A DNA stretch of 56,923 bases from Patescibacteria group bacterium (GCA_022709795.1 JAKLID010000001.1:1-56923), one strand, 5' to 3'. Positions 1 through 56,923 are shown, counted from the stretch's first letter. Numbers and translations are program-made. Notes: a model not told the origin generated them from the sequence alone.

Positions 1-2
1 GT

Positions 3-3000
3 AAGGGCGCCTGTCAGGGTGGCGGTACAACGGATACCGTTGATCCGGTCGTTAACACTTTTTCCCCCAGAGCCAGAAGTAATAGCGAACCAATAGTTTT
101 TGACTGGTCGGTTGGCGACAATAAGAGTTTGAACAACGTGGAATTATATTATACCGGAAATGTTTCTGACCAGTGTGATGGAAGTCAATGGACGCTGGTG
201 GCTGGACAGACAAAAGCTATTAGCGGCACGGCAGCAAGCGGTACGTTTTCAGATGCGCCAGCTAGCGGTGATTGGTGTTATGGCTTGCATGCGGTGGATA
301 CAGCTGGCAATATTGGCTACGAGCCGGAAGTTTTGAAATTATCTAAAACTAATACAATATTGCTTGATTCGCCGGCTCCTATCTTTGATTACATCGATGC
401 GACCTATCATACCTCTGTGACACTAGATGTTGCTTCCGCTGATAAGGGGGCTATCGTGATGATCGCTATTGATACAGAGGCAGTGACTGATGATGGTAGA
501 CCGCTTGGTCAGATTACTATTAATAAAATAACAAATCCAAATGGGGCCAAAGCAACAGAGAAAATTATTAAGGCTTATTCTTTTGGAGAATATTTGGCTT
601 GGTTTGCTCCGAAGATAAAAATTGTTTTAAATTACACGGACGCGGAAATAGAGGGAGTGGAAGAAAATAGTTTGTATGTTGGACTTCATGACGGCGCTGC
701 CTGGACAAAACAAGCTGGCGTCCTTGATAGGGCTAGTAATACCGTAACTTTGGAAGTAGAGCATTTTAGTGAGTATGCCCTGATAGGGAATTTAGCTGTT
801 TCCACAGATTGTAATGACAGTACTAAAGATAAAAATTGTTCTGTGAGTAAACCAAAATATTGTAAGAATGGAACTTTAGTAGATAAAGCATCTCTGTGTG
901 GTTGCCCGAGCGGGCAAGTGGTTAATGGAGAAGAATGTCAATTGATTAGTATTACTACCACACAAACTTGCGCTCAGAAAGGCGGGGTGGTTTGTGCCTC
1001 CACCAGCCAAACCTGTTCAACCGGGAGCTTTGTGGCGGCGAGCGATACTAATTATTGCTGTCAGGGAAGTTGCCAGACAAATAAACCCTTTTCTTTGATA
1101 ATTTTACCAGATACGCAAGAGTATAAAAGTTATCCAGAGATATTCAATTCACAGACAAAATGGATAAAGAATCATGCTGCAGACAATAATATAAAGTTTG
1201 TGCTTCATGAGGGCGATGTCACTGACAATGATGAAGATGAACAGTGGAACAAAGCGCAAACGGCAATGTCAATAATCGATGGGACTGTGCCATATGCAAT
1301 AGCTCAAGGTAACCATGATGGTGTGCCTAATAATTTAAGAAATACGACCAAACTGAATAGCTATTTTCCCAAATCAAAAGTGAATCCCGGCGGAACATTC
1401 GAATCAGGCAAAATTGACAATGCTTGGTATACTTTTAGCGCCGGTGGTAAAAATTGGCTGGTACTGGCTCTGGAATATTGCCCAAGAGATGAGGTGGTAG
1501 ATTGGGCCAATGAAGTGCTCTCCAGCCACCCAAATCATTGGGGAATAATGGTCACTCATACCTATCTCTTTGAAGATGGTACGCACCATGATACTAGCCA
1601 GCAATTTTCTTGCAAAGGACAATACTATACAGAAATACATAATGATGCCAATGAGGGCATCGAGCTCTGGAATGAATTTGTCAGCCAGCACAACAATATG
1701 ATCATGGTTTTTAATGGGCATCTACTTGGCAATCATGATACGGGTGCGGCGGCGAGATTGGTGAGTAATGGCAAGTATGGCAATAAGGTATATGAAATGC
1801 TGGCAAATTATCAAGAACTTCAGCCCAATGGCGGAAACGGATATTTCAGAATTGTAGAAATTGACACAGCAAAAAAGACCATTGGCGTAAAAACTTATTC
1901 ACCATACGCAAATGCTTTTTTAGAGGATGATGGAAATCAATTTAAATTTACTGGAGTTAATTTTGATTTGGAGCCCTCAGAAACCCTCAGCTCGCCCGCG
2001 GCTGTCAGTAATTATTTGGATTCTGCTAGTAAAACTACGGTGGCCTTAGATATATCTTCGGCGGACAAAGAAGTTTCCGTGATGGCAGCTGCTGAGACAG
2101 AGTTAACGACTGGCAATGGTGGGGCACTCAACAAAATCACTATTATAGAAAATACAAATCCCGCCAGTGCTAAGTCAACAGAAAAAATTATCAAGGCTTA
2201 TACTTTGGGAGAAAGCGGGGCGGAGTTTGATCCAGGTGTGGAAATTATCTTTACTTATACGGACGCGGAAATCGCCGGGGTGGCGGAAGACAGTTTGTAT
2301 ATCGGACTTTTGGAAAATAATACTTGGACAAAACAAGCCAGTATTCTTGACAAGGGAAGCAATACAGTGGCCCTGGAGGTAAATCATTTCAGTGACTATG
2401 CCTTGATAGGCGCGCTGGCGGCTGGCCAAGGTGGTAATGGCGCGACCACGGGAGGTGGTGGCACAACGGTGAGCTACAAAGCTGACTTTAACTGTGACAA
2501 TGAAGTAGGCATAAAAGATCTAGGCGGGATGATGTCTTGCTGGTTGTCGGCTTACAAAGACGGTTGCTATACAGCAGCACCAGATGGGTGCGACTATGAT
2601 ATGGATATCAATGTCCCTCCAGATGGTAAAATAACCGTAGCTGATCTGGCAGCATTATTGAGTTGCTGGGGAGACAAGGCGAGAACGAATACTACTTGCC
2701 ATAAAATCACAACACCTACCTGCACTGAGCAGGGAGGGACGAGCTGTGGGGCTGGACAAACCTGTTCGACGGGAGGCTTTGTGGCGGCAAGCGATAGCAA
2801 CACTTGTTGTCTTGGAACGTGCCAGGTACCTAGTACTACTTATCAGTGGTACTATTCAGAGTGGTCAACTTGCACTAATGGTATGCAGACCAGGACTGTT
2901 TATTGCCAGTCTCCGACTGGCGAACAAGTAGCTGACAGCTATTGCAACGGCGCTGGGACCAAACCAGCGACCAGCCAGATTTGCAATACCATTACTTATT

Positions 3001-6000
3001 CCTGGAAGTATTCAGAGTGGACCGAATGTATTAATGGTACAAAAACCAGGACAGCCGGCTGTTATAGCGGTAATCTTTTGGTCGATGATAGTTATTGTGC
3101 TAGTTTGACCAAAGAGATTTTGAGCCAAAGTTGTTCCATCCCAAAAACCTGCACTGAGCAGGGGGGGATAGCTTGCACCTCCAACCAGACTTGTTCGGCT
3201 GGCAGCTTTATAACAGCGAGTAATACTGATTATTGTTGTGTGGGGACGTGCCAAGATGCTGACGCCAGTTGTACTACCTTGACCCTGCCGGCGAGCTTAT
3301 TGACTCCTGGCAGTGACGTAATACCTTCTAGTTTTAATGTAAAACACCCAAGCGCGGTGACAGACAAGGATGGTAATATTCACTTGGTTTATGTTTTTGG
3401 CAAGGCCGGACCAGAGTGTCCCAAGGGTGTTTATTATCAAAAATACACTAAGTCCAGCAATAGCTGGTCAGCGCCAGAAGTGGTGACGGACACGAACAAA
3501 GGATATACTTCTTCGGGCACCGGGCAGTATGTCGAACTTTTATTGCCTTTAAGATTTAAACCAGAGATCGCGATTGATGATAATGACAACCTGCACTTGG
3601 TTTATGTTTTCGGCAATCCCAATGATTATAAAGATGATAACACTATTTATTATTCATACCGAGCCAAGGGCGCCAGCCAATGGGAAAAACCAGTGGTGAT
3701 ACATCTGAGCAATGATGCCAGAAATCCCGAAATTACTGCTTCTACGCAAAGTGTTTGGATTGCCACGCGATTGCGCAATCGCAGTGATAATACGGGTTGC
3801 GATGATGGCAGAAAATCATTGGCTTTATATAAGAAAAGTAATAGCCCCAGCGCAGCTTGGCAAGCTATTACCGTGCAAGATTGGGCGTGCATGAATTACT
3901 ACCCCAATACGGCCTCCCAGGGCGCTTTGAATTATGTTTATGTTTATTCCAGAGGCACCGGCGACTCCAAGGCCTGCAGTTATTTTAAATGCGAAAATTC
4001 TAGTTGTAGTGGACCAACACAACTGATGGATGCTTCTTGCTCAGAGCAAGGCGCTGGCATGGCATTAGACGGGTCAAATAATCCATACTTTGCCATAAGC
4101 GTGGGTGATACTAGTACGATAAAAATATTTAAGGCTGATAGCGAGTTACTAAGTTTGTCTGGCGAAAAAAATCAGGCCGTTATTAGTTCCGGCTTTGATG
4201 ATCAAAATAATTTTTATTTATTAACAACTGATACTCCTAGTCCGGAAAATGACATCAGTTTTGCTTATGATGAGACAAATTATCAAACCCAAAAATATGC
4301 AATCTTAAAAAAAGATTCTACCGGCAATTTGACAATCGGCACACCCTTAACGGCGGTTTCCAGCCAACCCAATAATACTATGGAAGGCACCTTGGCAGTG
4401 ACGAGCGATAATGCCATGGCAATCTGGATAGATTTGAAAGATGGTTATTTGCACTGGCGCTGGCTGAATGGCGCGCCACTCAACAAGGGTACCTCGCCTG
4501 TTTGCGGTAATGGGGCAGTAGAATCAGGCGAAACTTGCGATGGCTCGGCTGGCACGCCAGCCAATGCTACTTGTGCGGCGAATTGTCTGAGCTTTACTTG
4601 TAATGGCGGCTATCAGCTGAATACCGCGCGAACTGGTTGTGAGGTATCAGCAGCTCCAGCCTCGGCTGACAGCTCCTGCGAGAGTAAGGTGTCTGCTACA
4701 GTGAACGGCAATGAGTATTTTATCTCTCCGAGCGGCAATGATACTAATGGCGGGACCTTGAACGCGCCATTCAAAACTATCACCAAGGCGCTCTTGGCTG
4801 CCAATCCTGGTGATACAATAACTCTCCGGGGCGGAACCTATAAAGAAATAATAAATGCGGGTGGAACTGGCGGGCAGCCAGGAGAATATTTGTTGATTAG
4901 AAATTATCAGAATGAGGCAGCGATCATAGATGGCACTGGCTTGGGCGGTGAGGCTTGTCTCAATTTTATCAATTCATCATATGTAAAAATAAAGGGACTG
5001 AAAATCACTGGCTGCGATCGGAGTGGTATTATTATCGGGAACAATAGCTCGATTGATGAGGTCGAGGTTTATAATATTAATAAATCAACGACTCAGCGGG
5101 GCCGAGGCGTGGTGATCTCTGGTACGGCAAGCGCTAAAAAAACTGGGACAGAGTTGGTGAATTCCATTATTAGAGATAATCAGGGAACGCAGGGAACGAG
5201 TGGCGTTTATATTTGGGACGCGGATAGTTTGTGGCTGTGTGGCAATACAATTTATGGGAATAATGATGATGGAATAGACGGTCTGACCGGAGCGATAAAT
5301 TCAACTTTTGAAAATAATTATATTTATGACAACAAGGGCGATGGCTTGAAACTCGGACAATTTGGGAGTAATGGCAGCGCCGGAAACGAAGCCAAAAATA
5401 ATATGATAAAAAATAATATTTTTTATAACAATTCCAACGGACTCACGATTACTGGTTTTAATAACAAGATATATTATAATACCCTGGTGCGTGGCAATAC
5501 CAGAAGTAATACTTTTGTCTTGAGTGGCAAGGATAATATTATAAAAAATAACCTGATTGGCACGAGTGTTATGCTGGCCAATGACTTGGCCAACCAGACA
5601 CACAATCCGGCGAGTTTTCAGCTGGGTTATAATCTTTTTTACCCGACTGGCAATAGTATAACTTACGGAGAGAGTCTGAGCGCGGCAAAATTGATCTATG
5701 GCACGATGGGTGATCTGTGCTTTAATGAAAGTTTGGGCTGCAATTCGGTGGATGATGCGCTAGGCCTTGTTAATTCGGCCAATGGCGACTTTCGGCTGGC
5801 GGCTACTAGCCCGGCGATTGGCAAGGCAGACGGAACGGTTGGAATTAATAGAGATTATGCGGGGACGACCAGGCCGCAAGGGTCGAGCTATGATATTGGC
5901 GCTTATGAATATGTGAGTGGCCAAGTTTTGGGAGTGAAGATCCAAAAGGTTGATGAGCTGACAAAAAAACCAGTGGGGACATTGTTTTTAGCGCTGATTT

Positions 6001-6068
6001 TGGCCTTGAGCGCTTTGGCTTTAACCTGGCTTTGGGGGTTAAAGTTTTTACTTGGGGATAAAAAGTAA
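3..6068 (+). CDS. Giant secreted/cell-surface multidomain protein, 5' partial (reading frame open to the window edge)
   Basis: Frame 3 has no stop between nt 3 and the TTG at 129, so the N-terminus lies outside the window. Domains read from the translation: two duplicated ~145-aa modules; three Cys-rich motifs (TCxxxGGxxCxxxQTCSxGxFxxASxxxxCCxGxCQ); a calcineurin-like metallophosphoesterase (LPDTQEY, HEGDVTDN, QGNHDG, VTHTY, FNGHLLG); dockerin/EF-hand-like repeats (DFNCDNEVGIKD, NVPPDGKITVAD); two WSxC..TRT..C TSP1-like repeats; a propeller/BNR-like region (DKDGNIHLVYVF, DDNDNLHLVYVF); a CGNGxxExGExCD repeat; a right-handed beta-helix (NAPFKTITKALLAANPGDTITLRGGTY plus NNxIxxN repeats); and a C-terminal hydrophobic anchor LFLALILALSALALTWLWGL. 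Confidence 0.85.
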   Translation, partial: KGACQGGGTTDTVDPVVNTFSPRARSNSEPIVFDWSVGDNKSLNNVELYYTGNVSDQCDGSQWTLVAGQTKAISGTAASGTFSDAPASGDWCYGLHAVDTAGNIGYEPEVLKLSKTNTILLDSPAPIFDYIDATYHTSVTLDVASADKGAIVMIAIDTEAVTDDGRPLGQITINKITNPNGAKATEKIIKAYSFGEYLAWFAPKIKIVLNYTDAEIEGVEENSLYVGLHDGAAWTKQAGVLDRASNTVTLEVEHFSEYALIGNLAVSTDCNDSTKDKNCSVSKPKYCKNGTLVDKASLCGCPSGQVVNGEECQLISITTTQTCAQKGGVVCASTSQTCSTGSFVAASDTNYCCQGSCQTNKPFSLIILPDTQEYKSYPEIFNSQTKWIKNHAADNNIKFVLHEGDVTDNDEDEQWNKAQTAMSIIDGTVPYAIAQGNHDGVPNNLRNTTKLNSYFPKSKVNPGGTFESGKIDNAWYTFSAGGKNWLVLALEYCPRDEVVDWANEVLSSHPNHWGIMVTHTYLFEDGTHHDTSQQFSCKGQYYTEIHNDANEGIELWNEFVSQHNNMIMVFNGHLLGNHDTGAAARLVSNGKYGNKVYEMLANYQELQPNGGNGYFRIVEIDTAKKTIGVKTYSPYANAFLEDDGNQFKFTGVNFDLEPSETLSSPAAVSNYLDSASKTTVALDISSADKEVSVMAAAETELTTGNGGALNKITIIENTNPASAKSTEKIIKAYTLGESGAEFDPGVEIIFTYTDAEIAGVAEDSLYIGLLENNTWTKQASILDKGSNTVALEVNHFSDYALIGALAAGQGGNGATTGGGGTTVSYKADFNCDNEVGIKDLGGMMSCWLSAYKDGCYTAAPDGCDYDMDINVPPDGKITVADLAALLSCWGDKARTNTTCHKITTPTCTEQGGTSCGAGQTCSTGGFVAASDSNTCCLGTCQVPSTTYQWYYSEWSTCTNGMQTRTVYCQSPTGEQVADSYCNGAGTKPATSQICNTITYSWKYSEWTECINGTKTRTAGCYSGNLLVDDSYCASLTKEILSQSCSIPKTCTEQGGIACTSNQTCSAGSFITASNTDYCCVGTCQDADASCTTLTLPASLLTPGSDVIPSSFNVKHPSAVTDKDGNIHLVYVFGKAGPECPKGVYYQKYTKSSNSWSAPEVVTDTNKGYTSSGTGQYVELLLPLRFKPEIAIDDNDNLHLVYVFGNPNDYKDDNTIYYSYRAKGASQWEKPVVIHLSNDARNPEITASTQSVWIATRLRNRSDNTGCDDGRKSLALYKKSNSPSAAWQAITVQDWACMNYYPNTASQGALNYVYVYSRGTGDSKACSYFKCENSSCSGPTQLMDASCSEQGAGMALDGSNNPYFAISVGDTSTIKIFKADSELLSLSGEKNQAVISSGFDDQNNFYLLTTDTPSPENDISFAYDETNYQTQKYAILKKDSTGNLTIGTPLTAVSSQPNNTMEGTLAVTSDNAMAIWIDLKDGYLHWRWLNGAPLNKGTSPVCGNGAVESGETCDGSAGTPANATCAANCLSFTCNGGYQLNTARTGCEVSAAPASADSSCESKVSATVNGNEYFISPSGNDTNGGTLNAPFKTITKALLAANPGDTITLRGGTYKEIINAGGTGGQPGEYLLIRNYQNEAAIIDGTGLGGEACLNFINSSYVKIKGLKITGCDRSGIIIGNNSSIDEVEVYNINKSTTQRGRGVVISGTASAKKTGTELVNSIIRDNQGTQGTSGVYIWDADSLWLCGNTIYGNNDDGIDGLTGAINSTFENNYIYDNKGDGLKLGQFGSNGSAGNEAKNNMIKNNIFYNNSNGLTITGFNNKIYYNTLVRGNTRSNTFVLSGKDNIIKNNLIGTSVMLANDLANQTHNPASFQLGYNLFYPTGNSITYGESLSAAKLIYGTMGDLCFNESLGCNSVDDALGLVNSANGDFRLAATSPAIGKADGTVGINRDYAGTTRPQGSSYDIGAYEYVSGQVLGVKIQKVDELTKKPVGTLFLALILALSALALTWLWGLKFLLGDKK
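361..797 (+). repeat. Internal duplicated module, copy 1, within the giant surface protein gene
   Basis: The protein segment LLDSPAPIF...EKIIKAYSFGE...NYTDAEIEGVEENSLYVGL...TVTLEVEHFSEYALIGNLA matches copy 2. DNA stretches such as tacacggacgcggaaata and agtttgtatgttggactt recur nearly identically in copy 2. Confidence 0.8.
1987..2421 (+). repeat. Internal duplicated module, copy 2, within the giant surface protein gene
   Basis: LSSPAAVSNYL...EKIIKAYTLGE...TYTDAEIAGVAEDSLYIGL...TVALEVNHFSDYALIGALA is collinear with copy 1 at 361-797. Confidence 0.8.
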
Positions 6069-6180
6069 AAAAATTTACTGAGTTCAGTATCTTTAATCCC
6101 AACTTGATAGCTGTCGAGGCGGGATTTTTTGGCTAAAATAAGCCTAACTCTTTACAGTTAGGTTAAAAAATACTAAGCTA

Positions 6181-6621
6181 ATGGTAAGTTGTGGACATCA
6201 ATTAACCAATAACAATATGTTTGGTAAAAATCAAACCTTAGAAGATAATGGCTCCGGAGTGGATACAATTATCGGGCCATCAGTCAGCGTGGAGGGAAAT
6301 TTCAAAGGTGAGGGTAATATTATCGTGGAGGGAGAAATCAAGGGCAGCCTAAAAACTAAGGGCTATCTAAAGGCCTCGGAGAGCTCGGTAATCGTGGCTA
6401 GTGTGGTAGCTAATGAGGCGGAAATTGCCGGGCAGCTGGTCGGCAATATTAAGATTAAGGCTGGTTTGGAAATCAAGGCCACGGCGGTTATCCAGGGAGA
6501 TATTGAGGCGCAAACAATTGAGGTGGCCAACGGCGCGATTATTAATGGTAATATAAAAATGAAGATGGAGGCTGGAGAAAAGATGGTGGCCAACGGCGGC
6601 TCAGTTGAAGAGGAAAAATAA
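6181..6621 (+). CDS. Bactofilin family cytoskeletal protein
   Basis: The repetitive beta-helical pattern is typical of bactofilin/DUF583: SVSVEGNFKGEGNIIVEGEIKGSLKTKGYLKASESSVIVASVVANEAEIAGQLVGNIKIKAGLEIKATAVIQGDIEAQTIEVANGAIINGNIKM. An alternative ATG start lies at 6217. Confidence 0.85.
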   Translation: MVSCGHQLTNNNMFGKNQTLEDNGSGVDTIIGPSVSVEGNFKGEGNIIVEGEIKGSLKTKGYLKASESSVIVASVVANEAEIAGQLVGNIKIKAGLEIKATAVIQGDIEAQTIEVANGAIINGNIKMKMEAGEKMVANGGSVEEEK

Positions 6622-6646
6622 TTTTTAAGATACTAAAAACACCAGC

Positions 6647-7408
6647 ATGTATTGCTATATTTACGATATTTTCACCAATCAAAAGAAATATGAAAAGCAA
6701 CTCTTGAAAATAGAGTTGCTTTTGGCAGATTTGGGCATTGCCGGCAAAACTTATAAATTGAATGTCTTGAAAAATTTGGAGGGAGTGATCGCTGAGGCAG
6801 TGAATGAAGGTATAAAAACAATCGTGGCGGTCGGCAATGATCAAACAGTGAGTAAGATAGTCAATCTGATCATTGACCAGGGTCTAACCTTGGGTATTAT
6901 ACCAGTCGGTGAGAATAATCTGCTGGCTACGTCGCTTGGTATAAAATCTAGCGAGGAGGCCGGCCAAATATTGGCGGCCAGAAAAATCGGGCGCCTGGAC
7001 GTGGGAAAAATCAACGATCAATATTTTCTTCTGGGGCTAGAATCTGGTGATAGTAATATTGTTTTTGATTTAAAGGACTATAATATTCAACCCAGGGATA
7101 ATAATGGGGCGGTGGGCCTGTATAATATTAATATTAGTAATTATGAGTTTCGGGCTGATCCGGAAGACGGGATAATGGAAGCGGTTTTCGCCCCAAAAAA
7201 ACAGGTCTGGTGGCAAAATATTTGGCATAAAGAGGGGGCAAAACCGGAAAGAATCAGTGTTTTCCCGGTCAGAGGACTGATAATCAACCACCAGAAAAAA
7301 CCAATTACTATCAATGTTGACCGCCAAAGAACGATCAAAACGCCGGCGGTGGTAGAAGTATTAAAGAATAAATTAAGAGTAATTATCGGCAAAGAAAAGA
7401 GTAACTAA
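6647..7408 (+). CDS. Diacylglycerol-kinase catalytic-domain (YegS/BmrU-like) lipid kinase family protein
   Basis: IVAVGNDQTVSKIVNLI (a degenerate GGDGT motif) and LGIIPVGENNLLATSLGI match the DAGK_cat / NAD-kinase-like fold. Substrate is unknown. Confidence 0.65.
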   Translation: MYCYIYDIFTNQKKYEKQLLKIELLLADLGIAGKTYKLNVLKNLEGVIAEAVNEGIKTIVAVGNDQTVSKIVNLIIDQGLTLGIIPVGENNLLATSLGIKSSEEAGQILAARKIGRLDVGKINDQYFLLGLESGDSNIVFDLKDYNIQPRDNNGAVGLYNINISNYEFRADPEDGIMEAVFAPKKQVWWQNIWHKEGAKPERISVFPVRGLIINHQKKPITINVDRQRTIKTPAVVEVLKNKLRVIIGKEKSN

Positions 7409-7431
7409 AAATACCCCGAGTGGGGTATTTT
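7407..7431. terminator. Bidirectional intrinsic terminator between convergent genes
   Basis: AAAATACCCC-GAGT-GGGGTATTTT: a perfect stem flanked by an A-run and a T-run. Confidence 0.65.
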
Positions 7432-7451
7432 GAATTGTTAAACAAAAAGTC

Positions 7452-7757
7452 TTAAAGATTCTTTTCCGTGACCGGAAGGGTCTTTTTTTCTTTTTGGGTC
7501 AGTAAGCGGCTTTTGCGTTGGTTGGTAAAAGTATTATCAGAAACAATGATTTTATTTTTTTGAATATCAACTATTTGTCCGCGGTTGATAACCAGTTCAT
7601 TATTCAAAAGGCCGGAGATCAGATTGTGGGGGCGCACAAGATAATCAATAATACTCTGTGATTCAGTTTCAATATTAAAATCAACCAAATGGCCGATGGC
7701 CTCGCCTGACTCGGTAAAAACAGGGAGGTTAATTAAGTTTTTGCTGGTTTGTATCAT
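7452..7757 (-). CDS. PRC-barrel domain protein
   Basis: LINLPVFTESGEAIGHLVDFNIE...ELVINRGQIVDIQKNKIIVSD resembles YlmC/YmxH-type PRC barrels. The start was moved to the internal ATG at 7757, because the longer ORF to 7844 overlaps the yidC 3' end heavily. Confidence 0.65.
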   Translation of the reverse strand: MIQTSKNLINLPVFTESGEAIGHLVDFNIETESQSIIDYLVRPHNLISGLLNNELVINRGQIVDIQKNKIIVSDNTFTNQRKSRLLTQKEKKTLPVTEKNL

Positions 7758-8529
7758 TGTTTTTAATTTCTTTAATTTTGGCGGGCAAAGAGTCGGTTGG
7801 CACGACAACGGTTTGATTTTTGGGGAAATGCTTTTTGAAAACATAGAGTTGCTGCAAGGCGGTGAGTAGGGTACTCAGAAACCAATAGAAGGTCAGACCA
7901 GCAGGCAAGCTAATGCCAATCACAAAAGTGAAGATCGGCATAAAATAAAGGGTTTGTTTATTGAGAGCAGAGGTCAAATTCTCATCTTTGGCGCCGGCAA
8001 CTTTTGGCTGGCGCTTGGTGATCAACATGCTCGAGGCCCAATATTGAGCCAGGGCGGAGAGGGCGGCCAAGGGGATACTTTTGGCGGAGAAATCTAGAAA
8101 ACCAAAGGCTATGGCATTGATCTGACCGGGATTATAAACAAAAGAGTAGAGGGCGCTCAAGCTTTCCGGCTTGAGCCCATCGCGAAAAACATTATAAACC
8201 GCAATTAAAAAGGGGAGTTGAATCAAAAGGGGCAGACAAGAGGAGGCAGGGGAAATTTTTTCGGTTTTGTAAAGAGCCATTAATTCGCGGCCCATAATCT
8301 CTTGATTGCCTTTATATTTGGCTTTGAGGGCATCGACCTTGGGTTGGAGGTCTTGCAGTGATTTCTGGGCTTTGATTGATTTGACAGATAAGGGGTAGAG
8401 AATCAGTTTGATGAAAATAGTCATCAAAACCACGGCAATACCAATATCTTGAAAAGAAACGGTATTATAGAAAAAAACTAGGAGGTTAAAAAGCGGCTGA
8501 TAGATAAAAAGATGGTAAAGTTGAATCAT
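7729..8529 (-). CDS. yidC: Membrane protein insertase YidC (short form)
   Basis: Position in the rpmH-rnpA-yidD-yidC cluster. Multi-TM protein with motifs LYPLSVKSIKAQKSLQDLQPKV, ELMALYK...ISPASSCLPLLIQLPFLIAVY and PAGLTFYWFLSTLLTALQQ. Confidence 0.9.
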   Translation of the reverse strand: MIQLYHLFIYQPLFNLLVFFYNTVSFQDIGIAVVLMTIFIKLILYPLSVKSIKAQKSLQDLQPKVDALKAKYKGNQEIMGRELMALYKTEKISPASSCLPLLIQLPFLIAVYNVFRDGLKPESLSALYSFVYNPGQINAIAFGFLDFSAKSIPLAALSALAQYWASSMLITKRQPKVAGAKDENLTSALNKQTLYFMPIFTFVIGISLPAGLTFYWFLSTLLTALQQLYVFKKHFPKNQTVVVPTDSLPAKIKEIKNNDTNQQKLN

Positions 8530-8535
8530 AGTTGG

Positions 8536-8796
8536 TTATTTTATTGGATCATAACCGCCACGAGACCAAGGATGACAGTGGATAATCCGCTTAATTGATA
8601 GCAATAGGCCTTTAAACAGGCCATACTGCTCAAGCGCACTAATACTATAATTAGAGCAGGTGGGGTAGAAACGGCATTGGCCATGGGGTTTGACTAATTT
8701 ACCCCAGAAACTATGGTCAAAAGACAGGGTTTTTTGATAAATTTTTATAAAAAAAATGGCTAATCTACGTGGAAATAAATAAACTTTAGGGATCAT
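8536..8796 (-). CDS. yidD: Membrane protein insertion efficiency factor YidD
   Basis: CRFYPTCSNYSISALEQYGLFKGLLLSIKRIIHCHPWSRGGYDP is the YidD signature. A 4-nt overlap with rnpA is typical. Confidence 0.9.
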   Translation of the reverse strand: MIPKVYLFPRRLAIFFIKIYQKTLSFDHSFWGKLVKPHGQCRFYPTCSNYSISALEQYGLFKGLLLSIKRIIHCHPWSRGGYDPIK

Positions 8797-9146
8797 TTGG
8801 ACAGAGATTTAAAAATATGGGCTTGATTAAATAGAAATAACAGTTCTTGTTCTAACTCTTGATAATTTAAAACCAGTGAGGCAGGCTTGGTATTAATAAT
8901 AATATCTAAATTATCTTTAATATTAGCCAAATTTTTTCTAATAATGGTGCGGATTTGTCTTTTTAATAAATTCCTGGCTGTGGCTTTTTTGCTAATATTG
9001 GTGGAAATAATAATACCAAAACGAGTGGTTGGTCTGGCGGCCAAGGAAATCTTCAGATTAAAAAAGGGACTAAAATATGTTTGCCCTTTTTTAAAAACCA
9101 GATCATAATCTTTTTTAGTTCTCAGACGATTGTTTTTAGCCAACAT
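8793..9146 (-). CDS. rnpA: Ribonuclease P protein component
   Basis: Basic ~117-aa protein (NRLRTKKDYDLVFKKG, ATARNLLKRQIR) located immediately downstream of rpmH. Confidence 0.9.
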   Translation of the reverse strand: MLAKNNRLRTKKDYDLVFKKGQTYFSPFFNLKISLAARPTTRFGIIISTNISKKATARNLLKRQIRTIIRKNLANIKDNLDIIINTKPASLVLNYQELEQELLFLFNQAHIFKSLSK

Positions 9147-9171
9147 ATATTTTGGCTAATATTAAATAAAA

Positions 9172-9312
9172 TTAAACACTAAGCCTGGTTCTCTTCTTGT
9201 GGCGGCGGCGAGTAATGACTTTGGCGCCATTTTTGGTGGACATGCGGACCAAAAAGCCGTGAGTTTTAGCTCTCTTTCTTTTTTTGGGCTGATATGTTCT
9301 CTTGGTAGCCAT
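9172..9312 (-). CDS. rpmH: 50S ribosomal protein L34 (absent from the supplied ORF track, too short)
   Basis: Manual translation of the minus strand gives [46 protein letters not shown] followed by a stop. Confidence 0.92.
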
Positions 9313-9405
9313 AAATAGAGGATAATTTATAATTTAAAGCAAAAATCAATTTTAGAATAACACAAAAATTAAAACAAATCAAAGGGCAAAGATTTTAATA
9401 ACTTT

Positions 9406-9476
9406 TTATCAACATATACACCACAATATCCACACCTTGTACACTTTTTATTAATTTGCTGTGCCTTTGTGTATAA
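9406..9476. promoter_or_regulatory. DnaA-box-like sites in the rpmH/dnaA divergent intergenic region
   Basis: TTATCAACA (9406-9414), ATATCCACA (9426-9434) and TGTGTATAA (reverse complement TTATACACA, 9468-9476). Each differs from TTATCCACA at one position. Confidence 0.5.
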
Positions 9477-9539
9477 GTGTCGAATGTGCTATTATTGAGG
9501 TAGAAAAAATAAAAAAGATAAATAATTTCCTAGAAAAAT

Positions 9540-10910
9540 ATGACCAAAGACGAATTGTGGCAGGCCGTGCTCGGAGAACTGGAATTAAGTCTCTCAAAGG
9601 CCAATTTTATTACTTGGTTTAAAAATACTTTTATTATTGCCGAAGAAAATGAACAGGTAATTATTGGGGTGCCAAATCTTTTTACCCAGGCCTGGTTTGA
9701 AAAGAAATATCATGATTTAATCATAAAAACCCTGAAAAAAATCACCAATAATCGGGTAAAAAATATTATTTATAAAATAGAGGTTCACAAGCCAGATGGG
9801 CTAATGTTAGCCGAAAAAATAGAGGTTACTTTTAATCAGCCGACTAGGGAAGTAGAATTTTTAGCTAGCACCAATGAGTCTCACGGTTTAAACCCGAAAT
9901 ATACCTTTGAAAAATTTATCGTGGGTAAAAATAATGAGTTGGCTCATGCCGCAGCCAAGGCAATCAGCGAAAAACCAGGGGAAATTTACAATCCGCTCTT
10001 CCTTTATGGCGGAGTGGGGTTGGGTAAGACCCACTTATTACAAGCAGTCGGCCATGTTTTATTACTAAAAAACCCAAAAATCAAGGTTTTGTACACAACC
10101 TGTGAAAAATTTACTAATGATTTTGTCCAGGCGATCAGGACTGGCAAAACCAAGGCTTTTCAGGACAAATACCGCGATGTGGATCTTTTGATTATAGATG
10201 ATATCCAGTTTATGGAAGGAAAAGAACAGACCCAGGAACAGTTTTTCCATACTTTTAATGATTTATACCAAAAAAACAAGCAAATCGTGATTTCTTCCGA
10301 CCGGCCACCCAAAGCGATTCCCACCCTGGAGGATCGCTTGCGCTCCAGATTTGAATGCGGGATGATCGCGGATATTGGCGAGCCGGATCTGGAGACCAGA
10401 ACCGCGATTTTGGGGGCAAAACTAGCGGAAAAGAACTATTTTCTGTCAGAAGAGATTATAAATCACATTGCTTCAACGATTCAGAGTAATATCCGCGAGC
10501 TGGAAGGGGCATTAAACCGAATAATTGCCCACCATGAACTAAAAAAGGAAACACCTACCCTGGAATCGGTAAAAGCGATTGTTTCTGGGTTGGTAAATCT
10601 ACCTAGAAAGGGCTCTATCGCGCCAAAATTAATAATTCAAACCGTGTCGGAATATTTTAGTATTAGTATAAATGATATTATCGGCAGTTGTAGAAAAAAA
10701 GAATTGGTGGTGCCAAGACAAATTATTATGTATTTTATGAGAGAAGAGCTGGATGCCTCATTTCCTAATATTGGCAATGAGCTCGGGGGGAGAGACCATA
10801 CCACAGCTATGCACGCCCATACAAAAATTAAAAACAAATTAATTGACGATGATAAACTAAGGCAAGATATAACAATATTAAAACAAAAGATATTTAATAG
10901 CGCAGTCTAA
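9540..10910 (+). CDS. dnaA: Chromosomal replication initiator DnaA
   Basis: AAA+ Walker A LFLYGGVGLGKTHLL, Walker B LLIIDDIQF, sensor SNIRELEGAL, and the C-terminal DNA-binding helix GGRDHTTAMHA. Confidence 0.97.
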   Translation: MTKDELWQAVLGELELSLSKANFITWFKNTFIIAEENEQVIIGVPNLFTQAWFEKKYHDLIIKTLKKITNNRVKNIIYKIEVHKPDGLMLAEKIEVTFNQPTREVEFLASTNESHGLNPKYTFEKFIVGKNNELAHAAAKAISEKPGEIYNPLFLYGGVGLGKTHLLQAVGHVLLLKNPKIKVLYTTCEKFTNDFVQAIRTGKTKAFQDKYRDVDLLIIDDIQFMEGKEQTQEQFFHTFNDLYQKNKQIVISSDRPPKAIPTLEDRLRSRFECGMIADIGEPDLETRTAILGAKLAEKNYFLSEEIINHIASTIQSNIRELEGALNRIIAHHELKKETPTLESVKAIVSGLVNLPRKGSIAPKLIIQTVSEYFSISINDIIGSCRKKELVVPRQIIMYFMREELDASFPNIGNELGGRDHTTAMHAHTKIKNKLIDDDKLRQDITILKQKIFNSAV

Positions 10911-11141
10911 GTCGGGAAGTGGTGGAAAGAGTGGTGGAAAAAATGTTTAATAAGAACAAAAGACAGATTGATAATTAGTTATCCGGTGATTGTGCCCACA
11001 AAACAGAGAGAGTTAAGCACTACAAATTAAGGTTTTAATTATAATTAAAACCAATAAAAATAAGAAAAAATATAATTATCAACTTTTACACAGCTATTAA
11101 TAATAATATGAGTTATATATAGCAATTAATTATTTATTATT
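10911..11141. promoter_or_regulatory. Candidate oriC (dnaA-dnaN intergenic region with DnaA-box-like sites and an AT-rich unwinding region)
   Basis: TTATCCGGT, TTATCAACT and TTTTACACA box-like 9-mers are followed by a nearly pure A/T tract (attaataataatatgagttatatatagcaattaattatttattatt) just before dnaN. Confidence 0.45.
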
Positions 11142-12248
11142 ATGAAAATAACTTGCACTCAAGAAAATTTAATTAAGGGCTTGAATATAGTCGCGCACAT
11201 TGCTGGAAAGAATATTAGTTTACCTATTTTGAATAATATTTTAATTAAAGTAGAAGACGGGGTGATAAAACTAATGAGCACTAATTTGGATATTGGGATA
11301 AAAACCACTATTCGCGGTAAAATAGAAAAAGGCGGTGAGACAACAGTGGGGGCAAAGATTTTGACTGATTACGTGGCGCTTTTGGCTGGGGGCAATGTGA
11401 CGATGGAAATAGTAGATAATAATTTGCTAATTAAGACTGAAAATCAGGAGACGTCTATTCGCTGTCAGGGGGCGGAAGAATACCCGGTAATTCCCTGGAT
11501 TGAGGCGACAAGTGGGGTGAGTTTGGAGGCAAAAATTCTAAAAGAGGTGTTGGGGCAGGTTATAAATAGCGCCTCATATGAGGATATTCGGCCGGAATTG
11601 TCAGGTGTTTTGATGGCAGCAGAGAAGGACACACTTGTGATGGCAGCAACAGATAGCTATCGTCTGGCTGAAAAAAAGATTAAAATCACCAAAAATAACC
11701 TAAATCAAGAAAAAGCCTATAAAATAATACCACTTAGGGTATTGCAAGAGGTGCTGCGGGTGTGCGGCGAGGGAGAGGAGCGGGTGGAAATCAACTTTAG
11801 TGACAGCCAGGTGGTTTTCAACTTTCAGGAGACCACTATTATGTCCAGACTAATCGAGGGTAACTATCCGGACTATAAAGAAATTATTCCCAAAGAATGG
11901 AAGACACGGGTGGTGGTAGACAAGACAGGGTTAATTTCACAAGTGAAGGTAGCAAGTTTGTTTTCCCGGGCTGGTATTAATGATGTGTTTCTAGAATTTA
12001 ATAAGGATAATAAGATTATTATTTCGGCGGCCAATGTCCAATATGGAGAAAATAAATCCAAAATAGAGGCCACAGTAGAAGGGGAAAACAATAGTGCGGT
12101 TTTTAATTATAAATATTTACTGGACGGCTTGCAAAATATTAATCATAAGAAAATAGTCATAGAAGTGAATTCGGCTGATATGCCGGTGATTTTGCGGCCG
12201 GAGGGGGGCGATGATTATTTATATTTGATAATGCCAATCAGGAGATAG
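11142..12248 (+). CDS. dnaN: DNA polymerase III beta sliding clamp
   Basis: Position after dnaA, ~368 aa, and typical clamp motifs (MKITCTQENLIKGLNIV, ATDSYRLAEKK, LIEGNYPDYKEIIP, PVILRP...YLIMPIR). Confidence 0.95.
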   Translation: MKITCTQENLIKGLNIVAHIAGKNISLPILNNILIKVEDGVIKLMSTNLDIGIKTTIRGKIEKGGETTVGAKILTDYVALLAGGNVTMEIVDNNLLIKTENQETSIRCQGAEEYPVIPWIEATSGVSLEAKILKEVLGQVINSASYEDIRPELSGVLMAAEKDTLVMAATDSYRLAEKKIKITKNNLNQEKAYKIIPLRVLQEVLRVCGEGEERVEINFSDSQVVFNFQETTIMSRLIEGNYPDYKEIIPKEWKTRVVVDKTGLISQVKVASLFSRAGINDVFLEFNKDNKIIISAANVQYGENKSKIEATVEGENNSAVFNYKYLLDGLQNINHKKIVIEVNSADMPVILRPEGGDDYLYLIMPIRR

Positions 12249-12285
12249 GAATCAAAAAAGCAAGAAAACAAGAAAGCAAAGAACA

Positions 12286-12317
12286 AAAATCACCCCGCGG
12301 TCGCGAGATGATTTTTT
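12286..12317. terminator. Hairpin with flanking A/T runs between convergent dnaN and the 3D-domain gene
   Basis: AAAATCACCCCGCGGTCGCGAGATGATTTTTT, an imperfect GC-rich stem. Confidence 0.4.
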
Positions 12318-12328
12318 GGTGAGGATGA

Positions 12329-12886
12329 TTATTTTAAGATATTAATTTTTATATAGCGCGAACCCCAACTTTTGGCAGCAGACAGATCAGGCATCCAGAT
12401 ATCAATATGGTGATAGTAGCGCGCGTTCATACGATCCAGTACCACAAAAACTTTGGAGCCGTAATAATCGGGGATTTGGATTTTGGTGCCTTTGGGAAAA
12501 GCATTGCTGGCAATCATTCCCCAAAAAACATGATCGCCCCAAGCGGCAATAAAGGGTGAGTCATCGGTTTCCGCGGCGCGCGAGGTATAAGCAGTGGCGG
12601 TGATATAGGTGGTATAATATTCTATCTCTTCAGTTGTTGGTAAAGAAGAATCAATGATTTTATCAACAAGCTCATCAGCAGGAAGAACAGGATTGTCGGG
12701 GTGATTGACAAATAATAATTCCACCGGACCGCGACCGTAATTTAAAGTCACTTCTTGTTTAGCAAAAACAACATGGGGATTGATTTGGATAAGGGCAAAA
12801 AGCAAAGAAACCACAAAAAGGACTCTTTTGTAAAAAATTAGTGATTTTTTGTCTAATAACATATATAAAATAGTATTGTTGGCCAA
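12329..12886 (-). CDS. 3D-domain (MltA/RlpA-like double-psi barrel) cell-wall protein with N-terminal membrane anchor
   Basis: ATAYTSRAAETDDSPFIAAWGD...AFPKGTKIQIP...VFVVLDRMNARYYHHIDIWM matches the 3D domain pattern. N-terminal hydrophobic segment VLFVVSLLFALIQI. Confidence 0.75.
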   Translation of the reverse strand: MANNTILYMLLDKKSLIFYKRVLFVVSLLFALIQINPHVVFAKQEVTLNYGRGPVELLFVNHPDNPVLPADELVDKIIDSSLPTTEEIEYYTTYITATAYTSRAAETDDSPFIAAWGDHVFWGMIASNAFPKGTKIQIPDYYGSKVFVVLDRMNARYYHHIDIWMPDLSAAKSWGSRYIKINILK

Positions 12887-13030
12887 TTAAAAAACTTCCC
12901 ATATTTGGAAAGTTCTACTGTTATTATATTAGCATACTTGAGGAAAAATGTCAATCTAAAAAATAAATTAAAATAAAATAAGAAACAAATATTAAAAATT
13001 GTTTTTTAAATTTGAGTGAGGTGAATAAAT

Positions 13031-15253
13031 TTATTTTTTAATATATTCTTTGGAGTCTTCCAGTTTGATACTGATCAGTTTGGAGATACCATCTTCACCC
13101 ATAGTGACGCCATAGAGCAGCTTGGCTTTTTCCATAGTGGCGCGGTTGTGGGTGATGACAATAAATTGTGTTTTGTGGGAGAGGTCGGAGAGAATTTGAG
13201 CGAAGCGAAGAGAATTGGATTCATCGAGAGCGGCATCAACTTCGTCCAAGACAACAAAGGGTGCGGGATTGGAGGAAATAATAGCGCAGATCAGAGCAAT
13301 ACTCGTCAGGGCGCGTTCGCCGCCCGAGAGGATGCTGATGGATTTTAATTTTTTGCCGGGCGGGGTGGCGTAGATTTCAATACCGCTGTAGCCGTCTTTG
13401 GATTTTTCTTGAAAGAAATTGGTGGCCGGAGAATTGTCAGCAAGAGATTCTTCCTCGGCTGGCTTGAAATCTTCCTTGATCAGGGAGAGCTCTGCTTGAC
13501 CGCCGTTGAAGAGAATTTTAAAATATTTTTGGAAATAAGTATTAATCTCGTTAAAAGATTCTGACATTTGTTTTTTGATAATCTGTTCCAAATCAGTAAT
13601 TACTTTTTTGAGGGAAGCAATTGTCTGGTTTAGATCATTGGTCTGAGCGGTCAAAAAATCATAACGCGCCTGAACCCGCTGATACTCTGTTTCCACTTCC
13701 GGATCTAGGCCGCCAATGATTTCTAGTTGGCCCTTGAGCCGGTTTATTTTATCTAGGATGGAGAAATTTTGTGCCTGGTCACCCTGGGGCAGGGAAGCGG
13801 TTCGGAGCACTTCGAGGGAGCCCAGTTCCTGAATAATTTCTTGTTTCAAATCAAAGCGTTTGGTTTCGACTCTGGCCAGAGAGATTTTGACTTCATTGAG
13901 CTGATTGTTGGAAAGAGAAAAAGCCTGCTGGGCGGCTTGATATTTTTGCTGGGTTTGCCAGAGGGCAGAGCGTTTGGCCTCATCTTCAGAGAGGAGGTGC
14001 TGAATTTTTGTCTGTAGTTCTCCGGCCTGATGATCCAGGTCGGCGATTTTTTTATCCAAAGCTCGCAGTTCCTGGGGCGGTTCAGGTTTGTTTGCCACAG
14101 CGTCTTCGGCGCGCAAATAGGGCTTGATGAAGAGTAGGAGTGATTTTACGCGGTCATTCAGATCAGCCAGAAGTATTTTGAAACTAGACGCTGCCAAGCC
14201 TCGCCCCAAATCAGCCAAAGCTTTTTGGCCCAGGGAATTGATATTTTCAATTTGTTGGTTGAGCTCAGTTATTTTATCCAAAGAGAGGGTTTTGGTATTG
14301 GTATGGGGCCGGGTTTTTTCAACGAGGGATGATTTCATGGTCCAGAGTTCTTCTCTGGTGCGCATTTTCTTATCCAAAACAGCCTGCTGCTCCAGCCGCA
14401 ATTTTTCTATTTCTTGATTTAAGCCGCTATTTTTGACAATATTATCCAGCTCAGCCTCTAATTTTTTCCACTGATCCTCGTGGATTTTTTTATCAGCCTC
14501 AAGTTGGTTTATTTTGCTCAATTCTTGCTGGTAATCACGATCAATAGTTTGCCAGTAAGCGCTGTAATAGTTGAGGCGCAACTCATTGAGCTCAGCCTCA
14601 ATCTCCTTGCGTTTGTTGAGTTTTTTGATCTGACGAGTGAGGAGATTTAATTGGGGTTCCATTTCTTTGAGACGGATGTTGGCGGTAGTGAGGTTTTGCC
14701 AGACCTGATTGAGCTTGACAATGGTTTGATTTTTTTTGATTTGATATTGTTTGACGCCGGTGGCTTCGTCAAAAAATTCCTTGCGCTCTTCTGGGGTGGC
14801 GATGAGAAAATTATCAATCATACCCTGGCCGATGATGGCATAGGTGCGGTGGCCAAAATTGGCTTGAGTGAGGAGCAAATTAATGTCGGCGAGTTTACTT
14901 TTGCCACCATTGATCAAATACTCACTTTCGCCATTACGATAGATTTTCCTGGTAATCAAAAGGTCGCGGTAATCAATAGGCACTTTCCCGTCAGTATTAT
15001 CCAATTCCATAGAGACCTCGGCCAGACCCAGGCGGGCTTTTTTGTCAGAGCCGGAAAAGATGACATCCTCGCTTTTTTTGCCACGGAGGGTCTTGATACT
15101 TTGTTCACCCATGACCCAGCGGAGAGAGTCGGCAACATTGCTTTTGCCAGAGCCATTGGGGCCGACCACGGCAGTGATGCCACTCGTGAATTCCAGGGTG
15201 GTTTTTTTGGCAAAAGATTTGAAGCCGTTGATTTCTAGCTTTTTTAAGTACAT
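13031..15253 (-). CDS. smc: SMC-family chromosome condensation ATPase, unusually short (~740 aa), no recognisable hinge
   Basis: N-terminal head MYLKKLEINGFKSFA...VVGPNGSGKSNVADSLRWVMGEQS, C-terminal head LSGGERALTSIAL and FVVLDEVDAALD, with continuous coiled-coil-like sequence between them. The ATG at 15253 is preferred over the TTG at 15268. Confidence 0.85.
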   Translation of the reverse strand: MYLKKLEINGFKSFAKKTTLEFTSGITAVVGPNGSGKSNVADSLRWVMGEQSIKTLRGKKSEDVIFSGSDKKARLGLAEVSMELDNTDGKVPIDYRDLLITRKIYRNGESEYLINGGKSKLADINLLLTQANFGHRTYAIIGQGMIDNFLIATPEERKEFFDEATGVKQYQIKKNQTIVKLNQVWQNLTTANIRLKEMEPQLNLLTRQIKKLNKRKEIEAELNELRLNYYSAYWQTIDRDYQQELSKINQLEADKKIHEDQWKKLEAELDNIVKNSGLNQEIEKLRLEQQAVLDKKMRTREELWTMKSSLVEKTRPHTNTKTLSLDKITELNQQIENINSLGQKALADLGRGLAASSFKILLADLNDRVKSLLLFIKPYLRAEDAVANKPEPPQELRALDKKIADLDHQAGELQTKIQHLLSEDEAKRSALWQTQQKYQAAQQAFSLSNNQLNEVKISLARVETKRFDLKQEIIQELGSLEVLRTASLPQGDQAQNFSILDKINRLKGQLEIIGGLDPEVETEYQRVQARYDFLTAQTNDLNQTIASLKKVITDLEQIIKKQMSESFNEINTYFQKYFKILFNGGQAELSLIKEDFKPAEEESLADNSPATNFFQEKSKDGYSGIEIYATPPGKKLKSISILSGGERALTSIALICAIISSNPAPFVVLDEVDAALDESNSLRFAQILSDLSHKTQFIVITHNRATMEKAKLLYGVTMGEDGISKLISIKLEDSKEYIKK

Positions 15254-15445
15254 AATATAGAAACTCAAAACTCAAAATTTAAAACTCAAAAGTATTGATA
15301 AGCATAAACAAAAGAGACCGGGATGGGTCACTTTTATTATATCAGGAAAAGGGTTTTGGGCAAAAGAGAGGTGGGGTGGTAATTAATTTAATGAGTGTCG
15401 GAGTCCCTGGCGGAGACTCCGACGGGGCGGAAAAATTCAATTTCA

Positions 15446-15530
15446 GATAACGTATCGGCACATGCGAAGTTGTGTAGCAATTTGCGCGGAGGCTTTCGGA
15501 GAAAACCGCAGCCGCATGTGCCTTGTTATC
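15446..15530. repeat. attC-like structured site 3 (distal end of the array)
   Basis: GATAAC-GTATC-GGCACATGCG ... CGCATGTGCC-TT-GTTATC: an imperfect palindrome with an asymmetric unpaired spacer. The left arm is nearly identical to that of site 2. Confidence 0.6.
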
Positions 15531-15594
15531 GGATGTAGCGAAAAGTTTTTGTTTTGCCGAATGGCAAAATGATTATTTGGGGGTATTTTAATTT

Positions 15595-16194
15595 TTATTT
15601 TATTTCAATATTTTTTACGATTTTATCAAAATCTGACTTTATTTCTGGAGTCTTTGATGTGTAGTTTGCGCTTATACGGACTATGCCACCTTTACTATTC
15701 TTAAATATGATAGCGTCTACTGTACCCACGCCATCAAATATTGAATAGGAATACTGAATTGCCGACTTTCCACCAACCGCAATGTTTTTGTATTTTGAGT
15801 TAAAACTTGATTCTGGGTTATTTTTTGCCCAATTCAACGGCGAATCATTATTTTTGTTCTCATAAGATATAATTTCAATTCCCGGAGTGTCGCCTTCAAA
15901 TTTCTTTTCACCAATCCACAAATATGCGCGCTCAACAACCTTTCCGCCCATATCTTGATTTTCATTTAAATTATACTGAGCTGGATATTCAAAACTCACA
16001 CCGATTTTTTCACTTGCAAATATCTTACTACTAACATGTTTTGACGTGGATGAAACAACTTCTTTTCTTAGTTCAGTCTCTGTTTTTTTTGATTCAGTGG
16101 TAACTGTTTTTGGGAAATTACCCTCTGAATTTGAGCAACCAGAAAGCATGATGGATGTGCTTAGTGCGAATGCGATGCAAAATTGCTTTTTCAT
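15595..16194 (-). CDS. Cassette ORF: lipoprotein of unknown function
   Basis: MKKQFCIAFALSTSIMLSGC carries a lipobox (LSGC). The start is taken at the ATG at 16194, because the upstream part of the tracked ORF lies in the repeat frame. I recognise no family. Confidence 0.7.
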   Translation of the reverse strand: MKKQFCIAFALSTSIMLSGCSNSEGNFPKTVTTESKKTETELRKEVVSSTSKHVSSKIFASEKIGVSFEYPAQYNLNENQDMGGKVVERAYLWIGEKKFEGDTPGIEIISYENKNNDSPLNWAKNNPESSFNSKYKNIAVGGKSAIQYSYSIFDGVGTVDAIIFKNSKGGIVRISANYTSKTPEIKSDFDKIVKNIEIK

Positions 16195-16263
16195 TTTGTT
16201 ATATAAAAAATAAAATACCCCCAAATAATTAACGCCGAAGGCGCAAAAACTTTTTGCTATTTC

Positions 16264-16444
16264 CGATAACGTATCGGCACATGCGAAGTTGCGCCGTGGA
16301 TTATTGATTATTTTTGTTAATATCGCTTTATTTGATTATACCACTAAACTTACCATTTCGTCAGCGCAATTTGGGAGAGGAAATTTTGCATACCTTTAAA
16401 ATATAATTGCGCAAAATTTCTGAACCGCATGTGCCGTGTTGTCT
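16264..16444. repeat. attC-like structured site 2
   Basis: CGATAAC-GTATC-GGCACATGCG ... (long loop) ... CGCATGTGCC-GT-GTTGTCT. The loop contains the GCAATTTGGGAGAGG motif, which is related to loops of site 3 and the satellite site at 38658. Confidence 0.6.
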
Positions 16445-16560
16445 GATGTATTTTTTCATCTTCTGCTTAATTGCACAAAACTTGTTTATTCTACTAGAAA
16501 ATTTGATTTTTTAAATTAAAAGTTTTTGTTTTGCCTTTAGGTAAAACAGATTATTTGGGG

Positions 16561-17703
16561 CTATTTTTTATTTTTTATCAAAATTTGTCCTCTTCCTATC
16601 CACTCAATCAACTCGTTGGCTTGGGCGTCGATATTCAAAAGAAGTTCTGGGTAGCATGGCTGCAATTCGGCGTTAAAAATCAACAACTCTTTTAATCCCC
16701 GTGCGTAGTCAAATCCTAGCTTTTCGCAATTCTGTAAAAATTTTCTTCTGAAAGGTATTAGCTTTTCTTTTCGTGAATCTGATACAACTGAAAAAGTTTT
16801 CATATCCGATACAATCCTATGAAAAACTCGCAATAATTCCATTGTAATTCGGCAGAGCTGAATATCTGAGCTATTGGTAATTTCTGAAAATTTTGTAATC
16901 AGTGGCATGATGTGATCGACCTCGTAGGCTTTGTCTGAATTGTTCACCAACATCAATAGTCTTTCTATGCCCACAACTGAAAATGACCAAAAATTTTCCC
17001 AATGAACTAAATCGACGATTGTGCCGTCCTTGTAAATTGGTCGCCACAACAAATTTTCGATTGAGGCTATATCCAATGGCTCATCCAAATTATCCGTTTT
17101 GTATAGAATTTCATTTCGATAACCCCACGCAACGGGTGGAGTGAAATTTAGAGCCAATAGAGTTGTTCTTGTTTGGTCGGGTATGAATTGTTCGTCGTTG
17201 ATTCCAAATTCTTTTGCAATCTTGATAAATGGGTCGGCTTCGAGATTTTTATCAAACTTATATTTTCCAGCAGTTATTTCTTCGGCTTTTCCGCCTGATA
17301 AATATGAAATAACGAAGCGTTGTGGCTCTAGCCCCAACTCATTTATCAAAAACTCGAAAATTTTTCTGATAGTAAAATCGGCGATGTCTTTGCGTTGCTC
17401 ATCCGTAACATCCTTTCCGCCAACAAAGCCTGACACATCAGCCATATCAAAAAGCAAAAGATGGATATCGTCCATGGCATCATTGAAGTCATTAACTCGT
17501 ATCACTTGTTGAATTGTTGAAAAGTTGTAGGCCTCAGAATTGTCTAAATAATTACCGAATTTTTCAAGAAATGGCGCCTCACCAAAACTTATGTTGAAAT
17601 TTCCAGGAAAGCCCTTGTTCACAATCAAAGAGCGAGGAATCTTTTGAACTCCTGAATATTTAGAAAAATTTTCAATTTTATTCCTTAACTCTAAATATTT
17701 CAT
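16561..17703 (-). CDS. Cassette ORF: stand-alone alanyl-tRNA-synthetase N-terminal (catalytic/tRNA-recognition) domain homolog, divergent
   Basis: By-eye collinear similarity to the AlaRS N-domain: LELRNKIENFSKYSG ~ AEIRQAFLDFFHSKG; ISFGEAPFLEKF ~ TNAGMNQFKDVF; STIQQVIRVNDF...HLLLFDMADVSGF ~ TSQRCVRAGGKHNDL...HHTFFEMLGNFSF; AWGYRNEILY ~ GPCGPCTEIFY; VVGIERLLMLV ~ GMGLERIAAVL; CRITMELLRVFHRIV ~ LRVIADHIRSCAFLI. No editing or C-Ala domains are present. Confidence 0.65.
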   Translation of the reverse strand: MKYLELRNKIENFSKYSGVQKIPRSLIVNKGFPGNFNISFGEAPFLEKFGNYLDNSEAYNFSTIQQVIRVNDFNDAMDDIHLLLFDMADVSGFVGGKDVTDEQRKDIADFTIRKIFEFLINELGLEPQRFVISYLSGGKAEEITAGKYKFDKNLEADPFIKIAKEFGINDEQFIPDQTRTTLLALNFTPPVAWGYRNEILYKTDNLDEPLDIASIENLLWRPIYKDGTIVDLVHWENFWSFSVVGIERLLMLVNNSDKAYEVDHIMPLITKFSEITNSSDIQLCRITMELLRVFHRIVSDMKTFSVVSDSRKEKLIPFRRKFLQNCEKLGFDYARGLKELLIFNAELQPCYPELLLNIDAQANELIEWIGRGQILIKNKK

Positions 17704-17829
17704 AAAAAATAAAAAATAGCCCCAAATAATCCCGCCGTAGGCGGAAAAACTTTTAATTTAAAAAATCAAATTTTCGTCTTTGTTCATTGCACGGAACCCG
17801 AAATTACCACCAAAGATGAAAAAATATTT

Positions 17830-17927
17830 CAGACAACGTTCGCGTGTATGCGATGTTTTGTGGAGCGTAGCGGAACAAAATATGGGTGGAGCGACCTTAG
17901 GAGCGTAACCGCATACACGCTGTTATA
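17830..17927. repeat. attC-like structured site 1
   Basis: AGACAAC-GTTCGC-GTGTATGCG ... CGCATACAC-GCT-GTTATAC. The architecture matches sites 2 and 3, with compensatory changes in the inner stem. Confidence 0.55.
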
Positions 17928-18124
17928 CGCTGTTCAAAAAATATTTTTCATTCAATTTCATTTTGACAGGCTTTTTATTCAATAATCATAAATTTGTTTT
18001 TTTGTTTTGGATTTTGGGCAGAGGGGTTAGGGGTGAATGCCCAAATCCAAAACTCCTTATTCTGTTTGAGGGAGGGGCAAGAGGGGAACTAAAGGGGTGA
18101 ATTGCCCCGACCGAAAACACTTCT

Positions 18125-20419
18125 TTAATCAAAATCTGTCTGATCTTTTTTATTAAAGTTATTCAGAAATAAATCAATTGCCTCTTTATTGTTTTGATAT
18201 TGCTCTGAGTTTTCTTCTTTTATTCCTTCCAGTTTTGTTTTTAACTCCTCTAAATCAAGGAAATCTGACAAACTTTTATAATTAAATCTTTTTGTAACCC
18301 TCGTGCCATAGTCACCAATAGTTTGGCTTCTGCTTTCCGAAACGAATTTAGCTATGAAGACCAGTAATTTTTGATTGGCATCACTAATTGTTTTTATGAA
18401 GTCTCCCCACTTACTATCTTTGCTCCATTCTTTCCAACGGTACAAAATGTAAAGTAAGTTTTTATGTTTCAATAAATCATCAGGGTTAGTTTCTTCGATT
18501 TTTTCAAGACATAATTTTTGTAAATCTTCAATTTTATCTTCCGGCACAACAAATTCGTCCGAATCTTTGCCCTTTTCTTTTCTTGATGACTCCAAAGAAA
18601 CTTTTTGTATTGGACCGAAGAGACCTTTGGACTGCGGTATAGCTTCTTTTAATATTTCATAATTTTTGCTTTTATCAGACTCTCTTTTTAGCAACTGATA
18701 AATTATTCTCATCAAATCCATATCTATTCCGAAATCCCACATCCCAACTTTTTCTTCGGGCAAATCATCGGAAATGTTGAAAAGTGTCTTAACTACATTC
18801 TTTGCATTATCTTGCGAAATACGAGTTTGATCACCTGTAAAATCTTGAATCCTTTGTAAAACCTTCCTGATTTTCTTTTTCTCAATGTACTCCCTAATAA
18901 TCTTTTCAAGATCTTCTGTTGAATTTGTTTTGCTTAAAATTTCCTCAATTTCAAACTGGCTTAATTCTTCCTCGTCACCACCAGGAATTAGCGTAAAGTA
19001 GCTATCAAAATTATTTGTAGCACATACCCTTAAGTTATTGCTCCAAATAGACTGCCATTCGTGTCCGTGCGTTGAATAACCGTACTGAAAAATGCCGTCA
19101 ACTTGTGGAAATAATCTTTTTAATAACTCAAGAACAGATTCTTTTATTTCGCTTGGTAGTGCATTCAACGCTTTTTCAATTTCATCTTTTCTTGGATTGT
19201 TATCCCTTGAACTTCGCTCGTTCCTATCAGTAGAAGTAAAAATCACACTTTTATCACGCATGAATAAGTAAAAATCCGGCGCAAAAATTCTAATTGCCTC
19301 AATGGCAATGAAATCTATCGGGTTTACTTCCATTATCTTACCTTGATACATCTGAGAGATATTAAATTCCAAACTGCTTGCGAACCTTTTTACATCTCGT
19401 ATGTTTTTGAAAAAATCTTTGAAACCTGAATGATAAACATTTACCCAATACGGTTCGTCTTGTCCAAAATATTTTTGTGCAGATTCAGGTAATATGCTCA
19501 AAATCCGATCTAGCTCTTTGAAAAGAAATGTGGATATTTTTGATGGTTTTGCAAAAGGCACGTTAAAATGCACTTGGACTATCTTATTCAAATAATCCTT
19601 TCCTGAAACACCAATTTGCTCTTCAAGATTTTGCTCAACAATTTTTCTATCAAAAGCCAAGAGATAAATTGTATTTGGAAAGTCTGCGTTTATCCGAATT
19701 AGTCTAAAAATTTGTTTAATTTCTGATTGATTTAGTCTATCAATATCGTCAATGACGATCACAATTTTTTTATTTCGTTCCAAAAGCTCTTTTTTTATTT
19801 CGTTTTTTAATTCTGTAATAGATTTTTTATTCACTAAATACTTCTGTTGAAAAAAATCTGACAAACCAAGCAAAAAATCTTTAAATAATCCAACCAAAAA
19901 TAAAACGAGACCTATCCCAAAAAATGTATATTTAATCCAGTTTGCCGGTATCTCTAACCATTGTATTATTTGGCTGGACGAAATACCGATTAAGCCCAAG
20001 CCCAGAAGAACTTTTGATGAAAGAATACTTAAAGTTTCCTTTTTGGGTGTAAGACTTAGTAATTTAGAGTACAGCTTCAGTTTTTCTGCAATCTTTTTAT
20101 CTTTTGATGAGCCATGTTTAATCTCAAGTTCTTTGGCTATTTCGTTAAAAAAGTGAGTACTGAGATTTTTTTCTTCGGAAAAGCCCCACGGATTAAATCC
20201 AATAATTGTTGGTTTATCGTCGTTTTTTGTGGCCTCAATGTACTCATTGGCTAGGTTAATAACTGACGATTTTCCAGATCCCCATTCACCATAAATCGCA
20301 ATAACAAGACTTTCTTTTTCTTTCCAATCCAAAAGTGCTTTCCCAAGATGTTGAGAAAATCTTTTTCTGCTTAGGAAATCATCTTTTTCGGTTTCGATTG
20401 GTTTGTCGTAAATAAACAT
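18125..20419 (-). CDS. KAP-family P-loop NTPase with inserted transmembrane helices
   Basis: Walker A IAIYGEWGSGKSSVINL. Two hydrophobic helices (VLLGLGLIGISSSQII, FFGIGLVLFLVGLF) lie between Walker A and Walker B (IVIVIDDIDRL), the hallmark KAP topology. The start codon is 2 nt after the res stop. Confidence 0.9.
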   Translation of the reverse strand: MFIYDKPIETEKDDFLSRKRFSQHLGKALLDWKEKESLVIAIYGEWGSGKSSVINLANEYIEATKNDDKPTIIGFNPWGFSEEKNLSTHFFNEIAKELEIKHGSSKDKKIAEKLKLYSKLLSLTPKKETLSILSSKVLLGLGLIGISSSQIIQWLEIPANWIKYTFFGIGLVLFLVGLFKDFLLGLSDFFQQKYLVNKKSITELKNEIKKELLERNKKIVIVIDDIDRLNQSEIKQIFRLIRINADFPNTIYLLAFDRKIVEQNLEEQIGVSGKDYLNKIVQVHFNVPFAKPSKISTFLFKELDRILSILPESAQKYFGQDEPYWVNVYHSGFKDFFKNIRDVKRFASSLEFNISQMYQGKIMEVNPIDFIAIEAIRIFAPDFYLFMRDKSVIFTSTDRNERSSRDNNPRKDEIEKALNALPSEIKESVLELLKRLFPQVDGIFQYGYSTHGHEWQSIWSNNLRVCATNNFDSYFTLIPGGDEEELSQFEIEEILSKTNSTEDLEKIIREYIEKKKIRKVLQRIQDFTGDQTRISQDNAKNVVKTLFNISDDLPEEKVGMWDFGIDMDLMRIIYQLLKRESDKSKNYEILKEAIPQSKGLFGPIQKVSLESSRKEKGKDSDEFVVPEDKIEDLQKLCLEKIEETNPDDLLKHKNLLYILYRWKEWSKDSKWGDFIKTISDANQKLLVFIAKFVSESRSQTIGDYGTRVTKRFNYKSLSDFLDLEELKTKLEGIKEENSEQYQNNKEAIDLFLNNFNKKDQTDFD

Positions 20420-20421
20420 AG

Positions 20422-23097
20422 CTAGTTTTTAAATGCCTCCGCCAACTGTTTAAAGCTCGTCGGTTTGTACTTGTCCCATTCTTCCTGCTTCACATAAAGC
20501 ATTTTGTAGGCGATTTTTTTCTGTCTTTCGCTTGCGTCCTCGCACCATTGCCCCAACCTCTTTATCTTTTCAATATCGTCTAAATCTTCTCGTCCTTTTG
20601 TTTCCACAATATAAATCGTTTTATTGTCCGTTTTTACGAAAAAGTCGGGATAATAACTGGAAATTGCCCCGCTCGCGTTTTTATAATCAATTTTGAAATG
20701 AATTTCATAATAATTTTTAGCGAAAGAAATCACATCGTCAGCGCCTTCTAAAAAGTCGGCAAATTCAAGTTCAAAATCGCTATCCCCGACAATTTTATTG
20801 AATACGCTCTTTTTGGGTAGCAAATATTTTTTATCGGTAACAACAAACGGTCTTGCACTGCTTATTTTGAGATAATTTTTTATTTCCGTGTCGCCAACAT
20901 CTTGCACGGTCAGATTATTTATTTCCTTTTTGAATGTTTCCACGATAGTTTTTACCGCTTCCAACTCGGATAAATTTCTCAAAATATTTGCGTCATTCAG
21001 ATCAACTTTTTCGCTGAATAAATCGTTGCCGATAAATTCTTTTACTTTGCCAAAAAGTATATCGTAGCACCCAAAAAGGCGCAGTTCTTTCATTATTCTT
21101 TGCACAAAAAATCCGACAACGCTTTGATAATTTGGTTCAACAGTACTATTCAAAATCGTTGTGTGATGAAGTTTGTCATCAATTACTTCCTTAAAAACAA
21201 TCTCTTTCTTTTCTTCCTCTGAAAATTGTTTTATTGAGATTTTTTCGTGCTTAAATCCGGCAACATTCAATAAATTAAGATTTTTATATTCTCTTTGTAT
21301 TCTCGGCGTTAAAACCGGCAATTCAATGTCTAAATTTTCAATGTCTTTTTTTACATTCTGATTATCAACTTCAATAACAGTCGGTGTAATCGGCGAGCCG
21401 GAACGATCCATTTTTCGTTTTTCTAGCTCAACGCCTTCCGCCTTGATTGATTCCACAAACTCCATAAAGGCGGGCGTGCCGATAACGCTCACATATTCCT
21501 CAACATCTTGACCAAAAAACATTCGACGAAGACCGCGACCCAATGTCTGCTCCGGCAATATCTTTGAATCAGAGCCATACGGGCGTAAACCAACGATTGT
21601 CGTTACATTTTTGACATCCCAACCCTCTTTAAGCATTAAAACGGAAACTATCACCTTGTAGGGGCTTTCCATGCTGTCTATCTCATTAGCTTTCTTTCTC
21701 AAATCTTGCAGTTCTTTTTCCTTTTTTCCGGTAACTGTTTCCGATATTTCACCGCTCTTGTTTGTATGAATGGTTAAAACCGCGCCTTTCAATTGCGGAT
21801 AACTTTTTTCCAAAAACTCCGCCACATCGTCGCAATTTTTTGTGTCGTCCGTCATTATGAAAAGAATCGATTTTTTGCCGGTCGGCTCAAGTTCCTTGTA
21901 TGTTTTTCCCCATTCTTCAACTCCTAGCCGGATGTAGTCCTCGTATTTTTCAGAAAATATTGAGCTTTGTTTTTCTTGCAATTTCGCTCGGCTCGCCTGA
22001 TCCGGCAAAACCGGATTTTTTACCACACCCTGATGTATTGCTTCAACCAAAGGATAATCAGAAACGGTTTGCACAAAAATTTCCCCACGATTATTTTTTG
22101 GCGTAGCCGTAACATCAATTTGCAAAGCTAATTTTTTGCCCTTTTGCAATAATCTGTTGTGGATATCTTCAATAGATTTAAACCACGCCATTTTTGGATC
22201 GTGGATATGGTGGGCTTCGTCGTTGATAACCATTAACTCATCAACATCGCGGACTATTTCGCCCAAATCAATTTTTGAATCATTGGTTTTGCCGACAACC
22301 TTGTCGCCCAAAAAATAATCTGATGTATCTTCATCTTCAAAACTCGCTTCGTTGATACTACCTTCATAAACTCTATGGATGTTAGTCAGAAAAATATTTC
22401 CCGATTTTGAAATCGTGCCAACTTCGTCCTGTAAATGTAGTTTGATTTGAAAATCATCTTGCCAATTTTGCCCACTATATCCGTTATCCGGCAAAATCGG
22501 ATCTTCGTAAAATATTTTCAATCCTTCAAAATCGGTTTTAATTCTATCTAAAACGATAATGTTCGGCGTGATAAGCAAGAAGTTTTTAGAAAGTTCTGAG
22601 TTTTCCTCGTAGAGTTTGTGAAAATATGACCAAGCCAAGAGCAAGCTCATTACTTTTGTTTTTCCGCTTCCTGTTGCCATTTTAATCACAAAGCGGAGCC
22701 AGTCCTCGGTAAACATATTCGGGCTTACCCGACCCAATTTATCAAACTTGATCAAATCGTATTTATTGGCAACTTTCTCAACATCATAAATCCAAATAAT
22801 CGTTTCTACCGCTTCTCGCTGGGCGTAATAATATTGAAAGGCAACACTTGTGCCGTCTTTGGCAAAAATTGTGTGCGGTTCTTTAAACCACCAATTCAAG
22901 AGTGCTTTTGAAGTTTCGCTCGCGCCTTCGTAGTTGTTTTTTCGCCACTCAGCTACTTTTTCCCGAAGTTCCGGCACAAAAGGTGGCAAAAGTTTTTCAT
23001 AACCTTCTTTGCGCAAATCTTCATCAGCCGGAAACCACCTGATTGACGGATCGAGTATTTGGAATTTATCTTTGGGAAAATTTTTGTGTAATGCCAT
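20422..23097 (-). CDS. res: Type III restriction enzyme Res subunit (SF2 DEAH helicase plus C-terminal PD-(D/E)xK nuclease)
   Basis: Motif I KMATGSGKTKV, motif II VINDEAHH, motif VI LPEQTLGRGLRR, and C-terminal YYPDFFVK...IYIVETKG. The start is set at the ATG at 23097, 4 nt after the mod stop; the longer tracked ORF overlaps mod. Confidence 0.9.
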   Translation of the reverse strand: MALHKNFPKDKFQILDPSIRWFPADEDLRKEGYEKLLPPFVPELREKVAEWRKNNYEGASETSKALLNWWFKEPHTIFAKDGTSVAFQYYYAQREAVETIIWIYDVEKVANKYDLIKFDKLGRVSPNMFTEDWLRFVIKMATGSGKTKVMSLLLAWSYFHKLYEENSELSKNFLLITPNIIVLDRIKTDFEGLKIFYEDPILPDNGYSGQNWQDDFQIKLHLQDEVGTISKSGNIFLTNIHRVYEGSINEASFEDEDTSDYFLGDKVVGKTNDSKIDLGEIVRDVDELMVINDEAHHIHDPKMAWFKSIEDIHNRLLQKGKKLALQIDVTATPKNNRGEIFVQTVSDYPLVEAIHQGVVKNPVLPDQASRAKLQEKQSSIFSEKYEDYIRLGVEEWGKTYKELEPTGKKSILFIMTDDTKNCDDVAEFLEKSYPQLKGAVLTIHTNKSGEISETVTGKKEKELQDLRKKANEIDSMESPYKVIVSVLMLKEGWDVKNVTTIVGLRPYGSDSKILPEQTLGRGLRRMFFGQDVEEYVSVIGTPAFMEFVESIKAEGVELEKRKMDRSGSPITPTVIEVDNQNVKKDIENLDIELPVLTPRIQREYKNLNLLNVAGFKHEKISIKQFSEEEKKEIVFKEVIDDKLHHTTILNSTVEPNYQSVVGFFVQRIMKELRLFGCYDILFGKVKEFIGNDLFSEKVDLNDANILRNLSELEAVKTIVETFKKEINNLTVQDVGDTEIKNYLKISSARPFVVTDKKYLLPKKSVFNKIVGDSDFELEFADFLEGADDVISFAKNYYEIHFKIDYKNASGAISSYYPDFFVKTDNKTIYIVETKGREDLDDIEKIKRLGQWCEDASERQKKIAYKMLYVKQEEWDKYKPTSFKQLAEAFKN

Positions 23098-23101
23098 AAT
23101 A

Positions 23102-25324
23102 TTAAATATTAACCTCAATAACTTTTGTCGTATCGTTGCCGAATATGTCAATCACCTTGATTGCGATTTTCATTTTGCCTTTTGGCGCATCTTTGAAAGC
23201 TGAAGTTAGCTCAAGCGTTCGGTCTTTTTTGGTTCTGAAAGATTGCCATTCGTTTTCAAAAATATAACTTCCTGTCCATTCTTCTTTTTCTTCGCCTGTT
23301 CTTTCGTCAACTACGCGCACGATTTCTCTTTTACTTTCAAAATCAAAATCCACTGACCAATAATCAATCCAGTCCGTCCATTTTTTAGTCAATACTTCAC
23401 GCTCAATAATATCGGTGTTTTTATCTTTGGAAATTTTTATCACCTGGCCATTTTCAATGATTATTTTATTTCCGCCGGATTGTAATTTTTCTTCCACTTC
23501 GCCAGTGTTATCTTGGTTATAGAAAACCGAAAAATCGGATAGCTCAATCGCTACTTCTTTGGCGTTGCCTCGTCCGCGAATTATTGGTTTAACTTCAATG
23601 TAGGCGATATCATAAAATTTGACCTGTCCTTTTTCCACCGCTTTTTTATCAAAAACTTCGCGGGGAATGACTTTGAATTGTACATCAATGCCGAGCTTTT
23701 TGGCGCTTTCAAAATCTAGCCCCATTTCATAGTCAAATCCCAAAACATCGGCTTTGGTTATTTTCTTTTCTTTGCACTCACTGATTATTTTTTCCAGAAA
23801 ATCATTGGTAATAGGCGAATCAATTGATCCAATGGCGATTAATCTATCTCTCTTTTTTCCGACAAAAGCATTAAAAGAATCAACTGGTTCGGCTTTGTAA
23901 GCTGATAAAATAAGTTTTATAAATTCTTTTTCTTTATTTTCTCGTTGGATTCTTTTTTCTTCTTCACGCAAATTTTCATTCACAGTCAAATACTTTGCTC
24001 GTTCGTATTTACCGATGTTTAAAATCTCAAACGCCCGAAAATCCTTGCCGGCTTTTTTAAGTTCTCTCTGCACGCCAATCATTCTTTTGCGAGTAGTGTG
24101 AATAGAAAATTTGCCGACATCGGAAGCAATCCACTTTCTACCCATTTTTTCAGCGACAGCAATCGTGGTTCCTGATCCATTAAAAAAGTCTGCTACTAAA
24201 TCGCCCTCTTTTGTAGATATATCTATAATTCTTTGTAAAAGTGGCTCTGCGTTTTCTGTTGGATAACCAGTTTTGAAAGCATAGCCTGCAACATCAGTCC
24301 AGTTTGTGTCCAAGGTGTCTGTGTTTTTTGCCTTTACCCAGTATTGTAGCTTATTTGGATTGTTTGGATTTATTCGAAGCAAACCTTCTTTATACATTTT
24401 CTGTATATTGTCTTCGCTGAATTTAAAATGCTTTCCTGTAGGTGGATAAAATATTTTCCCATCAATTACTCTTTCTCTTGGTCGTCTTTCTCCGCTACTA
24501 TCATCTGAGGCACGCCAGTAGCCCGCGCGTTCATTTTCCAGTACTTTGGTAATATGTTGGAATTTTGAATTATTCTTAAAATAGACAAACAAGGAGTCGT
24601 TCGCCGTTGGCAGTGAGACTTTACCCTGTTCGGTAATATTTTTCTTTATCCTGTTAATGACAATTTCGCTCTGAAATTTATCTTTACCAAAAATCTCGTC
24701 TAACATTGCCTTGGTATAATGACCCCAATGCCAATCAATACGAAAGAAAAAAATACCATCATCAGCGAGCAAATCTTTCATTAGTTTAACTCTTTCATAA
24801 AGCATTGATAGAAAGGTGTTTCCGCCACTACCCCAAGTATTGCGATATGCAAATTCTTCAATTATAGACGGCGATTTTTGAATTGTTTCGCCTTCACCAA
24901 TTGATACTCCAATTGAATAATCTAACCCTGCACTAAATGGCGGATCAATATAAATTAGTTTTAGCCCGCCTTCTGCTTCAATTTGTTTTCGCAAAGGACC
25001 ATTTTTGAGCGATGATAAAATCAACTTATTGTCGCCCCAAATAAGTTTATTTGACCAACCCTTGATCTGTCTGCCAGAAGTATCAAATAGTGTAGTTTGT
25101 GCTGTGATTTTTTCTTCGCTTCTCGGCTCGTCAATATGCTCAATTGCCTGAAAAGGCAAAACCATATTTTCTACTTCATCAGTTTTGCCATTCCACAAAA
25201 GCTCAACCTCACGTTCGGTATCAAAAAGCAAAAACCGGTATTTTTCCGGCAATGGTTTGCCCGATTCCAAATACTTTATAACATCTCTTTTTTCGTTGTC
25301 GGTGAGGTTTAGTTTATTGCTCAT
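23102..25324 (-). CDS. mod: Type III-like N6/N4 DNA methyltransferase Mod (beta-class motif order) with ~300-aa C-terminal extension
   Basis: LIWGDNKLILSSL, catalytic motif IV LIYIDPPFSAG upstream of AdoMet motif I DFFNGSGTTIAVA, collinear with EcoP15I Mod. The extra C-terminal region ends in VIDIFGNDTTKVIEV. Confidence 0.9.
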   Translation of the reverse strand: MSNKLNLTDNEKRDVIKYLESGKPLPEKYRFLLFDTEREVELLWNGKTDEVENMVLPFQAIEHIDEPRSEEKITAQTTLFDTSGRQIKGWSNKLIWGDNKLILSSLKNGPLRKQIEAEGGLKLIYIDPPFSAGLDYSIGVSIGEGETIQKSPSIIEEFAYRNTWGSGGNTFLSMLYERVKLMKDLLADDGIFFFRIDWHWGHYTKAMLDEIFGKDKFQSEIVINRIKKNITEQGKVSLPTANDSLFVYFKNNSKFQHITKVLENERAGYWRASDDSSGERRPRERVIDGKIFYPPTGKHFKFSEDNIQKMYKEGLLRINPNNPNKLQYWVKAKNTDTLDTNWTDVAGYAFKTGYPTENAEPLLQRIIDISTKEGDLVADFFNGSGTTIAVAEKMGRKWIASDVGKFSIHTTRKRMIGVQRELKKAGKDFRAFEILNIGKYERAKYLTVNENLREEEKRIQRENKEKEFIKLILSAYKAEPVDSFNAFVGKKRDRLIAIGSIDSPITNDFLEKIISECKEKKITKADVLGFDYEMGLDFESAKKLGIDVQFKVIPREVFDKKAVEKGQVKFYDIAYIEVKPIIRGRGNAKEVAIELSDFSVFYNQDNTGEVEEKLQSGGNKIIIENGQVIKISKDKNTDIIEREVLTKKWTDWIDYWSVDFDFESKREIVRVVDERTGEEKEEWTGSYIFENEWQSFRTKKDRTLELTSAFKDAPKGKMKIAIKVIDIFGNDTTKVIEVNI

Positions 25325-25499
25325 AGTTTTTTATTACCTATTGTTATTGTATTCGTTTTCCCCTTATAAATAAATCGTTTTCGTAGCGAAGCGGAGAAAA
25401 CACCTTATACCCCTTTCTAATAAATAAAAAAACAAATTTATTCCCCTTTTTAAAAAGCCTGTCAAAATTTCTTATTATCGGAAAAATATTTTTTGAATT

Positions 25500-25577
25500 G
25501 CGTATAACTCGTTTATATGCGAAGTGTTGGCGTAATAGTGACCTTTTATTGTCTATTAGGCGAACTTCGTTGTATAA
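25500..25577. repeat. Recombinase-proximal structured site 0 (attI-like position)
   Basis: GCGTATAAC-TCGTT-TATATGCGAAGT ... ACTTCG-GTTGTAT. The left arm is the same type as the attC-like sites and the right arm is truncated. The right box overlaps a TATAAT (25573-25578) about 48 nt upstream of the recombinase ATG. Confidence 0.45.
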
Positions 25578-25625
25578 TTAAATAGAGGATGTTAATAAGT
25601 TAATATTAACAAAACTCAAGTAAAT

Positions 25626-26456
25626 ATGCAAAATTTTAATTATTTGTTAAAAACAGAAGAAGAACTAAAATTGAGAAACTATAGCCGAAAAACTATAAAA
25701 AGTTATTTAGCGTGTTTACAAAAATATATTGATTTTTTAACTAAGAATTCAACGAGCATAAAAAATTTGTCATCAGAAGAAAAGGTAAAAAAGTTTTTGT
25801 TAATGCATCAAGATAGGGGCGATGCCGGACAAACCATAAATTTGTATTTAAATGCTATTAAATTTTTTTATCGCGAGATTTTAAAATCAAATGAGAAAAT
25901 TGATTTAAAGTTTGCCAAAACCAGTAAAAAATTACCAGAGGTTTTATCGCGGTTAGAAATTGAAAAAATTTTAGCCAGTATTGAAAACAAAAAACATAAA
26001 TTATTAATTGCTTTAAGTTATGGCGCGGGACTGCGGGTGAGCGAGGCAATAAATTTAAAGATTAAAGATATTGATTTAGAAGAATTAACCATTCATTTGA
26101 GAGAAGCTAAAGGCAAGAAAGATCGTTTAACTATTTTTTCAGGAAAAATTAAAAAAGATTTGCAAAGAATAATGGTTGGCAAGTCTGCCAATGATTATGT
26201 TTTCGAAAGCGAAAGACAGGGTAAATTAACAGAGAGAACAGCGCAAAAAGTTTTTTATAAGGCCTTGAAAAAAGCGGGGATAAAAAAGCCAGCTTCTTTT
26301 CATTCTCTACGGCATAGTTTTGCCACCCATTTATTGGAAAATGGCGTGGATGTGCGCTATGTGCAGGAGCTTTTGGGGCATGCGAATATCCGGACAACGC
26401 AGATTTATACCAAGGTGATAAATCCGAGTTTGAAGAATATAAAGAGCCCGCTATAA
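25626..26456 (+). CDS. Tyrosine site-specific recombinase (Xer/IntI-like, SAM-like N-domain)
   Basis: N-domain LRNYSRKTIKSYLACLQKYIDFL. Catalytic boxes GLRVSEAINL (R), KGKKDRLTIF (K), HSLRHSFATHLL (HxxR) and LLGHANIRTTQIYTKV (H...Y). The spacing between the K box and the HxxR box is Xer-sized. Confidence 0.9.
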   Translation: MQNFNYLLKTEEELKLRNYSRKTIKSYLACLQKYIDFLTKNSTSIKNLSSEEKVKKFLLMHQDRGDAGQTINLYLNAIKFFYREILKSNEKIDLKFAKTSKKLPEVLSRLEIEKILASIENKKHKLLIALSYGAGLRVSEAINLKIKDIDLEELTIHLREAKGKKDRLTIFSGKIKKDLQRIMVGKSANDYVFESERQGKLTERTAQKVFYKALKKAGIKKPASFHSLRHSFATHLLENGVDVRYVQELLGHANIRTTQIYTKVINPSLKNIKSPL

Positions 26457-26461
26457 AAAAT

Positions 26462-26490
26462 ACGGGATCCCTCGGCAAGCTCGGGATAAA
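26462..26490 (+). repeat. Dispersed motif ACGGGATCCCTC-N-CGGGATAAA, copy 1, ending 15 nt upstream of the flippase ATG
   Basis: ACGGGATCCCTCGGCAAGCTCGGGATAAA. The same 12-mer and 9-mer recur at 40100-40130 and 49849-49894 in the same orientation. Confidence 0.6.
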
Positions 26491-26505
26491 GTTCTAATCA
26501 AAAAT

Positions 26506-27945
26506 ATGAGATTAGCTAGTAAAATCGCTTTAAATACCATTATTCATACGGCTGGGAAGTTTGGCGCGTCAATCGTGGGACTTTTGATCGTGGCAATTTT
26601 GGCCAGGTATTTGGGGGTGGCGGGCTATGGCCAGTACACTACGGTTTTTTCTTATCTTTTCTTTTTCGCGGTGCTGTCGGATCTGGGGTTGTATGTGGTG
26701 GTGGTCAATGAATTGAAACGCAGTCGGTTTGGCGAGGAAAAATTTTTGAATAATATTTTTACTCTGCGAGCGGTGTCGGCGACAGTGATGATGGTTTTGG
26801 CTTCTGGATTAGTGTGGTTTTTCCCTTATGATGGTCTGGTCAAATTGGGTGTAGTGGTGGCCGCGGTGTCTATTTGGTTGAGTCTCTTGGACCAGATCAT
26901 GGTGGCCTTTTTTCAAAATCGGGCCGAGATGAAAAGGGTGGCCGTGGCCGAGATTGTAGGTAAGGTGGTGACTTTGATTTTGGTAATAATCGCGGTGCAG
27001 GCGCGAATGAATCTGATCGTGGTCTTGGTCGTGGCGGTCATTGGCGGCCTGGTCAATTGTGGCATAAATTTTAGTTATTTACTCAAATTTACTAAAATTA
27101 AATTGGCTTTTGATAAAGTTGTGTGGCGAGAAATTTTTCATTTATCGTGGCCAGTAGCATTGACCTCGGTTTTTTCTTTGATTTATTTCAAAGCCGATAC
27201 CTTGCTCCTGTCGGTGTTGCCGGCGAATGAAATTTATGCCGCGACGCAAAATGAGACAGTGGGGATTTATGGCGCGCCGTATAAAATATTAGAAGTATTG
27301 ATTGCTTGGCCGGCGATTTTTATGGGGCTGGTGTCGCCGGTGTTGTCTCGGGCGGCCGGAGAGGCAAGGTGGGAAGATTTCAAACGGGTATTTAAAAGGG
27401 CGATGTCTGGACTTTTGATGATTGCGCTGCCCATGATTGTCGGGGCAATAATCGTAGCCAAGCCATTGATGGTACTCGTGGCGGGACAGGAGTTCGCGCG
27501 GTCAGCGCCGATTTTGCAGATTTTGATTTGGGCGACAGCGATAATATTTTTGAGTCACCTGACGACCTATGCTTTGATTGCACTGGGTAAACAAAAAAAG
27601 ATGATCGGCTATTATCTGGTGGCGGCCGTGGGCGCGGTGATCGGCTATTTGATTTTGATACCCAAGTACAGTTATTTTGGCGCGGCGGGGATGACCGTAG
27701 GGGTGGAATTATTTATGCTGATGGCGACTTTGGTATTACTCCGAAAAAATGTGGCCGTAGGGCTGGACTGGAAATTACTCGGCAAAATAATGGTGGCGAC
27801 AGGGGTGATGGGAATGACTTTAATGGTAGCGGGTGGTATTAATGTGGTGATACAGATTGTTATTGGCGCGATAGTATATGTGGGGGTGTTATATGGGTTG
27901 AAAGGAGTGGATAAGGAGATGGTGAGAGAAATGTTAGGAAGGTAG
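26506..27945 (+). CDS. MOP-superfamily polysaccharide/lipid-linked oligosaccharide flippase (Wzx/MurJ-like)
   Basis: A ~480-aa polytopic membrane protein with the N-terminus ASKIALNTIIHTAGKFGASIVGLLIVAILARYLGVAGYGQY, typical of the polysaccharide biosynthesis protein family. Confidence 0.8.
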   Translation: MRLASKIALNTIIHTAGKFGASIVGLLIVAILARYLGVAGYGQYTTVFSYLFFFAVLSDLGLYVVVVNELKRSRFGEEKFLNNIFTLRAVSATVMMVLASGLVWFFPYDGLVKLGVVVAAVSIWLSLLDQIMVAFFQNRAEMKRVAVAEIVGKVVTLILVIIAVQARMNLIVVLVVAVIGGLVNCGINFSYLLKFTKIKLAFDKVVWREIFHLSWPVALTSVFSLIYFKADTLLLSVLPANEIYAATQNETVGIYGAPYKILEVLIAWPAIFMGLVSPVLSRAAGEARWEDFKRVFKRAMSGLLMIALPMIVGAIIVAKPLMVLVAGQEFARSAPILQILIWATAIIFLSHLTTYALIALGKQKKMIGYYLVAAVGAVIGYLILIPKYSYFGAAGMTVGVELFMLMATLVLLRKNVAVGLDWKLLGKIMVATGVMGMTLMVAGGINVVIQIVIGAIVYVGVLYGLKGVDKEMVREMLGR

Positions 27946-28067
27946 GGCAGTAGGTTGGTAGGGGAGTAATGATATAGACAAGTGGGAGTGAGGGGTTTGT
28001 GTCTTTCTAAAATTTCTAATTCCTAATTCCTAATTTCTAATAAAATCTCAAATCCAAAATTCAAATT

Positions 28068-28186
28068 GTCATTCTCGGACTTGGCCGTGCGAACGGCCAA
28101 GATCCGGGAATCCAGACCTTGTTATTTTAATAAATTCTTTTCTTCTTGCTTTTTATTTCTGGATCCCCGGGTCGCCCGAGGATGAC
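28068..28186. repeat. MITE-like inverted-repeat element upstream of the O-antigen-ligase-like gene
   Basis: The left arm is GTCATTCTCGGAC[TTGGCCGTGCGAACGGCCAAG]ATCCGGGAATCCAGA. The reverse complement of the right arm is GTCATCCTCGGGCGACCCGGGGATCCAGA. The arms flank an AT-rich core. Confidence 0.5.
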
Positions 28187-28216
28187 AGGGGGAAGAGTAT
28201 GACCAATAAGTAAAAT

Positions 28217-29587
28217 ATGTTTTATACTATTTTAATAATTTTATATTTTCTAGGGTTTGGGTTTTTGGCGTGGCGGAAAATGGAGTGGGCTATTTATGCG
28301 GTGGTATTTGGATTGCCGAGTTATTTGATCCGATTTAATGTCGGGCCATTGCCGATGACGGTGTTGGAGGGGATGATCTTGATTTCATTTGGGGCGTGGT
28401 TGGTAAAATCATTTAAACATTTTAACATTTTAGCATTTAAACAATTTAGTTTTAGAAAATTAAAACAATGGACAGAAAAATGGAAAGGACTCTTGGGGCC
28501 GATAATTTTGTTTTTACTGGCAGGATCAATGGCGGTCATGGTAGCGCCGGACACACGGGTGGCGATGGGATTGTGGAAAGCGTATTTTATTGAGCCGATT
28601 TTATTTTTTATAGTTTTTGTTTCGGTGGTCAGAAAAGATGATCTAAAAAATATTGTTTGGGCGTTGGCGGGATCGAGTTTGGTGGTGAGTGTGGTAGCGG
28701 TTTATCAAAAGATAACAGGGGAGTTGATTGCTAATGATTTTTGGGCGGCAGAAGCGACGAGGCGGGTGAGCGGGGTGTTCCCGTATCCGAATGCGCTGGC
28801 GTTGTATTTGGGGCCGATCGTGGTGTTGTTGATAGGGTTATTAGCAATATTAATTAGTGGTTATAAAAAGCAGAAACAAGAATACAAGAATACAACCCGC
28901 CTGCCGGCGAGGCAGGAAACACAAGAATATATAAAAATTGTAATATTGACGTTGATCATTGTAGTAAATTTGTTGGCAATATATTGGAGCGGGTCGAAGG
29001 GGGCGATGCTCGGGATAGCGGCGGGAATATTTTTTTATGCTCTGTTTTGGGCGGGTAAGAGAAAATATTTTTGGCCGGTGGTGGTGGTCGGGATTTTACT
29101 GGCGGGTTGGTTGTGGCAGAGCGGGCGGATAAATCTGAAGGGGAATTATAGCGTGGAGGGCGGAGATTCAGTCAGTGTGAGGAGTGAGATGTGGCAGGAG
29201 AGCTGGCAGATGATAAAAGATCATTATATTTTGGGCGCCGGACTCGGCGGTTATCAGGAGGCCATGGTTGGCTACCACAAAAAAGAATATATTGAGATTT
29301 ACCTTTATCCGCATAATATTTTTCTGAACTTTTGGAGCGAGATAGGATTATTGGGATTATTGGCGTTTATCGTGATTATTGTTTGGTATTATTGGAGAGG
29401 GCTGGCTCATGCCAAGAGCGGTGGTAAAGAGATAAAAGTGATTTTAATGGCAGCCATGACGGCAATAATAATTCATGGTTTGGTGGACGTGCCATATTTT
29501 AAAAATGATTTAAGTGTGTTTTTTTGGCTAATGATCGGGCTGATGTTCATAGTAAATATTGGCCAAAAAAGCCAAGACGGGGTATAA
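28217..29587 (+). CDS. O-antigen ligase/polymerase-like (Wzy_C family) membrane protein
   Basis: A ~12-TM protein with a central SGSKGAMLGIAAGIFFYALF loop-helix region typical of O-antigen ligase-like proteins. Contains an in-frame low-complexity insertion at 28866-28930. Confidence 0.75.
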   Translation: MFYTILIILYFLGFGFLAWRKMEWAIYAVVFGLPSYLIRFNVGPLPMTVLEGMILISFGAWLVKSFKHFNILAFKQFSFRKLKQWTEKWKGLLGPIILFLLAGSMAVMVAPDTRVAMGLWKAYFIEPILFFIVFVSVVRKDDLKNIVWALAGSSLVVSVVAVYQKITGELIANDFWAAEATRRVSGVFPYPNALALYLGPIVVLLIGLLAILISGYKKQKQEYKNTTRLPARQETQEYIKIVILTLIIVVNLLAIYWSGSKGAMLGIAAGIFFYALFWAGKRKYFWPVVVVGILLAGWLWQSGRINLKGNYSVEGGDSVSVRSEMWQESWQMIKDHYILGAGLGGYQEAMVGYHKKEYIEIYLYPHNIFLNFWSEIGLLGLLAFIVIIVWYYWRGLAHAKSGGKEIKVILMAAMTAIIIHGLVDVPYFKNDLSVFFWLMIGLMFIVNIGQKSQDGV

Positions 29588-29629
29588 TATAATCAAGAAA
29601 ACAATAAAGCAAAAAATCAAAATAACAAT

Positions 29630-31702
29630 ATGGTAAATAGTGATCACATACAAAAACAATTAAATGATTTGTTGGATAATGGCGATGATGGATCGGAAGA
29701 CGATGTTTTTTTGGCCGAGGATCTACATGCCGGGCAGACAATAGTCCCGCAACCACAAAAAAATGAGCCGATCATCCAACCAACAAAAAAAGAAGAAGAA
29801 CCAGCGCCGTTGTATGAAAGAGAGATGGCTGATTTGCTGCCGCCAGAACCAGTCGAGGTAGACAAAGTAAAGACAGCAGAAGGGGGAGATTTGCCAGAAG
29901 AAAAATTGACAAAAGAACTGCCAGACAGAGCCGAGGAGGCGATAAATACAACAGAACAAGCGGCGGATAAAGAACAAAAAGAAGAGAGGAGTGAAGAGAC
30001 AAACAAGGCTAAGGATTTTGTGCGCAGCAGTTTCAACTTTTTGGATAAAAGCCAGGGCGAACTCAATGAAAAAATCAAGGCGATTGAGAATGAGCGCAAA
30101 GAAAACGGCATAAAGATGCAAGCAATGAATTTGGGATTGGGTTATATTAATCTCAAGGGCTTGCCAATCATGCCGGAAGTTTTGAAATTAATTGATGAGG
30201 AAGAAGCTAAGAAGGCGAGAATAATTTGTTTTTTATATAGAAAAGGAGAGGAAATCCGGTTGGCGACGAGCGAGATGACAGCGGCAGTAGAACAGACAGT
30301 GGGCAATCTGCAGGCAGAATATCCAGAGGTCAGAATAGGCGTTTATTTGACCAGCGAGGAGAGTATGGAGGCAGCCCTAAAATTGTATTCTTCGTTACCC
30401 AGACGAGTGGCAAGAATCAACGACATAGAGGTTTTGGAGAAAGAGATAGCAGACTCTAGTTTAGAAATGGAGGATATAAAAGAGGTGCAGGACAAGGTCG
30501 GTCAGGCTTCCACTACGGAGATATTGGGGATTTTGGTGATGGCGGCGACGAGGATTGAAGCGAGTGATATTCATATCGAGGCGGAAGAGGAGGGAGTGAA
30601 AGTCCGTTTTCGTATTGACGGGGTTTTGCATGACGTGGCGATGCTCCGAAAAGAAGCTTGGAGTAATTTGGTGGCCAGAATAAAACTGAATGCGGGACTG
30701 AAAATAAATATTCAGGACCGGCCGCAAGATGGTAATTTTACCTTGAACGTGCAGGGCAAGTCGATTGACTTTCGTGTTTCCATGCTGCCAACTAATTATG
30801 GCGAGAGCGTGGTAATCAGAATTTTGTTTCATGACAAAATCCGCAAGATGAATTTGAACAATTTGGGGATTGATGATTACAATTTCGCGATAGTGGAAAA
30901 AGAAATTGCCAAGCCCAACGGACTTTTGGTGATCACTGGTCCGACTGGATCTGGTAAAACAACTACGTTGTATTCAATTTTAAACAAACTGAACACGGCG
31001 GATAATAAGATAATCACCGTGGAAGACCCAATCGAATATAAACTGGAGGGAATCAATCAATCGGAAGTAAAGGAGGATAAGGGTTATACTTTTGCCAAAG
31101 CCCTGAGGTCTATCGTGCGTCAAGATCCGGACATCTTGCTCGTGGGTGAAATCCGTGATCAGGAGACGGTAGAAATAGTTTTAAACGCGGCTTTGACGGG
31201 GCATCTGGTACTTTCCACAATTCATGCCAACAGCGCGGCCGGAGTGATCCCGAGATTTATGGCCTTGGGAGCCAAGCCGTATTTATTATCACCATCGATC
31301 AATGTTTCTATTGCGCAGAGATTGGTCCGCAGGGTCTGCAATTTTTGTAAGCAGCCAGTAGTTTTGGACGACAAAGAAAAAGAGCGGGTGGCTCAAGAGA
31401 TGGGGTCTTTGCCGGAGAAGCGCAAGCAGATGGTTGGGATGACGGAATTCAATAATCCGGTTTTTTATAAAGGCCAGGGGTGCAAAGAATGTTCCGGGCT
31501 GGGGTATAAGGGGCAGGTGGGGATATTTGAAATTTTACAAATTACCGATGAGCTGAAACAAATGATCCTTGATGGGGATGTTTCAGAGCAACAGATAAGA
31601 CAGGCGGCGATCAAGAATGGCATAGTAACTTTGGCCCAGGATGGGATATTGAAAGCGATGCAGGGGATCACTAGCTTGGAAGAAGTCTTTAGGGTGACCT
31701 AG
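29630..31702 (+). CDS. GspE/PilB-family type II/IV secretion (type IV pilus assembly) ATPase with acidic N-terminal extension
   Basis: Walker A VITGPTGSGKTTTLYS, Asp box, Walker B DILLVGEIRD, His box LVLSTIHAN, and the tetracysteine CNFCK...CKECSGLGYKG. Confidence 0.9.
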   Translation: MVNSDHIQKQLNDLLDNGDDGSEDDVFLAEDLHAGQTIVPQPQKNEPIIQPTKKEEEPAPLYEREMADLLPPEPVEVDKVKTAEGGDLPEEKLTKELPDRAEEAINTTEQAADKEQKEERSEETNKAKDFVRSSFNFLDKSQGELNEKIKAIENERKENGIKMQAMNLGLGYINLKGLPIMPEVLKLIDEEEAKKARIICFLYRKGEEIRLATSEMTAAVEQTVGNLQAEYPEVRIGVYLTSEESMEAALKLYSSLPRRVARINDIEVLEKEIADSSLEMEDIKEVQDKVGQASTTEILGILVMAATRIEASDIHIEAEEEGVKVRFRIDGVLHDVAMLRKEAWSNLVARIKLNAGLKINIQDRPQDGNFTLNVQGKSIDFRVSMLPTNYGESVVIRILFHDKIRKMNLNNLGIDDYNFAIVEKEIAKPNGLLVITGPTGSGKTTTLYSILNKLNTADNKIITVEDPIEYKLEGINQSEVKEDKGYTFAKALRSIVRQDPDILLVGEIRDQETVEIVLNAALTGHLVLSTIHANSAAGVIPRFMALGAKPYLLSPSINVSIAQRLVRRVCNFCKQPVVLDDKEKERVAQEMGSLPEKRKQMVGMTEFNNPVFYKGQGCKECSGLGYKGQVGIFEILQITDELKQMILDGDVSEQQIRQAAIKNGIVTLAQDGILKAMQGITSLEEVFRVT

Positions 31703-31737
31703 AGACAGCAAACAACAGACAATAAACAACAAATAAT

Positions 31738-31763
31738 AAAGTCCCACTAGCGTGGGACTTTTA
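31738..31763. terminator. Bidirectional intrinsic terminator
   Basis: AAAGTCCCAC-TAGC-GTGGGACTTTT between the convergent pilB-like and M23 genes. Confidence 0.65.
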
Positions 31764-31791
31764 TATATTATTATTTTGAGAGAAAGAAAAA

Positions 31792-33105
31792 TTAGAGATA
31801 GCTAAGAGGATTCACTTTGACGCCATTAATTTTAAGCTCCAGATGAATGTGCGGGCCGGTGGAATAGCCGGTAGAACCGACCTCACCCAAGACTTCGCCC
31901 GCACTGACCTGATCACCGACCTTGACATACAGTTTTCGCGAATGACCATAGCGAGTTTTGACGCCATTGCCATGGTCAACAATAATATTGTAGCCATAAC
32001 CACTGCTCCAGCCAGCAAGCTCGACGCGACCACTATCCAGAGCATAGATGGGTGTACCAGCTTTGGCGCCGATATCGATGGCTTGGTGGCGCCAGCTATA
32101 ATATTGAGTGAGGCGACGCGAAGTGCTGGGCCAGATAAATTTGCCATTGGCGGCGGTGGTGGGTTTGGCAAAAACACTTTTTGTTGAGCCAGACCGCTGA
32201 GCCACGACAGTTTGGCCGGTGAGGGGCTTGGCATCAGGGATGATGAGCTTTTGACTGATTTTTATAGCGGCATTGGCGTCGAGATCGTTGAAGGATAAAA
32301 TTTTGTCCGCGCTAATATTAAATTTTCTAGCAATACTGCCAACGGTGTCGCCGCGTTTGACTGTGTAGGAGAGGCCATTGATCGGTAGAATAGTCAATTT
32401 GTCGCCTGGGCGAAGGTAGCTTTTCAGGGTGAGATTATTTTCCCAGAGCAGGGTATTGATGGAGAGACCAAATTTGGCAGCGATGGTGCTGAGGGTGTCA
32501 CCAGATTGGACTTCATAGGTTTGGACAGAATTGGATTGACCTTGACTAGCGGTAGTTCCGGGCGCGGCAAAAGGAGAGGTATTTGGTTCGATTAAGGCTT
32601 CGCCTGATTGGGAGAGCAGAGCCAGATTGTCAGCAGTCGGAGTGGCAGAAGTAGTAATATTATTTTTTTTGGTTTCCAGGGCACAGAGCTGGCCGATGAT
32701 TGTTTCCGAGGAGGGGTTTTTGCTATTGAAAAGCGGGCGTTCAACAATTTCTTCGGCCGTGTCAGAAATAAAAATTTTGGCCAGTACACTGTCTTTATTA
32801 AATTCTTCGGCATAGGTAGAGCGAGTAGAAAAATTGTTGAAGATAATCAAAATAAAAATAACAAGAAGAATAGAGGGAACTAAATATTTTTGACGAAAGT
32901 TTCGTGGGAAAGATGGCGATTGGTCAGCGGCAGGCGATCCAAAAAAAGTTTTAATAGCTTGTTTTTTGGCAAACAAAAAAACCTTGTAGACAGGGACAAG
33001 GAATCGCTTGAAAAATATTTGCCACAAATTTTTACCAAGCCCAGAGGTTATTTTGAGGGTAACCCGGGAGACAAGGGAAACAAGTTGGTTTAAAATTTTT
33101 AGCAT
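31792..33105 (-). CDS. LysM-domain M23 family metallopeptidase
   Basis: Two LysM repeats (YEVQSGDTLSTIAAKFGLSINTLLWENNL; YTVKRGDTVGSIARKFNISADKILSFNDL). M23 motifs HQAIDIGAKAGTPIYA and GSTGYSTGPHIHLEL. The ATG at 33105 is preferred; a TTG at 33222 would extend the ORF. Confidence 0.85.
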   Translation of the reverse strand: MLKILNQLVSLVSRVTLKITSGLGKNLWQIFFKRFLVPVYKVFLFAKKQAIKTFFGSPAADQSPSFPRNFRQKYLVPSILLVIFILIIFNNFSTRSTYAEEFNKDSVLAKIFISDTAEEIVERPLFNSKNPSSETIIGQLCALETKKNNITTSATPTADNLALLSQSGEALIEPNTSPFAAPGTTASQGQSNSVQTYEVQSGDTLSTIAAKFGLSINTLLWENNLTLKSYLRPGDKLTILPINGLSYTVKRGDTVGSIARKFNISADKILSFNDLDANAAIKISQKLIIPDAKPLTGQTVVAQRSGSTKSVFAKPTTAANGKFIWPSTSRRLTQYYSWRHQAIDIGAKAGTPIYALDSGRVELAGWSSGYGYNIIVDHGNGVKTRYGHSRKLYVKVGDQVSAGEVLGEVGSTGYSTGPHIHLELKINGVKVNPLSYL

Positions 33106-33273
33106 AAAAATTAACAAATTGGTAGCCAATTCGTTGCTATTTAGAGTATCAAAAAAGAGCGATTTAGTAAAGCTCGGACAATTTGATTTTGAGAGAAGAA
33201 AGTGATAAGATAGGAATAACAATAAAGCAAAAAATTTAGAAATCAGATATCAGAAATTAGAAACTAGAAACAT

Positions 33274-36237
33274 ATGGAAAAATATAATCCACAAGCAATA
33301 GAGCCAAAGTGGCAAAAGGTTTGGGATGAGCAGGGTGTATTCGCGGCCGAAGAGGATAAGGCTAAGAAGAAATTTTTTGGTTTGATTGAATTTCCTTACC
33401 CTTCTGGCGACGGGTTGCACACGGGTCATTTGCGTTCCAATACCGCCATGGATATTATTTGTCGCAAAAGAAGGATGCAGGGTTATAACGTTTTATATCC
33501 GATCGGCTTTGATGCCTTTGGCTTGCCCACAGAAAATTACGCCATTAAGAAAAAAATAAAACCCCAAGAAGCGACAGCCAAAAATATTGCTACTTTTACC
33601 AAACAACTTAAAGAAGCGGGTTTTTCTTTTGATTGGAGCCGGTCATTTTCTACAACTGATGAAGATTATTATAAATGGACACAGTGGATTTTTGTGCAGA
33701 TGTTTAAACGCGGCTTGGCGGAAAAGAAAAAAGAAACGATTAATTGGTGCACTTCATGCAAAATTGGTTTGGCCAATGAAGAGGTGGTGAATGGTGTGTG
33801 CGAACGTTGTGGCGGCGAAGTGGTGAAAAAAATAAAAGAGCAGTGGGTTTTGAAAATTACCAAGTATGCCGATCGGCTGATCAAAGACTTGGACACAGTG
33901 GATTATTTGGAAAGAATAAAAACACAACAGGTGAATTGGATCGGTAAGTCTGTTGGGGCGGAGATACGATTTAAGATTTATGATTTAAGATTTAAGAATG
34001 AACCCCTTGATGAATTGGTGGTGTTTACAACCAGACCCGACACATTGTTTGGGGCGACGTTTATGGTGGTGGCGCCGGAACATCAGCTTATCAGCAATTT
34101 CCAAGATACAATTTCCAATTTCCAAGAAGTGAAAAATTATATAGAAGAGGCAAAGAAGAAATCGGATTTAGAAAGAACGGATTTGAATAAAGAGAAAACT
34201 GGTGTGGAGATAAAAGGCATTAAAGCGATTAATCCGGTCAATGGCCAAGAGATACCGATTTTTGTGGCAGATTATGTGATGATGGGTTATGGCACAGGCG
34301 CGATTATGGCCGTGCCAGCGCATGATGAAAGAGACTATGAGTTTGCGAAGAAGTATAATATTTCAATCAAAGAAGTGGTTGCACCATTGATTAAAAAAGA
34401 AACTAAGGATGATAAACCAACAGAAAAAAGAGATGTGGTATGCGCCATTGTTAAAGATGTCAAAAAAAATCAAATTTTATGTTTGAATTGGAAGAAGACG
34501 GGTTGGAAAGCTTTTCCAATGGGAGGAACTGACGGAGAAAATTTAATTGATGCTGCAAGAAGGGAGGTGAGGGAAGAAACTGGTTATAAAAATATAAGAT
34601 TTGTCAAAAAAATAGGCGAACCTTTTTATCAAAATTTTTGGCGACCGCACAAAGATTCAAATGTCTTTGGTAAATTTGAAACTTTATTTTTTGAATTGGA
34701 AGATTATGAAAAAGATGAAGTTAATGAAAAAGAAAAAGAGCAGCATGAGGCTGTGTGGATTGATGAAGACAAAGTTAAAGAGTTTATTAATGTTAGCGGC
34801 CCGGAATTAATATGGCAAAGATATAGTGGGTTGGATGAAAAGTGTTTTTTAGGAGAAGGGATAGCAATTAATTCTGGTGAGTTTAACGGATTATCCACAA
34901 CAGAATTTAAAGAAAAAATAGTTAATTGGTTGAAAGAGACTGTTTTGGGTAAAAAACAAATTCAATATAAACTTCATGACTGGATTTTTTCCAGACAAAG
35001 ATATTGGGGAGAGCCCATACCGCTAATTTTTTGTGCTAATTGCAAAAAATTAGCGGAAAATCCGAAATCCGAAATCCGAAATCCGAAATTAAATGAAGGA
35101 GAGATTTTAAATCCAGGTTGGTATGTCGAGGAAAATTTGCCCGTGGTTTTGCCAGACATAGATGATTATTTACCAACTGACGAGGGCGATTCGCCATTGG
35201 CTAAAAAAGAAGATTGGGTAAAAACAAAATGCCCGGTGTGTGGTGAGGAAGCGCGAAGAGAAACAGATGTCATGCCGAATTGGGCGGGGTCAAACTGGTA
35301 TTTTATTCGCTATACTGATCCGAAAAATGATCAGATGATGGTTGACCCAGCCAAAGCCAAGTATTGGTTGCCGGTGGATTGGTATAATGGCGGCATGGAA
35401 CATACAACTTTACATCTTTTGTATTCTAGATTTGTGTGGAAATTTTTGTATGACATTGGCGCGGTGCCAAAAGAATGCGGAGTAGAACCATATGCCAAAC
35501 GCACAGCCCACGGCATGATTTTGGGTGAAGGCGGAGTCAAGATGAGTAAATCCAAAGGCAATGTGATTAACCCAGATGAATATGTCAAAAAATATGGGGC
35601 AGACACGCTTCGTGTTTATGAAATGTTTATGGGGCCGTTTGATCAGCCAATTGCTTGGGAGGATAAGAGCGTCAATGGGGTGTATAGATTTTTGAATAGA
35701 ATATGGTTATTGCAGGACAAGCTCCAAGCTCCAAGCTCCAAGCTCCAAATAAATTCCAAATCACAAATCCCAAATCCAAAACTAGTTACATTACTACATC
35801 AAACAATTAAGAAGGTGGGGGAAGATATCGAAGAGATGAAATTTAATACAGCCGTGGCGCAAATGATGATTTTGTTAAATGAATTAGAAAAGCAGGAAGA
35901 AATTTCTGCAACCCATTATTCATTATTTATTATTCTATTATCCCCTTTTGCGCCACACTTGGCAGAGGAATTGTGGCAGAAACTTGGACACAAAGAATCT
36001 ATTCAAAAAGAAAATTGGCCAGAGTATGATGTGAATTTGATTAAGGCAGAAGAATTTGAACTAGTGGTGCAAATCAACGGTAAGGTACGGGAGAAAATTT
36101 TAGTGCCAGCAGAAATTGGCGAAGCGGAGGTAAAGGAGTTGACCATGAAAAATGAAAAGGTTTTGAAGTGGCTAAACGGACAAGAGCCAAAGAAAATTAT
36201 TTATGTCAAAGGCAAGTTGGTAAGTATGGTGATATAA
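33274..36237 (+). CDS. leuS: Leucyl-tRNA synthetase with an inserted Nudix domain and several in-frame low-complexity insertions
   Basis: Class I HIGH motif (PYPSGDGLHTGHLR), CP1 editing motifs TTRPDTLFGATFMVVAPEH and GTGAIMAVPAHDERDYEFAKKY, RQRYWGEPIP, and KMSKS (VKMSKSKGN). Confidence 0.95.
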   Translation: MEKYNPQAIEPKWQKVWDEQGVFAAEEDKAKKKFFGLIEFPYPSGDGLHTGHLRSNTAMDIICRKRRMQGYNVLYPIGFDAFGLPTENYAIKKKIKPQEATAKNIATFTKQLKEAGFSFDWSRSFSTTDEDYYKWTQWIFVQMFKRGLAEKKKETINWCTSCKIGLANEEVVNGVCERCGGEVVKKIKEQWVLKITKYADRLIKDLDTVDYLERIKTQQVNWIGKSVGAEIRFKIYDLRFKNEPLDELVVFTTRPDTLFGATFMVVAPEHQLISNFQDTISNFQEVKNYIEEAKKKSDLERTDLNKEKTGVEIKGIKAINPVNGQEIPIFVADYVMMGYGTGAIMAVPAHDERDYEFAKKYNISIKEVVAPLIKKETKDDKPTEKRDVVCAIVKDVKKNQILCLNWKKTGWKAFPMGGTDGENLIDAARREVREETGYKNIRFVKKIGEPFYQNFWRPHKDSNVFGKFETLFFELEDYEKDEVNEKEKEQHEAVWIDEDKVKEFINVSGPELIWQRYSGLDEKCFLGEGIAINSGEFNGLSTTEFKEKIVNWLKETVLGKKQIQYKLHDWIFSRQRYWGEPIPLIFCANCKKLAENPKSEIRNPKLNEGEILNPGWYVEENLPVVLPDIDDYLPTDEGDSPLAKKEDWVKTKCPVCGEEARRETDVMPNWAGSNWYFIRYTDPKNDQMMVDPAKAKYWLPVDWYNGGMEHTTLHLLYSRFVWKFLYDIGAVPKECGVEPYAKRTAHGMILGEGGVKMSKSKGNVINPDEYVKKYGADTLRVYEMFMGPFDQPIAWEDKSVNGVYRFLNRIWLLQDKLQAPSSKLQINSKSQIPNPKLVTLLHQTIKKVGEDIEEMKFNTAVAQMMILLNELEKQEEISATHYSLFIILLSPFAPHLAEELWQKLGHKESIQKENWPEYDVNLIKAEEFELVVQINGKVREKILVPAEIGEAEVKELTMKNEKVLKWLNGQEPKKIIYVKGKLVSMVI
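34425..34800 (+). other. Nudix hydrolase domain inserted within LeuRS, after the CP1 editing domain
   Basis: Nudix box GGTDGENLIDAARREVREETGY (Gx5Ex7REVxEExG). It is preceded by RDVVCAIVKD..NQILCLNWKK and followed by GKFETLFFELED...HEAVWIDEDKVKEFI. Canonical LeuRS sequence resumes at GIAINSGEFNGLS. Confidence 0.65.
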
Positions 36238-36261
36238 TATTTTTAAAAATAAAATAAAACT

Positions 36262-36456
36262 ATGTATTTACACAGCAGGAACGAGCGTGGCTCTGGTAAC
36301 GCTTATTACATATTACTTTTAATAATTTTGGTGGTGGTGATGTTTTTTTTGATGTGCGATTTTAATCTGTTGCCAGGCGGTGTGTGTCTGAGCGTGGAAT
36401 CAGTGATAGACAAAATAAGCCGGCAGATAAATGATTGGCTGAGTATTAAATATTAA
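36262..36456 (+). CDS. Small hypothetical membrane protein
   Basis: A 64-aa ORF with one hydrophobic helix (YYILLLIILVVVMFFLM). There is no other support. Confidence 0.3.
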   Translation: MYLHSRNERGSGNAYYILLLIILVVVMFFLMCDFNLLPGGVCLSVESVIDKISRQINDWLSIKY

Positions 36457-36524
36457 TAAATCAAAATAGATAACCTGGGCCGTGGAGTGGCCTAGTTTTG
36501 TTTCATAAATTAAAAAACAGCAAG

Positions 36525-37790
36525 ATGAAACCATTTAATAATGCCTTGGAACAATTAAAGAAAGCGGCAGAGCTGGTAGAATTAAATAAAAATATTTGGG
36601 AAAGAATAAAAAAGCCGGACAATGTTTTGCAGGTGTCTTTGCCGGTCAAGCTGGATAATGGAGAATGGGAAGTATTTGAGGGATACCGAGTACAATATAA
36701 TAACAGCCGCGGGCCGTACAAGGGCGGGATCAGATTTCACCCCAAGACTGATTTGAATGAAGTCAAGGCCTTGGCTTTTTGGATGACAATCAAATGTGCA
36801 GTGGTGGGTATTCCTTATGGCGGAGCCAAAGGCGGAATCACCGTGGATCCTAAAAAATTATCAGTGGGAGAATTGGAAAGATTGACGCGGGCTTTCACTC
36901 AAAAATTGGTTGGTTTTATTGGGTCGGAAAAAGATATTCCAGCGCCGGACGTGAATACCAATTCGCAGATCATGGCGTGGATGGCAGATGAATATTCAAA
37001 AATAAAGGGCTATAATGTGCCGGGTGTAGTGACGGGCAAGCCATTGGAATTTGGCGGCTCACTCGGCAGAAATGAGGCCACTGGGCTGGGTGGATTTTTT
37101 GTTTTTGAGCAACTGGCTAAAAGATTGAAATTAAATTCCAAGAAGACAACAGTGGCGATCCAGGGATTTGGCAATGTCGGTTGTAATCTGGCTGTGTTTT
37201 TGCACCGGGCTGGTTATAAAATAGTGGCAGTATCTGATTCGCAGGGAGGAATTTTGAATAAAAACGGGGAAGAGATGGATCCAGAGGAGATAATGAAAGC
37301 CAAAAAACAAAAAGGACAAATCGATGGTTGCTATTGTCGGGGGACAGTTTGTGATTGTCTGAATTTTGCCAAAATAGATAATGAAAAATTGTTGCAATTG
37401 CCAGTAGATGTTTTGGTGCCAGCGGCTTTGGAGGGGGCGATTCATGAGAAGAACGCAGGTAAAGTAAAGGCAAAAATAATTTTAGAAATGGCTAATGGTG
37501 GCGTGACACCTGGAGCGGAAGAGAAATTAAATAAGAAAGGGATAACGGTGGTGCCGGATGTTTTGGCGAATGCTGGTGGGGTGGTAGTGTCGTATTTTGA
37601 GTGGGTGCAAAATTTACAAAATTATTATTGGACACTGGAGGAGGTAAACGAGAAGCTGAAAAAAATAATGGATGAAGCGTTTGAGGAAGTCTGGCAGAAA
37701 AAGGAAAAATATCAGACAAATTTGCGGATGGGGGCGTTTGCTTTGGCCTTGGAGAGAATAGAGAGGGCGATGAGGGTGAGAGGGATGTAG
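36525..37790 (+). CDS. gdhA: Glutamate dehydrogenase (Glu/Leu/Phe/Val dehydrogenase family)
   Basis: GPYKGGIRFHP, catalytic Lys box PYGGAKGGI, and Rossmann motif VAIQGFGNVG. The ATG at 36525 is preferred over the TTG at 36498. Confidence 0.9.
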   Translation: MKPFNNALEQLKKAAELVELNKNIWERIKKPDNVLQVSLPVKLDNGEWEVFEGYRVQYNNSRGPYKGGIRFHPKTDLNEVKALAFWMTIKCAVVGIPYGGAKGGITVDPKKLSVGELERLTRAFTQKLVGFIGSEKDIPAPDVNTNSQIMAWMADEYSKIKGYNVPGVVTGKPLEFGGSLGRNEATGLGGFFVFEQLAKRLKLNSKKTTVAIQGFGNVGCNLAVFLHRAGYKIVAVSDSQGGILNKNGEEMDPEEIMKAKKQKGQIDGCYCRGTVCDCLNFAKIDNEKLLQLPVDVLVPAALEGAIHEKNAGKVKAKIILEMANGGVTPGAEEKLNKKGITVVPDVLANAGGVVVSYFEWVQNLQNYYWTLEEVNEKLKKIMDEAFEEVWQKKEKYQTNLRMGAFALALERIERAMRVRGM

Positions 37791-37881
37791 GGTTGTAGGT
37801 ACGTAGGGAGGTAGGTGGGTAGTTAAGTAGGTGTGTAGGGAAGTAGGATTTATGATTTAAGAAATTAAGATATTTTAATTT

Positions 37882-38574
37882 ATGTTAAAGAAACAACAAT
37901 ACCAAAATCCATATAAAAAAATTCAGCCGGAAATAAGCGAACCGTACACTTTAATTTATTTGGTGCGGCATTGCCACCCGGATTATGAACAAGAAGACCG
38001 GGTGGGCGATAAATCACTCCCACTTTCTGCCGTTGGCATCACGCAGGCGAATTTATTGGTAAAAAATAAATTAGGTAAGCTGGAAATTGACCGGGTTTAT
38101 GCCAGTGAATTTGTGCGGGCCAAACAAACGGCGGAAATTTATGCCAAAAAATCAGGACACAAAATAAAAATTGATCCGCGGTTGAATGAAATAGACTGGG
38201 ACAATTGGTATAAGATGAAATATTTTAAGATGACTGATAAAACCAGAGTGAAAAGGGTCAAGGGCTATCGAGCGATGGATAAAATTTTGTCCAACTACCA
38301 AGACCAAAGCCGGCGCCTCTTGGCTGATTATTGGCTAAAAAACAGAAATAAGAAAATTGTTCTTTTTTGTCATGGTAATCTGATCCGGAGTATGGTGACC
38401 GGGATTTTGAATACTGACGTGGTCGGTTTTCTGTCCATGGAAATTTACCAGTCATCAGTGACCAAGCTCGTTATCGACCGCGACGGTTATATTAAGATAA
38501 ATTATATCAATAGCATTTGCCATTTGCCGCACCGGCCAGCGGAAGATTTGTTTCATTTTGCGATCAGCCAGTAG
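37882..38574 (+). CDS. Histidine phosphatase (phosphoglycerate-mutase-like) family protein
   Basis: N-terminal LIYLVRHCHP (RHG-type motif), ASEFVRAKQTAE, and the distal catalytic His in LFCHGNLIRS. Confidence 0.8.
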   Translation: MLKKQQYQNPYKKIQPEISEPYTLIYLVRHCHPDYEQEDRVGDKSLPLSAVGITQANLLVKNKLGKLEIDRVYASEFVRAKQTAEIYAKKSGHKIKIDPRLNEIDWDNWYKMKYFKMTDKTRVKRVKGYRAMDKILSNYQDQSRRLLADYWLKNRNKKIVLFCHGNLIRSMVTGILNTDVVGFLSMEIYQSSVTKLVIDRDGYIKINYINSICHLPHRPAEDLFHFAISQ

Positions 38575-38627
38575 AAATGATACGCGAATAGTTTTGCGAA
38601 TATATGCGAATGCTTTTGCGAATAAAG

Positions 38628-38655
38628 AAAACCCGGGCGAGGAGCTCGGGTTTTT
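38628..38655 (+). terminator. Intrinsic terminator after the histidine phosphatase gene
   Basis: AAAACCCGGGCGAGGAGCTCGGGTTTTT. Confidence 0.6.
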
Positions 38656-38657
38656 AT

Positions 38658-38733
38658 GTTAAGAATAGAGCGAAGCAATTTGGGTGGAGGCTCTCGAAAG
38701 AGCCGCAACTAGATGCTCGTTGTTAGCTGATGT
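38658..38733. repeat. Satellite attC-like site related to array site 3
   Basis: GCGAAGCAATTTGGGTGGAGGCTCTCGAAAGAGCCGCA...GTTGTTAGCTGATGTA aligns with site 3 GCGAAG..AGCAATTTGCGCGGAGGCTTTCGGAGAAAACCGCA...GTTATCGGATGTA. The stems are degenerate. Confidence 0.5.
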
Positions 38734-38743
38734 AATTTTAATT

Positions 38744-39532
38744 TCATAAACTCATTTTCGCTTCAATATTTTTTTTCTGAAAATCATATTTTTTTGGTAA
38801 GGTGGCTAATACGGAATTTAGTTCAGCCATACTGTCGGCGTTTTTAACCCCTTCGTTTAAACAAGTTATAATACGCTCAAGAGTTTCATTAATTTGCCAG
38901 TCATAATCTTTTTTTATGTCAAGTTCAAGCGTTTTAATTAAATTATATATATATCCCATCTGCCCTTTTTGTTTATGTTCAAATGCCTTTCTCACTAAGT
39001 TATCTCTTTGCACATCTTCGTAATTTGCTTGGATTTCTTGAATTTTTGATTCATGTTCTTTCAACGAAGCACTTACAGATGATTTAATCTTAGAGTCAAG
39101 TTTTGTGTTTAGTTCAGCTAAATTTTTTTCAACTTGGCTTTTAACATCGGAAAGCATCTTTTGTGTTGCTAAATTGACTGTATCCTTTTCTGACTGAATT
39201 GTTGTCAACATTTTTTCTTTATCTGCACTTAATTCAGCGCGCACCTTTTCTTTGAAGGTGTTGAATTTATTTTTGTTTAAAGAAAAATTTTGAAAAAAAT
39301 TTAGCCCAACCACGGCTAAGAAAACCGTAATGAGGCCGCCAAGGGCCCAATAGATAGTGTTAAGTATTTTATTATTTGTCTGGTCAAGTGTGTTGATCTG
39401 TTTTTCCAGCGCTTGAACTTGACTTATTGTCACGAAATTTTCAGTGGTAGTAGTAGTCTGTGCAAAAACATCTAAATTGTAAGCAAAAAGGGTTGCTAAT
39501 AGTATTGAGGCAAAAATGAGTTTATTTTTCAT
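38744..39532 (-). CDS. Secreted/membrane-anchored coiled-coil protein of unknown function (probable solo cassette)
   Basis: Signal peptide MKNKLIFASILLATLFAYNLDVFAQ, one internal TM helix (ALGGLITVFLAVVGLNFF), then a long heptad-like region. AT-rich and flanked by cassette-type repeats. Confidence 0.7.
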   Translation of the reverse strand: MKNKLIFASILLATLFAYNLDVFAQTTTTTENFVTISQVQALEKQINTLDQTNNKILNTIYWALGGLITVFLAVVGLNFFQNFSLNKNKFNTFKEKVRAELSADKEKMLTTIQSEKDTVNLATQKMLSDVKSQVEKNLAELNTKLDSKIKSSVSASLKEHESKIQEIQANYEDVQRDNLVRKAFEHKQKGQMGYIYNLIKTLELDIKKDYDWQINETLERIITCLNEGVKNADSMAELNSVLATLPKKYDFQKKNIEAKMSL

Positions 39533-39550
39533 AAAATTAAAATTATTTCA

Positions 39551-39588
39551 GTTAAATCGTTGATATGTGGAATATGTATCGTTTAAAC
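39551..39588. repeat. Short attC-like hairpin upstream of the solo cassette
   Basis: GTTAAA-TCGTT-GATA...TATC-G-TTTAAAC. It has the same box / 5-nt spacer / box layout, and the TCGTT spacer is identical to that of site 0. Confidence 0.35.
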
Positions 39589-39635
39589 TATAGATTAATT
39601 TTATAATGCCCAGAAAACAAATACAAGGCCAGAAA

Positions 39636-40094
39636 TCAGGCTTGTTTTTTGCTAAAGTCATAGAGCGCAATGCTTCCGGCGATAGCGACGTTCAAAGATT
39701 CTTTTTGGCCGAGCATGGGGATGGAGATGATGGCATCAGCTTGGCTCAAGATTTTTTTACTAATACCTTTGACTTCGTTGCCGACAATGAGAGCGCAGGG
39801 GAATTAGGGTTGGAAGGTGGTGAGGTTTTTGGTGTGCGGCCCGGTTTCTAAGGCATAAATTTTTATACCTTGTTTTTTAAATTTAGGAATAAGCAGATGA
39901 GTTTGCCAATGTTTTTCCCAAGGGACGAAAGCATCGGCGCCGAGAGCGACTTTGGCGATTTTGGGGTTGGGTGGGGTGGCGGTATAGCCGCAGAGATAAA
40001 TTTTTGTCACACCAAAAACATCGGCGGAACGAAAGAGGGAACCGATGTTATAGAGACTTCTGATATTTTGGGCGATTAAATAGATTTCTTTCAT
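39636..40094 (-). pseudogene. SpoU/TrmH-family RNA 2'-O-methyltransferase interrupted by an in-frame TAA (39804-39806)
   Basis: The N-part is MKEIYLIAQNIRSLYNIGSLFRSADVFG...TFQP. After the TAA the same frame continues FPCALIVGNEVKGISKKILSQADAIISIPMLGQKESLNVAIAGSIALYDF, which covers the conserved SPOUT motifs 2 and 3. Confidence 0.75.
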
Positions 40095-40099
40095 AGGAC

Positions 40100-40130
40100 A
40101 CGGGATCCCTCACTGGCGTTCGGGATAAAC
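40100..40130 (+). repeat. Dispersed motif ACGGGATCCCTC-N-CGGGATAAA, copy 2
   Basis: ACGGGATCCCTCACTGGCGTTCGGGATAAAC. It lies between the SpoU pseudogene start and a duplicated SpoU 5' fragment. Confidence 0.6.
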
Positions 40131-40135
40131 TGCGG

Positions 40136-40210
40136 TTAGTCGACATTAAACAAGGAGCGGATGTTTTGGGCGATAAGAAATAATTCAGCTTTTTGGTTGG
40201 ATTTAGACAT
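40136..40210 (-). pseudogene. Remnant 5' fragment of a second SpoU-type methyltransferase gene
   Basis: The minus strand reads MSKSNQKAELFLIAQNIRSLFNVD then a stop, paralogous to MKEIYLIAQNIRSLYNIGS of the adjacent gene. DNA GATGTTTTGGGCGATAAGAAATA compares with GATATTTTGGGCGATTAAATAGA. Confidence 0.5.
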
Positions 40211-40348
40211 AGGATGGTGGCGTGTTTGGTGAAGTTTCAAATTTTTTGGTTCAGGTCAGAGACCTGAACCAACTAGTTTCATTAGTATTTATTTATAAGG
40301 ATGATTATGATAGAATTATAGTAAGATAACAGAATTGGTCAAATAAAT

Positions 40349-40981
40349 ATGTTGGTTTACCCAAATTATAAAATTGAAAAAGAGCTTTATCAACGCGGGT
40401 TTCAGGGAGTGGCGGGGCTGGACGAGGCAGGCAGGGGCGCGTGGGCTGGGCCAGTGGTGGCAGCAGCGGTGGTTTTGCCGCGTGACTTTAAAATTAAGGG
40501 ACTGCGCGATTCAAAATTATTGAGCCCTAAGCAGCGAGAGGAATTATTCGTAGTCATCAATAAAAATGCCATGGCGGTTGGCGTCGGCATTATTTCTGAA
40601 AAGATTATTGATAGTGAGGGGATAATCAGGGCGACTAGGGAGGCATTTCTACAGGCGATAGAGAAGATAAAAGAAAAAGTGGACTATCTTTTGGTGGACG
40701 GGATAAAAATATTTGAACACAGCTTGCCAATAGACTGGCATATCAAAGGCGACAGAAAAATAGGCTCTATCGCGGCGGCCAGCGTGATCGCCAAAGTGAC
40801 GCGGGATCACATTCTCCGAGATTATCACCAGAAATATCCGTTTTATGGTTTTGATCAACATAAGGGCTATGGGACGGCCAAACACACAGAGTCTTTGGAA
40901 AAACACGGCTGGTGCGATATCCACCGAAAGACCTTCCGCCCAATTATTGAGAAGGGATATTATCAGCGAGAGGAGGGATAA
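40349..40981 (+). CDS. rnhB: Ribonuclease HII
   Basis: VAGLDEAGRGAWAGPVVAAAVVL, DSKLLSPKQRE, ASVIAKVTRD, GYGTAKH. Confidence 0.93.
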   Translation: MLVYPNYKIEKELYQRGFQGVAGLDEAGRGAWAGPVVAAAVVLPRDFKIKGLRDSKLLSPKQREELFVVINKNAMAVGVGIISEKIIDSEGIIRATREAFLQAIEKIKEKVDYLLVDGIKIFEHSLPIDWHIKGDRKIGSIAAASVIAKVTRDHILRDYHQKYPFYGFDQHKGYGTAKHTESLEKHGWCDIHRKTFRPIIEKGYYQREEG

Positions 40982-41048
40982 AGACAATTTGATTTTTTGG
41001 GCGTTTTTTTGTATAATAACTTTATTGAATCTATAAAAATTTAATTAT

Positions 41049-41612
41049 ATGGAAAATAAAAAGTTTCCAGGCGGGCGGGAGCTTTTGGATGCCCACGACC
41101 TACTGATCAACCAACTGGGTATAAACTACGGCGCCAAGGTGGCGGACCTTGGGTGCGGGACCACTGGCTATTTTGCTTTTCAGGCAGCGCAAACAGTGGG
41201 AGACACTGGGATGGTTTACGTGGTGGATATTCAGAAGGTGATTTTGAAAAATATTGATAACCGGGCCAAGATGCTCGGGTTTAACAATATTAGAACAGTC
41301 TGGTCTAATTTGGAAGAATACGGAGCGACAGATATTAATGATGCGACAATTGATTATGCTTGTTTGATCAATGTGCTTTTCCAGAATAAAAAACCGGAGA
41401 CGATTCTCCGGGAAGCGGCAAGGATGCTGCGCCGAGGCGGTAAATTACTCGTGATCGATTGGAAACAAGGTCGGTTTCCTTTCGGACCAGTGGCGGAGAT
41501 CAAGGTGACACCGGAGCGGACGAGAGAATTGGCAATGGGCGCCGGACTCAAAGAGATGAAAGAAATAACGGCCGGTAAATTTCATTACGGCATAATTTTT
41601 GAAAAAATATAA
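41049..41612 (+). CDS. Class I SAM-dependent methyltransferase
   Basis: Motif I VADLGCGTTGYFA, acidic motif II VYVVDIQ, and motif post-III LRRGGKLLVIDW. Confidence 0.8.
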   Translation: MENKKFPGGRELLDAHDLLINQLGINYGAKVADLGCGTTGYFAFQAAQTVGDTGMVYVVDIQKVILKNIDNRAKMLGFNNIRTVWSNLEEYGATDINDATIDYACLINVLFQNKKPETILREAARMLRRGGKLLVIDWKQGRFPFGPVAEIKVTPERTRELAMGAGLKEMKEITAGKFHYGIIFEKI

Positions 41613-41616
41613 TTTT

Positions 41617-42009
41617 ATGAGCAATTTATTGACTTTGAATTATTGGTTTAGTCTTAATCCGGAACCGTGGCTCCAGACCAGCTTCCGGCTGCTGCTCTCA
41701 GTTTTTGGCGGGATGATAATTCTCGGTTTGTTGGCCGGATTATTCGTGCGAAAAAATAAAGAAGACAATTTGAAAAGGAAGTTTTGGGATAAAGTGCAAA
41801 ATTTATTTTTGCTAATCGGTTTTTTGGGAGTGGTGTTAGTTTTTTCTAGGCAGCAAAGAATCGGATTTTTGGGCATGCCATTTCTATTATTGATCTTGGG
41901 CCTCTGGGCGCTATATTGGACTAGTAGGATCGTGCGATACGTGGTCAAAATAATACCGGAGAGACGAGAGGAACAAAAGAAAAAAGAAGAAAAGAAAAAA
42001 TATTTATAG
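41617..42009 (+). CDS. Small integral membrane protein with Lys/Glu-rich tail
   Basis: Three hydrophobic helices and a C-terminal EEQKKKEEKKKYL. The ATG at 41617 is preferred over the TTG at 41599. Confidence 0.55.
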   Translation: MSNLLTLNYWFSLNPEPWLQTSFRLLLSVFGGMIILGLLAGLFVRKNKEDNLKRKFWDKVQNLFLLIGFLGVVLVFSRQQRIGFLGMPFLLLILGLWALYWTSRIVRYVVKIIPERREEQKKKEEKKKYL

Positions 42010-42014
42010 CCGCT

Positions 42015-42380
42015 ATGAACACAAAAGAGAAAGGCAGGCTGGGAGAGAGATTGGCAGAAGATTATTTGCAAAAGAATAATTATAAAATAAGAGAGAAAAA
42101 TTATTATACACGCTGGGGGGAGATAGACATCGTGGCGGAAGACGAGGGAAGCGGGGAAGTAGTTTTTGTGGAAGTGAAGATGCGCAATTCAAATACCTGT
42201 GGTTATCCAGAAGAGGCGGTGGATGAAAGAAAAGTGGAAAAGATGGCGCTAGCAGCAGAAAATTATCTGGAGAAAAAAGAAGAACAGTGTGACTATCGCT
42301 TTGATTGCTTGGCGATTGTCGGTGATTTGGCCAGCCGCAAAGCAACCATAAAACATTATAAGAATATTGGTTTAAGTTGA
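42015..42380 (+). CDS. yraN: YraN-family (UPF0102) endonuclease-like protein
   Basis: KGRLGERLAEDYLQKNNYKIREKNY..RWGEIDIVAED...VVFVEVKMR. Confidence 0.85.
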   Translation: MNTKEKGRLGERLAEDYLQKNNYKIREKNYYTRWGEIDIVAEDEGSGEVVFVEVKMRNSNTCGYPEEAVDERKVEKMALAAENYLEKKEEQCDYRFDCLAIVGDLASRKATIKHYKNIGLS

Positions 42381-42383
42381 ATT

Positions 42384-42626
42384 ATGGAACAAATTGTTTT
42401 TGACAAAAAGCGACCGATCGCGTGCACAGTGGATAGATTTGAAGGCCAGCGGGCGGTTTTAAAATTGGAAGATGGCCAGTCTTTGGGTTGGCCGATTGAC
42501 AAACTGCCAGGTGGAGTGAGCGAGGGGTCGGAAGTCAAAATATTTTTGACGACAGCCAAAAACGAGGAAGAAGAGCGGGAGCGCACAGCTAAGGCGGTTT
42601 TGAATGAGTTGTTAAAAACAGAATAA
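42384..42626 (+). CDS. DUF3006-like small protein
   Basis: The VDRFEGQRAVLKLEDGQSLGWPIDKLPGGVSEGSEV pattern. Confidence 0.6.
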   Translation: MEQIVFDKKRPIACTVDRFEGQRAVLKLEDGQSLGWPIDKLPGGVSEGSEVKIFLTTAKNEEEERERTAKAVLNELLKTE

Positions 42627-42628
42627 TT

Positions 42629-44491
42629 ATGCTGAAAAAAATAATTGAAGCTGGCGAACTTGCTGGCAGTAAAATAATTACTAAATGGCTATTAGGAGTA
42701 GCCGTTTTTTTGATCGTGGCGATTGTTTTTGGCGGAGCAGTGGTGATTTATAATTATTATTACAACGGGCGGGTATATCCGGCAGTCAGGTTTGACGAGC
42801 TTGATTTGGGTGGCAAAACAAAAGAACAGGCGCGGAGCCTGATTCAGGCTAAAATTGACCAGTTGCTGGAGAAAGGCGTAGCTTTTAATTATAATGAACA
42901 AAGGGAAATAATAAAGCCAATAATTTATGGGTCAGACAGTGAGGGCCTGGCCTATGAGCTATGGAATTATGATTTGGACAAGATGGTAGATAATATATAC
43001 GCGGTGGGGAGGGGTGACGGAGGCTGGCTGGAAAGAATAGAGGGATTGTTTGGCCGGGTCAGAGTAGAGCCAGAATATAGAATAAAAGAAAAGGAAGTGG
43101 GTGAAATATTGAAAGAAAAATTTGGCCAACTGGAAGAACCAGGCGAAGAGGCTGAATTGGTTTTTGCAGCTGAGGGACCAATAGTAAGTGAAGAAAAAAT
43201 AGGCAGGGTTTTTGATTATGAACAAGCGTTGGCTGGCTTGAAAGAAAATATCTTCAAATTGGACAACCGCGAGATAAATTTGGTAATGGTGAATGATTTA
43301 CCCCAAGTAACCAAGGAGAAAGTAGAAAATTTATTAACCCTGGTAGAACCAGCAGTGGATTTGGCACCGATCACTTTGAAATTTAAAGAAGAAGCAGAGG
43401 GAAAAATTTTAACCGACAAGAAGTGGACAATAAAAAAGAGTGAGTGGCAGGCATGGTTGAAAGCCAAAGATAATGGTCAGGGCGAGGCCTATATCGGGAT
43501 TGATGAAACTAAAGCTAGTGAAAGACTAAAAGAGATTGCCGAGGGTATTGATCAGCCAGCCAAAGACGCCAGGTTTACCATGCAGGACGGGCGGGTGGTG
43601 GAATTCCAGTCATCGCAGGACGGGCGGGTGGTCAACATCGAGGAGACCATTCAAACAATAGAAATAAAAGTTTTGAGAGAAAAAAACAGCGAGGTCGATC
43701 TGATGATGACGATTGATAAATCCCAATTGACCAATGAGGGAGTGAATGATCTAGGGATTAAAGAATTGGTGGGCCAAGGGGAATCAAATTTTGCTGGTTC
43801 GCCCAAAAACAGAATACACAATATCGGAGTGGGAGCGGCGGCCTTGAATGGACTTTTGATCAAGCCGGGGGAAGAATTTTCTATAAATAAAGCCTTGGGA
43901 ACAATTGACGGTAGTACTGGATACAAGCAGGAGATGGTGATCAAGGGTGATAGGACGATTCCCGAGTATGGCGGCGGTTTGTGCCAAATCGGGACAACAT
44001 TATTCCGGTTGGCAATCAACACTGGTTTGCCAATCACGGAAAGGCGCAATCATTCTTACCGGGTCAGCTATTATGAACCAGCTGGCACAGACGCGACGAT
44101 CTATGGTCCATGGCCGGATTTGAAATTTATCAATGACACAGGTAATTATTTATTATTACAAACTAGAGTAGAAGGGACAAAAGCATATTTTGATTTTTGG
44201 GGGACAAGAGATGGGCGCGAGGTGGCGACGACGACGCCGACAATTTATAATATTGTGTCAGCCGGGGAAACAAAAATAATAGAAACGGAAGACCTGAAGC
44301 CGGGAGAAAAGAAATGCACGGAGCGAGCGCACAATGGCGCAGACGCGTATTTCAAGCGGACAATCATTTGGCCGGAAGGATTTAGTAAGGAAAAAGTGGA
44401 AGAAACTTTCCGGTCGCATTATGTACCGTGGCAGGCGGTGTGTCTCATTGGGAAAGTGGCGACGAGTACTAGTGAGGTGATAGGTGAGTAG
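42629..44491 (+). CDS. VanW-family protein with N-terminal membrane anchor
   Basis: TM helix LLGVAVFLIVAIVFGGAVVIY. C-terminal VanW core IPEYGGGLCQIGTTLFRLAINTGLPITERRNHSYRVSYY. Confidence 0.85.
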   Translation: MLKKIIEAGELAGSKIITKWLLGVAVFLIVAIVFGGAVVIYNYYYNGRVYPAVRFDELDLGGKTKEQARSLIQAKIDQLLEKGVAFNYNEQREIIKPIIYGSDSEGLAYELWNYDLDKMVDNIYAVGRGDGGWLERIEGLFGRVRVEPEYRIKEKEVGEILKEKFGQLEEPGEEAELVFAAEGPIVSEEKIGRVFDYEQALAGLKENIFKLDNREINLVMVNDLPQVTKEKVENLLTLVEPAVDLAPITLKFKEEAEGKILTDKKWTIKKSEWQAWLKAKDNGQGEAYIGIDETKASERLKEIAEGIDQPAKDARFTMQDGRVVEFQSSQDGRVVNIEETIQTIEIKVLREKNSEVDLMMTIDKSQLTNEGVNDLGIKELVGQGESNFAGSPKNRIHNIGVGAAALNGLLIKPGEEFSINKALGTIDGSTGYKQEMVIKGDRTIPEYGGGLCQIGTTLFRLAINTGLPITERRNHSYRVSYYEPAGTDATIYGPWPDLKFINDTGNYLLLQTRVEGTKAYFDFWGTRDGREVATTTPTIYNIVSAGETKIIETEDLKPGEKKCTERAHNGADAYFKRTIIWPEGFSKEKVEETFRSHYVPWQAVCLIGKVATSTSEVIGE

Positions 44492-44591
44492 GTAGGTAGG
44501 GTGGTAGGCTGGTAGGCGAGTAGGGGGGGTAGAATTTAAGAATTAAGATTTATGATTTAGGAATAGGAAAATTATTGGGATATTAAATATT

Positions 44592-44624
44592 AAAAAATAC
44601 TCTGTTGGGGCAGAGTATTTTTTA
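44592..44624. terminator. Bidirectional intrinsic terminator
   Basis: AAAAAATACTCTG-TTGGGG-CAGAGTATTTTTT between the convergent VanW and kinase-like genes. Confidence 0.65.
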
Positions 44625-44629
44625 ATATT

Positions 44630-45133
44630 TTATTGTTTTTGCTGTGGCAGATGAGAAAGAATAATTTTTAGCGTATCGTCTAGGCTGCCAGTGGCGTCAA
44701 TATTGATACCGTAATTAAAGGCGGAAACGAGCGAGTGGACAGCTTTGGCCGCGGCTGGGCCGTAAGATTTGGCGCGCTGGTTGTCTCTTCGAATGCATAA
44801 TTCCAGTGGTGCTTTGAGGGTAAAAATATAATGTTTAAAGGGTAAATTTTTGACAAGGTGATCAATTACTTCTCGATGATAGAAGCAGGCGTCAAAAATA
44901 ACAGTCTGGCCGGAAGCCAGTAATTTTTGTGCTTCTGGTAAAATTAGTTCATTGGCTTGGATAAAGTTTCCCGCAGGAATGCATGGTGCATCAGGTGGGA
45001 TTTGGTCTAGTCCGTGTTGTTCCAAAATTTCATCCATACCAAAATAATGAGCGTCTAATAATGATGCAAGTTTTTTGGCAAGAGTTGTTTTGCCGCTAGC
45101 GAGCGGGCCGCGGAGGAGGATAGGATAAGACAT
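44630..45133 (-). CDS. P-loop kinase-like ATPase (AAA_33 / zeta-toxin-like fold)
   Basis: Walker A LLRGPLASGKTTLAKKLA. Small size, and the RRDNQR motif is typical of small-molecule/nucleotide kinases. Confidence 0.65.
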   Translation of the reverse strand: MSYPILLRGPLASGKTTLAKKLASLLDAHYFGMDEILEQHGLDQIPPDAPCIPAGNFIQANELILPEAQKLLASGQTVIFDACFYHREVIDHLVKNLPFKHYIFTLKAPLELCIRRDNQRAKSYGPAAAKAVHSLVSAFNYGINIDATGSLDDTLKIILSHLPQQKQ

Positions 45134-45168
45134 GGCTGGAGAGAGAATTATTTTTTAGTTCAATCGAA

Positions 45169-45184
45169 GGACGATTGAACCAAC
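45169..45184 (+). repeat. 16-nt direct repeat GGACGATTGAACCAAC, copy 1
   Basis: Identical to 45695-45710. It forms the 3' arm of the perfect hairpin GTTCAATCG-AAGGA-CGATTGAAC (45158-45180). Confidence 0.8.
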
Positions 45185-45185
45185 A

Positions 45186-45602
45186 TTAATTATCTCGGGC
45201 GGTAAGATGTATTAGTTCTGGCGGGATTTTCCGAACACGGATTCTGGTTTCTTTATTTAAAAACATTTTGACAAGCCGATGCAGGCCATCCAGGGCCAGC
45301 CACTCACCTTTTTTATTTTTCATTATATCAATCGGGTAGGAAGTATCGGCGTTTTTAATTTTATCCCTATGTGCTGGATAGTGATCCGGATTATTTATGA
45401 CTTCATTGGGGGCAATGATGATATTACCGTTTTCATCTTCCCAAAAAGGGATGTCAAAAATCCAGAGCAGCTCGTCAATGTCTATCTCTTCTACTGGAAC
45501 TTCTAGCGCCCATAACTTTTTATTATCACGCCAAAAGGGAAGATCAAAAGAATGCTCTTCGTGTCTGGGATCAACATATATTTCTTTTTTAGGAGTCTTC
45601 AT
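45186..45602 (-). CDS. Small ParB/sulfiredoxin-fold-like protein (DGLHR motif)
   Basis: PIDIMKNKKGEWLALDGLHRLVKMFL resembles the ParB N-domain DGxHR motif. The ATG at 45602 is preferred over the upstream start. Confidence 0.5.
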   Translation of the reverse strand: MKTPKKEIYVDPRHEEHSFDLPFWRDNKKLWALEVPVEEIDIDELLWIFDIPFWEDENGNIIIAPNEVINNPDHYPAHRDKIKNADTSYPIDIMKNKKGEWLALDGLHRLVKMFLNKETRIRVRKIPPELIHLTARDN

Positions 45603-45694
45603 GGGGGTTTTGTAAATATAGGAAATAGCGTGTATTAATTCTACCAAAATTAACCAATAATTTAAAACCCCACTCTTCACGAAGGGCGGGGCAG

Positions 45695-45710
45695 GGACGA
45701 TTGAACCAAC
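45695..45710 (+). repeat. 16-nt direct repeat GGACGATTGAACCAAC, copy 2
   Basis: Identical to 45169-45184. The two copies bracket the ParB-like ORF. Confidence 0.8.
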
Positions 45711-45720
45711 GGAGGAGGAT

Positions 45721-46650
45721 TTATTTATTAAAAAAGTATTCTGTCAAAACGAAGATCAGCCAGAAGAGGAACAAAACAAAGCTTTCTTTTTTGGAGATAG
45801 TTTTTTCGGTGTGCATGAAATAGGAAAGGATGAAGGTCGCCAAGAGCATAAAGACACCAGTAATATAAATAATTCTTGGTGGGAAGACAAAAGGATTAAT
45901 CAGGGTGATAAGGCCAACCACGATAGTGGCATCAGCCAAAACCGTTCCCAAAATGTCGCCGACAGCTAGAGCGTCATTGTGTTTTTTGATTGACCGTAGG
46001 GAAAAAAGCAGCTCTGGCATGGTCGTGCCGATGCCAACAATTAACATACCAATGAGAATCGGGTCAACACCCAAATCATGGGCTAGGCTCGTGGCCGAGG
46101 TCACCGTGAAATGCGAACCGACAAGCAGGACAACCATGCTGAAAATTAGGAGTAAAAAATTTTTATAGTGGCTATTTTTGTTATGGGAGATGGATGATTC
46201 TCTGGCTCCATTTTTAAAAGCAAAATAATAAAATATAAGGCCACTAATAATAAGAGCTATTCCTTCTAGACGTGAATAGTAGCCATCAAGGCCGAGGATC
46301 AGAGGAAGGAGAAACAAAAAAGGATAAATGACATTGTTTTTCAGAATTTTACTTTCAATTTTGATATTTCTGCCAGACAGGGCGATAATGATGACAAAAA
46401 CCAAGGTCAGATCGGCAACGTTGGAGCCAAAAAGGGTGCCCAAGCCAAATGACGGGATACCTTCAAGTGAGGAATTGATAGAGATAAATGTTTCTGGCAA
46501 GATGGAGATTATGGCTACAATAATAAAGCCGATGGTGTATTTGGATAGTTTAAAATCAGCTGCCAGGCGGGCGGCATACTCAGTGGCCCAGACGGCACTT
46601 TTAATTACTAGATAGAGTGAGGCGGCTAAGATAATTAAATTTAAAAGCAT
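45721..46650 (-). CDS. CaCA-family sodium/calcium exchanger membrane protein (YrbG-like)
   Basis: Two alpha-repeats: LGTLFGSNVADLTLV and GDILGTVLADATIVVGL. About 10 TM helices. The ATG at 46650 is preferred. Confidence 0.85.
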   Translation of the reverse strand: MLLNLIILAASLYLVIKSAVWATEYAARLAADFKLSKYTIGFIIVAIISILPETFISINSSLEGIPSFGLGTLFGSNVADLTLVFVIIIALSGRNIKIESKILKNNVIYPFLFLLPLILGLDGYYSRLEGIALIISGLIFYYFAFKNGARESSISHNKNSHYKNFLLLIFSMVVLLVGSHFTVTSATSLAHDLGVDPILIGMLIVGIGTTMPELLFSLRSIKKHNDALAVGDILGTVLADATIVVGLITLINPFVFPPRIIYITGVFMLLATFILSYFMHTEKTISKKESFVLFLFWLIFVLTEYFFNK

Positions 46651-46703
46651 AGGATTTTTGATAATTAGAGTCTTCTTTAATTTTATCAGAAATAACTGGA
46701 AAA

Positions 46704-46870
46704 ACAAAAAACACCCCTCATTTGCGGGGTGTCTTGGAAAATCACTAATTACTCCAAGAGAAGAAAATCCTTATAAGGAAAATTCGAGTCGAAACCAGAA
46801 TTACCCTTAAAAGAGATCCCCATGCTCGTCGTCTCTTGGAGAAATCAAGGATTAGTTTATTTTTAAACGT
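46704..46870 (-). ncRNA. Structured 5' leader / riboswitch-like RNA ending in an intrinsic terminator, upstream of the CaCA exchanger
   Basis: On the minus strand, a closing helix CTCCAAGAGA...TCTCTTGGAG encloses internal hairpins. It is followed by the terminator ACACCCCGCAAATGAGGGGTGTTTTTT, which ends about 53 nt before the exchanger ATG. Confidence 0.45.
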
Positions 46871-46876
46871 CTAGCC

Positions 46877-46905
46877 ATCATATCATAAGTGCTCTGGCTT
46901 GTCAA
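46877..46905 (-). promoter_or_regulatory. Near-consensus sigma70-type promoter for the leader RNA
   Basis: On the minus strand, TTGACA (46905-46900), a 17-nt spacer, then TATGAT (46882-46877). Confidence 0.55.
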
Positions 46906-46953
46906 GGCGGGATTATTCTGATAGAGTAGATTTATAGATAATTAAAGAAATAT

Positions 46954-48354
46954 ATGGAAAATAAGAGAAAAAATAAGGGGGAAGGATTGCTTTTAAAAAG
47001 CGAGCTTTTTTGGGATACAGCCAGTCAAAAAGAGCAAAGAGAAGCGGAAAAATTGGCGGAAGAATACAAGGATTTTTTGGACGTGGCTAGGACAGAAAAA
47101 CAAACTATCAGGCGGGCGAGTGAATTGGCGAGAAAAAGCGGTTTTGTGGAGATTAACTTGGATGAAAAACTACCCAAGGGCAAGACGAGAATGATTTTTG
47201 TCAATCGTGGCAAGAGCGCGATCATGGTGGAGATTGGCAAGAAAGGATTGGAAGTAGGAGCAAGTTTTTTGATTGCACATGTGGATTCACCGAGGATGGA
47301 TCTGAAAGTCAAGCCGCTTTATGAAGACGGGGGAATCGCTTATCTCAAGCCGAATTATTATGGGGGAATCAAAAAATATCATTGGCCGGTGACGCCTTTG
47401 GCGATGCAGGGCACGGTGGTTTTGAAAAATGGGCAGGAGATAGAAATCAATATTGGGCTCAAGGAGAATGATCCGGTATTTGTAATTTCTGATTTATTGC
47501 CGCATTTGGATAATGAAAGAATGGATAAGCCCTTGGGTAAAGCGATTGACGCGGAGGAATTAAATATTATTGTCGGAACGCGGCCAGTGGCTGACAAAAA
47601 AGTGAAAGACCGGGTGAAGATGGCGGTGTTGGAGTGGTTGAATAAGAATTATAAAATTAGTGAAGAAGAATTATTTACGGCGGACATCAGATTTGTGCCG
47701 GCCTATAAACCCAAAGATGTGGGTTTTGACCGAGGACTTATTGCGAGTTATGGCCAGGATGATCGAGTGTGCGTATTTGCAGCACTGAAAGCTTTTTTGG
47801 AAGCAAAAAATAAGCGGCCAAGTATTTTATACCTGGTAGATAAAGAGGAAATTGGTAGTATTGGCTCAACCGGGGCGGAGTCTCTATTTTTGGAAAATGT
47901 TGTTAGTTACCTAACTAGAGAATCGAAAGTGGAGATTGATGTTTATGATTTTTATAGAAAATCAAAAGGCGTTTCCGCTGATGTGACCGCGGCTTATGAT
48001 CCGGATTACAAGCAGGCTTATGATATTAATAATGTGGCGCAGCTGGGGCATGGGGTGGTGATAGAAAAGTATTTGGGCCACCGTGGAAAATCTTATACGA
48101 TGGAAGCAGAACCATTTTTTATCAGAGAAATTATCAATCTATTTAATAAGAATAAAGTAGCTTGGCAGACTGGACACTTGGGCAAGGCGGATGCTGGCGG
48201 AGGCGGATCAATCGCTGGATATTTGGCTAACCGTAATATGGAAGTAGTAGATATGGGAGTGGCTTTACTCAACATGCATGCGCCGTGTGAACTTTCGAGT
48301 AAGGCGGACATTTTTTCCGCGTATAAAGGGTATAGGGTGTTTTTGGAAAATTAG
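46954..48354 (+). CDS. M18-family aminopeptidase (aminopeptidase 1 type)
   Basis: IAHVDSPRMDLKVKPLYEDGGIAYLKPNYYGGIKKYHW, YGQDDRVCVFA, EEIGSIGSTGA, LNMHAPCE. Confidence 0.85.
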   Translation: MENKRKNKGEGLLLKSELFWDTASQKEQREAEKLAEEYKDFLDVARTEKQTIRRASELARKSGFVEINLDEKLPKGKTRMIFVNRGKSAIMVEIGKKGLEVGASFLIAHVDSPRMDLKVKPLYEDGGIAYLKPNYYGGIKKYHWPVTPLAMQGTVVLKNGQEIEINIGLKENDPVFVISDLLPHLDNERMDKPLGKAIDAEELNIIVGTRPVADKKVKDRVKMAVLEWLNKNYKISEEELFTADIRFVPAYKPKDVGFDRGLIASYGQDDRVCVFAALKAFLEAKNKRPSILYLVDKEEIGSIGSTGAESLFLENVVSYLTRESKVEIDVYDFYRKSKGVSADVTAAYDPDYKQAYDINNVAQLGHGVVIEKYLGHRGKSYTMEAEPFFIREIINLFNKNKVAWQTGHLGKADAGGGGSIAGYLANRNMEVVDMGVALLNMHAPCELSSKADIFSAYKGYRVFLEN

Positions 48355-48452
48355 ATTATTTTTAAAAAATAATAAAGCGGGTAATAAGGTTTGGGACATT
48401 TACCAACACCTCCCCCTACCCCCTCCTCAACTGAGGAGGGGAGAAAGACATT

Positions 48453-49469
48453 ATGTCAGAAGAAAGGGTGATAACCCCAGAAGAAAAAGAAGAGGATCAG
48501 GGTTTTGATTTGACACTTCGGCCGCAAAGCTTGGATGAATTTATCGGGCAGGGACAAATCAAAGCCAATCTGAAAATTTTTATTGAAGCGGCTCGGCAGC
48601 GAGGCGAGGCTTTGGAGCACGTCTTGTTTTATGGCGCGCCAGGACTCGGCAAAACGACGTTGTCACACATTATTGCCAAAGAGATGGGGGTAAATATCAA
48701 AGTGACTTCAGGGCCGGCAATAGAAAAAGCCGGGGACTTGGCAGCAATTTTGACCAATTTAGATAAAGGCGACGTGCTGTTTATTGACGAGATCCACCGG
48801 ATGAATCGGAATATTGAAGAGATTCTTTATCCGGCGATGGAAGATTATGCCCTAGATATTATTATTGGCAAGGGGCCGTCAGCCAGAACTTTGAAACTGG
48901 AATTACCACAATTCACCTTGGTGGGGGCGACAACCAGACTGAGTATGTTGTCCTCGCCTTTGCGTGATCGCTTTGGTAATATTTTCAGAATTGATTTTTA
49001 TAAACCAGAAGAAATACACGAGGTGGTCAAGCGGTCGGCCAAGATATTGAAAGTGAAGGTGGACGAGGCGGCGGCGGAAGAGATCGCCAAGCGTTCACGT
49101 TGGACACCGCGGATTGCCAATCGGATTTTAAAGAGAGTCAGAGATTTCAGCCAGGTAAAAGGCAAGGATGAAATAAATAAAGAGGAATGCGGGGCGGCCT
49201 TGGAGCTGCTCAATATTGATGAATTGGGTTTGGACGAGATTGACCGTCGAGTATTGAAAGTTATTATTGAAAAGTACAATGGCGGGCCAGTAGGACTCGG
49301 GACAATCGCGGCGGCGACCAATGAAGAAGTGGATACGATTGAAGAAATTTATGAACCGTTTTTACTACAACAGGGATTTTTGATGAGGACACCCAGGGGT
49401 CGAGCAGCGACCAAAAGCGCTTATGAGCATCTGGGATATCCGGTGCCAGAGGAAAATAGGTTATTCTAA
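48453..49469 (+). CDS. ruvB: Holliday junction branch-migration helicase RuvB
   Basis: [12 protein letters not shown], Walker [14 protein letters not shown], Walker [29 protein letters not shown]. Confidence 0.97.
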
Positions 49470-49519
49470 TTGCCTACAAATTACGAATTAAGTACAAATA
49501 TACAAATAAGGACAAGGAG

Positions 49520-49744
49520 ATGGAGATACCGATATTTATTTTTTTAATATTATTTCTTTTGCTAGCGGCGTGTTTTGCGCTGTTTTCTTTATTTCTATTG
49601 TATCACGCGGTCAAATTTGGAGTGGCGAGTTGGGCCAATATTTTGAGTTTGATGGTTTATATCGCGGTGGCTATTTTGATTTTGATGGGCGCCTATACTT
49701 ATATTGCTGCTGTCGATTGGAGTCAGACGATAAAGATTTTATAG
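49520..49744 (+). CDS. Small hypothetical two-helix membrane protein
   Basis: A 74-aa ORF with two hydrophobic helices and a GGAG 5-8 nt upstream of the ATG. Confidence 0.45.
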   Translation: MEIPIFIFLILFLLLAACFALFSLFLLYHAVKFGVASWANILSLMVYIAVAILILMGAYTYIAAVDWSQTIKIL

Positions 49745-49848
49745 AAATTAGCTACTTTATCCTGACCCCGCCCTTCGCGAGCGGCGGGAGAGCCGAGGGA
49801 ACCCGTCTAGATTAGAATAAATTATAATTAAAGTAATTACGTTGTGGC

Positions 49849-49894
49849 ACGGGATCCCTCCCCTGCAGAGCTCAGTGCGGGGATCGGGATAAAC
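49849..49894 (+). repeat. Dispersed motif ACGGGATCCCTC-N-CGGGATAAA, copy 3, ending 15 nt upstream of the next ATG
   Basis: ACGGGATCCCTCCCCTGCAGAGCTCAGTGCGGGGATCGGGATAAAC. The variable spacer forms its own hairpin CCCCTGCA..TGCGGGG. Confidence 0.6.
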
Positions 49895-49909
49895 TAATAA
49901 CAATAACGT

Positions 49910-50488
49910 ATGCTTAGTTTAAAATATTTACCACACAAAGAACCAGATGAGAAAGTGATTTTTGCCTTGCACCGGCATGGTTTTATTTTGTTTGCGATTG
50001 CGCTGGGATTTTTGTTGGCGGCACTTTTGCCATTAGGCGCTTATTTTTTGATTGAAGCAGAACTCTTGCCACTGTTTGGGAGTGATATTCTGACTATTTT
50101 TTTGCGATTGCTGATTTTTGTTTTTTATTTGTTTTGGTGGATGTTGTTTTATTACGCCTTCCTTGATTATTATCTAGATATCTGGATCGTGACAAACTAT
50201 CGGGTGATCGGCGTGGAACAAAAGGGATTATTCAATAGAAAGGTGTCGGAATATAAATTATTTAGGATACAAGACGTGATGATGGAACAAAAAGGAATAT
50301 TTTCTACGGTAGTTGATTTTGGGACAGTACACGTGCAAACGGCCGGGGAGCAGGAAACAGTTGATTTTCAACAAGTGCCCAACCCACATTATGTAGCTAG
50401 AGAGTTGATTCGCTTGATAGAATTTAATAAACAAAGATTGGCCAAGGAAGTCAATAAAAAAGATGGCAATGAAGATAAAACTATTTGA
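49910..50488 (+). CDS. Membrane protein with bacterial PH (YdbS/YdbT-like) domain
   Basis: Two N-terminal TM helices followed by DIWIVTNYRVIGVEQKGLFNRKVSEYKLFRIQDV...FGTVHVQTAG. Confidence 0.65.
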   Translation: MLSLKYLPHKEPDEKVIFALHRHGFILFAIALGFLLAALLPLGAYFLIEAELLPLFGSDILTIFLRLLIFVFYLFWWMLFYYAFLDYYLDIWIVTNYRVIGVEQKGLFNRKVSEYKLFRIQDVMMEQKGIFSTVVDFGTVHVQTAGEQETVDFQQVPNPHYVARELIRLIEFNKQRLAKEVNKKDGNEDKTI

Positions 50489-51497
50489 TTATAATTTACC
50501 AAAGGAGCTGATCGCCCAAAGACAGATAAAACCGCGAGACTATTCGCGGTTGTTGGTTGTTGAGAGAAAGGGGGGTGTTTTAAAGCATGATCATTTTTTT
50601 AATCTGGAAAAATATTTGGAGCCGGGAGATGTACTGGTTTTTAATAATTCAAAAGTATTTCCGGCGAGGATCAGATTTGATGAAGGAAGAGGGGAAATAT
50701 TTTTGTTGAAAGAATTGGGAGGAGGGAGATGGGAAGTATTGGGGAAGAAATTAGAAACTAGAAATCAGATATCAGAAATCAGATATCAGAAATTGGAGAA
50801 TGGATTAGAGCATAAGATAATGAAAAGATTAGAGAATGGAAATTGGGTGGTGAGATTTAATTTAAAGGGGAAGAAGTTTTACGATTGGTTGGAGAAGTAT
50901 GGGGAGACGCCGTTGCCACCGTACATTAAAACAAAAGATTCGGCGCAAATGAGAAAAGATTATCAGACAATTTATGCGAAAGAAAGAGGCTCGGTAGCGG
51001 CGCCGACGGCTGGACTACATTTCACTAAAAAACTTTTGACTACACTGAAGAAGAAAGGAATTAAAATGGAATTTGTGACATTACACGTGGGACAAGGAAC
51101 TTTTCAGCCAGTTAAGACGGAGCGGATTGAAGAACATAAATTGCATGAGGAATACGCGGTGTTGGACAAAGCGACAGCAGAGAGATTGAATAAGTATAAG
51201 AAAGAAGGGCGAAGAATTATCGCGGTGGGGACGACAAGCTGTCGAACACTGGAAGCGTTGGCGGAAAAAAATAGACGCTTAAAAGCGGCGAGCAAGTGGG
51301 TGAATATCTTTATTTATCCGGGGTATAAGTTTAAATTTGTGGATGGGTTGATAACAAATTTTCATTTGCCCAAGTCATCGCTTTTGATGTTGGTATCGGC
51401 GTTGGCGGGGAGGAAATTTATGATGGAGGTATATAAAAAAGCAGTGGAGAAAAAATATCGGTTTTATAGTTTTGGGGATGGGATGTTAATCAAGTAA
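50463..51497 (+). CDS. queA: S-adenosylmethionine:tRNA ribosyltransferase-isomerase QueA, with an in-frame low-complexity insertion
   Basis: LFDYNLPKELIAQRQIKPRDYSRLLVV, GSVAAPTAGLHFT, IIAVGTTSCRTLE, ITNFHLPKSSLLMLVSA, YRFYSFGDGMLI. Confidence 0.93.
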   Translation: MAMKIKLFDYNLPKELIAQRQIKPRDYSRLLVVERKGGVLKHDHFFNLEKYLEPGDVLVFNNSKVFPARIRFDEGRGEIFLLKELGGGRWEVLGKKLETRNQISEIRYQKLENGLEHKIMKRLENGNWVVRFNLKGKKFYDWLEKYGETPLPPYIKTKDSAQMRKDYQTIYAKERGSVAAPTAGLHFTKKLLTTLKKKGIKMEFVTLHVGQGTFQPVKTERIEEHKLHEEYAVLDKATAERLNKYKKEGRRIIAVGTTSCRTLEALAEKNRRLKAASKWVNIFIYPGYKFKFVDGLITNFHLPKSSLLMLVSALAGRKFMMEVYKKAVEKKYRFYSFGDGMLIK

Positions 51498-51543
51498 AAA
51501 GGCAAAAGTCAAAAGGCAAAATTAAGGAAAAAATAAGGACTGT

Positions 51544-51586
51544 CCTTGAGAACGAGAAGGACAGTCCTTATTTTTTGCGGCTTGAC
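51544..51586 (+). terminator. Intrinsic terminator after queA
   Basis: TAAGGACTGTCCTT-gagaacgag-AAGGACAGTCCTTA followed by TTTTTT. Confidence 0.75.
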
Positions 51587-51684
51587 TTTTGGGGTGGGAG
51601 GGATAGAATGAATTGATTAATTTAAAAGACAAAAATAAAGTAAACATTTGAACAAACTGACAATATAAACAGGAGGGAGAAACG

Positions 51685-52089
51685 ATGTACTTTTATAGAG
51701 AGAACAGCCGGCGGTTGACTGGTAAGCGTATCGCGCTGGGAAATATATTTTTTATATCTTCCTATCCACTGCCAGGCCTGGCAAGGGTTGTTGGCGCGGA
51801 AGCTTTGCCTAAGTTCCCCAGCATCCGTAAGGGGTCGATTATTGACCACTTGTTGGTTGGCGGGCGGTTAGTGAGAGCCAAGTTAAAGTATTTAGGTTGG
51901 AACTACAAACTCTTGCCTATGGCTTCAGATGATGTTGATTTTTATAAGGGGGAGAAAATTAGGTTTTTAGTTTTTCAAACTCGTGCTGGGAGGATTTGGG
52001 TGAGACATGAAGTCTGCGCGTTCTCGGGGGAGACTGAAATTATAATTCCTAGGAAAACCACTAATAAAATCAGGAAGGATGGTGTATGA
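51685..52089 (+). CDS. Hypothetical protein, first gene of a self-contained two-gene module
   Basis: Strong SD AGGAGGG 7 nt upstream of the ATG. The promoter-like TTGACT-16-TAGAAT lies at 51592-51619. I recognise no family. Confidence 0.55.
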   Translation: MYFYRENSRRLTGKRIALGNIFFISSYPLPGLARVVGAEALPKFPSIRKGSIIDHLLVGGRLVRAKLKYLGWNYKLLPMASDDVDFYKGEKIRFLVFQTRAGRIWVRHEVCAFSGETEIIIPRKTTNKIRKDGV

Positions 52090-52448
52090 TGTATGCTATC
52101 ACTATTATGTATATCGTAAATATCTTTAGGGGAGGGGAAAAATCATTGGGCAATGGAGTGGTGGCAATTTGTAATTTCAAGCCACAGGGACGAGTGCATT
52201 CTAATGTTTTTGGAATGTCCTTTCCAAGGATATTTTTAGGGAAAAGGGTTATTGATGGAATTTACGTTGGCTTAATAGCGTTTAAGGGAAAGTGGACCAA
52301 CTTGGGCTCGGCGCGTACCCACCGATTGAGCAAAAAAATCGTGGGTCGAGTGGCTGGTAAGGGGGAGAGGTGGGTGCTGTATCGACGGGGGAATAGGTGG
52401 CTGGCGGTAGATTGGGGATGGGCCACCGAATCAAAGAATGTGAAATAG
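52086..52448 (+). CDS. Hypothetical basic Trp/Arg/Gly-rich protein, translationally coupled (ATGA overlap) to the upstream ORF
   Basis: The start overlaps the upstream stop (gtATGAtg), with GGAAGGA upstream. I recognise no family. Confidence 0.5.
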   Translation: MMYAITIMYIVNIFRGGEKSLGNGVVAICNFKPQGRVHSNVFGMSFPRIFLGKRVIDGIYVGLIAFKGKWTNLGSARTHRLSKKIVGRVAGKGERWVLYRRGNRWLAVDWGWATESKNVK

Positions 52449-52464
52449 CATCTTGTTTGATTTA

Positions 52465-52503
52465 AAAGCCCCGACAGGAATTTCCGGTCGGGGCTTGTTT
52501 TTA
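52465..52503. terminator. Bidirectional intrinsic terminator
   Basis: AAAGCCCCGAC-aggaatttccg-GTCGGGGCTTGTTTTT between the two-gene module and convergent ruvA. Confidence 0.7.
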
Positions 52504-52509
52504 TATAAA

Positions 52510-53085
52510 TTATTTACCTAGATATTTCAATGCAGATTTGAGTTGATCTTCCATCTTGGTAATATCGGGAGGAATTTTTTTGAGAGCATCACGAACATCT
52601 TTCTCACTATAGCCAAGCGAGACGAGCGCATCAAAGGCTTCGGTTTCAGAATCGGAAAGATTGATTTCGGTTTCCGAGACAGGCAAGGAGTCCAGTTTGT
52701 TTTTTAATTCTACGACAATGCGCTCGGCGGTTTTTTTGCCGATGCCGGAAACCTTGTAGAGAATGGCTGGGTCGTCGCGGAGGATGGCTTTTTTTAGATC
52801 AGACATTTTGGCGGCTTCCAAAACACCCAGAGCGGTTTTGGGCCCGACACCGGAGATGGTGATGAGGAGTTCAAAAAAGCGTAGTTCTTCTGGCTGGCTA
52901 AAACCAAAAAGACTCATGGCGTCTTCGCTGTGGCGCAGGTGGGTGTAGAGTTCTAGCTCGGTGCCGATTTTGATTTTTTTCAAGAGAGTGGCAGGGATGA
53001 AAATTTGGTAGCCGACATTATTGACTAGGAGAGTGATGGTTTTGGCGGTTTTGGCGAGGATGGAGCCTTTGAGATAAGAAATCAT
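52510..53085 (-). CDS. ruvA: Holliday junction DNA-binding protein RuvA
   Basis: MISYLKGSI, LFGF...ELRFFELLITISGVGPKTAL, VSGIGKKTAERIVVELK, and C-terminal domain III ALVSLGYSEKDV. Confidence 0.95.
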   Translation of the reverse strand: MISYLKGSILAKTAKTITLLVNNVGYQIFIPATLLKKIKIGTELELYTHLRHSEDAMSLFGFSQPEELRFFELLITISGVGPKTALGVLEAAKMSDLKKAILRDDPAILYKVSGIGKKTAERIVVELKNKLDSLPVSETEINLSDSETEAFDALVSLGYSEKDVRDALKKIPPDITKMEDQLKSALKYLGK

Positions 53086-53208
53086 GGGGAAAGTATTTAG
53101 TATTAAGTATAGAGTATTAAGTATGGAACGAAGACAAGGTAAGTTTAGCTTATTTGGGCTTTTTTTGGAATGATTGACTGGGGCTACGGGGGTGGATAAG
53201 GTGTGGAT

Positions 53209-53236
53209 TTGACAGATTCACCAATTCTGGTATAAT
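53209..53236 (+). promoter_or_regulatory. Consensus sigma70-type promoter upstream of the 23S rRNA
   Basis: TTGACA (53209-53214), a 16-nt spacer, then TATAAT (53231-53236). Confidence 0.6.
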
Positions 53237-53784
53237 AGTGAAGTAGTAAAAAAGAAGATGTTTTTAGCCTAGTTTGGCTAAAATAATACAGTAGATATTA
53301 ATAATATGGTAAAAGTAACATTATTAACTCAAAGTCTAAGCGGTTAGCTTTAAACTGTGTTTTTTTAGCTCGAAGCCGCTTAGAAAAGCGGTTTTTTGTT
53401 ACCCTTAATACAAAATACGAATAAGTACGAATATACCTGCCTCGCGTTGACGTGAGTCGAGGCGGGCAAATAGAACAAAATTGAATCAATTTAGTTTTTA
53501 GGGCCAATCCCTGACAAGTGAATTGATTGGAAAGTAATTTAAAAAATATTTATAAAAAGAGGGAAAGAGGAAAAATTGCAATATTAAATGTAAGTGTAAA
53601 ATAAAGAATTCCTAAATATAAATTTTTAGGAATCCGTAACTCAAGGCGTGTGGTGGATGCCTAGACATCAAAAAGCGATGAAGGACGTAGCAGCCTGCGA
53701 TAAGCCTCGGTTAGGTGGCAAGCAACCTGTGATCCGGGGATTTCCGAATGGGGAAACCCTGCCGTGCAAACCACGGCAAGCCGT

Positions 53785-54005
53785 GCTTTGCGCGGAATTT
53801 CCAATTTCCAATTTCCAATTTCTCCGCCAATTTTCGATTGGGTAGCTTCTCATATCGGGAAGGCGGATCACCCTTGGGGTGACAAATAATTTTCAATTTT
53901 CAATTTTCAATTTTCATTCTGCAATGGCGGAATTGTAATTTGAGCTTTGGAGTTTGGAATTTGTTTGGAACTTGGGATTTGTATCTTGGGATTTCCGCGC
54001 AGAGC
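53785..54005 (+). other. 23S intervening sequence 1 (extended hairpin in the helix 9/10 region)
   Basis: GCTTTGCGCGGAATTTCCAATTTCCAATTTCCAATTTC pairs with GGAACTTGGGATTTGTATCTTGGGATTTCCGCGCAGAGC. About 220 nt occupy the place of a short helix in E. coli. Confidence 0.7.
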
Positions 54006-54523
54006 GCGGTAGTATACCCGCTGAAGTGAAACATCTCAGTAGGCGGTGGAAAATAAATCAATGAGATTCTCCTAGTAGTGGCGAACGAACGGGGAACAGC
54101 CCAAACTCTTTCAAGTGTTTATTGCGGCGGCGTGATGTTTAATTATGTCGCGTCAAGGCAATGATAAAGGTGCAAGCCGTTGCTTGATTGAGGGTAACAA
54201 GATAGTTACATTTCCGTTACTTGTAAGACGGGAGGCTAGTTACAAAAATTATTATTAACTGAAGGCCACTGGAAAGTGGCTACCAAAGTAGGTGATAGTC
54301 CTGTAAGTTAAAATAATAATCCTAGTCAGTAATTATTCTTAAGTAGAGCGAGACACGTGAAATCTTGCTTGAAGTCGGGTCGACTATGATCCAAGGCTAA
54401 ATATTTTTGATGATCGATAGTGAACTAGTACCATGAGGGAAAGGTTAAAAGCACCCCGGTTAGGGGGATGAAATAGTATCTGAAACCACATGCTGACATA
54501 GAATCAGAGCCGTGTATAGCACG

Positions 54524-54665
54524 GAATTTCCAATTTCCAAATCCCAATTTCCAAATAATTTCCAATTTCCAAATCTCAATTTTCATCTCGCAAACGCGGG
54601 ATTGGAGTTTGAGTATTGGAGCTTGAGATTTGTTTGGAACTTGGAAATTGTATTTTGGAGCTTCC
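54524..54665 (+). other. 23S intervening sequence 2 (extended hairpin in the helix 25 region)
   Basis: The 5' arm is CGGAATTTCCAATTTCCAAATCCCAATTTCCAAATAATTTCCAATTTCCAAATCTC. The complementary 3' arm is GAGATTTGTTTGGAACTTGGAAATTGTATTTTGGAGCTTCCG. It starts with the same words as IVS1. Confidence 0.7.
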
Positions 54666-56060
54666 GCGCTGTGCGCGGTGATGGTGTGCCTATTGAAGAA
54701 TGAGCCAACGAGTTTATTTATGTTACTTGTTTAACCTGCCGATTTGGCGGGGGAGGCAAAGGGAAACCGAGTCTTAACCAGGCGTATACCTTTTAATATT
54801 ATTGGCTTGACACTCAAGCTAATAATATTGAAATGGTAAGGTAGCATGTATAAAACCCGAAACCAGGCGAGCTAGCCATGGACAGGATGAACCCTGAGTA
54901 AAATCAGGAGGAGGTCCGAACCCACCAGCCGTGCAACACTGGGGGATGAGCCGTGGTTAGGGGTGAAATTCCAATCGAGCTTGGTAATAGCTGGTTCTCC
55001 TCGAAATATCTTATAGGATAGCGTCTTTTGTTCGCACCTAGGGGTAGAGCACTGGAAGGAAGTGGAGTGGTTCGCCATATCCCTTTCTATCAAACTCCGA
55101 ATACTAGGTGTTTAAAAAAGGCAGTCAGACTACGGGGGCTAAGCTTCGTCGGTCTAAAGGGAAATAGCCCAGATCTTAAGTTAAGGTCCCTAAATCTACG
55201 TTAAGTGTGAAAGGTAGTGGATTTTCTTATACAACTAGGAGGTTGGCTTAGAAGCAGCCATCCTTTAAAGAAAGCGTAATAGCTCACTAGTCAAGAATTT
55301 CTGCGCCGAAAATTTATCGGGGCTCAAACGTAGTACCGAAACTAAGGGATCCGACGTTAAGTCGGATCGGTAGAGGAGTATTCCATATTCAATGAATTCG
55401 TTTCGTGAGGAACGGAGGAGGATATGGAAGTAAGAATGTTGGCATGAGTAGCAAAAAGACCGGTGAGAAACCGGTCCACCAAAAATCCAAGGTTTCCTGG
55501 GCAACGCTAATCGACCCAGGGTTAGGCGATCCTAACCGCGTGTCCAAACGGATACGAGGGATGGAAAAGCAGGTTAATATTCCTGCCCCGCATAAGTATT
55601 ATCCTCACATTGACACATCTTGAAACCGGGAGCATATTTCGGCTATATATGTTTGTTTCGACGAAAGTCGGGATGAAGAAGCGAAGCCTCCGGGTAGAGC
55701 GAATTTTCGGGGACAAGGTGTCGAGAAAAGATGTGTTGTTATGTATTTATGCGTCCGTACCGTAAACCGACTCAGGTGGGTGAGGCGAGAAGCCTAAGGT
55801 GTACGAGATAACCATTATTCAGGAACTCGGCAAATTAACGGGCGTAACTTCGGAATATGCCCTCCCCGACAGCGCAAGCTCGTCGGGGCGCAGTTAACGA
55901 ACTCAAGCGACTGTTTACCAAAAACACAGGTCCCTGCTAAAGTCGCAAGACTATGTATAGGGACTGATGCCTGGCCAGTGTCAGAACGTTAAGTAGAGAG
56001 GTGCAAGCCTTGAAACCAAGCGCTGATGAACGCCGGCGATAACTATAATCGTCCTAAGGT

Positions 56061-56798
56061 TCTCCGCTAAAGTTAGCCTAATTTTAGCAGAGAAGGACTG
56101 GGACGATTATGAAAATTCGTTGCCTATTATTATCGCGAGATAATATTGTCCTTAAAAAATCAGCTGTATGCGAAGAACCCTTCAAAAGATTTTTACTACT
56201 CGTTTTTTAAACAGTAAAAAGGTAAAAATACACGGAGGCAATTCGCAGGAAACTAATTAAATTAGGATCCTCAGAGACCAAATGCTGAGATCTAGATAAA
56301 AATATGAAACTAAATCCTTATTGGGTCGTTGGTTTCGTTGATGGAGAAGGAACTTTTTATGTCGGTATTAATCATCAAGATTCAATGACGGTTGGCTATC
56401 AGGTGTTACCCGAATTTAGGGTAGTACAGCACAAAAGAGACATTAAACTATTATATAGTTTAAAAGAATTTTTTGGATGCGGGGTAGTCAGAGTCAATCA
56501 CGATGAAAGATATGAATTGCGGGTGAGAGATATAAAACACCTGAAAGATATAATTATTCCCTTTTTCCAGAAATACGAACTAAATACCCAAAAGAAATTT
56601 GATTTTTATAAATTCCAAAAAATTATTGGATTGATGGCAGAAGGGCGCCATCTCAAGGAAACGGGAGTGTTGGAAATAATAAAAATCGCGGAACAGATGA
56701 ATAGGAAAGAAAAAATTTCCGTGATAGGGATAAAAGAAGAGATATTATCTAGACCAAATTAGAGTCCATGCATCGCAGATAATGCGATGAAGGAACAG
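56061..56798 (+). mobile_element. Group I intron in the 23S rRNA at the position equivalent to E. coli U1931
   Basis: The conserved exon sequence CGTCCTAAGGT is interrupted and resumes as AGCGAAATTCCTGACGGGTGAGTTCCGTCCCGCACGAATGGC. The 5' exon ends in T and the intron ends in G, as expected for group I splicing. Confidence 0.8.
56304..56762 (+). CDS. Intron-encoded single-motif LAGLIDADG homing endonuclease
   Basis: LNPYWVVGFVDGEGTFYV (the LAGLIDADG motif), about 150 aa like the I-CreI/I-CeuI class, and located entirely within the intron. Confidence 0.85.
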   Translation: MKLNPYWVVGFVDGEGTFYVGINHQDSMTVGYQVLPEFRVVQHKRDIKLLYSLKEFFGCGVVRVNHDERYELRVRDIKHLKDIIIPFFQKYELNTQKKFDFYKFQKIIGLMAEGRHLKETGVLEIIKIAEQMNRKEKISVIGIKEEILSRPN

Positions 56799-56923
56799 AG
56801 CGAAATTCCTGACGGGTGAGTTCCGTCCCGCACGAATGGCATAACGACTTGAGAACTGTCTTAATAATGGGCTCGGCGAAATTGCAATGGCGGTAAAGAT
56901 GCCGCCTCCTCACAGTTAGACGA

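Follow-up and report, generated by a model that had tools for sequence, protein, structure and literature searches.

The leuS gene and its heptanucleotide tracts

The window analyzed here, a stretch of 56,923 nt along which all positions are numbered, belongs to the genome of a Kuenenbacteria-like CPR bacterium (G000, 93.5% complete); C-labels denote contigs elsewhere in this genome and the labels G0xx and P00xx its relatives. On the + strand, positions 33274..36237 encode a leucyl-tRNA synthetase of 987 aa, LeuS, as assessed by ORF prediction, translation, the Pfam domains tRNA-synt_1, tRNA-synt_1_2 and Anticodon_1, and similarity to the T. thermophilus LeuRS 1H3N (E 1.8e-209). Tandem arrays were called with TRF, chance levels were derived from an order-3 Markov simulation, and structure mapping combined alignment with 1H3N and AF2 prediction. 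The original prediction had located four tracts of short repeated words in leuS, in frame and without stops. All of them are present at those places and were confirmed by TRF as head-to-tail arrays with a period of 7 throughout and 3.6-4.6 copies. A leader array of AGAAATC-type heptamers (33237..33271, + strand; TRF and direct reading of the sequence) stops 2 nt 5' of the leuS ATG.

Tract 1 (33968..33997, + strand; TRF) consists of 4.3 copies of GATTTAA with 91% matches, translated as RFKIYDLRFKN. It accounts for about six extra residues at the tip of a beta-hairpin (AF2 strands 225-237 and 246-252) at the entry to the CP1 editing domain, opposite a 6-residue gap in 1H3N, and one of its units has TAT where TAA would be an in-frame stop. 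As anticipated, the tract-1 word AGATTTATGATTTAAG recurs in the spacers, with one mismatch each, at 37846..37861 (GGATTTATGATTTAAG) and 44546..44561 (AGATTTATGATTTAGG), both on the + strand and each with a G-rich period-8 array upstream; the word search gave four matches within the window versus 0.12 expected.

Tract 2 (34095..34125, + strand; TRF), with 4.4 copies of CAATTTC, 75% matches and the translation SNFQDTISNFQ, reads unit by unit AATTTCC, AAGATAC, AATTTCC and AATTTCC. It lies in the editing domain, in a segment predicted by AF2 as helix-loop-helix (pLDDT 91-94). Tract 3 (35058..35089, + strand; TRF), with 4.6 copies of AAATCCG, 100% matches and the translation NPKSEIRNPKL, is found directly 3' of the first CxxC (second zinc knuckle), within a 22-residue gap relative to 1H3N that is predicted as a loop (pLDDT 76-78). 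The tract-3 unit is unique within the genome, and therefore is not a shared word.

Tract 4 (35718..35781, + strand; TRF), encoding LQAPSSKLQINSKSQIPNPK, is a composite of CAAGCTC x4.4, ATAAAT and NNCAAAT x4, which TRF divides into CAAGCTC x4.4 (35718-35748, 100%) and AAATCCC x4.4 (35751-35781, 83%). It occupies the linker before the anticodon-binding domain, a coil between helices 797-816 and 835-853 in which residues 821-830 have pLDDT values below 50. Mapping onto the LeuRS structure (1H3N alignment and AF2) thus places tract 1 at a hairpin tip, tract 3 in a loop and tract 4 in a disordered linker, in keeping with the proposed tolerance of surface-loop insertions; this does not extend to tract 2, which is structured and length-neutral.

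A heptad-periodic family in spacers, 23S rRNA and essential genes

The genome-wide census of tandem repeats revealed heptamer arrays far above the Markov control, with 292 arrays of period 7 and 3 or more copies versus 8 simulated; period-8 arrays numbered 104 versus 3, and the longest perfect period-7 run was 34 nt versus 18 nt. After removal of redundancy, 180 of 278 arrays fall in the non-coding DNA, which makes up about 19% of the genome, giving a density about 12 times that in ORFs. Another 63 are inside ORFs, including those for GluRS, CysRS, ValRS, AlaRS, GyrB, TrmD, TsaD and RsmH, and also a QueA-like ORF of the window (50463-51497, assigned from motifs read by eye), in which an AGAAATC-type array (50746..50793, + strand; TRF) is translated in frame as KKLETRNQISEIRYQKL. 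The AGAAATC unit of the leuS leader type also occurs in frame in GyrB, GluRS and TrmD. A TRF array in CysRS (5360-5397 on C22, 67% matches) was rejected as an insertion, because the sequence is coding, conserved and invariant in length among relatives.

The typical module has about four NNNNCAA units, to which ATAAAT and another three or four units, NNCAAAT, are often appended. Paired with their complements, modules form long intergenic hairpins and the two insertions in the 23S rRNA gene; alone, as an A/C-rich arm or a pure array, a module may occur in frame, as it does in many essential genes. The idea of a single sequence family shared by spacers, a structural RNA and essential ORFs is correct insofar as one heptad-periodic family is present in all three, yet it comprises about 75 unit types within one heptad architecture rather than one word. 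Likewise, among the tracts listed as similar, those at 15261, 28011, 33237 and 51492 have a period of 7, whereas TRF assigns period 11/22 to that at 38580 and period 8/18 to that at 49475. The hairpin family was traced with the composite module (NNNNCAA units, ATAAAT, NNCAAAT units) in preference to its 9-mer core CAAATAAAT, because the core alone is not enriched (88 matches versus 100 simulated) and about half of its matches sit in structured arms.

Expected counterparts of the leuS tracts were recovered elsewhere in the genome. Tract 1 has a copy of 31 nt on contig C23 (97% identity) and more copies at other places, tract 2 is identical over 30 nt (100%) to a hairpin arm at C9:3864-3893, and tract 4 matches C67:11537-11593 with 89% identity over 57 nt. 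These three tracts hence belong to a dispersed family with a recognizable consensus in unrelated genes and spacers (89-100% identity), a property also of Rickettsia palindromic elements. A few dozen loci dispersed over the genome have the tract-4 composite as their 5' arm, and 18 of them gave long hairpins of -25 kcal/mol or better on folding. When both strands of these 18 intergenic hairpins were folded, most were equal, with the better strand matching gene direction in 3 cases and mismatching it in 1, so that folding did not separate stems acting as RNA from stems acting as DNA. Tract 4 is one complete solo 5' arm of this hairpin family, and no complementary arm was found in its neighbourhood.

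The first 23S rRNA insertion (53796..53994, + strand; TRF and sequence, boundaries approximate) lies inside the Rfam LSU match and has arms of AATTTCC/AATTTTC and TTTGGAA-type heptads. The second (54525..54663, + strand; sequence and RNA fold) is a long heptad hairpin of -58 kcal/mol (z -7.1, 0/200 shuffles as good), with an AATTTCC-type 5' arm and a 3' arm that contains TTGGAGCTT twice. Both begin with AATTTCCAATTTCC, at 53796 and 54525, as had been noticed. The proposed complementarity of AAGCTCCAA to the 3' arms is exact for the second insertion, where its complement is the duplicated TTGGAGCTT; in the first there is only an approximate match. Both insertions are intervening sequences of 23S rRNA, extended stem-loops in the place of a helix tip, that share heptad words with the leuS tracts. 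The tracts themselves are not members of this class: they have no stems and no partner arm and are translated, making RNase III excision irrelevant to them. Some 23S rRNA intervening sequences have a PF05635 (S23p/IVS protein) gene, and 11 such genes were detected in this genome.

The tracts might be remnants of a hairpin mobile element, non-autonomous and of the IVS/MITE type. Insertion would involve the hairpin as a whole or one of its arms as a single-stranded copy, and in genes only the A/C-rich arm would survive. The complete 5' arm in tract 4 with its 89-92% identity to dispersed hairpin arms, the same composite in the CysRS and TsaD genes of relatives, the recurrence of the family in many genera of the class and the PF05635 genes all speak for this origin. 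However, across the genome the ORF copies consist of one A/C-rich arm each, with no trace of a 3' arm, and neither a terminal signal nor a target duplication is seen at them; in leuS, comparison of filled and unfilled orthologous sites revealed neither inverted termini nor duplicated flanks. Also, the length at tract 2 is unchanged, the tract-3 unit is unique, and the single-base variants present in all four copies at the tract-3 site (see below) do not resemble repeated insertion. No reverse transcriptase (RVT_1) match was obtained in the 93.5% complete genome, which also led us to reject DGR-like templated rewriting. Four ORFs gave weak Y1_Tnp matches, three of these above the Pfam cut-off. 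The flanks of three of the four RAYT-like ORFs (C56, C18, C33) have GC-rich hairpins and not heptads, so REP/RAYT mobility was discarded as well. On balance, we regard the hairpin-element explanation as rather unlikely. Its best case is tract 4, a 64-nt composite too complex to have originated in place; it must have been copied from another location, for which a mobile element would also account. Among the mechanisms first offered, slippage and conversion fit best, and a hairpin mobile element is possible for tract 4 only.

Heptad arrays might, on the other hand, be cis-elements under selection, even in genes, acting as periodic sites for an abundant protein (e.g. a PF05635 four-helix-bundle protein) or as signals of mRNA stability or translation. 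Such a role would agree with an apparently constant module size (four units with five CAA anchors, in 29 genomes), with the small unit vocabulary common to several families, and with the position of array ends, 13% of which lie within 12 nt of a start codon versus 3.9% of random positions, although this background is the whole genome and not the spacers alone. Against it are a unit sequence that is free to change at the tract-3 site, gain and loss of arrays within the genus and the 12-fold rarity of arrays in ORFs relative to spacers. Within ORFs, the ratio of sense to antisense orientation among solo arrays is 61 to 19 (75 to 50 between co-directional genes), and the sense bias in ORFs is attributable to peptide tolerance, which also tells against cis-elements. 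We give this possibility a slim chance.

Turnover of the tracts among relatives

Comparison of leuS with relatives, as suggested by the original prediction, uncovered fast, lineage-specific turnover at the same sites. The tract-1 region varies in length from 17 to 243 aa, and the tract itself occurs only in G021/P0009; G000 thus shares it with the distant G021, while the same-genus G002 and G003 do not have it. Tract 4 is 21 nt shorter in G003 than in G000, a difference of the same size being found at TsaD site 1. In TrmD, 24 additional nt are present in G000 only, and G004 carries another array at that site. Steps of 21 and 24 nt preserve the reading frame. Arrays have been gained and lost among members of the same genus. 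Tracts 1, 3 and 4 are lineage-specific occupants of variable loops.

In relatives, the tract-4 composite is also found in CysRS and TsaD. A GC-rich hairpin of about 21 nt (CCTGCC...GGCAGG) is nested in arrays of 7 and 8 bases, and lies in frame inside LeuRS, CysRS and TsaD arrays of relatives. The small dispersed repeats of Nostoc, mobile elements of just 21-27 nt that sit within other repeats, are similar to this hairpin in size and nesting; sequence and host clade are unrelated.

At the tract-3 site four lineages have four perfect copies each, in the same position, of AATCCGA (G000), AATTCGA, AATACGA or ATTTCCA, with the same flanks and length. Single-base variants thus appear in all four copies, a concerted change at fixed length. 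The 22-residue segment is present in G000, G010, P0003 and P0033 and absent from G002 and G003.

Tract 2 behaves differently from the insertion that it had been taken for. The segment that contains it is constant in length in 19/20 relatives (39 aa, with 38 in G029 and 64 in G024), and lineages differ in the heptamers that they carry there (G002, G004, G018, G020, G021 and G028). The site keeps its length and an I-x-N-aromatic-x-E-V pattern, and the units begin at the conserved Asn-aromatic codons, which provide a local seed, as do the conserved D-K-L codons (gaCAAGCTC) in which the tract-4 unit CAAGCTC begins. What tract 2 represents is not a loop insertion but an overwrite that left the length of a structured editing-domain segment unchanged. 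The tract-2 word is present in leuS of G011 and dispersed in the genomes of G011, G002 and G014.

That conserved length and pattern at tract 2 is what ordinary linkers would display. Yet tracts 1, 3 and 4 vary in sequence and length within the genus, and the excess of period-7 arrays over simulation likewise speaks against this reading. Assembly artefacts are unlikely as well, in view of the same architecture at the same site in independent assemblies and of arrays of 64 nt at most, shorter than sequencing reads. Taken together, linkers or artefacts are a highly improbable source of the tracts.

Shared tracts could alternatively derive from recombination between lineages, with import of short leuS patches. 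G000 and G011 are 55% identical overall and have about 60/66 nt in common around tract 2, and the distributions of tract 1 and of the site-3 segment cut across the genus in the way described above. Such transfers leave unexplained the arrays found genome-wide, the exact match of tract 2 with a spacer arm of its own genome and the concerted single-base variants. As a full account this is doubtful, and recombination between lineages is at best a contributing process.

Maintenance of the family and its implications

The leuS tracts are translated members of a heptad-periodic DNA family that is both genome-wide and clade-wide. The explanation that we prefer, to which we assign about an even chance, is that this dispersed family is kept up by slippage in a 7-base register and short-patch conversion, filtered by frame and loop tolerance. 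Replication errors in the 7-base register would generate the family and keep it uniform: slippage would create and resize arrays, and transient misalignment, or short-patch copying from an adjacent unit or from a look-alike array elsewhere, would overwrite sequence at unchanged length. A family search recovered neither MutS_V nor MutL in G000, and MutS_V was not found in 29/31 genomes searched. Since the lineage apparently is without MutS/MutL, misalignment intermediates would go uncorrected. Array-poor relatives also are without MutS, so that mismatch-repair loss is not sufficient and was rejected as the sole cause. Selection would then remove most outcomes. Survivors in genes would be those that alter the net length by a multiple of three and introduce no stop, with the hydrophilic A/C-rich strand as sense and with either a tolerant loop or a new peptide mimicking the old one, as in tract 2. 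Signs of such a filter are the 61:19 sense bias in ORFs, the change from TAA to TAT in tract 1 and the tolerant sites of tracts 1, 3 and 4. Most likely, the copies in ORFs are tolerated by-products and not functional parts of LeuRS.

Several points weigh against slippage and conversion as here proposed, the complexity of the tract-4 composite among them. Plain slippage leaves the favoured register of 7 unexplained, and the short patches common to distant lineages (G000/G011 at tract 2, G000/G021 at tract 1) could come from recombination between lineages. Also, copy number seems capped near four, unlike that of an ordinary microsatellite: (AATTTCC)n occurs in 29 genomes mostly in exactly four copies, with none of five among the matches listed, and perfect runs end at 34 nt. 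A speculative alternative, with a small chance of being right, is that the module of four units and five anchors is a written unit, dedicated machinery installing or re-templating modules of fixed length at look-alike sites, possibly with participation of the PF05635 (Avd-like) four-helix-bundle proteins. If true, this would account for the same-length swaps at site 3, the exact 30-nt overwrite at tract 2 and the four-copy cap in 29 genomes.

In being head-to-tail 7-nt units in genome-wide excess, the leuS tracts agree with the heptanucleotide repeat class. Over-represented heptanucleotide SSRs include the STRR of cyanobacteria (Calothrix, Nostoc), GGGAATC in Xanthomonas and the TAACTGA repeats of Beggiatoaceae, Cyanobacteria and Bacteroidetes (PMC4692102, PMC4679880); a passage of PMC4692102 that cites a 2007 survey ascribes the bacterial heptamer excess to polymerase slippage. 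The likeness includes tandem units of 7 bases, two to six per array, that greatly exceed chance and occur mostly between genes, some in inverted pairs and some just upstream of start codons, with a patchy phylogenetic spread, no known mechanism and slippage as the proposed cause. In contrast, the family described here has dozens of unit types in one CAA-anchored heptad frame, a composite module from which hairpin arms and rRNA insertions are built, frequent copies inside core essential enzymes and not only at protein ends, and both length-neutral overwriting and unit swaps at a fixed site. No description of heptad arrays was found in the literature for CPR. Rickettsia palindromic elements are repeats fused in frame into genes (PMC10969869, PMC3184786), and resemble this family in being dispersed in spacers and translated in unrelated housekeeping genes at fold-compatible positions. 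They are, however, palindromes of about 100-150 bp inserted whole, whereas the ORF copies here are 30-64 nt long, consist of one arm and so are no palindromes, are tandem-periodic and show concerted unit change.

Under cryptic simplicity, tandem repeats evolve in concert via slipped-strand mispairing. The heptad arrays follow this pattern in having units uniform within an array and divergent between lineages, and in spreading into flanks from local seeds; they depart from it by their occurrence in essential coding sequence under frame constraint, the cap near four units and the strict 7-base register. Site 3, with four perfect arrays at a fixed position, is a clean natural case of concerted evolution under reading-frame constraint.

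CPR genomes are among the smallest known, yet tracts in leuS are swapped, resized and overwritten at the same spots in relatives, and essential enzymes therefore hold fast-evolving repeat DNA. Should slippage and conversion without mismatch repair prove to be the cause, these processes would be a steady source of new surface loops, and even structured segments such as that of tract 2 would be rewritable. Alignments and trees of marker proteins are misled by heptad tracts, which also make metagenomic proteins look more novel than they are. As the same tract comes to be present in distant lineages, it can pass for horizontal transfer.

Repeat tracts of leuS

The leuS gene (33274-36237, + strand) is an ORF encoding a leucyl-tRNA synthetase (LeuRS) of 987 residues, whose nearest relatives are labelled Candidatus Kuenenbacteria and other Patescibacteria. 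The four tracts that the original prediction had located in this gene were recovered at the same positions, with translation stop-free across all four; each has a period of 7 and about 4.4 copies, two of them being perfect (Tandem Repeats Finder). The tracts were compared with leuS of 20 relatives (G-numbers), ranging from the same genus out to the same class, with database homologues (P-numbers) and a T. thermophilus structure alignment, and placed on an AlphaFold model of LeuRS (mean pLDDT 88.6).

Tract 1 (33968-33997) extends the tip of a beta-hairpin, at the editing-domain entry, by about 6 residues. This region spans 17-243 residues among relatives, where other heptads, GC-rich hairpins or an entire extra domain occupy it. 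The tract itself is otherwise found only in G021/P0009, including a TAT that escapes an in-frame TAA. It has dispersed copies, of which the best covers 31 nt at 97%, and its word does recur, as had been claimed, at 37846 and 44546 in the window (4 matches, 0.12 expected).

The view of the tracts as insertions fails for tract 2 (34095-34125), since the length of this confidently structured segment (pLDDT 91-94) is constant in 19 of the 20 relatives. Although length is kept, the heptamers vary by lineage (AATTATG in G002, three AATCACA in G021, AATTTCG in G018, AATCTCA in G028 and AAGGCAA in G004), and the final unit overlaps conserved Asn-aromatic codons in all cases. In G000, the genome holding the window, 30 nt of the tract match a spacer arm at C9:3864 exactly (C-numbers being its contigs), and G011 has that same word both dispersed and in its leuS.

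Tract 3 (35058-35089) comes directly behind the second zinc knuckle's first CxxC, within a stretch of 22 residues that is missing from T. thermophilus and from the same-genus relatives G002 and G003. At this site four lineages each carry four perfect copies, with position, flanks and length all equal, of AATCCGA (G000), AATTCGA (P0003), AATACGA (P0033) or ATTTCCA (G010), so that a single-base difference is carried by every copy: the copies changed in concert while their number stayed fixed. The tract 3 unit occurs nowhere else in G000. The gene also looks mosaic, with the 22-residue segment present in other genera while missing from G002 and G003, and with short near-identical patches in common with distant relatives (compared: G002, G003, G010, G011 and G021).

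Tract 4 (35718-35781) consists of 4.4 copies of CAAGCTC, ATAAAT and four NNCAAAT heptads, and is a single complete 5' arm of the heptad hairpin family (matching one hairpin arm, on C67, at 89% identity across 57 nt, and other arms at 90-92%), with no partner arm in its neighbourhood. It sits in a disordered linker of the AlphaFold model (pLDDT below 50 at residues 821-830), where the aligned window of residues 800-850 has 51 residues in G000 versus about 40 in the array-free baseline. G003 has the same tract minus 21 nt, and G002 another heptad run, common to G014 and G020.

LeuRS also carries a NUDIX hydrolase domain inserted in its CP1 editing domain (34429-34776, residues 386-501, Pfam E 1.9e-12). 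NUDIX is common in Patescibacteria LeuRS homologues, with many carriers, and other homologues have Ser_hydrolase/alpha-beta hydrolase, Ham1p-like (ITPase) or ASCH domains; these extra domains occupy the same variable sites as the repeat tracts.

The composite module and nested hairpins

Alignment of every locus carrying the commonest heptad units defined a composite module of about four NNNNCAA heptads (AATTTCC, AAGCTCC, AAGATAC, AAGAAAC and AAATCCC were seen), followed by ATAAAT and three or four NNCAAAT heptads. At a few dozen dispersed loci this module forms the 5' arm, followed by a loop and a complementary TTG-type arm, and 18 of these loci fold as long hairpins of -25 kcal/mol or better. 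In the second 23S insertion, too, the arms are made of this module (fold -58 kcal/mol, z -7.1). As originally proposed, AATTTCCAATTTCC starts both 23S insertions, and the second has two copies of the complement of AAGCTCCAA in its 3' arm. PF05635 has 11 matches in G000.

Nested within 7- and 8-base arrays is a GC-rich hairpin (CCTGCC...GGCAGG) about 21 nt long, with around ten copies inside arrays of G000 (window 28897; C5:1844, C14:3924, C16:1216, C39:6313, C41:4467 and C78:12895). Relatives carry it in frame within the LeuRS, CysRS and TsaD arrays (genes leuS, cysS and tsaD), where the gain is exactly 21 nt, which preserves reading frame and heptad phase alike.

G-rich period-8 arrays (GTAGGNNN, 6-8 copies) at 37781-37847 and 44475-44524 lie directly upstream of the common word AAGATTTATGATTTA, in two spacers preceding genes, and are a second kind of structured spacer. 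A LepA/EF4-like reading frame (…LNLIDTPGHVDF…) starts immediately behind a heptad arm on C5:1-400 (- strand). Its N-terminal P-loop region is missing and there is a stop just upstream, so the gene is truncated or split.

Heptad arrays in the genome and its relatives

G000 (0.93 Mb in 99 contigs) contains 292 period-7 and 104 period-8 arrays of at least 3 copies, against 8 and 3 in an order-3 Markov simulation, and its longest perfect period-7 run is 34 nt (18 nt simulated). The excess is modest for periods 6 and 9 and little or none for 5, 10 and 11. Period-7 arrays have a modal length of 30-31 nt. Similar tracts had been listed elsewhere in the window, from which those at 38580 and 49475 must be removed, their periods not being 7 (Tandem Repeats Finder).

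By crude gene calls (ORFs of at least 120 aa), 180 of the 278 non-redundant heptamer arrays lie outside long ORFs, in about 19% of the genome, 63 inside ORFs and 35 at ORF edges. The ORFs include Pfam-confirmed GluRS, CysRS, ValRS, AlaRS, GyrB, TrmD, TsaD and RsmH, and, identified by reading the sequence, IleRS, SecA, a UvrD-like helicase, a MiaB-like enzyme, a PolA fragment and QueA. Almost without exception the A/C-rich strand is the sense strand, and the encoded peptides are hydrophilic (e.g. EIRNQKS, NFQFPIS, KAKGKRQ). TrmD has an additional 24 nt in G000 only, G004 having a different array at that site; all three TsaD sites vary across six genomes, a 21-nt step separating G000 from G003; and the CysRS composite module is present in G000, G002 and G003. 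The ValRS gene (C34:21961-25338), which has an in-frame heptamer array, also contains an inserted histidine-phosphatase domain (His_Phos_1, residues 591-738, E 1.3e-35).

Relatives were sampled rather than exhaustively surveyed: in 12-20 kb samples from 19 of them, many had 3-11 heptamer arrays and others 0-1. Of 301 genomes of the class, 29 contain (AATTTCC)x3, the reversed control giving a single match; at most of the listed places the copy number is exactly four, and it is five at none of them.

Formation of the arrays

Local seeds, concerted single-base variants, length-neutral overwriting and frame-preserving steps suggest that the arrays arise in a 7-base register, by replication slippage joined by either transient misalignment or the copying of short patches, and that selection would then filter the outcomes by frame, stop codons, peptide character and site. 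In G000 (93.5% complete) no MutS_V or MutL domain was detected; a search of 31 genomes did not find MutS_V in 29, and of the 30 relatives only one gave a significant score.

Slippage or copying gives no account of the register of 7, the cap near four units or the entry of a 64-nt arm into a gene, and for these reasons two other readings stay in play: that the tracts derive from a mobile element, which we consider unlikely, and that dedicated machinery produces the heptad modules, which seems more improbable still. No reverse transcriptase was found in G000. Four small ORFs weakly match Y1/IS200-type transposases (C56:694-1221, C18:5832-6338, C33:1502-1687 on the - strand and C21:386-1021), three of them over the Pfam cut-off, with HxH and YxHxNP-like motifs. 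Those on C56, C18 and C33 have short GC-rich hairpins on both sides, resembling REP/RAYT units; as heptad mobilisers these ORFs were rejected, their partners being GC-rich hairpins and not heptads.

An excess of heptamer repeats is on record for STRR, Xanthomonas GGGAATC and TAACTGA repeats (PMC4692102, PMC4679880), which differ in lying essentially between genes or at the ends of proteins. In-frame repeat elements have been described from Rickettsia and others (PMC10969869, PMC3184786), but these are whole palindromes of 100-150 bp. A literature search found no published description of in-ORF heptad arrays in CPR. New here are the mismatch-repair gene searches, the tract-by-tract assignment of leuS, the DNA-confirmed unit series of four lineages at site 3, the length-neutral overwrite at tract 2 with its exact identity to a spacer arm, and the four-copy cap over 29 genomes.
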